Positions 1 to 64,000 of a stretch of 64,000 bases of DNA are shown piece by piece (the first letter of the stretch is position 1; every line of letters begins with the position of its first letter). The notes beneath the pieces are model-generated. The model worked only from the letters and a program-made list of their open reading frames with translations, was not told where the DNA came from and ran no database searches. The position numbers and the translations under genes were made by a program. The stretch comes from an uncultured delta proteobacterium (GTDB lineage: Bacteria > Myxococcota > UBA727 > VGSZ01), in assembly GCA_963775425.1 (NCBI GenBank), contig CAVZJB010000003.1, positions 512,001-576,000 of the forward strand, read 5' to 3'.

Positions 1-144
1 GACCTCGTGGGTCTCCTCCAGGAGGTACGACCGGAGCGTCCTGAGCGTCTGCTCGCGGTCCCAGGGGCAGCCGTCCTTCGCCCGCAGCGTCGTCATGGTG
101 TCGCACAAAGCGAGAAAGCTGTCGGCCGCGTTTCTTCGGAGCAT
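1..144 (-). CDS. mazG: MazG nucleoside triphosphate pyrophosphohydrolase (5' part, runs off window)
   Basis: Manual minus-strand translation [48 protein letters not shown] contains the MazG signature GCPWDREQT...YLLEE; not in the ORF track. Confidence 0.9.
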
Positions 145-170
145 GGGTTCTTTTGGTAGCATCAGCGGCG

Positions 171-1400
171 ATGGAGAGCGACCCGTACAGCTTCGAGCTG
201 GCCCCGAGCGTCGACATCACCCGGCTGCCGTTGACGACGGAGGAGGGCTTCGTCGTGTCGCGCATGCTCGGCCGCCGGGTGACGGCGCTCGACCTCGTGC
301 GCGAAGGGGTGCCGCAGGCGCGCATCGACTCCGTCGTCGACAGCCTCGTCAAGAAGGGCGCCATCGTCCGCATCGGCTCCAAGAAGGGCGGCGCCGAGGC
401 GGTCTACGGCGACGTCGTGTTCTCGGTGGGCGACCTCGCCGAGGCCGCCGACATCACCGAGGATCAGAAGAAGCGCATCCTGTTCGTCGAGATGAACCTC
501 GACAAGTGGAGCTACTACAAGCTGCTCGGGCTGAGGAAGGGCTCGACGCCGGCGGAGATCAAGGCCGGCTACTTCCGCGCGTCGAAGGAGTTCCACCCCG
601 ACGCATACTTCAGAAAGAACCTCGGCTCGTACAAGGACCGCGTCGACCGCATCTTCCGCACGATGAAGATCGCGTATGACCTGCTTTCGGACCCGGGCAA
701 GCGCGCCGAGTACGACGCCACCGCCGTCATCGAGCTCACGCCGGAGGACGAGGCGGAGCTCGAGGTGCTCGCGGAGAAGAGGCGCCAAGGCAAGCTCGCG
801 CAGGAGCGGGACGAACGAAACGCTGTCCGCATGAAGGAGGCGCGGCTCAAGAGAAACCCGATGGCCGAGCGCATCAAGAAGGGGCGGGACTACATGAAGC
901 TCGCCGAGGACGCGCACGCGGCGGGCAAGATCGAGGAGGCGGCCAACCACGCCCGCCTCGCCGTCGGCTACGACCAGGGGCTGAAGGCGCACGCCGAGCG
1001 GTTCATCATCGAGGCCGCGCGGGCCCGCGCAGGCGGGATGATGAAGCGGGTGAATCAAATCCTGATGTCGCCGGCGGACACGCGCGAGCACCTGGCCGAG
1101 CTGAACCAGGTCGTGGACGAGGCTGCCGACATTGCCGCACAGGCCCGCGACGCCGAGCTGCTGGCTGACGTCTCGCGGGCCCTGCTCGCCCTGAAGCGGC
1201 CGGTGCGCGCCGCCAAGCTCGCCCAGACGGCCTCCGAGGCCGACCCCACCTCCGCCCGGGCGTGGGAGGCGCTGGCCGAGGCCGCCTCGGCCGACAACAA
1301 GTGGGCAATCTTGCTCAAGGCCTCCGAGCGCTGGCTCGGCCTGGACCGCACCAACGCACGCGCCAAGGAGCTGTTCAAAGAGGCCAAGCGCAACACCTGA
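171..1400 (+). CDS. J-domain (DnaJ-type) co-chaperone with C-terminal TPR-like helices
   Basis: YYKLLGL...EIKAGY...KEFHPD...[16 protein letters not shown]-domain with HPD motif; directly upstream of dnaK. ATG 171 chosen over TTG 153. Confidence 0.85.
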
Positions 1401-1443
1401 CGAGGTTGTGTTCGAGGCCCGATCGCGGGCATGCTCGGCCGGA

Positions 1444-3288
<1,845 letters not shown>

Positions 3289-3331
3289 GGCCAAATCGAC
3301 GTGGCGGCGGCATCTGTCCTAGAACCGTGAT

Positions 3332-4867
3332 GTGAGCGAGAGCATCGACACCTGGCTCGAGGAGGGCCTGCGCTACTACAGCCAGGGCGACCCCTCCCGC
3401 GCGCTCGAGGCGTGGTACCGCATCCTCGACGTCGATCCCGCGCACTCGCTGGCGCAGCAGTATGTCGCGTACGTGCGGCAAGTCTATCGGCTGGACGCCA
3501 CGTCGACGCCACCGACGGCGCAGGCCGTGGCCGGCAACCAGCAGACGGCGACGCTGTCGCGCGGCGTGGCCATGCCGAGCCCGAGCGTCCCGGCAGCGGA
3601 GGCCGCCGCCGAGGAGAAGAAGAGCATCATCGGGCTCGACGCTACGTCGAGCTGGAGCGACGTCGTCGACTCCGCGTTCGACGTCACGCCCAAGGGGTCC
3701 CCGGCGTCGCCGGGCCCGCCCGCCAAGATGGCCGCCGGCAACCCCTGGGCGCCCCGGCCCCGCGGGAACAAAGACGGCGCGGACGCGGTGATGCCGCCGC
3801 CGACGATGCCGCCGCCGACCATGCCGACGCCGACCATGGCGCCTCCGACCATGCCGCCTCCGACCATGCCGCCTCCGACCATGCCGCCTCCGACCATGCC
3901 GCCGGAGTCGATGCCGCCGCCGACGATGTCGTCGATGCCGCCGCCGACGATGTCGTCGATGCCGCCGCCGTCGATGCCGCCGTCGACGATGTTGCCGTCG
4001 ATGCCGTCTTTGGCGCAGGCACCGTCGTCGCCGCAGCCGATGCCGCCGGAGTCGATGCCGACGGTGCCGCCGCAGTCGATGCCAGCGTCGACGCCGCCAG
4101 CGTCGCCGCCGCCAGCGTCGCCGCCGCCAGCGTCGCCAGCGTCGCCAGCGTCGACGCTGCCAGCGTCGACGCCGCCAGCGTCGATTTCGCCGGCGTCGAT
4201 TTCGCCGGAGTCGATGCCGCCGGGGTCGATGCCGCCGCAGTCGATGCCGCCGGAGTCGATGCCGCCGCACTCGGTGCCGCCGCAGTCGGTGCCGCCGGAG
4301 TCGATGCCGCCGCAGTCGGTGCCGCCGCCGGCCGCGTCGGAGCCTGCCGCGTCGGAGCCGTCGTCGCCGCCCCTCGCGCCGTCGCCGCTGCCCGTTGTGC
4401 CGTCGGCGAACCCCCTTGCGCCGACGCCGCTGCCCGTTGTGCCGTCGGCGAACCCCCTTGCGCCGACGCCTCTTGCGCCGTCGCCGTCGCCGCTCGCGTC
4501 GTCCCCGCCCGTTGCGCCGTCGCCCGCCGCGTCGTCGCCGTCGCCCGCCGCGTCGTCGCCGTCGCCCGCCGCGTCGTCGTCGTCGCCCGACCCGTCGTCG
4601 TCGTCCGCGTCGTCGGAGCCGTCGCCGCCGCTGGCGCCCGCTCCGCTGGCGGCGTCGGACGCGCCCGCGGACCCGGCTTTGTCGGGCGCTGCCTCGCCCG
4701 CGGCGGCTGCGCAGCCCGCGCAGGCGGACGCGGAGAGCGCGCCGGTGCTCGAGCCGGAGCCCCCTCCGCCGATGATCGAGCCGATCTCGACGTCGCTGCC
4801 CGCGATGGCGCCCGTCCGGGAGAGCGAGATTCGAGCAGATGCGCAAGGCCAGCGAGAAGACGGGTGA
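3332..4867 (+). CDS. N-terminal part of a TPR + Pro/Ser/Met-rich repeat protein (probably frameshifted, continues in 4839..5885)
   Basis: N-terminal TPR-like WLEEGLRYY...ALEAWYRILDVDP followed by MPPPT/MPPES repeats. Confidence 0.65.
   Translation: MSESIDTWLEEGLRYYSQGDPSRALEAWYRILDVDPAHSLAQQYVAYVRQVYRLDATSTPPTAQAVAGNQQTATLSRGVAMPSPSVPAAEAAAEEKKSIIGLDATSSWSDVVDSAFDVTPKGSPASPGPPAKMAAGNPWAPRPRGNKDGADAVMPPPTMPPPTMPTPTMAPPTMPPPTMPPPTMPPPTMPPESMPPPTMSSMPPPTMSSMPPPSMPPSTMLPSMPSLAQAPSSPQPMPPESMPTVPPQSMPASTPPASPPPASPPPASPASPASTLPASTPPASISPASISPESMPPGSMPPQSMPPESMPPHSVPPQSVPPESMPPQSVPPPAASEPAASEPSSPPLAPSPLPVVPSANPLAPTPLPVVPSANPLAPTPLAPSPSPLASSPPVAPSPAASSPSPAASSPSPAASSSSPDPSSSSASSEPSPPLAPAPLAASDAPADPALSGAASPAAAAQPAQADAESAPVLEPEPPPPMIEPISTSLPAMAPVRESEIRADAQGQREDG
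3790..4600 (+). repeat. Coding minisatellite array (15-bp MPPPT/MPPES units, 42-bp duplication, 21-bp units)
   Basis: atgccgcctccgacc repeated; PLPVVPSANPLAPT occurs twice; gccgtcgcccgccgcgtcgtc occurs three times. Confidence 0.9.
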
Positions 4868-5885
4868 GTTCGACCCGTGGCGCGGCGACACGATGCCGCC
4901 GATCGTGCACCCCGATCCGGAGGCGGCGGCCGCGGCGGCCTCCGCGTTCGACCTCGCGCCCACGCCACCGCCGACCGACGTGCCTCCCGAGCTGCAGAAC
5001 CTCGGGGCGCAGACGGGGACCATCGACATCGACATCGACATCGACGACGCGCCGCCCCCGGCGTCGCCCCCGTCGCCCCCGGCGTCGCCCCCGTCACCGG
5101 CGTCGGAGCGCTCGCCGCCGGCGTGGAAGCAGACCGCCGTCGACGAGGTCGGCCTCGGCGCGGGCATCCACCGCGTCGGCGGCGCCAGCCGCGTCGAGGT
5201 CGCCGGCGGCGTCCCCGCTGAGCGACGCAGCCAGGAGAGGCCGGGCCGCGTCGAGGAGCGGGTGGTCAAGCAGAGCGTCCGCTTCGGCGAGAGCTTCGAC
5301 GATGGGCCCACGCCGCTCGCCCGCCCCGCCGAGCCCCCCGAGCCCGCGCCCAACGTGGTCATGGACCCCTGGGACGAGATCGGCGGGCCCGCCGTCGCGC
5401 TCGACCTCGACAAGTCCGAGCCGCCGCCGTCGCCGTTCGCCGCCCTCGTCAGCCAGCCTCCGCCGCAGGAGCCGGAGCCCGAGCCGGCGCCGGCGCCGGA
5501 GCAGGAGGAGGACCAGTGTGAGGCGCTCATGCGCGGCGCGCGCGAGCTGTTCGAGCTCGGCGACTTCTCCGGCTCCCTCGACCTCGTCGAGAAGGTCCTC
5601 AAGATCGACGCCGAGAACGTCAGCGCGCGTGCCTACATGCAGCGCAACGAGGCCACGCTCGTCAAGATGTACGAGTCCAAGCTCGGCGACATGGGTCGCA
5701 CGCCGCGGCAGCTCATGCCGCCCGACGAGGTCATCTGGATGAACATGCACCACAAGGCGGGCTTCCTGCTTTCGCAGGTGGATGGCCAGCTCTCGTTCGA
5801 GGACCTGCTCGTGATCTCCGGGATGCCGCGCTTCGACACCATGCGCATCCTCGCGGACCTCGTGCAGCAGGGGATCATCGGCTAG
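4839..5885 (+). CDS. C-terminal part of the same protein: Pro/acidic linker, TPR and myxobacterial-type C-terminal domain
   Basis: ARELFELGDFSGSLDLVEKVLKIDAEN (TPR) and HKAGFLLSQVDGQLSFEDLLVISGMPRFDTMRILADLVQQGII (winged-helix-like domain common in myxobacterial proteins). Confidence 0.7.
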   Translation: MRKASEKTGEFDPWRGDTMPPIVHPDPEAAAAAASAFDLAPTPPPTDVPPELQNLGAQTGTIDIDIDIDDAPPPASPPSPPASPPSPASERSPPAWKQTAVDEVGLGAGIHRVGGASRVEVAGGVPAERRSQERPGRVEERVVKQSVRFGESFDDGPTPLARPAEPPEPAPNVVMDPWDEIGGPAVALDLDKSEPPPSPFAALVSQPPPQEPEPEPAPAPEQEEDQCEALMRGARELFELGDFSGSLDLVEKVLKIDAENVSARAYMQRNEATLVKMYESKLGDMGRTPRQLMPPDEVIWMNMHHKAGFLLSQVDGQLSFEDLLVISGMPRFDTMRILADLVQQGIIG

Positions 5886-5911
5886 GCGACCGGAGGAAAG
5901 GCGCGCCGCGC

Positions 5912-6724
5912 ATGATCGACATCGACGACGACTCGGCGCTCCCGGATGCGCTCCGCAACGCCACCTACCGCGTTGGCGGCATCTACGACGAGCCCGCCTG
6001 GTACGACGTCGACTACGCCGGCTACCGCGGCGAGGAAGCGTTCTACCGCCTCGTCCTCGACAAGGCGCTGAAGCCCGGCGGCGTCTGCGTCGAGCTCGGC
6101 GTCGGCACCGGCCGCCTCGCGCTGAGGTTCGTCGACGACGGCTTCCCGCTGCACGGCGTGGAGCCCTCACCCAAGATGCGCGCGCTCCTCGAAGAGAAAC
6201 GCGGGGCGCGCGCGCTCGTCGTCGAGGACGCCACGGCGCGCTCGTTCGTGGGTCCAGACGCGCGCATCGACGTCGTCACCTTCCCGTTCAACGGCCTCTT
6301 GCACGTGCGCACACGCGAAGAGATGCTCGCGAGCTTCGTGCACGTACGCGACAAGCTCGACGACGACGGCCGCTTCGCGCTCGACATCACCGGCCCATAT
6401 TGGGATGCCATGATCTACGGGCCCACCGCGTGGGGCCGCAGCGACGAGCGCACGCACCCGGAGACCGGGCGCAAGGTCCTCACCGCCGATCGCGCGCGCT
6501 ACGACCCGGCCACGCGCCAGATGCACATCGACATCCGCTACCTGCTCGAGGGCGAGCGCGAGGGCGTCGAGATCGCGCTCCTGCAGACGATGTGGACATG
6601 GCAGCAGGTGCTCGCCGCGCTCGAGGAGACCGGCTTCGCCGTGGAGCTCCTGTTCGGCGACGTCGACATGGCGCCCTTCGACGAGGGCTCGTCGCGGATG
6701 CTGGTGAGCGCGCGCAAGCGCTGA
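5912..6724 (+). CDS. Class I SAM-dependent methyltransferase
   Basis: VELGVGTGRLA SAM-binding motif, GVEPS, FPFNGLLH; GGAGG SD upstream. Confidence 0.85.
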   Translation: MIDIDDDSALPDALRNATYRVGGIYDEPAWYDVDYAGYRGEEAFYRLVLDKALKPGGVCVELGVGTGRLALRFVDDGFPLHGVEPSPKMRALLEEKRGARALVVEDATARSFVGPDARIDVVTFPFNGLLHVRTREEMLASFVHVRDKLDDDGRFALDITGPYWDAMIYGPTAWGRSDERTHPETGRKVLTADRARYDPATRQMHIDIRYLLEGEREGVEIALLQTMWTWQQVLAALEETGFAVELLFGDVDMAPFDEGSSRMLVSARKR

Positions 6725-6726
6725 GC

Positions 6727-7539
6727 TCAGGCGAGGCCGAGCTTCTGCAGGTGCATGTGGTGGTAGGAGCGCACCTTGGTCATCGGCGCGGAAGGGTCGA
6801 CGCCGAGGCGGGACATGTTGTCGGCGTTCTCTTCGAAGATGGCCATCATCTCGTCGGACAGCTCGCCCACCGTGTCCTCGACGACGGCGCGCTTGTCCGG
6901 CTGCGCGTCGAGCAGGCCGCGCAGCCGCATCAGCCCGAAGCCCACGTGGCGGCGCTCGTCGAGGAGGACGGTCTTGAGGATCTGGGAGGTGCCTGGGTCG
7001 ATCTCCTCGAGGAGCGCGGCGTTGAACTCGAAGAAGCCGAGCGCGAGGCCCTCGAGCGCGAGGTTCTGCCCAATGACACCGCCGACGAAGTCGCGCGAAT
7101 CGCAGACGCGGCTGCGCATGTCCTCGTGGAACTTGAACATGCGCGGGTTCACGTAGCGGCGGAGGGTGTCGTCGATGTCCTCGCGGCCGAGGAGGCGCAG
7201 GCGGTGCGTGAAGACCTCGACGTGCCGGGCCTCGTCGATGACCTGCGTGGCGAGGAACATGCGGGCGTTGTCGTCGGGGGCGTAGGCGCACAGGGCCGCC
7301 GAGCACTCGAACGCGATGCGCTCGCCCGCGAGGCCGGCGGCGACGGCGCCGACGACGGCGTGGTAGGTCATGTTGGGCAGATCGCGGAACTGCGCCTGCG
7401 ACAGCGGCGGGATGTCGGGCTCGTAGCCGAAGGTCTTTCCGTCGAGGTAGCGCGCCGTGGACTCGCGCCAGTGCTGGACCTCGTAGAGCTTGTGCGGGCG
7501 GAGCTCTTGCGCAGTGGGCGTGTAGGAAAGCTCGCTCAT
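6727..7539 (-). CDS. Ferritin-like diiron-carboxylate protein (R2/R2lox-like)
   Basis: Ligand pattern GE...DEARH...LEG...DERRH; ATG 7539 overlaps the TetR stop (ATGA). Confidence 0.8.
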   Translation of the reverse strand: MSELSYTPTAQELRPHKLYEVQHWRESTARYLDGKTFGYEPDIPPLSQAQFRDLPNMTYHAVVGAVAAGLAGERIAFECSAALCAYAPDDNARMFLATQVIDEARHVEVFTHRLRLLGREDIDDTLRRYVNPRMFKFHEDMRSRVCDSRDFVGGVIGQNLALEGLALGFFEFNAALLEEIDPGTSQILKTVLLDERRHVGFGLMRLRGLLDAQPDKRAVVEDTVGELSDEMMAIFEENADNMSRLGVDPSAPMTKVRSYHHMHLQKLGLA

Positions 7540-8228
7540 GCTGCCCTCGATGCGTCGCTGCCGTCGGCGGCGCGCTGTTGGCGAACGGAAACGGGGATGG
7601 CGGCGGCCGCGGCGGCGGCGGCGGCGGTGATGGCGTCGCGCAGGGGCTCGCGCGTGAGCGGCGCCGCCGTCGACGACGCGATGGTCCACTGCAGGAGGCC
7701 GCCTTCAATGATGGCGAGGATGGCCGCGGTGTGCGCGCGGAGCTGCTCGTCGTCGAGCTGCTCGAGCTCCGGGCGCTGGGCGAGCAGCGCGCGGCGGACC
7801 AGCGAGCGCGCGGCCTCCTGCACGTCGACGACGACGTCGCGGATGGTCGGGCGCGACGCGGCCTGCGCCCAGTAGTCGATCCACACGCGGAAGCGCCGCA
7901 GCGCGTCGGTTTCGTCGCCGAGGAAGTGCCAACGGGCGACGTCCGCGACCAGCCGCTGGCGGCGCTCGGGGTGGGCGGCGCAGGCGCGGATGCGCTGGTC
8001 GAGGCCTTCGGAGAGCTGCTCGAAGTAGCGCTCGCCGAGGCGGCGCATCAAGGACGCGGTGATCTCGTCCTTGGACGCGAAGAAGTAGTGCAGCGCGCCG
8101 CGCGCGATGCCCGCGGCCTCGGCGATCTCGGTGATGGACGTGGCGTGCAGGCCGCGGTCCGCGATCACCGCGTACATCGCGTCGAGGATCTGCGCCCGCC
8201 TCTCGTCCCGCACCACCGGCCTCGCCAT
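7536..8228 (-). CDS. TetR/AcrR family regulator (BetI-like)
   Basis: RRAQILDA...GLHATSITEIAEAAGIARGALHYFFASKDEI HTH. Confidence 0.92.
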   Translation of the reverse strand: MARPVVRDERRAQILDAMYAVIADRGLHATSITEIAEAAGIARGALHYFFASKDEITASLMRRLGERYFEQLSEGLDQRIRACAAHPERRQRLVADVARWHFLGDETDALRRFRVWIDYWAQAASRPTIRDVVVDVQEAARSLVRRALLAQRPELEQLDDEQLRAHTAAILAIIEGGLLQWTIASSTAAPLTREPLRDAITAAAAAAAAAIPVSVRQQRAADGSDASRAA

Positions 8229-8271
8229 CGCGCGCCCCTCTTTGTGCTGTCCGTCTGCCGTCGGGCCTTGG

Positions 8272-8287
8272 TTGGACGGCCGTCCAA
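8272..8287. promoter_or_regulatory. Perfect 16-bp palindrome, probable TetR operator
   Basis: TTGGACGGCCGTCCAA, 44 bp upstream of the tetR start. Confidence 0.7.
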
Positions 8288-8464
8288 GGTTGCAGGATTG
8301 CATCCGGACGCGCTCCCGCAGTCAATGGGTGTGCTCGGGTTTCTTGCGTCGGTCATCCGCCCGATGCGACATCTCCGGCGCCGCCGCCGTCGCGATCGCG
8401 CGCGTCCCTCCGGCGGGCGTGCGCGCCCGTTGACGCCCGGGGCGCCGTCGACGACACCGCCGCC

Positions 8465-10027
8465 ATGAGCGACGGCACCAACCAGGATCGGCAGCCCGCG
8501 GCCGCCTTCAAGCAGAAGCTCGACGCCGAGATCGACGTCATCAAGAAGGGCGGGGCGCCCAAGTACCACGAGGCCAACGCCAAGAAGGGGAAGCTGTTCG
8601 CCCGGGAGCGCATCGCCCTCCTCGTCGACCCTGGGTCGTTCGTCGAGGACGGCGTGTTCGCCAACTCGTTGGCCAAGGACCTCCCCGGCGACGGCGTCGT
8701 TACCGGCATCGCCCGCGTGCACGGCCGCGAGGTCGCCGTGATGGCCAACGACTCCACGGTGAAGGCGGGCTCCTGGGGCGCCCTCACCGTCGAGAAGATC
8801 GTGCGCATCCAGGAGACGGCGCTGCGCTACCGCATCCCCATCCTCTACCTCGTCGACAGCGCGGGCGCGCGCATCACCGACCAGATCGAGATGTTCCCGG
8901 GCCGGCGCCACGCGGGGCGCATCTTCCACAACGAGGTGAAGCTGTCGGGGACGGTGCCGCAGGTGTGCCTGCTGTTCGGGCCGTCGGCGGCGGGCGGCGC
9001 GTACATCCCGGCGTTTTGCGACGTGGTGTTCATGGTCGACAAGAACGCCTCGATGTACCTGGGCTCCGACCGCATGGTGGAGATGGTCATCGGCGAGAAG
9101 ATCACGCTCGAGGACCTCGGCGGCGCGCGCATGCACACCTCGGAGAGCGGCTGCGCGGACTTCCTGTGCAAGACGGAGGAGGAGGCCATCGCGAGCTGCC
9201 GCCGCTGGCTGAGCTACTTCCCGCAGCGCGCGGGCGAGAAGCCGCCGGTGGCCGGTGGGCGCGCGCCGCGGCACGGGCTGAGCGTCGACGACATCGTCCC
9301 GGACGACGAAAAGACCATCTTCGATGCGGTGGCGCTCGTGGAGGCCATCGTCGACGAAGGCAGCTTCTTCGAGGTGAAGAAGCGCTTCGCCAAGGAGCTC
9401 GTGGTCGGGCTCGCGCGCATCGACGGGCGCGTCGTCGGCGTGCTCGCCAACCAGCCCAAGCAAAAGGGCGGCGTCTTGTTCGTCGACAGCGCCGACAAGG
9501 CCGCGCGCTTCATCTGGATGTGCGACGCGTTCGAGATCCCGCTCATCTTCCTCGCCGACGTGCCCGGCTTCATGATCGGGTCCAAGGTGGAGAAGCAGGG
9601 GATCATCCGCCACGGCGCCAAGATGATCGCCGCGATGAGCGAGGCCACGGTGCCGCGCATCTGCGTCGTCGTGCGCAAGGCGTACGGCGCGGGGCTCTAC
9701 GCGATGAGCGGGCCGGCGTTCGAGCCCGACGTCACCCTGGCGCTGCCGCAGGCGTCGATCGCGGTGATGGGCGCGGAGGCCGCGGTGAACGCGGTGTACT
9801 TCAACAAGATCCAGGCGCTGCCGGAGGCGGAGCGGCCCGCGTACGTCGAAGAGCTGCGCGCCGCGTATCGCGAGGACATCGACCTGCACAAGCTCGCCGC
9901 GTCGCTCGTCGTCGACGCGGTGGTCCCCGGCAACGGCCTGCGGCAGGAGCTCATCCGCCGGCTCTCCTACATGGAGAGCAAGAGCGACGCGCGCCCGCCG
10001 AAGAAGCACTGCGTCTACCCGGTCTGA
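8465..10027 (+). CDS. Acyl-CoA carboxylase carboxyltransferase (beta) subunit, MccB/LiuB/PccB family
   Basis: GKLFARERI, DGVVTG, DSAGARI, AGGAY, DVPGFMIG, RKAYGAG motifs. Confidence 0.92.
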   Translation: MSDGTNQDRQPAAAFKQKLDAEIDVIKKGGAPKYHEANAKKGKLFARERIALLVDPGSFVEDGVFANSLAKDLPGDGVVTGIARVHGREVAVMANDSTVKAGSWGALTVEKIVRIQETALRYRIPILYLVDSAGARITDQIEMFPGRRHAGRIFHNEVKLSGTVPQVCLLFGPSAAGGAYIPAFCDVVFMVDKNASMYLGSDRMVEMVIGEKITLEDLGGARMHTSESGCADFLCKTEEEAIASCRRWLSYFPQRAGEKPPVAGGRAPRHGLSVDDIVPDDEKTIFDAVALVEAIVDEGSFFEVKKRFAKELVVGLARIDGRVVGVLANQPKQKGGVLFVDSADKAARFIWMCDAFEIPLIFLADVPGFMIGSKVEKQGIIRHGAKMIAAMSEATVPRICVVVRKAYGAGLYAMSGPAFEPDVTLALPQASIAVMGAEAAVNAVYFNKIQALPEAERPAYVEELRAAYREDIDLHKLAASLVVDAVVPGNGLRQELIRRLSYMESKSDARPPKKHCVYPV

Positions 10028-10065
10028 GCTCCGCGCGCGTCACGGGCGCGTGGCCACGCTCGGGC

Positions 10066-10641
10066 TCAGGCGGGCTTGCGGCGCCGGAGGCGCATGAGGA
10101 GGCCGGCGAGGAGGGCGAGCGCGATGACGCCGCCAGCGACGGCGACGGTGAGGGTGACGGCGGCGGTGCGGGTCATGGGAGCCCGCGGCGTCCTTGCGAT
10201 GAGGCCGCGGGTGAGGCCGACGAGGCCGGCCTGGAGATCGCCGGCGGCGAAGCGCTGGGTGGCGTCGGACGTCAGGTCGGCGAGGCCGCGGTCGCCGACC
10301 ATGTCTTGCAGCGCGTCGTCGACCTCGACCCGCATGCGCCGCTCGTGCACCGCGAGCACCACGAGCACGTGGGGCGATCCCGCGGCCCAGCCGGAGCGGA
10401 AGGCGCGCGACGCCCGGTCCATCGCGTCGACGAGGGTGCCGCCGCCGAGCTCTGGCAGTGTGAGCACGCCGACGGCGACGCCGCTTTGCGCGCGGTGCGC
10501 TTCGAGCTCCTCTTCGAGCGCGCCCGCGGTCTCGTCATCGAGGACGCCCGCGTCGTCGACGAGCGCGCGCGGCATCTCGAGCGCGGGGGCGCGCTCGGCG
10601 GGCGGCGCGTCGACCGCGAGGAGGAGGACGAGGACGATCAC
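10066..10641 (-). CDS. TPM-domain (TLP18.3/Psb32/MOLO-1) membrane protein
   Basis: VDDAGVLD...VLVVLAVHERRMRVEV...FAAGD pattern, signal peptide and C-terminal TM; GTG overlaps the upstream stop (GTGA). Confidence 0.7.
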   Translation of the reverse strand: MIVLVLLLAVDAPPAERAPALEMPRALVDDAGVLDDETAGALEEELEAHRAQSGVAVGVLTLPELGGGTLVDAMDRASRAFRSGWAAGSPHVLVVLAVHERRMRVEVDDALQDMVGDRGLADLTSDATQRFAAGDLQAGLVGLTRGLIARTPRAPMTRTAAVTLTVAVAGGVIALALLAGLLMRLRRRKPA

Positions 10642-11627
10642 CCGGGCGGATCCAGTCGAGCCCCGGGGGCCCCCACGCGCAGGCGCACCACCAGGAACCC
10701 CGCGCCCTCGAGGGCGTCCTCGAGCGCAGCCCGTCGATCTCCCGGCACGAAGCAGACGGCGACGTCGCCGCCGCCGGCGCCGCTCGGCTTGGCCGCGCCG
10801 CCCGCCGCGCGCGCGAGCTCGGCGATGGCCCGGTGCTCTCGCGTGACGACGTCCTTGCCCGCGGCGTCGCCGAGGGCGGCCATCGCTTCGCGCGCGTCGT
10901 CGACGGCGCCGACGACGTCGCCGGCGAGGAAGCGCGTGGTGGTGGCGGCGATGCGCGCGCGGTGCCGCGCGCGGTCGGGCAGGGCGCGGTAGGCGTCGAC
11001 GAAGCCCTGCGTCTGCGCGGGGATCCCCGTGTACGCGACCACGACGTCGAGGCCCTCGGGCAGCGGCGGCGCCGGCCGCGCGCGCCCCTCGCGGAACACC
11101 ACGACGCCGCCGTACGTCGACGCGGCGACGTCGATGCCGGAGCCGCCACCCTGAAACGCGCGGTGCGCGGCGCGGGCGATCTCGTGGACGGCGTCGATGC
11201 CCGCGGCGCCCGCGAAGGCGTAGGCGAGCGCGGTGGCGGCGGCGGCGCTCGAGCCGAGGCCGAGCTTGGGCGGCGGCTCCCCCGCCCGCGCCGGCTCCGC
11301 CGAGAACGACGACGTCGACACCGCGACGTGGGCGCGCTCCGCGGGGAAGCCGCGCCGGGTGATCTCGGCGAGGACGGCGACGAGCAGCGGGGCGTGCTCC
11401 GGATCCGCGCCCCCGGCGAGCGCGCGGGAGAGGAGGGCGCCCGTGACGGTGACCCAGCGCGGGTCGTTGCCGCGCACCCGCAGGTCCTCGGCGGGCTCGA
11501 CGGTGCAGAGCGCGCGGCGGTCGACGGCGGCGACGACGGCCTCCTCTCCGTCGACGACGGCGTACTCGCCGCACAGGACCAGCTTGCCCGGCGCCGAGAA
11601 CCGTCGCGGCGCGCCCTCGACGGCCAC
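10638..11627 (-). CDS. mvaK2: Phosphomevalonate kinase (GHMP family)
   Basis: APGKLVLCGEYAV, KLGLGSSAA, GSGIDVAASTYGG, KPSGAGGGD; downstream of mvaD. Alternative start at 11660. Confidence 0.82.
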   Translation of the reverse strand: MAVEGAPRRFSAPGKLVLCGEYAVVDGEEAVVAAVDRRALCTVEPAEDLRVRGNDPRWVTVTGALLSRALAGGADPEHAPLLVAVLAEITRRGFPAERAHVAVSTSSFSAEPARAGEPPPKLGLGSSAAAATALAYAFAGAAGIDAVHEIARAAHRAFQGGGSGIDVAASTYGGVVVFREGRARPAPPLPEGLDVVVAYTGIPAQTQGFVDAYRALPDRARHRARIAATTTRFLAGDVVGAVDDAREAMAALGDAAGKDVVTREHRAIAELARAAGGAAKPSGAGGGDVAVCFVPGDRRAALEDALEGAGFLVVRLRVGAPGARLDPPG

Positions 11628-11656
11628 GCCCTCTCCCGCCGGCCGGTCATCGCCGA

Positions 11657-12646
11657 TCACGGCGGGAGGATCCGCGCGGCGGGGCCGGGCGCGCACACGT
11701 CGACGCCGACCACGCCGTCGACGGCGCGCAGGCGCTCTGCGACGGCGGTCGCGTCCCCGACGGCGCACAGCGCCTTCACGTGCGGCCCGGCGTCCATGGT
11801 GGCCCAGGCGCCCGTGCCCGCGCGCCGCAGCGCGCGCACCTCGTCGAGCACGGCGAGCGACGTGCCGTTCAGGTAGAGGATCCACGGATCGGCCGCGAGC
11901 GCGCTCGCGTGCATCTTCATGGTGTTCCGCTCCATTGCGGCGCCCAGCCGCTCGAGGTCGGCGGCGCCGACGGCGGCGCGCCCCTCCTCGAGGTCGGCCG
12001 GGTGGGTCGCGACCCACGCGGCGTAGTACGGCGACGTGGCCGCCGTGGTCTCCATGCCCTTGGTGCTCTCGGTGTGCTTGCGGCCGACGGCGCAGCGCAC
12101 GACGACGAGGCGCACGCCGTCCTCGAGCGGCGAGGGCAGGGGCTCAGCGAAGCAGTCGGCGCCGTCGTCGCGCTCGCCCTTGTGCAGGAGCGCGAAGCCG
12201 CCGAGCACGCTGCGCGCCGCCGAGCCGGAGCCGCGCCGGGCGAGCTGCGTGAGGGCGCGGGCGTCGAGCGGGGCGCCGGCGGCGTCGAAGGAGGCGACGC
12301 CGTAGGCTTCGGCGGCGGCCAACGTCAGCGCCGCGAAGCCGCTCGCCGACGACGCGAGGCCGGCGGCGGTGGGGACGTCGTTTCTCGAGGTCACGAGGGC
12401 GCGGGCCCGGGCGCGGCCGGCGACGACGTCGAGGAAGCGCGCGACCTTGGAGGTCTCCTGTTCCGAGGCGTCCTTCCCGTCGAGCACGAAGCGGTCGGCG
12501 GCGACGCCGACCTCGACGCGGGTCTCGCTCTTGAAACGATCGAGGGTGAGCGAGAGCGAGCCCACGGCGGGGAGGTTGAGCGCGGCGTCGCGCTTGCCCC
12601 AGTATTTGACCAGGGCGATGTTGGTGTGCGCGACCGCGGTGCTCAT
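11657..12646 (-). CDS. mvaD: Diphosphomevalonate decarboxylase
   Basis: AHTNIALVKYWGK, PTAAGLASSASG, ARRGSGSAARS, TMDAGPHVK. Confidence 0.95.
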   Translation of the reverse strand: MSTAVAHTNIALVKYWGKRDAALNLPAVGSLSLTLDRFKSETRVEVGVAADRFVLDGKDASEQETSKVARFLDVVAGRARARALVTSRNDVPTAAGLASSASGFAALTLAAAEAYGVASFDAAGAPLDARALTQLARRGSGSAARSVLGGFALLHKGERDDGADCFAEPLPSPLEDGVRLVVVRCAVGRKHTESTKGMETTAATSPYYAAWVATHPADLEEGRAAVGAADLERLGAAMERNTMKMHASALAADPWILYLNGTSLAVLDEVRALRRAGTGAWATMDAGPHVKALCAVGDATAVAERLRAVDGVVGVDVCAPGPAARILPP

Positions 12647-12742
12647 CGCCGCAGTCCGTAGCATCGTCACGCCCGGTCCGAAGGGGGGCGCTGCACCGGC
12701 AACGCGTTGCGCCAAGCGCGGCGAACGCGTAACCATGTGAGG

Positions 12743-13288
12743 ATGCCCGTTCGCCCGGCTCCGGCCGACGACAAGGCGCTCGAGCGCGCCACCGACATCT
12801 CCATCGAGACCATGGGGCGCATGGCGGAATTCTGGGGGTTCACCCGCACGCAGGGCCGCGTCTTCTGCATGCTGTTCCTCTCCCCCAAGGCCCTCACGCA
12901 GGCGGAGCTGGCCCAGACCCTCGACGTCAGCGCCGCCAACGTCTCCATGAGCCTGAACGGCCTTTTGCGCTGGGGCGCCATCCGCAAGGTCTACGAGAAG
13001 GGCTCGCGCAAGGTCCGTTACGAGGCCGAGCCCGAGCTGCGGAAGATCATCCGCAGCGTCCTCGGCGGCCGCGAGCAGCAAGAGCTCGACGAGGCCGTGG
13101 AGAGCTTCAGTGAGGCGGTCGACGTCGTGCGCCGGGAGCGCTCGCGCCGCCAGCTCACACCCGAGGAGGAATTCGTGCGCGAGCGCATCCAGCACCTGCA
13201 GAGCGTGGTGCGCACGTCGAACCGGATCCTCGCGCTGCTGCTCGGTGACGGGCGCGTCGACGTGAAGCGCGAGCTGGGCGAGCGGTGA
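12743..13288 (+). CDS. GbsR/MarR family transcriptional regulator
   Basis: MGRMAEFWGFTRTQGRVFCMLFLSPKALTQAELAQTLDVSAANVSMSL...WGAI matches the GbsR subfamily N-terminus. Confidence 0.85.
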   Translation: MPVRPAPADDKALERATDISIETMGRMAEFWGFTRTQGRVFCMLFLSPKALTQAELAQTLDVSAANVSMSLNGLLRWGAIRKVYEKGSRKVRYEAEPELRKIIRSVLGGREQQELDEAVESFSEAVDVVRRERSRRQLTPEEEFVRERIQHLQSVVRTSNRILALLLGDGRVDVKRELGER

Positions 13289-13462
13289 GCTGAAACGACG
13301 CCGTCGCCTGCGGGGCGGCCTTTGAAAGTCGCCGGCTCCGCTCATGGGCGGATATCTGCGCCGAACGTGCGCGTGTCACCCACAGCGGCGGCGGGCGCAT
13401 CCTGGCGCGGGGAGGCGCGGATCCGGGAGGCGGCCGGCGGGAACGCGGGGTATGGTTTCAGA

Positions 13463-13484
13463 GTTTTCAGTAAGTACTGAAAAC
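13463..13484. promoter_or_regulatory. AT-rich 10-2-10 perfect inverted repeat, probable operator of the adjacent GbsR/MarR regulator
   Basis: GTTTTCAGTA-AG-TACTGAAAAC, 18 bp before the HMG-CoA reductase ATG; extra TTTCAG half-site at 13456. Confidence 0.75.
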
Positions 13485-13502
13485 GGTAAAGCACGACACC
13501 CT

Positions 13503-14774
13503 ATGGCCGCCAGCCCTCTCGCCGCCGCCGCCGCTCCCACGGGAACCCCCCCCGGCGGACACAACGCGGCGTCGCGGCTGCCGGGCTTCTACAAGCTCTC
13601 GCTCGCCGACCGCCGCGCGGTGCTCGTGCAGCGCTTCGCCTTCGACGACGACGACCTCGCGGCGCTCGACGCGGCCGGCGGCCTGCAGACCGACGGTGCG
13701 GACCGCATGGTGGAAAACGCCGTCGGCGTCTTCGGGCTGCCGCTCGGGCTCGCGCTCAACTTCGTCATCGACGGCGAGGCCGTGATCGTCCCCATGGCCG
13801 TCGAGGAGCCGAGCGTCGTCGCCGCGTGCAGCTACGTCGCGCGCCTCGCCGGCGACGGCGGCGGCTTCACCACCTCCGCGGATCCCCCGTGGCTCGTCGG
13901 CCAGGTGCAGATCCTCGACGCCGACGTGCGCGGCGCCCTCGGCCGCCTGCGGGATCGCCAGGCCGAGCTCATCGACCTCGCCAACGCCCTGTGCCCCGGC
14001 CTCGTCTCCCGCGGCGGCGGCTGTGTCGACGTCCGCGCGCACGTGCTGCCGCAGCTCGAGCACGGGCCCCACGCCGACCTCGACGGCGGCGGCGACATGC
14101 TCGCCGTCCACGTCGTGCTCCACACGTGCGACGCCATGGGCGCCAACGCCGTCAACACCGTCGTCGAAGGGCTGGCGCCGCGGCTCGAGGAGGTCACCGG
14201 CGGCCGCGCGCGGCTGCGCATCCTCACCAACCTCGCCGACGAGCGCAAAGCCCGCGCGAGCATGCGCATCCCCTACGCGTCGCTCGCGCACGGATCGCAG
14301 GGGGGCCGTGACGTCGCCATGGGGGTCGTCGAGGCCTATCGCTTCGCCGCCCGCGACCCTTACCGCGCCTGCACACACAACAAGGGCATCATGAACGGCA
14401 TCGACGCCGTCGCCGTCGCCACCGGCAACGACTGGCGCGCGCTCGAGGCGGGGGCGCACGCGTACGCCGCGCGCAGCGGCCGCTACACGTCGCTGTCGCG
14501 CTTCTCCCTCGACGACGGCGGCGCGTGCCTCGTCGGCCAGCTCGAATTGCCCATGGCGGTCGGCGTCGTCGGGGGCTCCACGCGCGCGCACCCCACGGTG
14601 GTGGCGTGCAAGAAGCTGCTCGGGCCGTTTTCGTCGTCGGTGGACCGGCTCGCGGGCCTGTTCGCCGCCGTCGGCCTGGCGCAGAACACCGCCGCGCTCA
14701 AGGCGCTCGCCACCGAGGGCATCCAGCGTGGGCACATGCGGCTGCACGCGCGCAAGGGCGAGGTGTCGTCGTGA
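13503..14774 (+). CDS. mvaA: Class II HMG-CoA reductase
   Basis: SRLPGFYKLS, ENAVG, PMAVEEPSVVAA, DAMGANAVNT, THNKGIMNG, GIQRGHMRLH. Confidence 0.95.
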   Translation: MAASPLAAAAAPTGTPPGGHNAASRLPGFYKLSLADRRAVLVQRFAFDDDDLAALDAAGGLQTDGADRMVENAVGVFGLPLGLALNFVIDGEAVIVPMAVEEPSVVAACSYVARLAGDGGGFTTSADPPWLVGQVQILDADVRGALGRLRDRQAELIDLANALCPGLVSRGGGCVDVRAHVLPQLEHGPHADLDGGGDMLAVHVVLHTCDAMGANAVNTVVEGLAPRLEEVTGGRARLRILTNLADERKARASMRIPYASLAHGSQGGRDVAMGVVEAYRFAARDPYRACTHNKGIMNGIDAVAVATGNDWRALEAGAHAYAARSGRYTSLSRFSLDDGGACLVGQLELPMAVGVVGGSTRAHPTVVACKKLLGPFSSSVDRLAGLFAAVGLAQNTAALKALATEGIQRGHMRLHARKGEVSS

Positions 14775-15769
14775 GCGTCGACGCCGTCTTCGGGTACGCG
14801 CCCGGGAAGCTGATCCTCTTCGGCGAGCACGCGGTGGTGTACGGCCAGCCCGCCATCGCCGCCACCATCGACCGCGGCATCCGCGTCGCCGTGACGGCGT
14901 CGACGGAGCGAGGGCCGATCTTGAAGAGCCACGGCAGCGGCCTCCTCCCCGGCCGCGCGCGCCCCGATCCCGACGGCGAGGGGCCCGAACGGCTGCGGCA
15001 GGCGCTGTCGGCGCTCGTGGACCTGTGCGGCGAGCGCACGCGCTCGTTGCTGTTCTCCGTCGACGGCGCCATCCCCGCCGGCGCGGGCCTCGGGTCGTCG
15101 GCGGCGCTCGCCGTCGCGATGATTCGCGGGGTGCATCGCTTCTTCGACGACCCGCCGCTGTCGAACGAGGCGCTGGTCGAGCGCGCGTTCGCGCTCGAGC
15201 GGGTCTTCCATGGAAACCCGTCCGGCGTGGACCACACCGTCATCGCCCGTGGCGGCTGCCTGCTGTACACGCGCGACGCCGGCGGCACCGACGACGCCGC
15301 GGGCGCCGGCGCCACGGCCGAACCCGTGAAGCTCCCGCGCCGCCTGCGCCTCGCCGTGGGCGTCGCCGGCTCGCACGCGGGCACCGCCCACGCCGTCTCG
15401 TCCTTGAAGGAGCGCGCCCGGCGTCACCCGGCGCACTACCAGCGGATCTACGAGAGCATCGGCATGCTCGCGCGAGCGGCGCGCGACCACCTCGAGGCGG
15501 GTGAGCTCGGCGCCGTGGGAGAGCTGATGGACCTGAACCAGGGCTTGTTGAACGCGCTCGGCGTGTCGACGCCCGGCATCGAGGCCCTCTGCGCCATCGC
15601 CCGCGAGCGCGGCGCCCTCGGCGCCAAGCTCTCCGGCGCGGGGGGCGGCGGCGCCGTCATTGCGCTCGTCGACGACGACCCCGCGCCCATCGTCCGCGCC
15701 TTCGAGGCCGCCGGCTACCAGGCCTTCGCCACCGAGATCGATCACAGCACGTCCGAGGAGAACCGATGA
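14771..15769 (+). CDS. mvk: Mevalonate kinase
   Basis: APGKLILFGEHAVVYG, PAGAGLGSSAA, HGNPSGVD, KLSGAGGGG; GTGA overlap with mvaA. Confidence 0.93.
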   Translation: MSVDAVFGYAPGKLILFGEHAVVYGQPAIAATIDRGIRVAVTASTERGPILKSHGSGLLPGRARPDPDGEGPERLRQALSALVDLCGERTRSLLFSVDGAIPAGAGLGSSAALAVAMIRGVHRFFDDPPLSNEALVERAFALERVFHGNPSGVDHTVIARGGCLLYTRDAGGTDDAAGAGATAEPVKLPRRLRLAVGVAGSHAGTAHAVSSLKERARRHPAHYQRIYESIGMLARAARDHLEAGELGAVGELMDLNQGLLNALGVSTPGIEALCAIARERGALGAKLSGAGGGGAVIALVDDDPAPIVRAFEAAGYQAFATEIDHSTSEENR

Positions 15770-16194
15770 GCTCCGTCGCATCCATCACCGAAGCCCGCGC
15801 CCTGGCGCTCCTCGGCGACAAGCCCTGCATGACACTCGTGGATCCGAACGACCCCGACGTCTGCCTCTCCGTCCGCCTCGTGCGCGAGGGCTCCGTGTGG
15901 CTCGGCCTCGTGGATGACCGCGCGGCGCTGCTCGACCGCGTTCGCATGGGCCTCGAGCCGCGCTTCGTCGTGCACCCCGACGCGTCGACGTCGACGGTCA
16001 GCGGGGAGCTGGCGGTGCACGTGCTCGGCCGCGCCGACGCCTTCAGCGCCGCGCAGCCCGCGCGGGCCACCGCGGTCGCCGGCCTCGAGCCCTTCGGCTT
16101 CGGCGGCGCCGTCGTCATCGAGGTGGCGCCGCGCGCGCTCGTGCTCGAGCCGGTCGAGGCCTCATCGGTCACGGGCGCCGTGCCCCGCACGTGA
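15766..16194 (+). CDS. Hypothetical protein (possibly degenerate split-barrel fold)
   Basis: ATGA overlap with mvk, GAGGAG SD, GC-rich third positions. Confidence 0.55.
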   Translation: MSSVASITEARALALLGDKPCMTLVDPNDPDVCLSVRLVREGSVWLGLVDDRAALLDRVRMGLEPRFVVHPDASTSTVSGELAVHVLGRADAFSAAQPARATAVAGLEPFGFGGAVVIEVAPRALVLEPVEASSVTGAVPRT

Positions 16195-16266
16195 CTCCTC
16201 GGACGGCTTCGTCGCCGCCGGACGGCGCGCTTTCCCGCGGCTGGATCTGTGGCACACTCCGCCCCG

Positions 16267-16671
16267 ATGACGCCGCGCGCGCTCCTGCTCTGCCTCGGCA
16301 CCGCCTTCGTGGCGCTCGGCGCCAACTGCGACGGCGTCAGCACGTGTGAGTGCTTCCCGTGCACGTCGGCCATCGATCTGCAGGTGTTCGACTCGCAGGG
16401 CAACGCGCTCGGTGACGCCTGGACCGCCGAGGCCACCGTGGACGGCGTCGCCGTCGAGGACATCGTCAACTGCGATCCCTCCGCGCGCTTCGGCAACGAC
16501 TGCAGCTTCGGGCAGGTCACCGGCCTGTACCGCATCACCGTCCGCTCGCCGGGCTTCCAGACCAAGCAGATCGCCGCGCGGTTCGCGGCCAAGACCGGCG
16601 AGGACTGCTGCCGCTGCCTGCAGGCCACCACGGTGCACGCGGTCCTGCTCGAGGAAGGGCAGGGCCAATGA
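16267..16671 (+). CDS. Cys-containing putative lipoprotein
   Basis: Signal peptide with LGANC lipobox; GLYRITVRSPGF resembles carboxypeptidase-regulatory-like beta sandwich. Confidence 0.6.
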   Translation: MTPRALLLCLGTAFVALGANCDGVSTCECFPCTSAIDLQVFDSQGNALGDAWTAEATVDGVAVEDIVNCDPSARFGNDCSFGQVTGLYRITVRSPGFQTKQIAARFAAKTGEDCCRCLQATTVHAVLLEEGQGQ

Positions 16672-17174
16672 GCGGCCTTGTGTGTCCGAGCTGCGGAAGC
16701 AGCTACCGCGCCGGCTTCACCCGCTGCGCCCACTGCGACGTCGACCTCGTCGACAAAGCGCAGATCGAGGACGTGAAGGCGAAGATCGACTCCCCGCGCC
16801 TCGCGCTCGCCGACGTGCCCAAGGTGCCGGTGTTGCACGCGGGCATCGCCGCGTGCCGCGAGATCGAGCGGGCGCTCCTGGACGCGGGGATCCCCTGCTA
16901 CGTCGAGGCCGAGTCCGAGGACGCCGACGTGCTCGGGGCCGCCGGCGCCATGAAGGTGGGCGTGATCGTCGCGGAGGCCGACCTGCCGCGCGTGGGCGAG
17001 CTGTTGAAGCAGCGCTTCGAGGAGCTCGTCGAGCAGGAGGGCGTGGGCTCGTTCAACACCGAGGCCATCGACCTGACCGCCGAAGAGGTGCAGTGCCCGG
17101 CCTGCGGCCACACCGGCGCCCTCGTCGACGGCGCCTGCGGCGACTGCGGACTTTTTCTGGGAGCACCCGAGTGA
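16668..17174 (+). CDS. Double zinc-ribbon protein with DUF2007-like central domain
   Basis: CPSC...CAHC at the N-terminus, CPAC...CGDC at the C-terminus, LLDAGIP central motif. Confidence 0.75.
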   Translation: MSGLVCPSCGSSYRAGFTRCAHCDVDLVDKAQIEDVKAKIDSPRLALADVPKVPVLHAGIAACREIERALLDAGIPCYVEAESEDADVLGAAGAMKVGVIVAEADLPRVGELLKQRFEELVEQEGVGSFNTEAIDLTAEEVQCPACGHTGALVDGACGDCGLFLGAPE

Positions 17175-17386
17175 CGGACATCAAAGCGCACATCACCGGC
17201 ACCATCTGGAAGATCAAGGTGGAGGTCGGGCAGAGCATCGAAGAGGGAGACACGCTCGTCATCATCGAGTCCATGAAGATGGAGATGCCCATCGAGGCCG
17301 ACGACCCCGGCACCGTCAAAGAGGTGCTCGCCAAGGAGGGGCAGCCGGTGAACGAGGGCGACGTCCTTCTGATCGTCGATGATTGA
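17171..17386 (+). CDS. Stand-alone biotin carboxyl carrier protein
   Basis: AHITGTIWKI...IESMKMEMPI biotinylation motif; GTG start overlapping the previous stop. Confidence 0.92.
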   Translation: MTDIKAHITGTIWKIKVEVGQSIEEGDTLVIIESMKMEMPIEADDPGTVKEVLAKEGQPVNEGDVLLIVDD

Positions 17387-18125
17387 CGACGCCGACGGCG
17401 TCCGCGTCGTCACCCTGTCGAACCCGAAGAAGCGAAACGCCCTCACCCGCCCGCTCCTCGAGGAGCTCGCGCGGGCCGCGACCCCTCCGGTTCCGGCGGT
17501 GCGCGCGCTCGTCCTCCGCGGCGATCCCGCCGGCGGCGCGTTCTCGTCGGGCTTCGACATCACGAGCATCGACGACGCCGAGCGCGACCGCGGCCTCGAC
17601 CCCATCGACGCCCCCGCCCGCGCGCTCGAGGCGTGCCCCGTCCCCGTGATCGCCGCCGTCGCGGGCGCGTGCATGGGCGGCGCCCTGGAGATCGCGATGG
17701 CGTGCACCTTCAGGGTCGCCCAGCGCGACGCGCTGTTCGCGATGCCGCCCGCGCGGCTCGGCCTCGTCTACTCGCAAAGCGGCCTCGAGCGCTTCCTGCG
17801 GGCGCTGACGCCGAGCCGGGTGCAGCGCCTGTTCCTCGTGGGGGACCGCATCGACGCGGAGGCGGCCCTGCGCTTCGGCCTCGTGGACGCCGTCGTTGAC
17901 GACGCCCTGGTCGAGGCCTCGCGGCTTGCCCGCACCATCGCCGACAACGCTCCGCTGGCCGTGAGCGGCACCCTCGACGCCGTGCGCCGGCTCGCGCGCG
18001 GCGCCGGCGACGACGACCGCGCCGCCATCGACGCCGCCCGCGCCCGGGCCCTCGCGTCGGACGATCTGAAAGAAGGCGTGCGCGCGTTTGCGGAGAAACG
18101 CGCGCCCGCCTTCAAAGGCCGCTGA
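17379..18125 (+). CDS. Crotonase-superfamily enzyme (enoyl-CoA hydratase family; ScpB/methylmalonyl-CoA decarboxylase-like)
   Basis: KRNAL, FSSGFDI, GGALEIAMAC, FAMPPARLGLVY, EGVRAFAEKRAP. Confidence 0.88.
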   Translation: MIDDADGVRVVTLSNPKKRNALTRPLLEELARAATPPVPAVRALVLRGDPAGGAFSSGFDITSIDDAERDRGLDPIDAPARALEACPVPVIAAVAGACMGGALEIAMACTFRVAQRDALFAMPPARLGLVYSQSGLERFLRALTPSRVQRLFLVGDRIDAEAALRFGLVDAVVDDALVEASRLARTIADNAPLAVSGTLDAVRRLARGAGDDDRAAIDAARARALASDDLKEGVRAFAEKRAPAFKGR

Positions 18126-18134
18126 GCGGCAGGC

Positions 18135-19880
18135 TCAGGTGCCGGGCGTCGGGGTGCCGGCGCAGAACGAGTAGTCGTCGGTGGGGATCAGCTTGCAGAG
18201 CGAGCCGTCCACGCTGTTGCTGTCCGCCGCGAGCGTGGTCTGATCGATGGTGATGTCCGCGGTGCCGTCGTTGAACGACCCCGCCGTGTCTCCTTCGTAG
18301 ATCACGCCGTCGATGAGGGTGTGCGCGGCACTCACGAGCGCCACCGCGTCCGGCGAGCCGTTCTGGATGAGGTTGGTCCCGGTGAGGAGCACGTCCGCGC
18401 CCACGACGGCCCCGATGACATAGCGGCCGCCGGCGGCGATGGAGCCCGTGAGGGGGATGGTGTCGTAGGGAACGAGGGTGTTGTTGTTCCCGTTGACGAG
18501 GATGAGGTTCGCGCCGGTGAGGTCGAACGCGACGGTGCCCGGGTTGAGCAGCTCCACGAACTCGGCGGAGTCGCCCGAGCCGACGTTGTCGTAGTCGATC
18601 TCGCTGATCTGCGGCGACGCCGGGCCGACGGAGAAGGCGGCGCTGCCGCCGGTGATGGGGTTGCCGGTGTCGTCCTTCACGCTGGTGGCGGCGGTGACGG
18701 TGAAGTCGCCGTCAGCCAACACCGCCGTGGTGGTGAGCGTCACGACGGTTCCGTTGACGCTGGCGCTGGCCACGGCGCCGGAGGGGCTGAGCGTGAACTG
18801 CGTCCCCGCGTCCGTGATGCTCGCCGCGTCGATGGCCGCGCTGAACTCCAGGGCGACCTGCGTGTTGCCGATGGCGGCCGCGGCGTCGAGCGTGGTGGAG
18901 GGGCAGCCGTTGGAGGTGAAGTCGGCGTCGGCGAAGATGGACGGCTCCGCCTTGGTGTTGAAGCGCCACATGTTGCCCTTGATGGTGAAGGTGCAGCTGT
19001 CGTTCAGCAGGGCGCCGAGGGAGTCGCTGACGGTGGTGGGCATGCGCAGCACGAGCGAGCCGCCGTCGGCCGTGGGGACGCCGGTCGTGGTGATGGCGTA
19101 CGCGGTGTGGCCGGTCCCGGCGCCGAGCGGGCCACCCGAGATCGTGCCGGTGATGGCGATGGCCTCGGAATTGAGGGTGTCGAGCGCGGCCGCGACGTCA
19201 ACGTTTGTGACGTCCTGCCGCAGGGTCTCCACGTCGACGGTGCCGCCGGCGGTGATGGCGTCGAGCCCGGTGACCTGGACGACGCCGCCGCTGTCGGTGG
19301 TGCGCGCGGTGGCCGTGGCTGAGAGCTGCTCGCCGAGGGTGACGCCCGCGGAGACGGCGTCGACGGCGACGAAGACGGCCGGGCCCGTGGCGTCGTTTTC
19401 CTGGAGGAAGAAGCCCGCCGGGTCGGTGCCCACGGCGTCGATGATGTTGGTGACGACGACGTCGGTCAGGGTGACGTCCAGCGTGTCGCTGGTGGCGGCG
19501 TAGATGTCGGCGATGCCGGTGCCGGTGAAGACGTCGCCTTCGCCCTCGCCCTCGCCTTCACCCTCTCCCTCGCCCTCGCCCTCGCCTTCGCCCTCGCCTT
19601 CACCTTCGCCCTCGCCCTCGCCTTCACCTTCGCCTTCACCCTCGCCTTCTCCTTCGCCTTCGCCTTCGCCTTCACCCTCGCCTTCTCCTTCGCCTTCTCC
19701 TTCGCCTTCTCCTTCACCTTCCCCGGTGTCCGGGACGCAGGTGCCGTTGCTGCAGACGTCCCCCCGGTCGCACTCGTCGTCTGTGACGCACTCGTCCGTC
19801 GCCGGCGGCGGGCAGCCGCCCAGGGCGAGGATGCTGATGGGAAGGAGGGTCAGACCGAGGGTGATGGTAAGCGAGCGCAT
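18135..19880 (-). CDS. Lipoprotein with (GE)31 linker, OB/Ig-like domains and C-terminal lamin-tail domain
   Basis: Lipobox LGGC; CVTDDECDRGDVCSNGTC; GFFLQE OB-like motif; QISEIDYDNVGSGDSAEFVELLN lamin-tail-domain motif. Confidence 0.8.
   Translation of the reverse strand: MRSLTITLGLTLLPISILALGGCPPPATDECVTDDECDRGDVCSNGTCVPDTGEGEGEGEGEGEGEGEGEGEGEGEGEGEGEGEGEGEGEGEGEGEGEGEGEGEGEGEGEGEGEGDVFTGTGIADIYAATSDTLDVTLTDVVVTNIIDAVGTDPAGFFLQENDATGPAVFVAVDAVSAGVTLGEQLSATATARTTDSGGVVQVTGLDAITAGGTVDVETLRQDVTNVDVAAALDTLNSEAIAITGTISGGPLGAGTGHTAYAITTTGVPTADGGSLVLRMPTTVSDSLGALLNDSCTFTIKGNMWRFNTKAEPSIFADADFTSNGCPSTTLDAAAAIGNTQVALEFSAAIDAASITDAGTQFTLSPSGAVASASVNGTVVTLTTTAVLADGDFTVTAATSVKDDTGNPITGGSAAFSVGPASPQISEIDYDNVGSGDSAEFVELLNPGTVAFDLTGANLILVNGNNNTLVPYDTIPLTGSIAAGGRYVIGAVVGADVLLTGTNLIQNGSPDAVALVSAAHTLIDGVIYEGDTAGSFNDGTADITIDQTTLAADSNSVDGSLCKLIPTDDYSFCAGTPTPGT
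19536..19724 (-). repeat. Gly-Glu dipeptide repeat, (GE)31-G
   Basis: 63 codons of alternating GGN/GAR with synonymous variation. Confidence 0.95.
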
Positions 19881-19947
19881 GGATCTCCCCAGAAAGGTGG
19901 TGGCGAGCCGGGATAGCAGCCGTACCGTGGGGCGCAATGCACGTGCG

Positions 19948-19976
19948 TTGACAACGTGACGAGGGCCGCATACGTC
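19948..19976 (+). promoter_or_regulatory. Sigma70-type promoter of tRNA-Val
   Basis: TTGACA-17 bp-TACGTC, 11 bp before the tRNA. Confidence 0.75.
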
Positions 19977-19987
19977 ACCGGCGGCAC

Positions 19988-20062
<75 letters not shown>

Positions 20063-20067
20063 ACCGG

Positions 20068-20096
20068 AACCCCGAGGAAACTCGGGGTTTTCTTTT
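20068..20096 (+). terminator. Rho-independent terminator after tRNA-Val
   Basis: AACCCCGAG-GAAA-CTCGGGGTT hairpin followed by TTCTTTT. Confidence 0.85.
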
Positions 20097-20250
20097 GGCC
20101 GGTGTTCGTTGGGGTTGACCGTAGGGAGACGCTCTCCCGAGCGTGGCAGGGATCCAACGAGGGTGGACCGTTGTGATGCTTTGGCATTGCCGTGCGCCGT
20201 GTCCGATCACGGCGCGTCCCGGCAACGGAGGCCTCCGGCCCGCCGCTTCG

Positions 20251-20409
20251 TCAAGCGATGCGGCGGCCCAAAATGATCCGGACCAGCACCGCCACGATGG
20301 CGAGGGCCAGCAGGACATGGATGAGGCCACCCATCGTGTACGACGTCGCGATGCCGAACACCCACAGCCCCACGAAGACCAATGCAAGCAACCAGATGAG
20401 GTTCAACAC
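20251..20409 (-). CDS. Small lmo0937-family (DUF5670-like) membrane protein, 52 aa
   Basis: Manual translation MLNLIWLLALVFVGLWVFGIATSYTMGGLIHVLLALAIVAVLVRIILGRRIA; AAGGAG SD; below the ORF-track cutoff. Confidence 0.85.
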   Translation of the reverse strand: MLNLIWLLALVFVGLWVFGIATSYTMGGLIHVLLALAIVAVLVRIILGRRIA

Positions 20410-20439
20410 GTGGCAACTCCTTCCCAGCCGTTTGGCTGG

Positions 20440-22513
<2,074 letters not shown>

Positions 22514-22535
22514 GCCCGCGTCGCCGGCGAGCTCC

Positions 22536-22922
22536 ATGCACCTGAGGGTCTTGGTGCCGTTCAAGGTCTTTGCGGACAGGGTCGGCGTCACACGCGTCGT
22601 CGCCGAAACACCCGGCGGTTCGTTCGGCTTGCTGCCGCACCGGCTCGACTGCGTCGCGGCGCTCACGCTGGGGATCCTGATCTACGAAGCCGAGCCCGAA
22701 GGTGAGGTCTACCTCGCGGTGGATGAAGGCGTGCTCGTGAAGACCGGCACCGACGTCACCGTCTCCGTGCGCCGGGCGATCGCAGGCACCGACCTGCGCA
22801 CGCTGCGCGATCGTGTGGAGGATGAGTTCGCAAGGCTGAACGAGCAAGAGCGGAGCGTGCGTGTCGTCATGACGCGGCTGGAGACCGGGGTCTTGAAGCG
22901 TTTGCATGGGCTCGCGATATGA
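22536..22922 (+). CDS. atpC: N-ATPase epsilon subunit
   Basis: MHLRVLVP...GSFGLLPHRLDC...AVDEGVLVK. Confidence 0.9.
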   Translation: MHLRVLVPFKVFADRVGVTRVVAETPGGSFGLLPHRLDCVAALTLGILIYEAEPEGEVYLAVDEGVLVKTGTDVTVSVRRAIAGTDLRTLRDRVEDEFARLNEQERSVRVVMTRLETGVLKRLHGLAI

Positions 22923-23254
22923 ACGTGACGCAACCGAAGCCGCCGGTCGATGCGACGTTCGCCGCCCAGGTGACGACGAAGGCTGCACGAAAAGACCGGG
23001 CCCGCCGACACGCCGGACGCGGCACGTGGTTCGGGCTTGGGATGATGGGGCTCATCGGGTGGTCGGTGGCGATCCCGACGCTGGTCGGCGCGGCGGTCGG
23101 CGTCTGGCTGGACCGCCGCGGAGGAGCGTCGCACATCTCGTGGACGCTGGCGCTCCTCGCGGCGGGCCTGGTCATCGGCTGCTTCAACGCGTGGCGCTGG
23201 GTCGTCAAGGAAGACAAGGCGATGCGCGCGGAAGCGGAGGGTGATGATGAGTGA
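22919..23254 (+). CDS. atpQ: N-ATPase AtpQ (AtpZ/AtpI family)
   Basis: WFGLGMMGLIGWSVAIPTL...GVWLD...GCFNAWRW; operon position. Confidence 0.85.
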   Translation: MNVTQPKPPVDATFAAQVTTKAARKDRARRHAGRGTWFGLGMMGLIGWSVAIPTLVGAAVGVWLDRRGGASHISWTLALLAAGLVIGCFNAWRWVVKEDKAMRAEAEGDDE

Positions 23255-23540
23255 GCTCGTCACAGGGATCTTGTCCCTCGGAGCGGGTGCTGCCCTCGGA
23301 GCGCTGTTCTTCGGCGGGCTCTGGTGGACGGTGCGCAGAGGCGTCGCGTCCCGGCGGCCGGCGCTGTGGTTCGTGGGGGGAACGCTGTTGCGGGCGAGCG
23401 CGGCCCTCGCCGGCTTCCTCGTGGTTGGTGGAGGTCGCTTCGATCGCTTTGTCTTCTGCCTCGCCGGCTTCGTCGGCGCGCGCCTCTTGGTGCTGCGGCT
23501 GACGGGGCGAGTCCCCCACGAGGCCCGCCATGCGCCTTAG
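23247..23540 (+). CDS. atpR: N-ATPase AtpR
   Basis: LGALFFGGLWWTVRRG...GFVGAR; operon position. Confidence 0.85.
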   Translation: MSELVTGILSLGAGAALGALFFGGLWWTVRRGVASRRPALWFVGGTLLRASAALAGFLVVGGGRFDRFVFCLAGFVGARLLVLRLTGRVPHEARHAP

Positions 23541-24240
23541 TCCCGACGAGCTGGTCTACTGGCACCTTGGCTTCTTCAAGTTGAACGCGACCCTCGCCTT
23601 TACCTGGGGGCTGATCGTCGTGCTCGTCGTCGGAGCGAAGCTCGTCACACGCAAGCTGAACATGGGGGTCGAGAGGTCGCGCTGGCAGAACCTCCTCGAG
23701 CTCATCGTTACGACCATCGAAAACCAGATCCGCGACGTCGGGCTTCCGGATGCCCGGAGGTATGTCGGGTTTCTGGGGACGCTGTTCTTGTTCATCGCCG
23801 CGGCCAGCTTGTGCACCATCATCCCGGGCTACGAGCCGCCGACGAGCTCGTTGTCGACGACGATCGCGCTCGCGCTGTGCGTGTTCGTGGCGGTCCCGGT
23901 CTTCGGTGTCACCGGGCGAGGCTTCCGCGGCTACTTGAAGTCGTACGTCGAGCCGACGGTGATCATGCTGCCCTTCAACATCATCAGCGAGGCCTCCCGC
24001 ACGTTGGCGCTGGCCGTGCGCCTCTTCGGCAACATGATGAGCGGCGCGATGATCATCGCCATTCTCGTCAGCATCACGCCGTTCATCTTCCCGATCGTCA
24101 TGACGGCGCTCGGCCTCCTTACCGGCATGGTTCAGGCATACATCTTCACCATCCTGGCAGCGGTCTACATCGCCGCCGGCGCCGGCGCGGCGAGGCCGAA
24201 GCGCGCGACACCGTCTGCGGCGCCTGCGCCGGGGACTTGA
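23530..24240 (+). CDS. atpB: N-ATPase a subunit
   Basis: PPTSSLST, LAVRLFGNMMSG, QAYIFTILAAVYI. Confidence 0.93.
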   Translation: MRLSPDELVYWHLGFFKLNATLAFTWGLIVVLVVGAKLVTRKLNMGVERSRWQNLLELIVTTIENQIRDVGLPDARRYVGFLGTLFLFIAAASLCTIIPGYEPPTSSLSTTIALALCVFVAVPVFGVTGRGFRGYLKSYVEPTVIMLPFNIISEASRTLALAVRLFGNMMSGAMIIAILVSITPFIFPIVMTALGLLTGMVQAYIFTILAAVYIAAGAGAARPKRATPSAAPAPGT

Positions 24241-24270
24241 GGCACGGACGTAGAAACAGAGGGACACAAA

Positions 24271-24552
24271 GTGGACACCGTCACCGTCATCGCCGTTGCT
24301 TCGATCGTCACCGCCGGCTTCGTCACCAGCTTCGGGTGCATGTTCCCGGCCCTGAGCGAAGGGCGCGCCGTCGCCACCGCCCTTGGCTCGCTCGCGCAGC
24401 AACCCGATGCGTCCGCCACCATCACGCGAACGTTGTTCGTCGGGTTGGCGATGATCGAGTCCACGGCTATCTACTGTTTCGTCGTGTCGATGATCTTGAT
24501 CTTCGCGAACCCGTTCTGGAATCACGTCCTCTCTGTAACAGCGGGCAAGTAA
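24271..24552 (+). CDS. atpE: N-ATPase c subunit
   Basis: PALSEG...AQQPD...MIESTAIY...FANPFW. Confidence 0.95.
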   Translation: MDTVTVIAVASIVTAGFVTSFGCMFPALSEGRAVATALGSLAQQPDASATITRTLFVGLAMIESTAIYCFVVSMILIFANPFWNHVLSVTAGK

Positions 24553-24554
24553 CC

Positions 24555-25370
24555 GTGCTCATCGACTGGTTCACCGTCGGCGCGCAGGTGCTCAACTTCG
24601 CCATCCTCGTGGTCTTGATGAGGCGTTTCCTCTACCAGCCGGTCCTCAACGCCATCGACGCCCGAGAAAAGAAGATCGCCACCGCGATCGCCGACGCGGC
24701 GGCGAAGCAGTCGGAGGCGCTGGCGGAGCGGGAAGAGCTGGCGAAAAAGAACGAAGAGATCAGCGGTCAGCGCGCCGCGCTGCTGAGCGAGGCAGCCGAG
24801 GAAGCGGCCGGCGAGCGGCGGCGGCTCCTCGGTGAAGCGCGCGACGCCGCCGACGCCGTGGCTGCGAAGTGGCGGCGCACCCTGCACGCTGACGCGCTCT
24901 CCGTGAGCGAGGCCATCCGCAGCCGAGCGCAACAAGAGGTGTTCGCCATCGCGCGAAAGGCGTTTGCCGACCTCGCGGACGCGCCTGTGCAAGAGCGCAT
25001 GGTGGCGGTGCTCATCCGCCGCCTCCGAGAGCTCGACGGGGAGGCGAAGGAGGGCTTCGCCGCGGCGTTGAAGGGCGCGTCGACGCCGCCGTTGGTGCGC
25101 TGTGCGCTCGGGCTCACCGCTGCGCAACGCTCGGCGATCGAGGGCGCCCTCGGTGAAGTGTCTTCGCTCGACGCCGGGCTCCGCTTCGAGGTCGCGCCGG
25201 AGCTGATCAGCGGAATCGAGATCATTGCGAACGGACAGAAGCTGTCGTGGAGCGTCGCGGAGTACCTCGGCGCGCTTGAGAGACGTGTCGGCGATGTCCT
25301 GGCGCGCGAGATGCAACTCTCAGCGGCGCAGACGAAGCGCGAGCTCCTCCCGGCCGAGGCGGGGCCGTGA
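24555..25370 (+). CDS. atpF: N-ATPase b subunit (b-delta-like fusion)
   Basis: [15 protein letters not shown]...FLYQPVL...LISGIE...KLSWS. Confidence 0.9.
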
Positions 25371-26911
25371 CGGCGGCCGCCGCAGACCTGCAGAGCGTCG
25401 TGGAGCGGTTCTTCGCCGGCCTGGCGGAGGTGCGGGGTGCATTCACGCCGCAATTGACGCTGCGGGAGACAGGCACCATCACGAGCGTCTCCACAGGCAT
25501 CGGCACGGTCTCCGGCCTCCCGAGCGTCGGCTCCGCCGAGCTGCTCCAGTTTCCGGGCGGCGTCTCCGGGATCGCGTTCAATCTCGATGAGGACGAGATC
25601 GGTGTGGTGCTGCTCGGCGATCACACGCACCTCGGCGCCGGCGACCCCGTCGAACGCACCGGGCGCGTCATGGACGTGGGCGTCGGTGACGCTCTGCTTG
25701 GGCGCGTCATCGATCCGCTCGGCCGACCGCTCGACGGGGGAGGTCCCGTCGCCACCGAGCAACGCTTGCCGATCGAGCGGCCGGCCCCGTCGATCATGGA
25801 CCGCGCTCCCGTCGCCGTGCCCCTCCAGACCGGCCTCAAGGTCGTCGACGCGCTCATTCCCATCGGTCGCGGGCAACGCGAGCTGATTCTCGGTGACAGA
25901 CAAACCGGCAAGACCGCGATCGCCATCGACACCATCCTCAATCAACGGGGAAAGGACGTCGTTTGTGTGTATTGCGCCATCGGTCAGCGCGCCTCGGCGG
26001 TGGCGAAGGCCGTCGCCGTTCTGCGCGAGAACGAGGCGCTCGCGTACACCATCGTCGTCGTGAGCGAGGGCAACGACCCGCCGGGCCTGACCTACGTCGC
26101 GCCATACGCGGCGACGAGCATCGCCGAGCACTTCATGGAGGCCGGTCGCGACGTCTTGATCGTCTACGACGACCTCACCCACCACGCTCGGGCATATCGC
26201 GAGCTCTCGCTGCTCCTGCGTCGGCCACCCGGACGCGAAGCGTTTCCCGGGGACATCTTCTACATCCACTCTCGCCTGCTCGAGCGCGCCACGCACCTGT
26301 GCGCTGCGCGCGGCGGCGGATCGCTCACGGCGCTGCCGATCATCGAGACCGAGGCGCAGAACATCTCCGCTTACATCCCGACGAACCTCATCTCGATCAC
26401 GGATGGGCAGGTGTACGTCTCGCCGTCGTTGTTCGAGCTGGGCGTGCTCCCGGCGGTCGACGTCGGCAAGTCCGTGTCGCGCCTCGGCGGAAAGGCGCAG
26501 CGGCCGGCGTATCGGAGCTTTGCGAGTGACCTCAAGCTCGCCTACGCGCAGTTCGAGGAGCTCGAGACCTTCGCGCGTTTTGGCGCTCACCTCGATGACG
26601 AGACCAAGAAGATTATGGAACACGGGCTGCGCATCCGCGCGTGCTTGAAGCAGCCGGAGACGACACCGGCGCCGGTGCCGGCGCAGATCGCGATCCTCGT
26701 GGCGCTCACCGCCGGCCTCTTCGACAGGGTGCCGATCGATCGGATGCCTGACGCCGAGCGCGCGGTGTCCGCCGCCGCCGCGAGCATCCCCGTGGAGGTG
26801 AGCGAGCGGTTCGAGAGCGCGTCCTCGTTGAGGGCCGCCGACCGTGAGGCGATCATGCAGATCGCACGCGCCGCGCTCGTGGACCTGCAACAACCCGAGG
26901 CGAAGGGATGA
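25367..26911 (+). CDS. atpA: N-ATPase F1 alpha subunit
   Basis: [38 protein letters not shown]. Confidence 0.96.
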
Positions 26912-27795
26912 GCGAGACGACGGCGGGCCTCGAACGGAAGATTCACGGCGCCACCGACCTCCAGTCCGTTGTGCGGTCCATGAAGGCGCTGGCGGCGTCG
27001 AGGATCCGGCAATACGAGGCATCCGCGCTCGCCCTGGCGGGCTACTATCGGACCGTCGAGCTCGCCTTGGGCGTGTGCCTGCGCGAAGGGACACCCCTGT
27101 CGCTCCCGGCGCCGACCCCGAGGCCGGCGGGCGCATCGGTGGTCGGCGCCGTCGTGTTCGGCTCGGACCAGGGGCTCGTGGGCCAGTTCAACGAGGTCGT
27201 GGCCGAACGCGCGGCGGAGGAGCTCGCTTCGACTCCGGGCAGGGCCGAGGTGTGGGCGATTGGGGAGCGCGTCCACGCTCGCCTTGCTGACCTCGGCCTG
27301 CGCCCCGAAGCGCTGTTTGCAGTGCCGACCTCCGTCGATGCGATCGCAGCGATGGTCGGGAAGATCCTCGTCGCCACCGAAGCCCACCACGGCCACGCCG
27401 GGGGAAGCGCGCTCTATCTCTTCTACAACCGCGCGCTCGGCGCCGCGGGCTATGAACCGGTAACGCAGCGATTGCTGCCGTTGGATGAGGGTTGGCGCCG
27501 CGCGCTCATCGCGGTTTCCTGGCCAACGCCGACGCTGCCCGAGGTGGTCCTGGGAAACGGCACCACGACGTTGCGCGCGCTCGTTCGCGAACACGTGTTC
27601 GTGTCGCTCTTTCGTGCGTGCGCCGACTCGCTCGCCAGCGAAAACGCGAGTCGTCTGGCCGCGATGCAGCGCGCGGACAAGAACATCAACGAGCTCCTCG
27701 AGACCCTCCACGGAGCGTTCCACAGCCTGCGGCAGGGGAGCATCGACGAGGAGCTCTTCGACGTCATCGCGGGTTTTGAGGCGCTCCCGAAATAG
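26908..27795 (+). CDS. atpG: N-ATPase gamma subunit
   Basis: [48 protein letters not shown]. Confidence 0.93.
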
Positions 27796-27894
27796 CCTTC
27801 TCCAGGTCCGCCCCACGTGACGGCCGTGCGAACGCCGAATTGCTCCCGGAGGCTGGGGCAGCATGCTACCGCTGGCGTCGGGGAAACCGACCGC

Positions 27895-30800
27895 ATGACC
27901 AAGAGGGACCGGCACGCGACCCGATCGGGTGACAAGACGCGCGCGCCGGCGTTGCCCGCGAGGGTTCGTGCGAGCACCGGGTTCCCTATCGTCGGCATCG
28001 GCGCCTCCGCGGGAGGGATGGAGGCGTTCGTCGAGCTGCTCCGGCGGATCCCGAAGCAGACCGGAGCAGCGTTCGTCTTGATCCAGCACCTGGATCCAAC
28101 GCACGCGAGCTACCTGAGCGAAGCGCTTGGCCGATCGACGGGGTTCCCCGTCGAAGAGAGCGAAGACGGGATGGTCATCAAGCCGGACCACGTCTACGTG
28201 ATCCCTCCGAGCGCCGACGTGAGCATCATGGGCGGGGCGCTCTCCCTGTTGCCGCGCGGCATCGACGGACACAAGCTGCACCTGCCGGTCGACTTCTTCT
28301 TCGAGTCGCTCGCGGCCGATCGTGGAAACCAGGCGATTGGTGTCGTCCTTTCGGGCACCGGGTCCGATGGAAGTGAGGGGCTCCGCGCGATCAAGGCGGA
28401 GGGCGGGGTCACGCTCGCGCAGGATCCGGAGACCGCGAAGTTCAGGGGTATGCCGGACGCTGCGATCCAGGCCGGCGTCGTCGATGTCGTGCTGCCGATC
28501 GACGCCCTCGCGGCGGAGCTCGTGCGCCTCGCTCGCCATCCGTTCTTTCGTTCGAACGCAGCGGAGAAGGCGCCGGGCCCCACCGAGGACCGCGAGCTCA
28601 GGCAGGTGCTCGCCCTCGTTCGCGGCGCCGTGCGCGTCGACTTCAGCGAATACAAGCTCGCGAGCATCCGGCGCCGCGTCGCTCGCCGCATGGCGGTTCG
28701 CCGGCTCGCGACGCTCCCCGAGTATGTGCAGGTGCTCCGCGGGGATCGCGCGGAGCTGCAAGCGCTGTTCGAGGACATCCTCATCCACGTGACCTCCTTC
28801 TTTCGTGACGCAGAGGCGTTCGAGAAGCTGAAGGAGGTCGCCTTCCCCGAGATCCTGACGCAGAAGCGCGTCGGCGGCACCATTCGCATCTGGTGTTGCG
28901 GTTGTTCCACGGGCGAAGAGGTCTACTCGCTCGCCATCGCCCTCTTCGAGTTCCTTTCGAAGGAGGGCGCCTCCGACGTTCCGGTGCAGATCTTCGGAAC
29001 CGACATCGCGGAGGCGGCCATCGAGAAGGCGCGCGCGGGGCTCTATCCCGACGCCGCCGTTCGCGACATCGACGCGGAGCGGCTCGCCCGTTTCTTCGTG
29101 AAGGAGGAAGGCGGCTACCGGATCTCCAAGTCGATTCGAGAACGGTGCGCGTTCGTGAAGCACGACCTCACGCGCGACCCACCATTTTCCAAGCTCGACC
29201 TCGTGTGCTGTCGAAACGTCCTCATCTACTTCACGGCCGAGCTTCAGAAGCGCGTGTTGGCGACGTTTCACTTCGGGCTGAACGACCCGGGCTTCCTCTT
29301 GCTCGGCGGCGCCGAGAACATCGGTGACGGAGCCGACTTGTTCTCCGCGGTCGACAAGGAGAGCAAGATCTTCGCGAGGAGCGCAGGCAAAAGCGTCCTA
29401 CGCCTCGCCCCCGCACGGGACGTCTATCCAATCCCGCCGCCGACCGTCGATCTCGGCCCGCGAGCACCGCCCCCAGCGGATGTCGTGAAGCGCGTCGAGA
29501 GCGCTCTCCTCGACAAATACACGCCGCCGGGGGTCATCGTGAATGATCGCCTGGAGATCCTTCAGTTCCGGGGCAGGACCGCCCGCTACCTCGAGCCGCC
29601 GCCTGGACCGCCGCAGCACGACCTGTTGAAGATGGCCCGCAAGGAGCTCGTCTCAGACCTCCGGATCGCCATCTCGCGGGCGCGCAAAGAGAAGGCGATG
29701 GTGCGGCGGTCCGGCATCCGGATCGAGGAGAACGGGTCAACGCTCCTCTGTGCCGTGGTCGTCCTTCCGGTCCCGCTCGCCGAGCCCGCGTTGCCGGCCT
29801 TCGCCGTGATGTTCGAGGAGGAGACGGCGCAGGGGCCTCGGCCGGTCGCGCCGGCGGTTTCGGGCGCAACGCCGCCGACCGCGCCGGTCAACGAGCAGCG
29901 TTACAGCGCGCTCGAAGAAGAGCTCGAGAGGACCAAACAGTTTCTGGAGACGACCGTCGACGAGCTTCAACGAACCAATGAAGAGATGATGTCGGCGAAC
30001 GAGGAGCTCTTGTCGAGCAACGAAGAGCTTCAAAGCTTGAACGAGGAGATGGAGACGGCGAGGGAGGAGCTGCAGTCCACGAACGAGGAGCTGAGCACGC
30101 TCAACGACGAGCTTCAGAACCGGAACACCGAGCTCAACTCCGCCAACAGCGATCTCATCAACATCCTCGGCAGCGTCGAGGTGCCCATCGTCATCGTCGA
30201 TGCGGAGCGCCGCATTCGTCGCTTCACGCCCATGGCGCGTTCACTCCTGAACCTCCTGCCGTCAGACGTCGGCCGCCCCATCGACGACATCAAGCCGAAC
30301 CTCCCCATCGACAAGCTCGATCAGAAGATCGCGGACGTCATCGACAGCGTGACGATCCACGAGGAGCAGGCCGAGGGCAAAGACGGGCGCTGGTATCGGT
30401 TGCAGATTCGCCCGTACACCACTGTCGACAAGAAGATCGACGGCGCGGTGCTTTCGATCGTCGATATTGACTCGTTGAAGCGCGCGCTCGGTGCCGCCGA
30501 ATGGGCCCGTGATTTCGCGACGGCGATCGTCGAGGCGAGCCCGACTCCGAACGTCGTTCTCGACGAGCAACAGAACATCGTCTCGAGCAACGAGGCATTC
30601 CGCGAGACCTACGTCGTGACGATGGCGACCGAGGGGCGCAGCGTCTACCAGATCCAGAACGGGGCGTGGGACTTCCCAGAGCTCCGTTCGGCGCTCGAGC
30701 GCGTGGTCAAACGCCACGGGCGATTTCGCGCGCTCGACGTGGAGCGTGAGTTGCCGGGTCTCGGGAAGCGTTGGATGTCGCTGTCGGGACGATCCGTGGT

Positions 30801-32088
30801 CCTGCCGGACGCCGGCCGCATCGTCCTTCTCACGGCGGACGACATCACGGAGCACGTGCGGGGGGAGGCGGAGCGTGCCGAGCTCATGGCGGAGGCGAAA
30901 GCCGCCAAGGCCGCCGCCGATGACGCGAACCGCTCAAAGGATCTCTTCTTGGCCATGGTCTCGCACGAGCTGCGGACGCCGCTCTCCAGCCTCGTGATGA
31001 ACGCGCAGCGCCTCCGCAAGGGCAACCTCGGCGAAGAGCAGCTCCGGAGGCTCGGTGAGTCCATCGAGAGGGCATCAAAGGCACAAGCACAGCTCATCGA
31101 CGATCTCCTCGATATCTCTCGCATCGTGGCCGGCAAGCTCAAGATGGAGCTCCATGCCGTCAGCGTGCCGTCCATCGTTCAGATGGCGGTCGATACGGTG
31201 CGCCCGGGCGCCGACAAGAAAGCCGTCGAGCTCGTTGTGCACGTCGACGACTCCGTCCCTCGTGTCGCCGGCGACATCATGCGGCTGCAGCAGGTCGTGT
31301 GGAATCTCTTGAACAACGCGATCAAGTTCACGCCCGAGCGCGGGCGTGTCGTCGTTGCCGTCGACCGGGACGGGGACTATGCGCGAATTCGCGTGACCGA
31401 CACCGGCACCGGAATCGAGGCCGAGTTCCTGCCCCACATCTTCGACCAGTTCAGCCAAGAAGATCGCGAGCGCACGCGCACCCACGGCGGGCTCGGCCTC
31501 GGTCTCTCGATCGTTCGGTACGTGGTCGAGAAGCACGGCGGCACCATCAAGGTGGAGAGCGACGGCAGAGACCGGGGCTCCACCTTCACCGTGCTCCTTC
31601 CCGTGGTCAATCGTCACGCCGAGGCGGCGTTGGGTTCGGGGGAGTCGGGGACCGGCACGCGGCCGAGCATCAAGGGGGCGCGCGTGCTCCTCGTCGAGGA
31701 CGACGTGCAGACCCGTGAGGCGCTGGCGGACATGCTCGCCGTCTGCGGCGCAGTCGTTCACCCCGCCGCGTCGGCGAAGCAGGCGCTCGAAGTGTTCAAG
31801 GATTTTCGCGCCGAGGTGCTCATCTCGGACATCGCGATGCCGGACGAGGACGGCTACAGCCTCATTCGTCGGATTCGTGCGCTCGGTGCGAGCGAAGGCG
31901 GTGACGTACCGGCGGTGGCCCTCAGCGCGCTCGCGGGTGAGGAAGATCGGCGCCGTGCGGAGAAGGCCGGCTTTCAACTGCACATGGCGAAGCCCGTCGA
32001 CATCGACCGCCTCGTCGGCGCGCTTGCCGCGTTGCTGAAGGGCAGGGCGAGCCTCGTGGACGCCGACGGGGGTCGCGCGCGGCCCTGA
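27895..32088 (+). CDS. CheB-CheR-coiled coil-PAS-histidine kinase-receiver hybrid
   Basis: GASAGG/QHLDP/SGTGSDG (CheB), GCSTGEEVYS/CRNVLIYF (CheR), SNEELQSLNEE, SHELRTPL, GGLGLGL, DIAMP...KP. Confidence 0.93.
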   Translation: MTKRDRHATRSGDKTRAPALPARVRASTGFPIVGIGASAGGMEAFVELLRRIPKQTGAAFVLIQHLDPTHASYLSEALGRSTGFPVEESEDGMVIKPDHVYVIPPSADVSIMGGALSLLPRGIDGHKLHLPVDFFFESLAADRGNQAIGVVLSGTGSDGSEGLRAIKAEGGVTLAQDPETAKFRGMPDAAIQAGVVDVVLPIDALAAELVRLARHPFFRSNAAEKAPGPTEDRELRQVLALVRGAVRVDFSEYKLASIRRRVARRMAVRRLATLPEYVQVLRGDRAELQALFEDILIHVTSFFRDAEAFEKLKEVAFPEILTQKRVGGTIRIWCCGCSTGEEVYSLAIALFEFLSKEGASDVPVQIFGTDIAEAAIEKARAGLYPDAAVRDIDAERLARFFVKEEGGYRISKSIRERCAFVKHDLTRDPPFSKLDLVCCRNVLIYFTAELQKRVLATFHFGLNDPGFLLLGGAENIGDGADLFSAVDKESKIFARSAGKSVLRLAPARDVYPIPPPTVDLGPRAPPPADVVKRVESALLDKYTPPGVIVNDRLEILQFRGRTARYLEPPPGPPQHDLLKMARKELVSDLRIAISRARKEKAMVRRSGIRIEENGSTLLCAVVVLPVPLAEPALPAFAVMFEEETAQGPRPVAPAVSGATPPTAPVNEQRYSALEEELERTKQFLETTVDELQRTNEEMMSANEELLSSNEELQSLNEEMETAREELQSTNEELSTLNDELQNRNTELNSANSDLINILGSVEVPIVIVDAERRIRRFTPMARSLLNLLPSDVGRPIDDIKPNLPIDKLDQKIADVIDSVTIHEEQAEGKDGRWYRLQIRPYTTVDKKIDGAVLSIVDIDSLKRALGAAEWARDFATAIVEASPTPNVVLDEQQNIVSSNEAFRETYVVTMATEGRSVYQIQNGAWDFPELRSALERVVKRHGRFRALDVERELPGLGKRWMSLSGRSVVLPDAGRIVLLTADDITEHVRGEAERAELMAEAKAAKAAADDANRSKDLFLAMVSHELRTPLSSLVMNAQRLRKGNLGEEQLRRLGESIERASKAQAQLIDDLLDISRIVAGKLKMELHAVSVPSIVQMAVDTVRPGADKKAVELVVHVDDSVPRVAGDIMRLQQVVWNLLNNAIKFTPERGRVVVAVDRDGDYARIRVTDTGTGIEAEFLPHIFDQFSQEDRERTRTHGGLGLGLSIVRYVVEKHGGTIKVESDGRDRGSTFTVLLPVVNRHAEAALGSGESGTGTRPSIKGARVLLVEDDVQTREALADMLAVCGAVVHPAASAKQALEVFKDFRAEVLISDIAMPDEDGYSLIRRIRALGASEGGDVPAVALSALAGEEDRRRAEKAGFQLHMAKPVDIDRLVGALAALLKGRASLVDADGGRARP

Positions 32089-32106
32089 CCGCGCGGCTGC
32101 GCGCGC

Positions 32107-32409
32107 TCAAGGGTCGGCTGCGGGCTGCTCCTCCTCCGGCATGACTTGTCGCAGCCCCTCGACCGGAACTGAAAGGACGACGGTCTCGCCAACCGACTGG
32201 ACCAGTCTCACCGGAATGTCGATCTCGCCTGCGCGAAACACGCTGCGATGGGTGCCGAGCTGGTCGGCGGTCTCCCTGTACAGCTTGACGCGGAGCGCGT
32301 CGACGCGCCAGCCGTCACTCTCGATGAAGAGATCAGCGATCTCTCCGATCACCCGACCGTCTGCAGAGATGATGTTTCGTCCGCGAAGGTCCTCGTCCGC
32401 AATGCGCAT
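32107..32409 (-). CDS. PRC-barrel domain protein
   Basis: LRGRNIISADGRVIGEIADLFI...IPVRLVQSVGETVVL; GAGGAG SD. Confidence 0.85.
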   Translation of the reverse strand: MRIADEDLRGRNIISADGRVIGEIADLFIESDGWRVDALRVKLYRETADQLGTHRSVFRAGEIDIPVRLVQSVGETVVLSVPVEGLRQVMPEEEQPAADP

Positions 32410-32722
32410 GATCGGTACTCCTCTCCTCTCCTGACGGAGGCATGTCGCGCTCCTGAGTGAGCACGTTCCATGCCCCGGCGGTGCGGTGAAACCTCACTGA
32501 CTGGCCGATGTCCTCGCGCGTCTCGTGTGCGAATCGACGCTCGACGGCGGTGTCATCGTGCCCTTCGCCGGCACGCCGCGATGAACCGACGCCGCGGGCG
32601 CCGCGCACGGAGGTCGCGCGCGAGCTGCCGTGACGCCTTCACTGCGGCACGCGACCTGCAGTCCAAGCGCGCTTTGTCCCTTGGTGCCGTTCGGGCGGAC
32701 CCTGAAGTGGCGGGTGAATTGG

Positions 32723-33940
32723 ATGCTTCAGCACGTCTATCTCATACCGGGGATGTTCGGCTTCTCCCACCTCGCGTCGTACGACTACTTCGGTCACGTC
32801 GAACGCGCGTTGTCGACGCGTTTTGACGTCGCCGGTGAAGAGGTCTTTCTTCACGTCGTCGACGTGGCCCCCACCGCGTCGGTGCGCCGGCGCGCGGCGA
32901 CGCTCGCCGCAATGGTCCAGCAGACCTCGGCCGGTAACGACGCTCCGATACATCTGTTGGGGCATTCCACCGGCGGCCTCGACGCGCGCCTGGTGGCATC
33001 GCCGGGATCGCAGCTCGCGAACGCCGCGTCGGCAGCGAGCTGGCTCCCCCGGCTCTGCAGCATCACGACGATGAACACCCCGCATTTCGGCACGCCGCTG
33101 GCGAGCTTCTTTGCGACGGCCAACGGCGAGCGGGTGCTCTATGCGCTCTCCGCGCTCACCGTGATTGGGCTCTCTCTTGGCAAGCGCCCCCTCGCCGTCG
33201 CCAGCATGCTCGTCGGCATGGCTCGGCGAGACAATCGCGTCACGGGGATCCGGCTCCACGTGATGGACAAGGCGGTCGAATCGCTGATCGGCCTCGTTGA
33301 CGACGCGCGCAGCCCCGAGGTGCGCAGCTTTCTGCGTGCGATCGAAGAGGACCAGGGCGCGGTGCTCCAACTGAGCCCCGAGGCGATGGACGTCATGGTC
33401 GCCGGGTTCGAGGACCGGCCGGGTGTCGTGTACCAGTCATCGGCGTCCTTGGCGCCGACGCCGGCACCGGGGAAGTGGCTCCGGACGTTCGGATCTCCCT
33501 GGCGAGCGACCTCGATGGCTTTGTTCGCGACGCTCCATCGCATCACCTCGCGGCTCGACGATCGGTACCCGTGCGCTTGCGTGTCCCAGGGCGTCGTCGC
33601 GGCGGATGACAAGACCGAGGCAACGCTGCTTCGGCTGCTCGGCGTCGCGCCGGAGCGCGGGGGCAACGACGGGATTGTCCCCCTGCGCTCCCAGCTGTGG
33701 GGGACGCTCGTGTGGGCGGGGCTCGGAGACCACCTCGACGTCCTGGGGCACTACCGTGGCGACCAGATCCACGGTGACACGACTGGGTCTGTCCACCGGG
33801 ACTGGCTGACGAGCGGCGCGTCGTTCGGCGCTCCGCAGTTCGAGGCGCTGATGGACGCCATCGCCAAGGGGATGCTGGACGCCGCCGCGGCGAGGCCCGT
33901 CGACGCGAGGATCGCGCGCAGTCCGAGAAGGAGCGCCTGA
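32723..33940 (+). CDS. Alpha/beta hydrolase (triacylglycerol lipase-like)
   Basis: LIPGMFG, GHSTGG nucleophile elbow, TPHFGT, NDGIVP, DHLD. Confidence 0.85.
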   Translation: MLQHVYLIPGMFGFSHLASYDYFGHVERALSTRFDVAGEEVFLHVVDVAPTASVRRRAATLAAMVQQTSAGNDAPIHLLGHSTGGLDARLVASPGSQLANAASAASWLPRLCSITTMNTPHFGTPLASFFATANGERVLYALSALTVIGLSLGKRPLAVASMLVGMARRDNRVTGIRLHVMDKAVESLIGLVDDARSPEVRSFLRAIEEDQGAVLQLSPEAMDVMVAGFEDRPGVVYQSSASLAPTPAPGKWLRTFGSPWRATSMALFATLHRITSRLDDRYPCACVSQGVVAADDKTEATLLRLLGVAPERGGNDGIVPLRSQLWGTLVWAGLGDHLDVLGHYRGDQIHGDTTGSVHRDWLTSGASFGAPQFEALMDAIAKGMLDAAAARPVDARIARSPRRSA

Positions 33941-33978
33941 GCCATTTGTTGCGGCCGCAGACGCCGGCGAGACCGTGC

Positions 33979-35145
33979 TCAGCGCGCGGCTGAGGCGGCG
34001 TGTGGTCGCACCGGAGGCACCGACGCGGGCGGCGTTCGCCGATCGAGCGGGCGATCGGCCTCGACGTCGCCTCTGCCGAGACGAGCGAGGACGCGCGCGT
34101 GGGATGCCACCGCGGAGACGAAGCGCCCGCTGTTCAGGGCGACGAGCCCATGATCGCGCGCGCACGTCGTGACGATGGGCGCCAGCGCGGGATAGTGGAT
34201 GTGACAGATCCGCGGAAACAGGTGGTGCTCGACCTGGTGATCGAGGCCGCCCGTGACAAAGGTGGTGAGCTTCCACCGGCCGAAGTCGGCGGTGCTCGCG
34301 AGCTCGTGCTCCGCCCATGGCTGCAGCACCACACCGTCGGCGGGGAGAGTGCGGAACGTGACGCCCTCGACGACGTGCGCGAGCTGAAACACGATGGCGA
34401 GAGTGACGCCGGCCGCAAACATCATCACCGCGTAGCCCATGAGCGTCTGCCACGCGGGGCGCTGCACGATCGCGAGCGGCAAGGCGACGAACAAGCCGAC
34501 GTGCGCTGCCTTTCCGATGAGGACGCCCGCCACCACGCGCGCCGGCGGCCGCCGTCCGGTGAGCGGATGGGGAGCGCGCATCTGGCGAAAGTCCTTCACG
34601 AGGACCCAGACGAAGCCGATGAACCCGTACAGCACCCACGCGTAGAGGTGCTGAAAGCGCTGTACGCGGGACGGTGGCGCGGCGCGTGGGTAGAAGCGCA
34701 GGAATGGGCCCGGCTCGAGGTCCTGATCGACGCCGCAGATGTTCGTGTACGTGTGGTGAATGACGTTGTGAAACACCGACCACGTCGCCGACGACGCGCC
34801 CATCACGTCGAAGGTCCACGACAGGACGTGGTTGACCCACGCGCGCTTGGCGTAGCTGCCGTGGATGGCGTCGTGCCCGACGTTGAACCCGACGCACGCG
34901 AGGGCCAACCCCGTGAGCGCAGAGACGGCGAGCGAGGCCGGGAACGGCACGGCCTCGGCAAGTGTCACGGCGAAGGACGCCGCCGCGAGGCCGACCCAGA
35001 AGATCGACTTCCACACCATCGCCGCGTTCGCTGTCCGAGGAAGGTCCGCGCCGTCGAAGTACGCGTCCACGCGCGCACGAAGATCGACCATGAACGGAGA
35101 CGGTGAAGGAAAGCGGACCTTCGGGAGTGTCTGCGGCTGCGACAT
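33979..35145 (-). CDS. Membrane fatty acid (acyl-CoA) desaturase
   Basis: Three His boxes HDAIH, HNVIHH, QVEHHLFP. Confidence 0.92.
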   Translation of the reverse strand: MSQPQTLPKVRFPSPSPFMVDLRARVDAYFDGADLPRTANAAMVWKSIFWVGLAAASFAVTLAEAVPFPASLAVSALTGLALACVGFNVGHDAIHGSYAKRAWVNHVLSWTFDVMGASSATWSVFHNVIHHTYTNICGVDQDLEPGPFLRFYPRAAPPSRVQRFQHLYAWVLYGFIGFVWVLVKDFRQMRAPHPLTGRRPPARVVAGVLIGKAAHVGLFVALPLAIVQRPAWQTLMGYAVMMFAAGVTLAIVFQLAHVVEGVTFRTLPADGVVLQPWAEHELASTADFGRWKLTTFVTGGLDHQVEHHLFPRICHIHYPALAPIVTTCARDHGLVALNSGRFVSAVASHARVLARLGRGDVEADRPLDRRTPPASVPPVRPHAASAAR

Positions 35146-35267
35146 CACGGGGCCTCCTCGAGGTCGCAGCAACGGCGATGCCAAAGAGGAGGCGCGGTGT
35201 CTCCGAGAGGGCGGCGTGCGCGCGGCTCGGGATCACACAGGTGCGGCGCAATCCCGCACGTTCCCGC

Positions 35268-35966
35268 TCACGCCGCGCTGCGCTCGAGGCGGACCGCGAA
35301 GCCGGCGCCGCCGAGCGACGAGGCGCACGGCGCGACGCTCCCGCCCATCGCGCGCACCATGCGTTGCACCGTGGAGAGACCGAGGCCGACCCCGCGGACG
35401 TTGGTGGTGAAGAACGGCTCGAACATCCGTGGCGCCGCGTCGGCACCGACGCCGGGGCCGTCGTCGAGGACGCGGAAGCCGGTGGGCTCGACCTCGATCC
35501 GGACGCTCGACGCGCCGGCTTGCACGGCGTTTCGAATGAGCTCACGCATCACCTCGCCGACGAGGTCCTCGTCGGCGTGCGCCGTCCCGGCCCCGGACAC
35601 CTCGATCGGCGTGCCGCACACGGCCGCCTCGAGCGCGGCGACGGCGGCGAGGTCGACGTCCGCGAGCCGCGGCCGCACCTCCTGCGCGAACGCGAGGAGC
35701 TGGCCTATGACGTCCGCGAGGCGCGTGACCTCGTCTTGCGCGCGCAGCAGCAGCGTGAGCCGTGTGTCGCCGGCCTCGAACGAGCTCGCGACGAGCTGTA
35801 CGGCGCACGAGATGCCGGCGAGGGGATTGCCGATCGAGTGCGCGATGCTCGCGGCGCCGGCGGCGGCGATCTCCGCGACGCGCGACGACGGGAGCTCGTC
35901 TGCGCCAAGGCGGATGGCGGCGGGCGCGCTTCGTGCGGCTTCAGTGCTGTTTCCATCGTCAAGCAT
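35268..35966 (-). CDS. Sensor-less histidine kinase
   Basis: AHSIGNPL, IRNAVQA, DDGPGV, FEPFFTT, GVGLGL; almost no input domain. Confidence 0.8.
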   Translation of the reverse strand: MLDDGNSTEAARSAPAAIRLGADELPSSRVAEIAAAGAASIAHSIGNPLAGISCAVQLVASSFEAGDTRLTLLLRAQDEVTRLADVIGQLLAFAQEVRPRLADVDLAAVAALEAAVCGTPIEVSGAGTAHADEDLVGEVMRELIRNAVQAGASSVRIEVEPTGFRVLDDGPGVGADAAPRMFEPFFTTNVRGVGLGLSTVQRMVRAMGGSVAPCASSLGGAGFAVRLERSAA

Positions 35967-35978
35967 GTGCGCTCCCGG

Positions 35979-36731
35979 TCATGTGACCGCGCCGGTACGT
36001 TCGTTTCGGCGGGAGGTGCCGTACGCGATGCGTTCGAGGCGGAAGGTGTCGCGGATGATGATGCTCTTGCGGCGGCGAAGCAGGACCTCGTCGCTCTCCA
36101 GCTCCGTCAAGGCGCGCGAGAGGCTCTCGACCACCGTGCCGGCGAGACGCGCGAGCGTCTCGCGCGCGACGCGCGGCGCGATCCTCGAGCCGTCATCGTC
36201 GACCACGCCGAACTTGCGCTCGAGCGAGAGGAGGGTCGCCGCCACACGGCCGCGCACGGACGGGTTCCCCATCGCCACGATGCGCTCGCTCTTCTGCAGG
36301 ATGATCCAGCAAAGGAGCTTGGTGAGCTCCTCGGTGATGGACGGCCGCGTCCGCGCCAGCGCCTCGAACGGATCTCGCTCGAAGAAGCACGCGGAGACGG
36401 GCTCGATGCTCTTCGCGTTGCAGCGGTCGTCCCAGAACCAGCTCCCATAGCCGACGAGGTCGCCCGGGCCGCACACGCGGAGCGGGCGGACGACGCGCGC
36501 GCGCGCGTACGACATCACCATGTAGCCGCCGCCGACGCAGAAGAAGCCGGTTCGCCCCGCGCGCGAAAACTCCATCAGCTCCCCGGCCCGGTACGCACAC
36601 GGCGTGCGCAGCTCGTCGATGGCGCGGAGCGTCGGCTCATCGGCCGCCTTGAACGGGGACTCGCATCGCCCCGGGCAAGCCGCGCATGTGGTGGTTTGCG
36701 GGGGGAGCTGCGGGAGCGGCTTCGGGGACAT
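35979..36731 (-). CDS. Crp/Fnr family regulator with N-terminal Cys cluster
   Basis: CAACPGRC, PGDLVG cNMP-like fold, RETLARLAGTVVESLSRAL HTH. Confidence 0.88.
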   Translation of the reverse strand: MSPKPLPQLPPQTTTCAACPGRCESPFKAADEPTLRAIDELRTPCAYRAGELMEFSRAGRTGFFCVGGGYMVMSYARARVVRPLRVCGPGDLVGYGSWFWDDRCNAKSIEPVSACFFERDPFEALARTRPSITEELTKLLCWIILQKSERIVAMGNPSVRGRVAATLLSLERKFGVVDDDGSRIAPRVARETLARLAGTVVESLSRALTELESDEVLLRRRKSIIIRDTFRLERIAYGTSRRNERTGAVT

Positions 36732-36770
36732 GGCGCGTCAAGAAGCACAGGGCTTGCCAGGCCGGGAAAC

Positions 36771-36784
36771 TTGACAGTCCTCAA
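36771..36784. promoter_or_regulatory. FNR-type box
   Basis: TTGAC-AGTC-CTCAA versus TTGAT-N4-ATCAA (8/10), 40 bp upstream of the Fnr-like gene. Confidence 0.55.
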
Positions 36785-37113
36785 TTTTCTTTCGCGAACA
36801 ACCCGATACGGCCGTCACGCTCGCGCGGAACGCCCCCGGGTGCATGGGTGAAAAGGAGCATGCCATGCGTTGTTCCACACGCAGTCGGCCGTACACAGGC
36901 ACCACGAAGGCACGCCACCGCGAACGCCACCGCGCTGCCGTCGGGCGCGGCGTCGCGGCGCCAAACCGAATGTCGGGCAACGGTGACGGAGGGGGTGACG
37001 GTGTCGATCGACGTCGCCGGACGATGCGGCTTCGTCGCCGACGCGCGACTGGCGGGCCGAGCGCGCGCCGATCGCGCGCCGGACGGTCGCGCGTAGCTGC
37101 CGCTGGAGCCGAC

Positions 37114-38049
37114 ATGCGCGTCCCATTCTTTCTCCTTTGTGTTCCTCTTGTCGTCGTCACCACGGCCTGCCCGGACACGTCCAGGGCGAAGGCGCCTGCG
37201 GACAACCCGGTGGGCCTCGGTGCGAGCTGTGCGGCGGCCTCCGACTGTGGGGGCGTCACGCCGCTGTGCGACGACGGCGCCTGCGTCCAATGCGACGCGA
37301 GCAACGCATGCCGCGGCGCCGGGGTGTGCGGCGCCGACGGCCTGTGCGGAGAGTGCGCGGCCGACGCGGACTGCCCGACGGATCGACCGCTGTGCCGCAG
37401 CGCCGATCAGCAGTGTGTCGCGTGCCTCGGCGCCGGCGATTGCGGCGTCGCCGCACCGTCCTGCACACCGGCGGGCGCGTGCGCGGCCGCGTGCGCCGCG
37501 GACGGCGACTGTCGCAACGGCGAGGTGTGCAGCGCGACGACGCACGCCTGCGTTCAGTGCCTCACCGACGGCGATTGCCCCGCCGGAGCGCCGCTTTGCG
37601 GAGCCGACGAGCGGTGCCACGCGTGCCTCAAGAACGACGACTGCGGGGTGGCGTCTCCCTTCTGTGTCGACGGCGACTGCCAGGAGTGCATCCAGAACAC
37701 GGACTGCGGCGCCGCCGCCAACTGCAGCGCACAGTTGCGTTGCACGCCGTTGTGCACGTCCGACGCGCAGTGCGACGGCGGCGGCGCACGGCACTGCGAC
37801 GTGCCCTCCGGTCAATGCGTCCAGTGCACGTCCGACCCGCAGTGCGACGGCGGCGCCTGCGTCGACAACCGCTGCGTCCAATGCGCCGACTCAAGCCAGT
37901 GCGCGGACCCGCAGCGCGCCGTGTGCTTCCAGTCGAGCTGTGTGCAGTGCGTGACCAACGCGGACTGCACTTTCGACACGCAGTTGCCGACCTGCAACCC
38001 GGACCGTCATCAGTGCTGCGATGCGCAGGGCCGCAACTGCGGGGGGTGA
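37114..38049 (+). CDS. Cys-rich repeat lipoprotein
   Basis: Lipobox TTAC; about 11 CVxCxxDxDC-type repeats. Confidence 0.8.
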   Translation: MRVPFFLLCVPLVVVTTACPDTSRAKAPADNPVGLGASCAAASDCGGVTPLCDDGACVQCDASNACRGAGVCGADGLCGECAADADCPTDRPLCRSADQQCVACLGAGDCGVAAPSCTPAGACAAACAADGDCRNGEVCSATTHACVQCLTDGDCPAGAPLCGADERCHACLKNDDCGVASPFCVDGDCQECIQNTDCGAAANCSAQLRCTPLCTSDAQCDGGGARHCDVPSGQCVQCTSDPQCDGGACVDNRCVQCADSSQCADPQRAVCFQSSCVQCVTNADCTFDTQLPTCNPDRHQCCDAQGRNCGG

Positions 38050-38052
38050 ACC

Positions 38053-38667
38053 ATGCGGATTCCGATGGCGATGCTGTTCGCGGTCCTCTTGGCTTCAGGG
38101 TGCCCGGCGTCGTCGCGGAACACGGGCGTGCTCGGCAACGGCGCCACGTGCAGCAAGAAGGCGGACTGCGGCGGCGCAACTCCGTTTTGCAGCGACGGTC
38201 ATTGCGTCGCGTGCTCCGCCGACTCCGACTGCGACCGCGGCGTGTGTCGAACAGGGCTGTGCGTGGAGTGCGCCGACGACAGCGACTGCTCCGGCGCCCA
38301 GCCGTTCTGTTTCACACCGACGGGCCGCTGCGCCGAGTGCGTGCAGAGCAGCCAGTGCGGCGCGGCGACGCCCGCGTGCGTCCCGGAAGGACGCTGCGTG
38401 GTCTCGTGCGAGACCGACGGCGACTGCGACCGCGATCAGATCTGCAGCCCGTCGCTGCACGCCTGCGTCGCCTGCGCCACCGACGACGATTGCAGCGGTG
38501 GGGCACCCCTGTGTGATCAGCTCGTCCTGCGCTGCGTCGAGTGCAACTCCGCCAACGACTGCGGCGTGGCGTCTCCGTTCTGCGTCAACGGCCGGTGTCG
38601 CGAGTGCGTGCAGAACACCGACTGCGGCGCGAGCCAGAGCTGCAACCAGGACCTCCGCTGCCAGTGA
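38053..38667 (+). CDS. Cys-rich repeat lipoprotein (paralog of upstream gene)
   Basis: Lipobox ASGC; same repeat; shared DCGVASPFCV...EC.QNTDCGA segment. Confidence 0.8.
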   Translation: MRIPMAMLFAVLLASGCPASSRNTGVLGNGATCSKKADCGGATPFCSDGHCVACSADSDCDRGVCRTGLCVECADDSDCSGAQPFCFTPTGRCAECVQSSQCGAATPACVPEGRCVVSCETDGDCDRDQICSPSLHACVACATDDDCSGGAPLCDQLVLRCVECNSANDCGVASPFCVNGRCRECVQNTDCGASQSCNQDLRCQ

Positions 38668-38912
38668 GCATCACCGATCGGCCGCCGCTCTCCGTTGGTC
38701 GCTGATCAGCGCGGCCGCTCCCTCCGGTCGCTTGATCGCGAGGCGCGCGTGCGTGCGTAGACAAAGATGCGGCGGGGAACCCTTGGGGGCGTCGATGGTG
38801 CTTGTCTGCGTGGGGCTCGGCGCCGTCGCCGTGCTGGCTGGGGTCGTCGTCATCGTGGTTCGTCGGGGCGCGGCGCCGGATCGGGCCGGGGCGTTCGACG
38901 ACGACTTCGTGA

Positions 38913-41636
<2,724 letters not shown>

Positions 41637-41788
41637 CCTGCCTCCCCGCCGCACGTGGGCGGCCGGCCACGAAGCGTGCAGCGGGCGTGCCGCCACCCGA
41701 CGCGGCGTTGCATTTCCCACTCTCGATGACGTCGTCACGGCGGCGCCAGCACGTCGGTGAAGGGCACGGTTCGTGCTGTTGCGCCCGT

Positions 41789-42826
41789 GTGCGTGCGAGA
41801 GAGAACCTCCACCCCCTGGTCCCGTGGGCGCTGTCGCTCGCCGCCGCCGCCGTGCTCGTGCCGTTTTGGCCCGCGCTCGTGCTCGCCGTGTGGACGGGCC
41901 TCGTCGCGCGACGGATCGCCGCGGGGATCACGCGCCTCACGCACGGGCGCCGGCGCCTGGCCGTGGCGCTTACGTTGATGCTGCTCGTCGCCGTGATCGT
42001 GCCCCTTGGCGTCGTCGTCGCCGCCGTCACCGCCGACGCGGTCGCGTTCGTGCAGACCGCGCTAAAGTCCACACAGGTGAAGTCGGTGCTCGCGCAGTTG
42101 GTGTCGCGCGACAACGACGGCTTCTCCCTGCGCTCGGCCGATCTCGTCGACCTCGCCATGAGCCAGGGCGAGACCGCATGGTCGCTCCTGCGCCTGGCCG
42201 CCGGTGCGGCGACAAAGGCGGCGCTCGATGTCGTGGTGTTCTTCATCGCGGTCTACGCCGTGGTGGTCGACGGCGCGCCCATCTACGCGTGGTTCGAGGA
42301 GCACCTGCCGTTGTCGAAGGCGACGCTGCGCCGCTTCGCCGGGGCGTTCGTCGAGACAGGGCGCGGGATGGTGATCGGCATTGGCGGCGCCGCCGTCGCC
42401 CAGGGCCTGGTGGCCACGACCGCGTACCTCGTGCTCGGCGTTCCCCGCGCGTTCACCCTGGGCATCCTCACCGCCTTCGCCGGCGTGGTGCCCGGGGTCG
42501 GGACGGCGCTCGTGTGGGTCCCCGTCGCCGGCGGGTTGTTCCTGACCGGGCGCACCGGGGCAGGCATCGCGCTCGTCGTCGTCGGCACCGCGCTCATCGG
42601 CGGCGTCGACAATGTGCTCCGGCCGATCATCGCGCGGCGCGCGCGGCTCGACCTCCCGGTGTATGCCGTCGCCGTCGCGATGCTCGGGGGCCTGGCCCTG
42701 CTCGGCGCTCCGGGGTTGCTCTTCGGTGTCCTCGCCCTCCGGCTGGCCAAGGAGGCGCTCGACATCTTCTTCGGCGACACGCCTCCGGCGGCGGCGCCGG
42801 ACGTCCCCGCGTCGCGCTCGAGTTGA
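41789..42826 (+). CDS. AI-2E (PerM) family transporter
   Basis: VPGVGTALVWVP, DNVLRP, GAPGLLFG; multiple TMs; start uncertain. Confidence 0.85.
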   Translation: MRARENLHPLVPWALSLAAAAVLVPFWPALVLAVWTGLVARRIAAGITRLTHGRRRLAVALTLMLLVAVIVPLGVVVAAVTADAVAFVQTALKSTQVKSVLAQLVSRDNDGFSLRSADLVDLAMSQGETAWSLLRLAAGAATKAALDVVVFFIAVYAVVVDGAPIYAWFEEHLPLSKATLRRFAGAFVETGRGMVIGIGGAAVAQGLVATTAYLVLGVPRAFTLGILTAFAGVVPGVGTALVWVPVAGGLFLTGRTGAGIALVVVGTALIGGVDNVLRPIIARRARLDLPVYAVAVAMLGGLALLGAPGLLFGVLALRLAKEALDIFFGDTPPAAAPDVPASRSS

Positions 42827-42898
42827 ACCGCAAAAACAAATGCGCCAGGCCCGTCGCCGGTGCGCTGACACCGAGACGTCCGGACGCGGAATTTGGAG

Positions 42899-43197
42899 CG
42901 GTGTCGCTGTGGCGGCTTCGTGGCGATGTGCAGGGCTCTCGTGCGCGGGCTCTGCTACGCCGCGCGGCGGCGCTTGGCGATCTGTTGCAGGTTGATCACG
43001 GCCGCGGCGCGGTTCAGGTCGAGCTCGTTGTTGCGCACGCCCTTGTCACGGGCGCGACCGCCCTGCACGGCGTCGACGCGAGCGAGCTTGTGCTCACGCC
43101 GACGGGCGCAACGCGATCCCCACTCCCCGCGGTGGTCGCGGCCGCCGGTGCGCACGAGAGCCCTCCACACCGCTGCGAAGTCGCCACAGCGACACCG
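42899..43197. mobile_element. MITE-like element: 48-bp imperfect inverted repeats around a transposase C-terminal remnant
   Basis: 42899-42946 is the reverse complement of 43150-43197 with 5 mismatches; internal minus-strand peptide EHKLARV...GRARDKGVRNNELDLNRAAAVINL resembles IS1182/IS5-type DDE transposase ends. Confidence 0.65.
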
Positions 43198-43432
43198 GCG
43201 GCGGGACCACCGCGCGTGCCGGCACTGACCCGATTCCGCTATGCGGACTCACTTCTCCAGCGCGAGACCGCCCGGTCTTCGTTCGTGTCGTCACGCGCAG
43301 CCGGCGCGCGCCTCGACACGGCGTGCACGTGCCGAAGCGCGCGCCCGTCGAAGGCGCTCCATGGCGCGTGAGATGCAGCGCGGCGACGCATCGTCGACGA
43401 AGACGATGCGCAGATCCACGAGGCTCGAACGA

Positions 43433-44500
43433 ATGAAGATCACCGTCATTGCACCGAGCGAGCTCGACGGCGGACTGCGCGCCGCCTGGCGCGCGCTCCA
43501 GGCGAGCGACAGCGCGCTCGCGAGCCCGTACTTCTGTCCGGAGCTCACCCTCGCCGTCGCCGCCATCCGGGACGACGTGCGCGTCGCGGTCCTCGAAGAC
43601 GCGGGACGTGTGGCCGGCTTCTTTCCGCACGAGCGCGACGCCGCCGGCGTCTGTCGCCCGGTGGGCGGCGTGCTGTCCGACCACCACGGCGTCGTCGCCG
43701 CACCCGACACGCGCTGGGATTGGCGCGAGCTGTTCGAGGCCGCGGGCATCGCGCAGTGGCGCTTCGATCACCTCGTGCCGGCGCAGGCGCCGCCGTCGAC
43801 GGTGGCGCTGCGCTTGTCGGAGTCGCCCGCGTTGGACCTCAAAGCCGGGTACGCGGCGTACCGCGCCTCTCGGGAGCGCGCGGGCTCGCGCCAGATGCAG
43901 GAGCTCGACCGCAAGGCGCGCAAGCTCGCGCGGGAGGTCGGGCCGGTGCGCTTCGAGGCGCACACGTGCGACGTGCGCGTGCTGAAGCGCATCCTCGCGT
44001 TGAAGTCCGCGCAGTGCCTCACGTCCGGTGTCTTTGACTGCTTCTCCGTCGGGTGGACGCGCGCGCTCGTCGAACGCGTCGCGCACGCCCAGGCGGAGAC
44101 GTTCGCCGGCGCGGTCTCGGCCCTCTACGCCGGCGACGCGCTCGTCGCCGCGCACCTGGGGATGCGCAGTGACCGCGTCTGGCACTGGTGGTTCCCCGTC
44201 TACGACCGCGCCTATGCGCGCTACTCGCCCGGCGCGCTCCTCCTGTTGCGCGTCGCCGAAGCGGCCGCGGAGTCCGGCGCGACGATGCTCGATCTGGGCA
44301 AGGGCAACGACGCGTACAAGGAGCGCTTCGCCGACCTCCACCCGTCGGTGGCGGAGGGCTTCTTGTCCACGCCGTCCCTCATGAACACGACGCGCGGCGC
44401 GCGCGTGCGCATCGGCACCTGGCTGCGGCACGCGCCGCTCCTCGCCCCGTTGCGGCCGGCGGTCCGGGTGTTGCGGCGGCTGGCGCCAGGCGCTCCGTGA
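43433..44500 (+). CDS. GNAT family acetyltransferase (CelD/BcsL-like)
   Basis: SPYFCPE, LSDHHG, YARYSPGALLL, LDLGKGNDAYKERF. Confidence 0.88.
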   Translation: MKITVIAPSELDGGLRAAWRALQASDSALASPYFCPELTLAVAAIRDDVRVAVLEDAGRVAGFFPHERDAAGVCRPVGGVLSDHHGVVAAPDTRWDWRELFEAAGIAQWRFDHLVPAQAPPSTVALRLSESPALDLKAGYAAYRASRERAGSRQMQELDRKARKLAREVGPVRFEAHTCDVRVLKRILALKSAQCLTSGVFDCFSVGWTRALVERVAHAQAETFAGAVSALYAGDALVAAHLGMRSDRVWHWWFPVYDRAYARYSPGALLLLRVAEAAAESGATMLDLGKGNDAYKERFADLHPSVAEGFLSTPSLMNTTRGARVRIGTWLRHAPLLAPLRPAVRVLRRLAPGAP

Positions 44501-44628
44501 GGGGCGCCCTGGTTGCTGCGTGTTCTCACACGCCTCGATGACGGCGTCGGCGACGGCGACGACGCGATCGGAAGCACGCTTGCGCCTCCGCCCGGCCGTC
44601 GTCACACTGTTCGACGACGTGTGAGCCC

Positions 44629-45996
44629 ATGAGGTCTTGTCGGCGCCACCTCGTGATCCCCGCGCTCGCCCTTGCGGCGGCGGCGTGTGAGCCCCCGAGC
44701 GTCGACAGCGATCCGCTCTCGGGCCTGCTCACGCACGAAGCGCAGCGCCAGGCGCTGTGCGCGCGCGGGCGCGCCGACGCCGTCACCGCCGTCTTCTGCG
44801 GCGCCGACCCGCCGGACATCACGTCGCTGACGGACCTCGAGGACGCGCTCGGCATGAGCTTCGACGAGCTTCACCGGCCGGGCTTCGCGTTCACGGCGAA
44901 CTCGTCGGCGCTGTCGGCGCGGCAGGTCACGGCGATCACGCCGCGCGTGGTGATGGTGCGCACCCCCGATCAGCGCGACGACGCGAGCTTCATGACCATC
45001 GCGTACGAGCGCGGGGAGGGCCTCGTCGAGATGGGCGTGCGCCCGCCCGGCGGCGACACGGCGCTGTACCTGCTGCACTACGAGCAGCCCTGCGACGCCA
45101 CCCACGCCGGCTGCACGTTCGAGGATCGGCTGACGCCGGCGACGGAGTCGGGGTGGTCGCGGTGGTCCCTCTACGACGACGTCGATCTGCAGGACACGGT
45201 GTTCGACTGCCTCGAGTGCCACCAGCCGCAGGGGCCGGGCACGCCCGTCGACTTCCGCATGCCCGAGCTGCAGAACCCGTGGACGCATTGGATGGCGCCG
45301 TTCGGGGAAGGGGAGCTCGCGCTGTTTCGCGACTACGGCCTCGCCCACGCGCCCGACGAGGACTACGACGGGGTGCCGGCGCGCTTCATCCTCGCGTCGA
45401 ACCCCATCGACGTCGAGTCGTTCTTCAAGGCGAGCGGGAGCACGCAGGTGAGCCCGTTCCCCTCACAGGTGATCGAAAACGAGGTGAAGGCGTCGGCCCC
45501 GGGACAGCCGGGGGACAACCACGTCGCCGGCCACAGCGCCACGTGGGACGCCCTGTACTCGCGCGCCGTCGCCGGCGAGGTGATTCCGCCGCCGTACCAC
45601 GACGTGAAGATCACCGACGCACAGAAGCTCTCCGCGATGGCCGCGGCGTACGGCGCGTGGCGCGACGGCACCCTCGACGGCCCGCTGCCGGACATCCGCG
45701 ACGTCATCCGCGACGACGCCCTCGCCGACCTCTCGTTTCGCCCCAAGCCCGGGCTCGGGGGGCGCCAGATCCTCGTGCACATGTGCGCGCAGTGCCACAA
45801 CAGCCGGCTCGATCAGACGCTCAGCCGCGCGCGCTTCGACGTCACCCACCTCGACGCGATGAGCCGCGCCGAGAAGGACATCGCTATCGATCGGCTGCAG
45901 CGCCCGGCGAACGATCGCTTCCGCATGCCCCCCCACTTCATGCGGGATCTCTCGAGCGACGACATCGACGCCTGCGTCGCGGCCCTGCGCGAATAG
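44629..45996 (+). CDS. Putative diheme c-type cytochrome lipoprotein of unknown function
   Basis: Lipobox AAAC; CLECH and CAQCH; distal RMPP. Confidence 0.7.
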   Translation: MRSCRRHLVIPALALAAAACEPPSVDSDPLSGLLTHEAQRQALCARGRADAVTAVFCGADPPDITSLTDLEDALGMSFDELHRPGFAFTANSSALSARQVTAITPRVVMVRTPDQRDDASFMTIAYERGEGLVEMGVRPPGGDTALYLLHYEQPCDATHAGCTFEDRLTPATESGWSRWSLYDDVDLQDTVFDCLECHQPQGPGTPVDFRMPELQNPWTHWMAPFGEGELALFRDYGLAHAPDEDYDGVPARFILASNPIDVESFFKASGSTQVSPFPSQVIENEVKASAPGQPGDNHVAGHSATWDALYSRAVAGEVIPPPYHDVKITDAQKLSAMAAAYGAWRDGTLDGPLPDIRDVIRDDALADLSFRPKPGLGGRQILVHMCAQCHNSRLDQTLSRARFDVTHLDAMSRAEKDIAIDRLQRPANDRFRMPPHFMRDLSSDDIDACVAALRE

Positions 45997-46018
45997 GACG
46001 CGCAGGCGCCGCAGGCGC

Positions 46019-46069
46019 TTGACGAAGGGGACCGGTGCCGCTAGGAAAGTGATAATGAAAGTCATATTC
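46019..46069 (+). promoter_or_regulatory. Sigma70 promoter plus Fur-like box over the start codon
   Basis: TTGACG-17-TAGGAA; GATAATGAAAGTCATATTC (46051-46069) matches the GATAATGATAATCATTATC Fur box at 15/19. Confidence 0.7.
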
Positions 46070-48013
46070 GCCCTCGGCGCGCTGCTCGCGTCCGCCACAA
46101 GCTTCGCGGCGCCCGGTCCGCTCGTGGGCGCCGCGCGCGTGATCGTCGCCGCCCCGTCGACGGCGAACGACGGGGCCCGGCGCCTGAGCGCCATCCTCGA
46201 CTACGTCGCGTCCGACTACGCGGGCGCCGTCGACGACGGGAAGATCAAGAGCGACGACGAGTACGCCGAGCAGGTCGGCTTCCTCGACGACGCCGCGCGC
46301 TTCGCCGCCGCGCTCCCGCCGGCGGCGTTCGACGCGAAGGCGGCGGTGGCGAAGCTCCAGGCCGAGGTGAAGGCGCTCGCGTCGCCGCAGACGGTGTCCG
46401 CCGACGCGCGCGCCGCGCGCCGCGCGGTGCTCGACGCCTACGGTGTGGTGCTCGCGCCGACGGCGCCGCTGTCTCTCGCCGAGGGAAAGAAGCTGTACGC
46501 GGCGCGCTGCGCCGTCTGCCACGGCGCAACCGGCGGCGGCGACGGCGTCGGGGGCGCGGCGCTCAAGCCTCCGCCGCGCAACTTCCGCGATCCCGCCGTG
46601 ATGCGCGAGCTCACGCCCGCGCGCGCCTTCAACGGCATCACCGACGGCGTCAGCGGCACCGCGATGCCGTCCTTCTCGATGCTCACGGCGCAAGAGCGCT
46701 GGGACCTCGCGTACACGATCTTCACCCTGCGTCACGATCGCGCCGAGGAAGAGACGGGCGCGAACATCGCCGCCACAGGGAAGGTGCCCCCGCTCACCGT
46801 CGCCGATCTCGCCGGCGCCAGCGACGGCGACCTCACCCGCGCGGCGTCGAACGCGTTTTCGCCCGACACCCCCAACCGCGCCGGCGCCGTCGTCGCCTGG
46901 TACCGCGGCGTGGCCGCCTTCCCGCACGGCGCGGTGACGCTCGACGTGGCCCGCGACGGGCTCGACCGGGCGCTCGCGGCGCTGCAGAGCGGCGACCGCG
47001 CCGAAGCGAAGAGCCGCGTGAGCGAGGCGTACCTCGCGGGCTTCGAGCCGCACGAGGCGCCGCTGCGCGCGGCGTCGCCGGAATTGGTCACGCGCGTCGA
47101 GGAGGCGTTCCTCGGGCTGCGCTCGCAGATCGACCGCGGCGCTTCGGCGTCCTCGCTCGAGGGAGAGATCCGCCGAACGCAGGCGCTCCTCGACGACGCC
47201 GAGGCGCGGCTCACCGGCGCGCGCGGTCCGCGCGTGGCGTTCGTCGGCTCCCTCCTCGTCGCGCTGCGCGAGGGGCTCGAGGCGGCGCTCTTGCTGCTGT
47301 TGTTGTTGAGCTACGCCGACCGCCGGGGGCAGGGGGCCAAGCGCTGGGTGCACCTCGGGTGGATCGCCGCGCTCGGCGCCGGCGTCGCCACGTGGCTCGC
47401 CTCGGGCGCGCTCATCGCGCTCGCGGGCGCGCGCCGCGAGCTCATCGAGGGCGTCGTCGGCCTGCTCGCGGCGTCGGTGCTGGTCACCGCGCACCACTGG
47501 ATTCGCTCGGCCACCGACGGGCGCAAGCGCGCGGCGGACATGAAGGCCACGCTCGCCTCCGGCGCGGGCCGCGCCTCCATGGCGCTGCTCGCGTTCGGCG
47601 TCGTCTACCGCGAGGCGTTCGAGGTGGTGTTGTTCCTCCAGGCCATCGCGCTCGACGGCGGCACCGGCAACGGCCCCGTGCTCGGCGGCTTCGCCGTCGG
47701 CCTCGCCGTGCTCGCCGTCGTCGTCACGGCGCTGTTGCGGCTCGGGCGCAAGGTGAAGACCGGCCCGCTGCTCACCGTGGTGGGCATCCTCTTGTCCGTC
47801 ATGGCCGTCGTCTTCCTCGGCAGCGGCCTGCGCGCGCTCCAGGAGGCGGGCATCGTGCCCATCCATCCGTTCAGCGGCCCGCGCCTCGACAGCCTCGGCA
47901 TCTACCCGACGCTCGAGACCGCCGGCGCCCAGCTCGTGCTCGGGCTCGGCCTGCTCGCGTCCGCCTTCTGGCCGCGCCTGGTGCGCAGGCTGCGGCCGTC
48001 GCCGGCCGTGTGA
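46055..48013 (+). CDS. Cytochrome c / FTR1 iron permease fusion (PbrT-like)
   Basis: LDYVASDY...EYAEQ, CAVCHG...GTAMP, REGLE and REAFE FTR1 motifs. Confidence 0.92.
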   Translation: MKVIFALGALLASATSFAAPGPLVGAARVIVAAPSTANDGARRLSAILDYVASDYAGAVDDGKIKSDDEYAEQVGFLDDAARFAAALPPAAFDAKAAVAKLQAEVKALASPQTVSADARAARRAVLDAYGVVLAPTAPLSLAEGKKLYAARCAVCHGATGGGDGVGGAALKPPPRNFRDPAVMRELTPARAFNGITDGVSGTAMPSFSMLTAQERWDLAYTIFTLRHDRAEEETGANIAATGKVPPLTVADLAGASDGDLTRAASNAFSPDTPNRAGAVVAWYRGVAAFPHGAVTLDVARDGLDRALAALQSGDRAEAKSRVSEAYLAGFEPHEAPLRAASPELVTRVEEAFLGLRSQIDRGASASSLEGEIRRTQALLDDAEARLTGARGPRVAFVGSLLVALREGLEAALLLLLLLSYADRRGQGAKRWVHLGWIAALGAGVATWLASGALIALAGARRELIEGVVGLLAASVLVTAHHWIRSATDGRKRAADMKATLASGAGRASMALLAFGVVYREAFEVVLFLQAIALDGGTGNGPVLGGFAVGLAVLAVVVTALLRLGRKVKTGPLLTVVGILLSVMAVVFLGSGLRALQEAGIVPIHPFSGPRLDSLGIYPTLETAGAQLVLGLGLLASAFWPRLVRRLRPSPAV

Positions 48014-48016
48014 GGG

Positions 48017-48409
48017 CTACAGGGCGGCGATCACGCGGCGGAGGCGTTGGTCGGCCTCGTCGGCCACGGGGGCGACGGCGGCGTTGTCGACGACGGTGAA
48101 CATCACCTTGGGGTCGGCGATGGAGACCAGCGCGCCGCCGGCGTCCTCCTGCACGACGACGTTGCACGGCAGCAGCAGCCCGATCTGCGCCTCGCCCTCG
48201 AGGGCGCGGTGGGCGAGCTTGGGGTTGCACGCGCCGAGGATGACGTAGGGGCGGAAGTCGACGTCGATCTTCTTTTTCAGCGTGTCTTTGACGTCGATGC
48301 GGGTGAGGACACCGAAGCCCTCGTCCTTCAACGCCGCCGTCACCCGCTCGACCGCGTCGTCGACGCTCGTGTTGTTCATCCGCTTCTCGAACCCGTACCG
48401 GATCGCCAT
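48017..48409 (-). CDS. DUF302 domain protein
   Basis: GFGVLTRID...YVILGACNPKLA...IGLLLPCNVVV. Confidence 0.9.
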   Translation of the reverse strand: MAIRYGFEKRMNNTSVDDAVERVTAALKDEGFGVLTRIDVKDTLKKKIDVDFRPYVILGACNPKLAHRALEGEAQIGLLLPCNVVVQEDAGGALVSIADPKVMFTVVDNAAVAPVADEADQRLRRVIAAL

Positions 48410-48419
48410 GTCGTGCCTC

Positions 48420-50795
<2,376 letters not shown>

Positions 50796-50907
50796 CGTCT
50801 CCTCCTGCGGCGGGCGGGGGACGCGTGGTCCGGCCCGCCGGCACGGGGAGGTGAGCAAGGCGCGTGCCCCGGCCGGCCCTCCGCGTGAGGGCGTAGAGTG
50901 CGCTCCC

Positions 50908-52026
50908 ATGCGCACTGCTCCCGCCGGCCGCGCCTTCGCCGCCGCCACCGTCGTCGTCGTCGCCGTCGTGCTCGGGGGCGTCGTCGTGCTCGGGGCCGTC
51001 GCGTGCACGCGGGCGCGCCCGGCGGCGCGCGTCGACGTCGCGCTCGCGGGGGAGACCATGGGCAGCACGTGGCACGTGAAGCTCGCGGTGCCCGCGGGCG
51101 CCGCCCGCCGCGCGCGCGCGATGAAGGCGCCCATCGACGCCGCCCTCGAGCGCATCAACGACGAGATGTCGACGTACCGCGGCAACAGCGAGATCTCGCG
51201 CTTCAACGCGTGGCCGTCGACGGCACCGTTTTCGGCGTCGCACGAGCTGGCCGTGGTGGTGAAGGCGGCGCTCGACGTGGGCGCGGCGACGGGCGGCGCC
51301 TACGACATCACCATCGATCCGCTCATCGACCTGTGGGGCTTCGACCGCGAGGGCAGGCGAACGAGCCCGCCCGCGCCCGCCGAGATCGCGGCGGCGAGGG
51401 AGCACACGGGCCTGTCGCGCGTGCGCGTCGACGGCGACGCGCTCGTGAAGGTGGACCCCGCCGTGCGCATCAACCTCGGCGGCATCGCCGCCGGCTACGC
51501 CGTCGACGTCGTCAGCGGCCTCCTCGACGACGCCGGCTTCCGCGATCACATGGTGGAGATCACCGGCGAGCTGTGCGCGCACGGGACGAACGCCGCGGGG
51601 CGGCCGTGGCGCATCGGCGTGAAGACGCCGGACATCGGGTCCCCCGGGACGCTCGGCGAGATCCCCGTCGTCGATCGCGCGCTCGCCACCAGCGGCAGCT
51701 ACCACAACTTCTTCGTCTCGGACGGCAAGCGCTACAGCCACATCCTCGATCCGGTCACCGGCGCCCCCGTCGACAGCGACCTCGTCAGCGTCACCGTCCT
51801 CGCCGGCGACGCCCTCACCGCCGACGGCTACGACACGCCGTTCCTCATCGTCGGCGAGGCCCGCGCACGACAGATCATGAAGCGCGTGGGCGGCATGGAG
51901 GCGCTGTTCGTCTACGACGCGGCGGCCGGCCGACGCGTGAGCGCCACGGCCGGCTTCCCCGCTTTCGCGCGCCCGGGCCAGCCGGGCAGAAGCGTGCTGA
52001 GGGCGAGCGCGAGCAGCGCCAGGTAG
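50908..52026 (+). CDS. apbE: FAD:protein FMN transferase
   Basis: ETMGS, MSTYR..SEISRFN, GAYDIT, NLGGIA, ATSGSY, YSHILDP. Confidence 0.9.
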
Positions 52027-53477
52027 AACGTCAGGCGGTAGGCGTGCTCGAAGCCCTCGAGGTACGCCCGGCAGGCGGCGTCGATCGTGGCCGGCGACGG
52101 CGACGACGACGAGGGCGACGACGGGGGCCGGGTGCAGAGCGCGTAGCGCGCGGTGTCCCGCGGCGCGTGCGCCTGCTCTTCCTGCATGTGCCGCGCGAGC
52201 TCCTGCGAGGCGGGGCTCGCGGCGCTCACGAGGATGGTGGCGAGCACGGCGACGCCGACGGATTGCACGAGGCGCCGCGTGGCGTTCACGAGAGACGAGC
52301 CGCGCGGGAGCTTGTCGCGCGCGACGGAGCCGAGGGCGGCGGTGATGGTCGACTGGAGGGTGGCGCCGAGCGCGAAGCCGCGCAGCACGAGGAGGAATTC
52401 GAGCCACGCCGTCGACGTCGTCGCGTCGAGCTTGGAGAGCTGCCACGTGTTGAGCGAGAGGACGGCGAAGCCGGCGAGGGCGAGCGGGCGCGGGCCGAGC
52501 CTGTCGTAGACGCGGCCGGCGAGCGGCGTGGTGACGCCGGCGGTGAGCGCCATGGGCAGGAGCATCAGCCCCGTGCGCAGCGCGGTGTCGCCGCGGAGCA
52601 TCTGCAGATAGAGCGGCAGCAGGAACTCCGCGCCGAACAGCGCGACGACGGCGACGTAGCCGACGCAGGACGCCACCGCGAACGTCCGCTGCCGGTAGAG
52701 GCGCAGGTCGAGGAGCGGCGCCGCGGCGTGGAAGAGCTCGACGAGGGCGAACGCCGCGAGCGACACGCCGCCGACGGCGAACGACGCGATGACGACGGGC
52801 GAGGACCAGCCGTCGACGCCGGTGCTCGCGGCGCCGTAGAGGACGCCGCCGAAGCCGGCGACGGCGGTGACGACGCCGAGCGGGTCGAGGCGCAGCGCCC
52901 GGCGGGGCTCGCCTTCGTCGTGGATCCACAGCCACGCGAGCGCGACGCCCGCGACGCCCACGGGGACGTTGATGAAGAAGATGAGGCGCCACACGTCGAG
53001 GGTGACGAGGAGCCCGCCGAGGAGCGGCCCGGCGGCGGGCGCGACGAGCAGGACGATGCCGTAGGTGCCGAAGGCGCGGCCCTGGCGCTCCTTCGGGAAG
53101 GAGCGAAAGAGCATGGCCGCCGCCAGCGACTGCGCGAGCCCGCCGCCGCAGCCCTGGAGCGCGCGCGCGGCGACGAGGAGCCACAAAGACGGCGCGAAGC
53201 CCGCGCACACGGAGCCGGCGACGAAGACGCCGAGGCCGGCGACGTAGACGCGCTTGAGCCCGAAGCGCTCGCCCAGGAAGCCCGACACCGGCATGGCGAT
53301 GCCGAGGGCGAGCACGTAGATGCTGATGACCCATTGCGCCTCACCGAGGTCCGCCCCCAGCTCGCCGCGGATGGTGGGGAACGCCACGTTCACCACCGTT
53401 GTGTCGAGGATGATCATGAAGGTCCCGAACACGAGCGCGAGCATCAGCCTGGTCTGGGCGCTCCACGAGAGCCTCAT
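51912..53477 (-). CDS. DHA2 (EmrB/QacA) MFS efflux permease
   Basis: ILDTTVVNVAFP, WVISIY, ARALQG, WRLIFFINVPVG. Confidence 0.92.
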   Translation of the reverse strand: MRLSWSAQTRLMLALVFGTFMIILDTTVVNVAFPTIRGELGADLGEAQWVISIYVLALGIAMPVSGFLGERFGLKRVYVAGLGVFVAGSVCAGFAPSLWLLVAARALQGCGGGLAQSLAAAMLFRSFPKERQGRAFGTYGIVLLVAPAAGPLLGGLLVTLDVWRLIFFINVPVGVAGVALAWLWIHDEGEPRRALRLDPLGVVTAVAGFGGVLYGAASTGVDGWSSPVVIASFAVGGVSLAAFALVELFHAAAPLLDLRLYRQRTFAVASCVGYVAVVALFGAEFLLPLYLQMLRGDTALRTGLMLLPMALTAGVTTPLAGRVYDRLGPRPLALAGFAVLSLNTWQLSKLDATTSTAWLEFLLVLRGFALGATLQSTITAALGSVARDKLPRGSSLVNATRRLVQSVGVAVLATILVSAASPASQELARHMQEEQAHAPRDTARYALCTRPPSSPSSSSPSPATIDAACRAYLEGFEHAYRLTFYLALLALALSTLLPGWPGRAKAGKPAVALTRRPAAAS

Positions 53478-53580
53478 GCCTCGACGTAGGCGCCCGTGCG
53501 GCTCGACGCAGATCCGCGCGCCCCGTCGGGGACGCCCCGCGGCGGTTGAAAGGCGGGAGCACGGTGACTAAGCCCGGCCC

Positions 53581-54159
53581 ATGCGCGCGCTCACCCTCTT
53601 CGCCCTCGTCGCCTCCGCAGCGCCCGCCCTCGCCGGCGCCCCACCTGCCACGACCCCACCCGCGAAGACAGCGCCCGCAAAGACAGCGCCCGCGACGAGA
53701 GCGCCCGCGACGCGCGCGCCTGCGACGACCCCGCCCACGACCTCGCCGCCCGCGGGGAGCAAACGCGGCATCGCCGTCGTCGACGCCTGGGCCCGCGCCA
53801 CGCCCCCGGGCGCGAAGGTCGCCGCCGGCTACTTCACCGTCGAAAACGCCGGCGCCGCGTCGGATCGGCTCGTGTCCGCCTCGTCCCCCGCGGGCGAGGT
53901 GGCGCTGCACAAGATGTCGATGCAGGGCGGGGTGATGCGCATGGAGCCGGTCGCCGGCGGCATCGTCGTCCCGCCGGGCGGCAGCGTGACCCTCGCCCCC
54001 GGGGGCACCCACGCGATGTTCACCGGCATCAAGGCGCCGTTCACCGAGCACGCGCGCGTCCCGCTCACGCTCCACTTCGAAAAGGCGGGCGACGTCGACG
54101 TCGTCCTCGACGTGCTCTCCATCGGCGCCAAGGGCCCCGCGAAGGGAGGCGCGCGATGA
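53581..54159 (+). CDS. Copper chaperone PCu(A)C
   Basis: DAWARAT, LHKM...MRM, LAPGGTHAM. Confidence 0.9.
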   Translation: MRALTLFALVASAAPALAGAPPATTPPAKTAPAKTAPATRAPATRAPATTPPTTSPPAGSKRGIAVVDAWARATPPGAKVAAGYFTVENAGAASDRLVSASSPAGEVALHKMSMQGGVMRMEPVAGGIVVPPGGSVTLAPGGTHAMFTGIKAPFTEHARVPLTLHFEKAGDVDVVLDVLSIGAKGPAKGGAR

Positions 54160-54908
54160 ACGGACGCGCCCTCCTCACCGCCAGCCTCACGGTGCTCGCC
54201 GTCGCCGCCGGCATCGTCGTCTTCCTCCGCAGCTCGCCCAGCGGCACGGGCGGGACCGGCGGCGCCACCGGCGCGGCCGGCGTCAGCGGCGTCAGCGGCG
54301 TCAGCGGCGGCGTCAGCGGCACCGCCGGGACCGCCGGCGTCGCGGGCGTCGCGGGGGTCGCCGGCGTGAGCGGCGCCGCCACCCCGGGCGCGCCGAAGGG
54401 GGCGGCCATCATCCGCGAGGGCGAGCTCGGCGGGCCCTTCACGCTCACCAACGCCAAGACCGGGGCGCCCTTCACCGACAAGGACCTTGTGGGCGAGCCG
54501 TCGCTCCTGTTCTTCGGCTACACGTCGTGCCCCGACGTCTGCCCCACCGCCCTCGTCGCCGCCGGCCGCTGGCTGAAGGCCCTCGGCAAGGACGGCGACA
54601 AGCTGCGCTTCATCTTCGTGAGCGTGGACCCCGAGCGCGACACAAAGGCGCGGCTGGCGCAGTACCTCGGGGCGTTCAATCCGCGCATCCAGGGCCTCAC
54701 GGGCACGCCTGCGCAGGTCGACAAGATCATCGCCGACTACAAGATCGTGGCGAAGAGGGTGCCGCAGGCGAACGGCGAGTACGCCGTCGAGCACACCGCC
54801 CTGGTCCACCTCATCGACGGCCACGGGCGCTTCGTCGGCACCGTCGACTTCGAGGACGAGGACGCCGCCGTCGTCGCAAAGCTGCGAGGCCTTCTGGCCA
54901 CGAGCTGA
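54156..54908 (+). CDS. SCO1/SenC family protein
   Basis: FGYTSCPDVCP, SVDPERD, VEHTA; long Gly/Ala/Val/Ser linker. Confidence 0.92.
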   Translation: MNGRALLTASLTVLAVAAGIVVFLRSSPSGTGGTGGATGAAGVSGVSGVSGGVSGTAGTAGVAGVAGVAGVSGAATPGAPKGAAIIREGELGGPFTLTNAKTGAPFTDKDLVGEPSLLFFGYTSCPDVCPTALVAAGRWLKALGKDGDKLRFIFVSVDPERDTKARLAQYLGAFNPRIQGLTGTPAQVDKIIADYKIVAKRVPQANGEYAVEHTALVHLIDGHGRFVGTVDFEDEDAAVVAKLRGLLATS

Positions 54909-54929
54909 CGTCGGGGGTATGACGCCGTC

Positions 54930-57188
54930 ATGCCCATCGATGTCATCCTCCCCGACGGAAACAAGAAGTCGCTGGCCGACGGTTCGAACGCCATGGACCT
55001 CGCCACGGCCATCAGCCCGGGCCTCGCCAAGGCCGTCGTGGTCGCGCGCGTCGACGGCGTCGTCCAGGATCTGCGCATCCCGCTGAAGGACGGACAGAAG
55101 GTCCAGCTCCTGAAGGCCGACACGCCCGAGGGCCTCGACACCCTGCGGCACTCCGCCGAGCACGTGATGGCCACCGCGGTGTGCCGCCTGTTCCCCAAGG
55201 CCAAGGTCACCATGGGGCCGCACGCGCACGCGGACGAGTTCTACTACGACTTCGACGTCGACAAGCCCTTCACGCCCGAGGACATCGCGGCCATCGAAGC
55301 CGAGATGCAGAAGATCATCGCCGCCGGCACCGAGTTCACCATGCAGGTGGTGTCCAAGGACGAGGCGTTCTCCATCTTCGACAAGGCGGGGCAGAACAAC
55401 GAGTACAAGCGCGAGATCCTCGGCTGGATCCCCGACGGCGAGCGCATCACGCTCTACTCCGACGCCGGCTTCGTCGACCTCTGCCGCGGGCCGCACCTGC
55501 CGCACGCCGGCTTCATCAAGGGCGTGAAGCTGACGACGCTGTCGTCGGCGTACTGGCGCGCCAACGCCGCCAACAAGTCGCTGCAGCGCGTGGGCGGCAT
55601 CGCGTTCCCCAAGAAGGACGACCTCGAGCGCTACCTGAAGAACCTCGAGGAGGCCAAGAAGCGCGACCACCGCCGGCTCGGCAAGGAGCTCGACCTCTTC
55701 ATCGTCTCCGAGCGCGGTGACGACCACAACTACGCCGAGGCCGACCCCGTCGAGGTCTACCTCGGCATCGCCGCCGCGCCGGGCACCGACACCAAGCTCG
55801 CCGACTTCGCCATGGACGTCGTGAGCCGCACCCTCGGCCCCGACCGCGCCATCCGCAAGACCATGGAGTTCTCGCCGGCGCCCGAGCCGGGCAAGGCCCA
55901 CGTCGACGCACGCATCCGCGGCCGCGTCACGCCGGCGCAGCGCGAGGCCATCACCGCGGTGCGCGTCGCGGAGAGCCCCGTCTCGCATACGCACGTCACG
56001 TCGGACATCACCTTCGAGCCCAACTTCAGCGAGGAGGTGGGGCCGGGCCTCGTCCTGTGGCTGCCCAAGGGCGGCAAGCTGCGCACCATCATCGAAGAGC
56101 AGTGGCGCAAGATGCACTTCGCCGGCGGCTACGACATCGTCTACTCGCCGCACATCGCCAAGACCGACCTGTGGAAGGTCTCGGGGCACTGGGGCTTCTA
56201 CCGGGAGTCGATGTTCTCGCCCATGTCCGTCGACGGGCACGACTACGTCTGCAAGCCGATGAACTGTCCGTTCCACATCATGATGGTGAAGTCGCGGGCG
56301 CGCTCCTACCGCGAATTCCCGCTGCGCTACGCCGAGCTCGGCACCGTGTACCGCTACGAGATGCCGGGCGTGCTGCACGGCCTCATGCGCGTGCGCGGCT
56401 TCACGCAGGACGACGCGCACCTCTTTTGCCGCTGGGATCAGGTCGACGCCGAGATCGATCGCGTCATCGGCTTCATCCTCAACGTGCTGCGTACGTTCGG
56501 CTTCAGCGACTTCGAGGTGAACCTGTCCACCCGCCCCGAGAAGTTCGTGGGCAAGGTGGAGGACTGGGATCGCGCGGAGAAGTCGCTCGAGGCGGCCATC
56601 AAGCGCCACGGGCTGCCCTTCCAGGTGGACGAGGGCGGCGGCGCCTTCTACGGCCCCAAGATCGACGTGAAGCTCACGGACTGCCTCGACCGCAAGTGGC
56701 AGTGCAGCACGCTCCAGCTCGACTTCAACAACCCCGAGCGCTTCGAGCTCGAGTTCGTGAACGCCAAGGGAGAAAAGGAGCAGCCGGTGATGTTGCACCG
56801 CGCGCTGCTCGGCTCCGTCGAGCGCTTCATCGGCATCCTCGTCGAGCACTACGCGGGGGCGTTCCCCGCGTGGCTCGCGCCCGAGCAGGTGCGCGTGCTG
56901 ACCGTGAGCGACAAGCACAACGACCACGCCCACAAGGTGGTGGACGCGCTGTCCGCCGCCGGGGTGCGGGTGACGTTCGGGGAGTCGAGCGAGAAGGTCG
57001 GCGCCAAGGTGCGAGACGCGCTGTGGGTCGAGAAGCTCCCCGCCGTGGTGGTCGTCGGAGACAAGGACGTCGAGGCCGGCGGCGGCACCTTGACGTTCCG
57101 CGAGACCCCCAAGGAGCAGAAGGCCATGTCCATCGACGCCCTGGTGAGCACGCTGACGGCGCACTGCGCCGTCCCCGAGGTGCGCTAA
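54930..57188 (+). CDS. thrS: Threonyl-tRNA synthetase with internal insertion
   Basis: TGS domain, LRHSAEH, DLCRGPH, KRDHRRLG, KPMNCP, RVRGFTQDDAH, AFYGPK, HRALLGS. Confidence 0.97.
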   Translation: MPIDVILPDGNKKSLADGSNAMDLATAISPGLAKAVVVARVDGVVQDLRIPLKDGQKVQLLKADTPEGLDTLRHSAEHVMATAVCRLFPKAKVTMGPHAHADEFYYDFDVDKPFTPEDIAAIEAEMQKIIAAGTEFTMQVVSKDEAFSIFDKAGQNNEYKREILGWIPDGERITLYSDAGFVDLCRGPHLPHAGFIKGVKLTTLSSAYWRANAANKSLQRVGGIAFPKKDDLERYLKNLEEAKKRDHRRLGKELDLFIVSERGDDHNYAEADPVEVYLGIAAAPGTDTKLADFAMDVVSRTLGPDRAIRKTMEFSPAPEPGKAHVDARIRGRVTPAQREAITAVRVAESPVSHTHVTSDITFEPNFSEEVGPGLVLWLPKGGKLRTIIEEQWRKMHFAGGYDIVYSPHIAKTDLWKVSGHWGFYRESMFSPMSVDGHDYVCKPMNCPFHIMMVKSRARSYREFPLRYAELGTVYRYEMPGVLHGLMRVRGFTQDDAHLFCRWDQVDAEIDRVIGFILNVLRTFGFSDFEVNLSTRPEKFVGKVEDWDRAEKSLEAAIKRHGLPFQVDEGGGAFYGPKIDVKLTDCLDRKWQCSTLQLDFNNPERFELEFVNAKGEKEQPVMLHRALLGSVERFIGILVEHYAGAFPAWLAPEQVRVLTVSDKHNDHAHKVVDALSAAGVRVTFGESSEKVGAKVRDALWVEKLPAVVVVGDKDVEAGGGTLTFRETPKEQKAMSIDALVSTLTAHCAVPEVR

Positions 57189-57302
57189 GCGCGCGGCTTG
57201 GTCTCGTCATCGTCTCGTCGTCGTGGAGGTGGGGCTGTCCCCCCCAGCGCGGGCACGGATCCCCGGCTACAAAGAAGGGATCTCGAGGTCTAGCTTGAGG
57301 AC

Positions 57303-57926
57303 ATGATGCGCCTCACACCACTCCTCCTCGTTGCCGTTGCGTTCGGGTCCACACCTGTGCTCGCCGGGCCGGAGCTGACCCGCGCGTACATCCTCTCGAT
57401 CGTCAAGGACAACAAGCCCGACATCGAAGCCTGCGGCCGCTCGCTGCACGACGAGGTGGTGAAGACCCACTTCGTCATCGACACCCAGGGCAGCGTCGAG
57501 CACGTGAAGGTCGCCGGCAAGCATCGCCGGGACGCCGTCGGCACCTGCCTGCGCCGCCAGCTCAGCGCGATGCGCTTCGGTCCTTCGCTGACGGCCACGC
57601 CCGTGACCTTCCCGTTCCGCCTCGGCGACAAGAAGGCGCGCCAGGCCGAGCGCCTCCTGCGCAGCGAGAAGGGCGGCAAGCGCCTCGACGCAAACGAGGT
57701 GCACGACCTCTTGAAGCTCCTGCAGACCAACATGAGCTCGTGCGGCAGCGGCACCGTCGACACCCACTTCGACATCCTGCCGAGCGGCCTCGTGCGCAAC
57801 ATCGAGATGAGCGGCGACCACGCCGACGACAAGGTCGGAAAGTGCGTCCGCACCAAGCTCGTCCGCGCCCGCTTCCCCCACGCCAAGGCCGCCACGCCCG
57901 TCACGCACGCGTTCCAGCTCGACTGA
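57303..57926 (+). CDS. Secreted protein with tandem AgmX/PglI C-terminal (TonB-C-like) domains
   Basis: Signal peptide; two repeats of C..G...F.I...G.V...VG.C...F. Confidence 0.65.
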   Translation: MMRLTPLLLVAVAFGSTPVLAGPELTRAYILSIVKDNKPDIEACGRSLHDEVVKTHFVIDTQGSVEHVKVAGKHRRDAVGTCLRRQLSAMRFGPSLTATPVTFPFRLGDKKARQAERLLRSEKGGKRLDANEVHDLLKLLQTNMSSCGSGTVDTHFDILPSGLVRNIEMSGDHADDKVGKCVRTKLVRARFPHAKAATPVTHAFQLD

Positions 57927-57953
57927 CGTGGCCGAAGCGCGCAGCATCGAGGC

Positions 57954-58367
57954 ATGCGGCTCGTCTGCATGGCCGACACGCACATGTTCCACGGGGATTG
58001 GAGCGCCGTCCCCGCCGGCGACGTCCTCGTCCACGCCGGCGACATGACCCGCGGCGGGACGCGGGAGGAGCTCGTCTGTGTGCGGGACTTCCTCGCGGCC
58101 CTGCCGCACCCGCACAAGGTCCTCGTCACGCACGGGCCGCCCCACGGGATCCTCGACGACGCCGGCGGTTATCGCGGGACCGGCGGTTCGAGCCCCGCCG
58201 GCTGCGAGGCGCTGCGCGATCGCGTCCGCGAGCTCCGGCCGCGGCTGCACGTCTTCGGACACATCCACACGAACCAGGGCGTCGTCGACGACGACGGCGT
58301 CCGCTATGTCAACTGTACGACCGACGAGTGCGAGCGGGCGCCGCTCGTCGTGGACCTCCCGGGGTGA
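57954..58367 (+). pseudogene. Metallophosphoesterase with in-frame internal deletion (GNH motif missing)
   Basis: ADTH, HAGD, THGPP and FGHIH are present, but LPHPHKVLV runs straight into THGPP without GNHD. Confidence 0.6.
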
Positions 58368-58488
58368 CGGCGGGGCCCGCACGACGGGAGCGCCTCGCGC
58401 GGCTGTTCGTGAGCAACGGCCAACAAAGACAGTTCCCCGTTGCGTCCGCGGGGTAACGTTGGCATCTCGTCCGCAATTGGAGGATCCC

Positions 58489-59307
<819 letters not shown>

Positions 59308-59430
59308 GCGGGTCGCGCGTCCGCGCGGGGGGCGCAGGCGGCGGTCCGCCGTCTGCGCTCTCGCAAAGACCTCTTGCCTCGACCGGCCCGTGCGGTAGAC
59401 GGGAGATCCCGTTTTTCCCCGAGAGAGACC

Positions 59431-59649
59431 ATGGCCCGCAAGCAGAAGACCAAACCGAAGATGAAGACGAACCGCGCCGCGGCGAAGCGCTTCAGCACCA
59501 CCGGCACCGGCCTCGTCGTCTTCGGCGCCAAGGGCCACCGACACGGCCTCTCCAACAAGAGCCGCAAGCACAACCGGAACATGAAGAAGCTCCGGTACAT
59601 GTCGCCGGGTGATGCCCAGCGCGTGGCTCGCCAAATCCCGTACCTCTAG
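59431..59649 (+). CDS. rpmI: 50S ribosomal protein L35
   Basis: [17 protein letters not shown]...H; operon position. Confidence 0.93.
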
Positions 59650-59659
59650 GAGATTTCAC

Positions 59660-60007
59660 ATGGCACGCGTCAAAGGCGGACCCACGGGTCGCCGTCGTCA
59701 CAAGCGCATCCTGAAGATGGCGAAGGGTTACTACGGCTCGCGCCGCACGATGTTCTATCTCGCCAACGAGACCGTCGAGCGCGCCCTGCAGTACGCCTTC
59801 CGCGACCGCAAGGTGAAGAAGCGCGACTTCCGCAAGCTGTGGATCGCCCGCATCAACGCGGCCGCCCGCATGAACGGCGTGAGCTACTCGATGCTCATGG
59901 GCGGTCTCAAGAAGCACAGCGTCGGGCTCGACCGCCGCGCCCTCGCCGCCATCGCGCTGCAGGACCCCGCGGGCTTCTCGGCCGTCGCCTCGCTCGCCAA
60001 ATCCTGA
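59660..60007 (+). CDS. rplT: 50S ribosomal protein L20
   Basis: [32 protein letters not shown]; AGGAG SD. Confidence 0.97.
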
Positions 60008-60091
60008 CGCTCGCCCCGGCTATCCAATGCGCGCCACGACACGTTGGCTCCTCGACAAGAGGGGCCCCCCCATGATCTGCTCACGCACGAG

Positions 60092-61171
<1,080 letters not shown>

Positions 61172-61172
61172 G

Positions 61173-63827
61173 ATGCGCGTCTCGTTCAACTGGCTCGCCG
61201 AGCTCGTCGAGCTGCCCAAGGGCACCACGCCCGAGCAGACGGCGGCGCAGCTCACGGCCATGGGCCTCGAGGTCGAGGCCATCGAGGATCTCGCGGCCCC
61301 GCTCGCCGGCGTCGTCGTCGCTCGCGTCGCCCGCGTGGAGCCGCACCCCACGGCGCCGCCCACGGAGACCGGGGGCCTCTCGGTCTGCACGGTCGAGGCG
61401 GGGGGCGCGCCCCTCACCATCGTGTGCGGCGCCAAGAACGTCGCCGAGGGACAGCTCGTGTGCCTCGCGCCCGTGGGCACGCACCTGCCGGCGCTCGACC
61501 GGTACGTCGGCGGCGTCCTCGACTTCCGGTTCGTCATCGGGGAGCGCGCGGTGAAGGGCGTCGCGTCGCAGGGGATGCTGTGCTCCGCGCAGGAGCTCGG
61601 CCTGCCCTGGTCCACCGAGGGCATCCTCGTGCTGCCTCAGCAGGAGGGCGTGTCCCCGGGGGCGCCCGTCGCTCCCGCGCTCGGACGCGAGGACGTGGTG
61701 CTCACGCTCGGCGTCACCCCCAACCGCCCCGACGCGCTCTCGCACATGGGCGTCGCCCGCGAGCTGTGCGCCGCCTTCAAGACGCGCATGCGCGCGCAGG
61801 CGCCGACGTGCGCCGAGCGCGGCGGCCCCATCGACGACGTCGCCCACGTCGCCATCGAGGACCTCGAGGGCTGCCCGCGCTACGCGTGCCGCGTCATCGA
61901 GGGCGTGATGGTGCAGCCGTCGCCGCTGTGGCTGGTGGCGCGCCTCGCGGCGTGCGGCGTGCGCTCCGTCAACAACGTCGTCGACGTCACCAACCTGGTG
62001 ATGATGGAGCGCGGCATCCCGCTGCACGCGTTCGACTGCGACAAGATCGGCAAGGAGACCCGCTCGTCGTCGGGCGGCCGAGCGTCCATCATCGTGCGCT
62101 CCGCCAGGCCCGGCGAGACGCTCCTGACGCTCGACGGCAAGGAGCGCGCCCTCGTCGAGACCGACCTCGTCATCGCCGACCCCGAGAAGGCCATCGCGCT
62201 CGCGGGCGTGATGGGCGGCGCCGACACCGAGGTGTCGCCGGACACCTCGCGCATCCTCCTCGAGTGCGCGTACTTCGCGCCCTCCCGCGTGCGAAAGACC
62301 GCGCGTCGCCTGGCGCTGCACTCCGAGGCCAGCCACCGCTTCGAGCGCGGCTGCGATCCGAACGGCGTGCTGCACGCGCTCGACCGCGCCGCCGGCCTCA
62401 TCAGCGACATGTCGTTCACGGCCAAGGCCGGCACGTCCAAGACCGGCGGCCCCGACAAGCCGGGGACGGGTGTCACCAACGTCAGCGGCGGCCGCGTCGC
62501 CCGCGGCGTCATCGACGTCTACCCGAAGAAGGTCGCGCCCGCGGTGGTGTCGCTCAGGCCCAAGCGGGCGGCGCAGCTCCTCGGGCTTTCGCCCAAGCTC
62601 GTCGACGAGGCCAACGTCTCCAAGCTCCTGCTCGCCCTCGGCCTCGAGGTGGAGGGCAGGGACGCCGAGGCCATCCGCTTCCGCGTCCCCACGTACCGTC
62701 CCGACCTCCTGCGCGAGGTCGACCTCATCGAGGAGCTCTTGCGGCTGGTGGGCACCGACGCCGTCCCCGCGTCGCTGCCGGCGCGCGCGGCCGAGGCCGA
62801 GGGGCTCTTCGACGAGCGCCGCTTCCGCACGCTGCAGACGGCGCGGGCGTCGCTCGAGGCCTCCGGTTTCGACGAGGCCATCAACCTCGCCTTCGTGAGC
62901 CCGCAGGCGCTCGACCCGTTCGACGGCGGCGACGCCACCGGCCGCATCACCTTGAGGAACCCCCTCGGCGAGGAGATGAGCGTCCTTCGCAAGTCGCTGT
63001 TGCCGGGGCTGCTGCAAAACGTCGCCACCAACCACCGCCGCGGAAACATCGACGTGCGCCTCTACGAGACGGCCACGGTGTTCCTCGGCAAAAACCCCGC
63101 GGGCCGCACGCCCGCCAAGGAGCGCGACGGCGCCGCGGGCGTCGACGCGTGGGCGCGCGAGGTGGTGCGCCTGTCGGGCGTGGCCGCCGGCAGCGACGCC
63201 GCCGGCGCCTTCGACAGGAAGTCGCAGCCCCTCGACTTCTTCGACGTCAAGGGCGCCATCCAGGATCTGCTCGAGGCGCTCGGCGTCGCCACGGGGTTGT
63301 TCGCGTCGCCGGTGTCGTTCCTCCCCGCCGACGATCGCTACCCGTTCCTCCACCCGCGTGCCCGCGCCGAGGTCTGGGTGCGCACCAAGCAGCCGCACTG
63401 GATCGGCGTCGTCGGCGAGATCCACCCGGATCTGGTCGCGCGGCACGACATCAAGGGGCGCGCGTACGGCTTCGAGCTCGACGTCGATGCGCTCGGCCGC
63501 GTGGCGATCGAGCGGCCGCGCGCCCGCCCGCTGCCGCGCTTCCCCGCGGTGCGCCGCGACTTCGCGCTCGTCGTCGACGAGGATCTGCCGGCGGCGGATC
63601 TGTGTGCGCGCCTCGCCGACAACGGCGCCGTCAAGACCCTCCTCGAAGGCATCGACGTGTTCGACGTCTACCGAGGCGACAAGCTCCCTGAGGGAAAGAA
63701 GTCGGTGGCCATCGCGCTCACACTTCGCGCACCTGATCGCACCTTGACCGATGAGGAGATCAACCGCTTGGCGTCGGTGTTGCTCGACGATGCGCGCGCG
63801 CACTTCAGAGCGGAAGTTCGCGGATAG
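61173..63827 (+). CDS. pheT: Phenylalanyl-tRNA synthetase beta subunit
   Basis: IVCGAKN, SQGMLCS, TPNRPD, RPDL..EVDLIEE, FDVYRG, DRTLTDEE. Confidence 0.96.
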   Translation: MRVSFNWLAELVELPKGTTPEQTAAQLTAMGLEVEAIEDLAAPLAGVVVARVARVEPHPTAPPTETGGLSVCTVEAGGAPLTIVCGAKNVAEGQLVCLAPVGTHLPALDRYVGGVLDFRFVIGERAVKGVASQGMLCSAQELGLPWSTEGILVLPQQEGVSPGAPVAPALGREDVVLTLGVTPNRPDALSHMGVARELCAAFKTRMRAQAPTCAERGGPIDDVAHVAIEDLEGCPRYACRVIEGVMVQPSPLWLVARLAACGVRSVNNVVDVTNLVMMERGIPLHAFDCDKIGKETRSSSGGRASIIVRSARPGETLLTLDGKERALVETDLVIADPEKAIALAGVMGGADTEVSPDTSRILLECAYFAPSRVRKTARRLALHSEASHRFERGCDPNGVLHALDRAAGLISDMSFTAKAGTSKTGGPDKPGTGVTNVSGGRVARGVIDVYPKKVAPAVVSLRPKRAAQLLGLSPKLVDEANVSKLLLALGLEVEGRDAEAIRFRVPTYRPDLLREVDLIEELLRLVGTDAVPASLPARAAEAEGLFDERRFRTLQTARASLEASGFDEAINLAFVSPQALDPFDGGDATGRITLRNPLGEEMSVLRKSLLPGLLQNVATNHRRGNIDVRLYETATVFLGKNPAGRTPAKERDGAAGVDAWAREVVRLSGVAAGSDAAGAFDRKSQPLDFFDVKGAIQDLLEALGVATGLFASPVSFLPADDRYPFLHPRARAEVWVRTKQPHWIGVVGEIHPDLVARHDIKGRAYGFELDVDALGRVAIERPRARPLPRFPAVRRDFALVVDEDLPAADLCARLADNGAVKTLLEGIDVFDVYRGDKLPEGKKSVAIALTLRAPDRTLTDEEINRLASVLLDDARAHFRAEVRG

Positions 63828-63859
63828 ACATCCGCTCCGTCCTCGACGATGATGCGCCG

Positions 63860-64000
63860 ATGCCCGACGCGACCGACAGTTCTGGCGCTCGCACCATCAC
63901 CAAGGCCGATCTGATCGAGGCGGTCTACGAGAAGGTCGGCTTCTCCAAGAAGGAGTCGAGCGAGATCGTCGAGAAGATCCTCGAGACCATGAAGGTCACC
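63860..64000 (+). CDS. ihfA: Integration host factor alpha subunit (5' part)
   Basis: ITKADLIEAVYEKVGFSKKESSEIVE; canonical position after pheT. Confidence 0.9.
   Translation, partial: MPDATDSSGARTITKADLIEAVYEKVGFSKKESSEIVEKILETMKVT

Follow-up and report, generated by a model that had tools for sequence, protein, structure and literature searches.

The window, a 64,000-nucleotide stretch of DNA from an uncultured member of the Myxococcota, carries thrS, the gene for threonyl-tRNA synthetase (ThrRS), with infC downstream (Table 1). The thrS product matched the S. aureus ThrRS 1nyq best in a phmmer search of the PDB (E 3.7e-161) and contains four Pfam domains over the cut-offs (TGS, tRNA_SAD, class II core and HGTP anticodon domain), and its N2/editing domain aligned to the N-terminal modules of the S. 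aureus and E. coli enzymes. The translation of that domain reads HSAEH and CRGPH, which we take to be ThrRS editing motifs, and the conserved residues C446, H497 and H623 are present in the enzyme; motifs and residues together are presumably the editing and zinc ligands. A search of the genome, which is 94.6% complete, found this gene as the sole ThrRS, and otherwise only a weak class II paralogue (28% identity). A preliminary description made from the letters alone had named an essential enzyme. The window's ThrRS is the housekeeping enzyme rather than an auxiliary or resistance paralogue. The genome has three tRNA-Thr genes, all canonical as read from their sequences (76 nt, G1-C72 and C2-G71), which rules out an unusual tRNA-Thr substrate; two extra aragorn calls of 'Thr(ggt)', 81 and 91 nt long, look like GC-rich false positives.

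Table 1. Features of the thrS locus, with positions in the window.
Feature	Positions	Strand	Residues	Basis
thrS, threonyl-tRNA synthetase	54930..57188	+	752 aa plus stop	ORF list and translation
TGS domain	54936..55115	+	3-62	Pfam PF02824, E 5.1e-14
N2/editing (second additional) domain	55116..55607	+	about 63-226	Pfam PF07973 at aa 174-221
Linker helices, editing module to catalytic core	55614..55688	+	229-253	DSSP, full-length AlphaFold2 model
N-terminal arm of insert	55713..55748	+	262-273	column conservation, alignments
Body of inserted domain (predicted)	55749..56018	+	274-363	AlphaFold2, structural matches, conserved hydrophobic core pattern
C-terminal arm of insert	56019..56027	+	364-366	conservation at columns 363-366
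Class II catalytic core	56028..56852	+	367-641	Pfam PF00587, E 2.1e-43; second PDB-aligned stretch
Anticodon-binding domain	56886..57158	+	653-743	Pfam PF03129, E 1.1e-13

The full domain set is shared, in the same order, with the solved bacterial-type enzymes (E. coli 1qf6, S. aureus 1nyq/1nyr and 6vu9), but the window's ThrRS has ~105 residues more, preceding the first core strand. The alignments to solved structures break at this place: residues 3-260 correspond to 4-256 of 1nyq and residues 367-717 to 256-611, and the same break is seen against 6vu9 (3-261 and 368-744). About 106 residues of the query thus face zero residues of solved ThrRS, and a counterpart of the insert was missing from all of the matched PDB sequences (29/29). 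The extra segment of ~105 residues that had been described before is therefore real, and it is flanked by GKELDLF and SEEVGPGLVLWLPKG as was then said. The location given for it, 55701-56027 (codons 258-366), also stands, but the insert proper begins only at residue 262 (55713) and comprises aa 262-366 (nt 55713-56027), following the linker helix and preceding the first class II core strand. According to DSSP on the AlphaFold2 model, the linker consists of helices 229-244 and 247-253, at the end of the first PDB-aligned stretch, and the core opens with the SEEVGPGLVLWLPKG strand, the helix of motif 1 (aa 379-398) being next in the AlphaFold2 secondary structure. In the N-terminal arm of the insert the motif R-[YF]-D-x-H-x-Y is conserved, with RGDDHNY as the window's version, and the C-terminal arm, which reads PNF in the window and P-H-Y in most relatives, leads back to the core. 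Each arm includes a short strand in the full-length model (aa 265-267 and 365-367), and the model and the conserved columns suggest that the two arms form a putative two-strand stalk in which the N-terminal arm ascends.

Several explanations that would make the insert an artefact or a foreign element could be set aside. Misassembly, which had been named as a possible refutation, is excluded by the same-site insert in related genomes, where it recurs in more than 20 independent assemblies. The host-like codon usage noticed in the window extends to the relatives: in 23/23 genes the GC3 of the insert differs by no more than 0.10 from the value for the remaining codons, following the host gene across values from 0.12 to 0.97, and is 0.97 for insert and remainder alike in the window's thrS. 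A translated mobile repeat or transposon remnant was rejected on this host-like GC3 together with the absence of direct or inverted repeats bounding the insert and of other copies in its own genome. The lack of intein termini was likewise upheld, as there was no Hint-family match in Pfam at E <= 1 and the first residue is Arg or Lys and the last Phe, Tyr, Ile or Ala in the 23 copies; an intein is rejected on the missing Hint match, the wrong terminal residues and the 105-residue alpha/beta fold.

The expectation of a folded domain with alternating strands and helices was borne out by a confident AlphaFold2 prediction for the insert alone, with a mean pLDDT of 84.5, a pTM of 0.74 and the order beta-alpha-beta-beta-alpha-beta. 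The predicted elements of the body are b1 (274-281), a1 (286-302), b2 (308-315), b3 (322-330), a2 (335-342) and b4 (355-363), and in the full-length model the body has a pLDDT of mostly about 82-87, falling to about 62-74 over aa 341-360. In comparisons with VIA-align, the top 26 rows were made up of tautomerase-superfamily proteins, a designed cage protein and two others of unknown function (4m1a, DUF1904, and 1u9d), with 83-101 of the 105 residues aligned at an rmsd of 2.9-4.3 A and Z values of 5.8-7.6, a range (below 8) that according to the tool can reflect a common arrangement. With Z values from 5.5 to 7.6 over about 90 residues, the top rows agree with one another on the superfamily. 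Foldseek independently listed the same superfamily, with a best E of 2.3e-3 and no match for the insert at E <= 0.001. The matches of both aligners span the whole domain, from residue 1 of the target, and ferredoxin-like chains scored below the tautomerase-type rows in VIA-align (Z 4-4.8).

Members of the tautomerase/MIF superfamily (MIF, fused 4-OT, CHMI, MSAD and cis-CaaD) have in common with the insert a size of about 105-125 residues and the two-layer (beta-alpha-beta)x2 architecture, which in the insert is predicted. Unlike them, the insert is embedded in another protein, it has no sequence similarity to them, and the catalytic N-terminal proline of the tautomerases (Pro1, with its free amino group) is impossible in an internal domain; a proline preceding strand 1 occurs in the window's copy only (P273) and is not conserved. 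None of 23 inserts gave a tautomerase-family Pfam match at E <= 10, the MIF family PF01187 matched no ThrRS in 41 genomes, and homology to MIF is rejected at an hhalign probability of 0.5% against the MIF alignment. The models would therefore indicate a modest resemblance to the superfamily, at the level of the (beta-alpha-beta)x2 fold only. That the two beta-alpha-beta halves arose by duplication within the domain was also rejected (hhalign probability 2%, no detectable repeat similarity). Prediction of a two-copy complex of the isolated insert gave a score of 0.01 against a mark of 0.42, in a run without controls, and counts neither for nor against self-association.

Searches of Pfam, the PDB, 1.84 billion representative proteins and the insert's own genome found no sequence relatives of it outside these ThrRS. 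Pfam gave nothing for the insert at E <= 1 and no ACT match in particular, the best E in a PDB profile search was 0.18, to a regulator, and ESM Atlas gave no usable match. A word-indexed search with the insert alone returned, among 296 candidates, only the query itself. A profile of 19 inserts run against the 1.84 billion representatives gave two matches, the first (P0002) being the ThrRS of genome G011. The second (P0003), a 1373-aa Spiralin-repeat protein, was rejected as a repeat artefact: its repeats also match 14 unrelated Pfam families, and its hhalign probability is 1.6%.

Inserts of 103-124 aa at the same site were found in 24 ThrRS genes from metagenome-assembled genomes of related Myxococcota: in 19 of 29 aligned related ThrRS ORFs, at the exact site, in 4 further species and in G070, the scan of loci for further inserts being made with the alignment extended by the flanking LF-VSE motif. 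Within the order to which the window belongs (41 genomes including G000), the insert is present in families f1 (9/11, the remaining two genomes having no assembled thrS at this place), f2 (2/2), f3 (2/2) and f6 (7/21) and absent from f4 (0/1) and f5 (0/1). In a sample of 401 genomes of the phylum, 21 had a match running through the insert, and G070 was the only one outside the order; the insert is thus lineage-specific, as had been proposed, since one clade of relatives carries it, always in the same place, and no other ThrRS examined in the phylum sample does.

The history of the insert was read from a tree of 51 ThrRS with the insert columns left out (quick search, LG+G4; L029 forms a long branch). 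All 24 insert-bearing sequences fall in one clade of 36 with an SH-aLRT of 99, in which the 12 insert-less ones are nested, and the fewest changes that explain this pattern are 5, taken here to be 1 gain and 4 losses. Forcing the 12 insert-less sequences into one clade was rejected (AU p 2.5e-43, for a group chosen after inspection of the tree). It seems that there have been at least four clean losses, all within a small-genome sister family, where the forms that lost the insert have junctions of canonical length. In a sister lineage (L054/L056) the site holds a 15-residue stub only, beginning SERGDxH, and one copy of the insert is retained in a genome of 0.6 Mb (L029). Profile comparisons link the inserts of f1, f3, f2/g22 and L046 with probabilities of 94-96%, and those of g13 and L029 weakly (31-33%, E about 5e-4, in register), so that a common origin of the latter two would depend in part on the insertion site, the length and the pattern of secondary structure. 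As the losses recur on a tree built without the insert columns, the insert appears dispensable for aminoacylation and is probably not required for threonylation.

The insert evolves under constraint, and faster than the enzyme around it. In the 10 pairs with estimable dS, dN/dS of the insert is 0.045-0.88 compared with 0.036-0.33 for the remainder of thrS, and its dN exceeds that of the remainder in 11/11 pairs, by 1.05-4.7 times. The highest ratio, 0.88 between the window's insert and its nearest relative, is near neutrality, with dS probably underestimated at a GC3 of 0.97. Each of the four strands shows an alternation of hydrophobic positions, a core pattern that is kept across 22 non-redundant inserts. 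Conservation above 80% among the 22 is also seen at several charged positions that probably lie at the surface; the conserved charged positions are E275, R306, D326, R328, R338 and E363, and no residue is invariant across the aligned copies. The insert is mildly acidic (net charge -8 to +1 in 22/23 copies). No core columns co-vary with its presence or absence; what appeared were gap and alignment artefacts. The net negative charge and the absence of invariant residues speak somewhat against binding of RNA or a ligand, which the preliminary description had put forward, along with scaffolding, as possible roles.

Our preferred reading, to which we give a probability of about 60%, is that the insert is an autonomous, non-catalytic and lineage-specific accessory domain, held at the periphery of the enzyme on a short two-strand stalk. 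An independently folding domain of ~90 residues with a tautomerase/MIF-like (beta-alpha-beta)x2 topology would have been inserted into the loop linking the linker helix to the first class II core strand, where it is translated with the ThrRS and would be held by two short conserved connector strands, R-Y-D-D-H-x-Y leading up and E-P-H-Y leading back. It would have originated once, in an ancestor shared by an order-level group of uncultured Myxococcota. Its evolution would since have been about 1-5 times as fast as elsewhere in the enzyme, with purifying selection chiefly keeping its hydrophobic core together with some few charged residues of the open sheet face, and with clean excision at least four times in the small-genome sister family. 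Secondary structure and sequence suggest that the module most likely projects peripherally from the hinge region between editing module and core, and it probably lies outside the catalytic machinery. Through the conserved polar face of its sheet it may offer a modest stabilising or docking surface.

The insert could also be a functionless passenger, that is, the result of one insertion into a tolerant surface loop, rarely removable cleanly, in which selection keeps foldability only, because a copy that fails to fold would damage an essential enzyme. We consider this possible but rather unlikely. Repeated loss is equally expected of such a passenger, and the four or more independent clean losses with the ThrRS kept fit it well, as do the lack of any invariant residue, of co-varying core positions and of sequence relatives, the higher dN in every pair, and the dN/dS of 0.88 in the window's lineage. 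Against it, the insert has been retained in 24 genes over a ThrRS divergence down to 37% identity, some of them in genomes of only 0.6-2.5 Mb, where reductive pressure is strong. Furthermore, dN/dS is below 1 in 10/10 estimable pairs and 0.05-0.2 in 4 of them, and upkeep of the fold alone needs none of the charged, probably surface positions that are conserved. Going beyond the accessory domain that we prefer, one could suppose an orphan domain, arisen de novo or from a captured and far-diverged tautomerase-like gene, that gives the ThrRS a second, non-translational job, in which the conserved polar sheet face would dock the enzyme to another protein or a higher-order assembly, and that was dropped by genome-reduced lineages; this we regard as doubtful.

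Another role would be contact with tRNA: placed beside the acceptor arm, the module would adjust how tRNA-Thr binds or how its CCA end moves between the synthetic and the editing site. It is suggestive that the insertion point immediately follows the linker helix connecting editing module and core, since in the E. coli ThrRS-tRNA complex (1qf6) the acceptor arm lies between these two, and four basic positions are conserved (R262, R306, R328 and R338). Nevertheless, the acidic net charge in nearly all copies, the canonical tRNA-Thr genes, which leave no unusual substrate needing an extra contact, and the insert-less relatives of the same order, whose enzymes work without it, make this role improbable. 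A still less probable role is that of a small-molecule sensor, a residual tautomerase/MIF-type enzyme or an ACT-like regulatory domain coupling the ThrRS to a metabolite. The fold-level resemblance to tautomerases in two independent aligners would agree with it, and so would the fact that ACT-type ligand-binding domains have the same beta-alpha-beta-beta-alpha-beta order. However, the catalytic proline cannot exist in an internal domain and P273 is confined to the window's copy, both the Pfam and the profile-profile comparisons with MIF failed, ferredoxin-like domains scored lower than tautomerase-type ones, and there is no invariant residue to line a pocket. That the insert is an extra oligomerisation module, with copies pairing within the ThrRS dimer or associating across dimers as in tautomerase trimers, is scarcely credible, although the AlphaFold2 model places the insertion about 12 residues before the helix of motif 1, the class II dimer-interface element, and the closest folds are obligate trimers with a designed cage protein among the top matches: no analysis gave positive evidence for it, the open face of the sheet, which is conserved, has a polar and charged character and not a hydrophobic one, and no core positions co-vary with the insert.

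Insertion of a whole folded domain into a class IIa synthetase, with loss in some lineages, is also known from the INS editing domain of ProRS. That domain lies between motifs 2 and 3, has a hydrolytic function and has recognisable homologues (YbaK), unlike the insert described here, which precedes motif 1 and for which no homologue was found. No earlier description of this ThrRS insertion, which had been named as a possible refutation, was met in the part of the PMC full text that was searched, and the insert adds to the well-known lineage-specific insertion domains of aminoacyl-tRNA synthetases (aaRS) as one not previously described in that literature. In the part of their catalogue of aaRS insertion modules that was available, Douglas et al. 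2023 (PMC10810186) give one module for ThrRS, a helix-strand element of 35-42 aa related to amino-acid activation, and a class IIa beta-hairpin module of 6-18 aa. As far as that part of the catalogue goes (PMC10810186), those modules resemble the insert in being contiguous elements in the catalytic region that occur in part of a family with gains and losses, whereas the insert differs from the ThrRS module in being an alpha/beta domain of ~105 aa, at another site and in one clade only.

Lineage-specific insertions of this kind are a main route by which aaRS obtain new contacts and moonlighting roles. By itself the insert reveals no new mechanism. It is an unusually clean case, with one putative gain, several apparently precise natural deletions, a confidently predicted small fold and a single-copy, essential host gene. 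It thereby provides a natural experiment on the tolerance of a class II enzyme for a whole domain adjoining its hinge and motif 1, and possibly a case in which an orphan domain arose within an essential gene. The insert also serves as a clade marker for this uncultured group.

The thrS product is a full member of the bacterial-type threonyl-tRNA synthetases (ThrRS), and its top matches among all PDB sequences are full-length bacterial ThrRS (1nyq, E 3.7e-161; 6vu9, E 1.3e-159; 1qf6, E 7.8e-155). These alignments split in two, query residues 3-260 corresponding to 4-256 and 367-717 to 256-611 of the Staphylococcus aureus enzyme, and therefore about 106 query residues are without a counterpart in the solved ThrRS. 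The preliminary description had placed some 105 extra residues at 55701-56027 (codons 258-366), and translation together with the PDB alignment proved the coordinates, the flanking peptides and the length to be correct. No Pfam family was matched at E <= 1 in 55689-56036 of the window, and a second ThrRS was not found in the same genome (8.26 Mb, 18 contigs, 94.6% complete).

Features of thrS and its product, with the predicted elements of the insert
Feature	Window position (nt)	Strand	Residues (aa)	Basis
thrS ORF, ThrRS	54930-57188	+	752 in total	ORF list, translation
TGS domain			3-62	Pfam, over curated cut-off
tRNA_SAD			174-221	Pfam, over curated cut-off
Insert proper	55713-56027	+	262-366	Break versus solved ThrRS
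Strand b1			274-281	AlphaFold2
Helix a1			286-302	AlphaFold2
Strand b2			308-315	AlphaFold2
Strand b3			322-330	AlphaFold2
Helix a2			335-342	AlphaFold2
Strand b4			355-363	AlphaFold2
Class II core			436-641	Pfam, over curated cut-off
HGTP anticodon-binding domain			653-743	Pfam, over curated cut-off

The insert is real and old, and the lineage that bears it is an uncultured group of Myxococcota with genomes assembled from metagenomes. A search of 40 relatives with the whole thrS protein gave at least one match in each, the sole match in one of them (genome G004) being no ThrRS but a weak class II paralogue. Looked for in these genomes, an insert of 103-124 residues was found at exactly the same site in 19 of the 29 ThrRS ORFs aligned with MAFFT, and none in the other 10. 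With each GTDB species represented by one genome, a pattern scan added four new species (loci L038-L041) to 10 genes already found, these 14 being the confirmed insert loci among 204 pattern matches. In a phylum sample of 401 genomes searched with residues 200-450 of the product, 105 matched at E <= 1e-15 and 21 had a single match spanning the insert: nine in the window's own family f1 (window included), two each in families f2 and f3, seven in family f6, and one in G070, the only insert-bearing genome outside the order in this sample, which was confirmed separately. For the other 296 genomes the lack of a match at this strict threshold means that nothing close is present, not that ThrRS is absent. 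Within the order, the insert is present in 9/11 genomes of f1, 0/1 of f4, 0/1 of f5 and 7/21 of f6, and in the f1 exceptions (G001 and G004) the assembly contains no thrS at that place.

Misassembly is excluded by the recurrence of same-site inserts in relatives and by the third-position GC of the insert, which tracks that of the host gene from 0.12 to 0.97 (difference within 0.10 in 23/23 genes). A recent mobile insertion is excluded by the same host-like composition, together with the lack of repeats bounding the insert and of any other copy in the genome; an intein was excluded as well.

In a maximum-likelihood tree of 51 ThrRS with the insert columns removed (quick IQ-TREE, LG+G4), all 24 insert-bearing rows fall inside one clade of 36 rows (SH-aLRT 99). 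The clade also has 12 insert-less rows; these belong without exception to f6, a family of small genomes (0.3-3.4 Mb), and are nested at four or more places. The minimum number of changes in insert presence is five, which on this tree may be read as a single gain with four losses. A tree constrained to place the 12 rows in a single clade was worse by 158 log-likelihood units (AU p 2.5e-43), for a group named after tree inspection and with a long branch, L029, in the tree. The insert was acquired a single time, and natural ThrRS can function without it; the loss forms show the canonical junction, for example LFSVSD-PLIGPG. The sister of the clade (L054 and L056, from genomes G055 and G046 of family f15) carries a stub of 15 residues at the insert site (SERGDVHRQDDGSILHEE / SEKGDLYHDEAEERSYFEE), which starts with SERGDxH, the retained first motif of the insert arm, and would be the scar of a deletion or else a precursor hairpin. 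L029, from a very AT-rich genome of 0.6 Mb, retains an insert of 109 residues with the same hydrophobic pattern. Seven insert-less f6 enzymes (L021, L022, L024-L027 and L031; genomes of 0.5-2.0 Mb) are also without the N-terminal TGS domain, their ORFs being 559-584 aa long and the match beginning at about query residue 70.

Mean pLDDT of the full-length AlphaFold2 model (33 aligned ThrRS) was 82.0, with about 82-87 over residues 271-340, and the insert alone (23 sequences) gave pLDDT 84.5 and pTM 0.74. The confidence of this fold, together with the same-site inserts in relatives, supports the earlier proposal of a lineage-specific folded domain in ThrRS. Short strands at 265-267 and 365-367 in the full-length model suggest a two-strand stalk, on which the domain would project from the loop that joins the linker helix to the strand before the motif 1 helix (residues 379-398), near the hinge of the editing module and the core. 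With a probability of about 0.6, the insert serves as an accessory surface that stabilises or docks through a conserved polar sheet face, with no part in catalysis.

No column is invariant in the insert alignments. In the 22 non-redundant copies, the hydrophobic positions that alternate in four strands and two helices are conserved, as are both arm motifs (R262-[YF]-D-x-H-x-Y and E363-P-H-[YF]) and the charged positions E275, R306, D326, R328 and R338; judged by strand periodicity, E275, D326, R328 and E363 would lie on the sheet face away from the helices. Profile links between insert groups are 95.6% for f1 with f3, 93.6% for f1 with f2/g22 and 96.1% for f2/g22 with L046, while those of f2/g22 with g13 and with L029 are weaker (only 31-33%, in register). 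No core residues co-vary with insert presence. A functionless passenger is unlikely, if still to be reckoned with. In 11/11 close-relative pairs, dN of the insert exceeds that of the remaining gene (1.05- to 4.7-fold). Its dN/dS ranges from 0.045 to 0.88 over the 10 pairs whose dS could be estimated, versus 0.036-0.33 for the remaining gene. The highest value is that of the window's own lineage (0.88 versus L003), in which dS is probably underestimated (GC3 0.97). The insert is a translated, selected and compact domain.

It is rather improbable that the insert contacts tRNA. The insert is not basic, with a net charge from -8 to +1 in 22 of 23 copies and +10 in L029 alone, the whole protein of which has +35, and the substrate tRNA-Thr is ordinary, with three canonical genes on contigs 5 and 16. 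Two aragorn predictions of 'tRNA-Thr(ggt)' (81 nt, contig 7, 326780-326860; 91 nt, contig 8, 235881-235971) are without a canonical acceptor end and appear to be false positives within GC-rich coding sequence.

Foldseek with the insert gave no PDB match at E <= 0.001, and its best rows (E 2.3e-3 and up) were designed cages and members of the tautomerase superfamily. Of 48,161 representative chains compared by VIA-align, 28 reached Z >= 5 and none reached Z >= 8. Apart from a designed cage and two functionally uncharacterised proteins (DUF1904, 4m1a; 1u9d), the top 26 rows all belong to the tautomerase superfamily (MIF, fused 4-OT, CHMI, MSAD, cis-CaaD and relatives); the alignments start at target residue 1 and cover 83-101 of the 105 residues (Z 5.8-7.6, rmsd 2.9-4.3 Å), whereas ferredoxin-like and KH-type domains reached a Z of only 4-4.8. 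The predicted domain may thus consistently resemble the tautomerase superfamily at the fold level, with Z in the range where VIA-align warns of a common arrangement. Scanned against Pfam, 23 inserts matched no tautomerase family at E <= 10, PF01187 matched no ThrRS across 41 genomes, and hhalign gave 0.5% against a 23-member MIF alignment and no match (2%) between the insert halves. The hallmark of the superfamily, a free N-terminal proline, is impossible in an internal domain such as the insert, and a ligand sensor or residual enzyme is very improbable. An oligomerisation module is the least credible explanation.

The profile of 19 inserts matched two of 1.84 billion cluster representatives: one ThrRS cluster (P0002, the enzyme of genome G011) and one Spiralin-repeat protein (P0003). 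The lone ThrRS match is no gauge of the number of insert-bearing enzymes, since each 50% cluster is represented in the library only once. P0003 (profile E 2.8e-7) was rejected as an artefact, since unrelated profiles match its repeats too; this 1373-aa Spiralin-domain protein with repeats of about 77 residues summed sub-threshold matches to many unrelated profiles, including 15 Pfam families, a case of whole-sequence E-values inflated by repeat proteins. Word search, PDB profile search and the ESM Atlas gave no relatives of the insert.

The insert falls within a known phenomenon, the lineage-specific insertion modules of aminoacyl-tRNA synthetases. In the catalogue of Douglas et al. (PMC10810186), the ThrRS module is a helix-strand of 35-42 aa and the class IIa module a hairpin of 6-18 aa, neither of which is the present domain, and in the part of PMC covered by full-text search no description of the insert was found. 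The class of event is familiar, yet this case is clean and testable.

The usual adjacency of thrS and infC is interrupted by two genes (57303-58367). The product of the first has 207 aa and matches TonB_C weakly (E 2e-5); that of the second is a fragment-like calcineurin-type phosphoesterase of 137 aa (E 4.9e-5). In the 409-aa open frame at 58078-59307, the IF3 domains occupy residues 220-380, followed by a Pro-rich tail of about 29 residues after IF3_C; the approximately 200 upstream residues are Pro/Arg/Ala-rich and may be non-coding, so that translation may truly begin farther downstream, at an atypical start. Directly upstream of thrS (53581-54908) lies a PCuAC and SCO1/SenC copper-chaperone pair, both members of which have N-terminal linkers of low complexity, PATTPPAKTAPAKTAP... 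in the first and a Gly-rich run, GVSGVSG/GTAGTAGVAGVAG, in the second.
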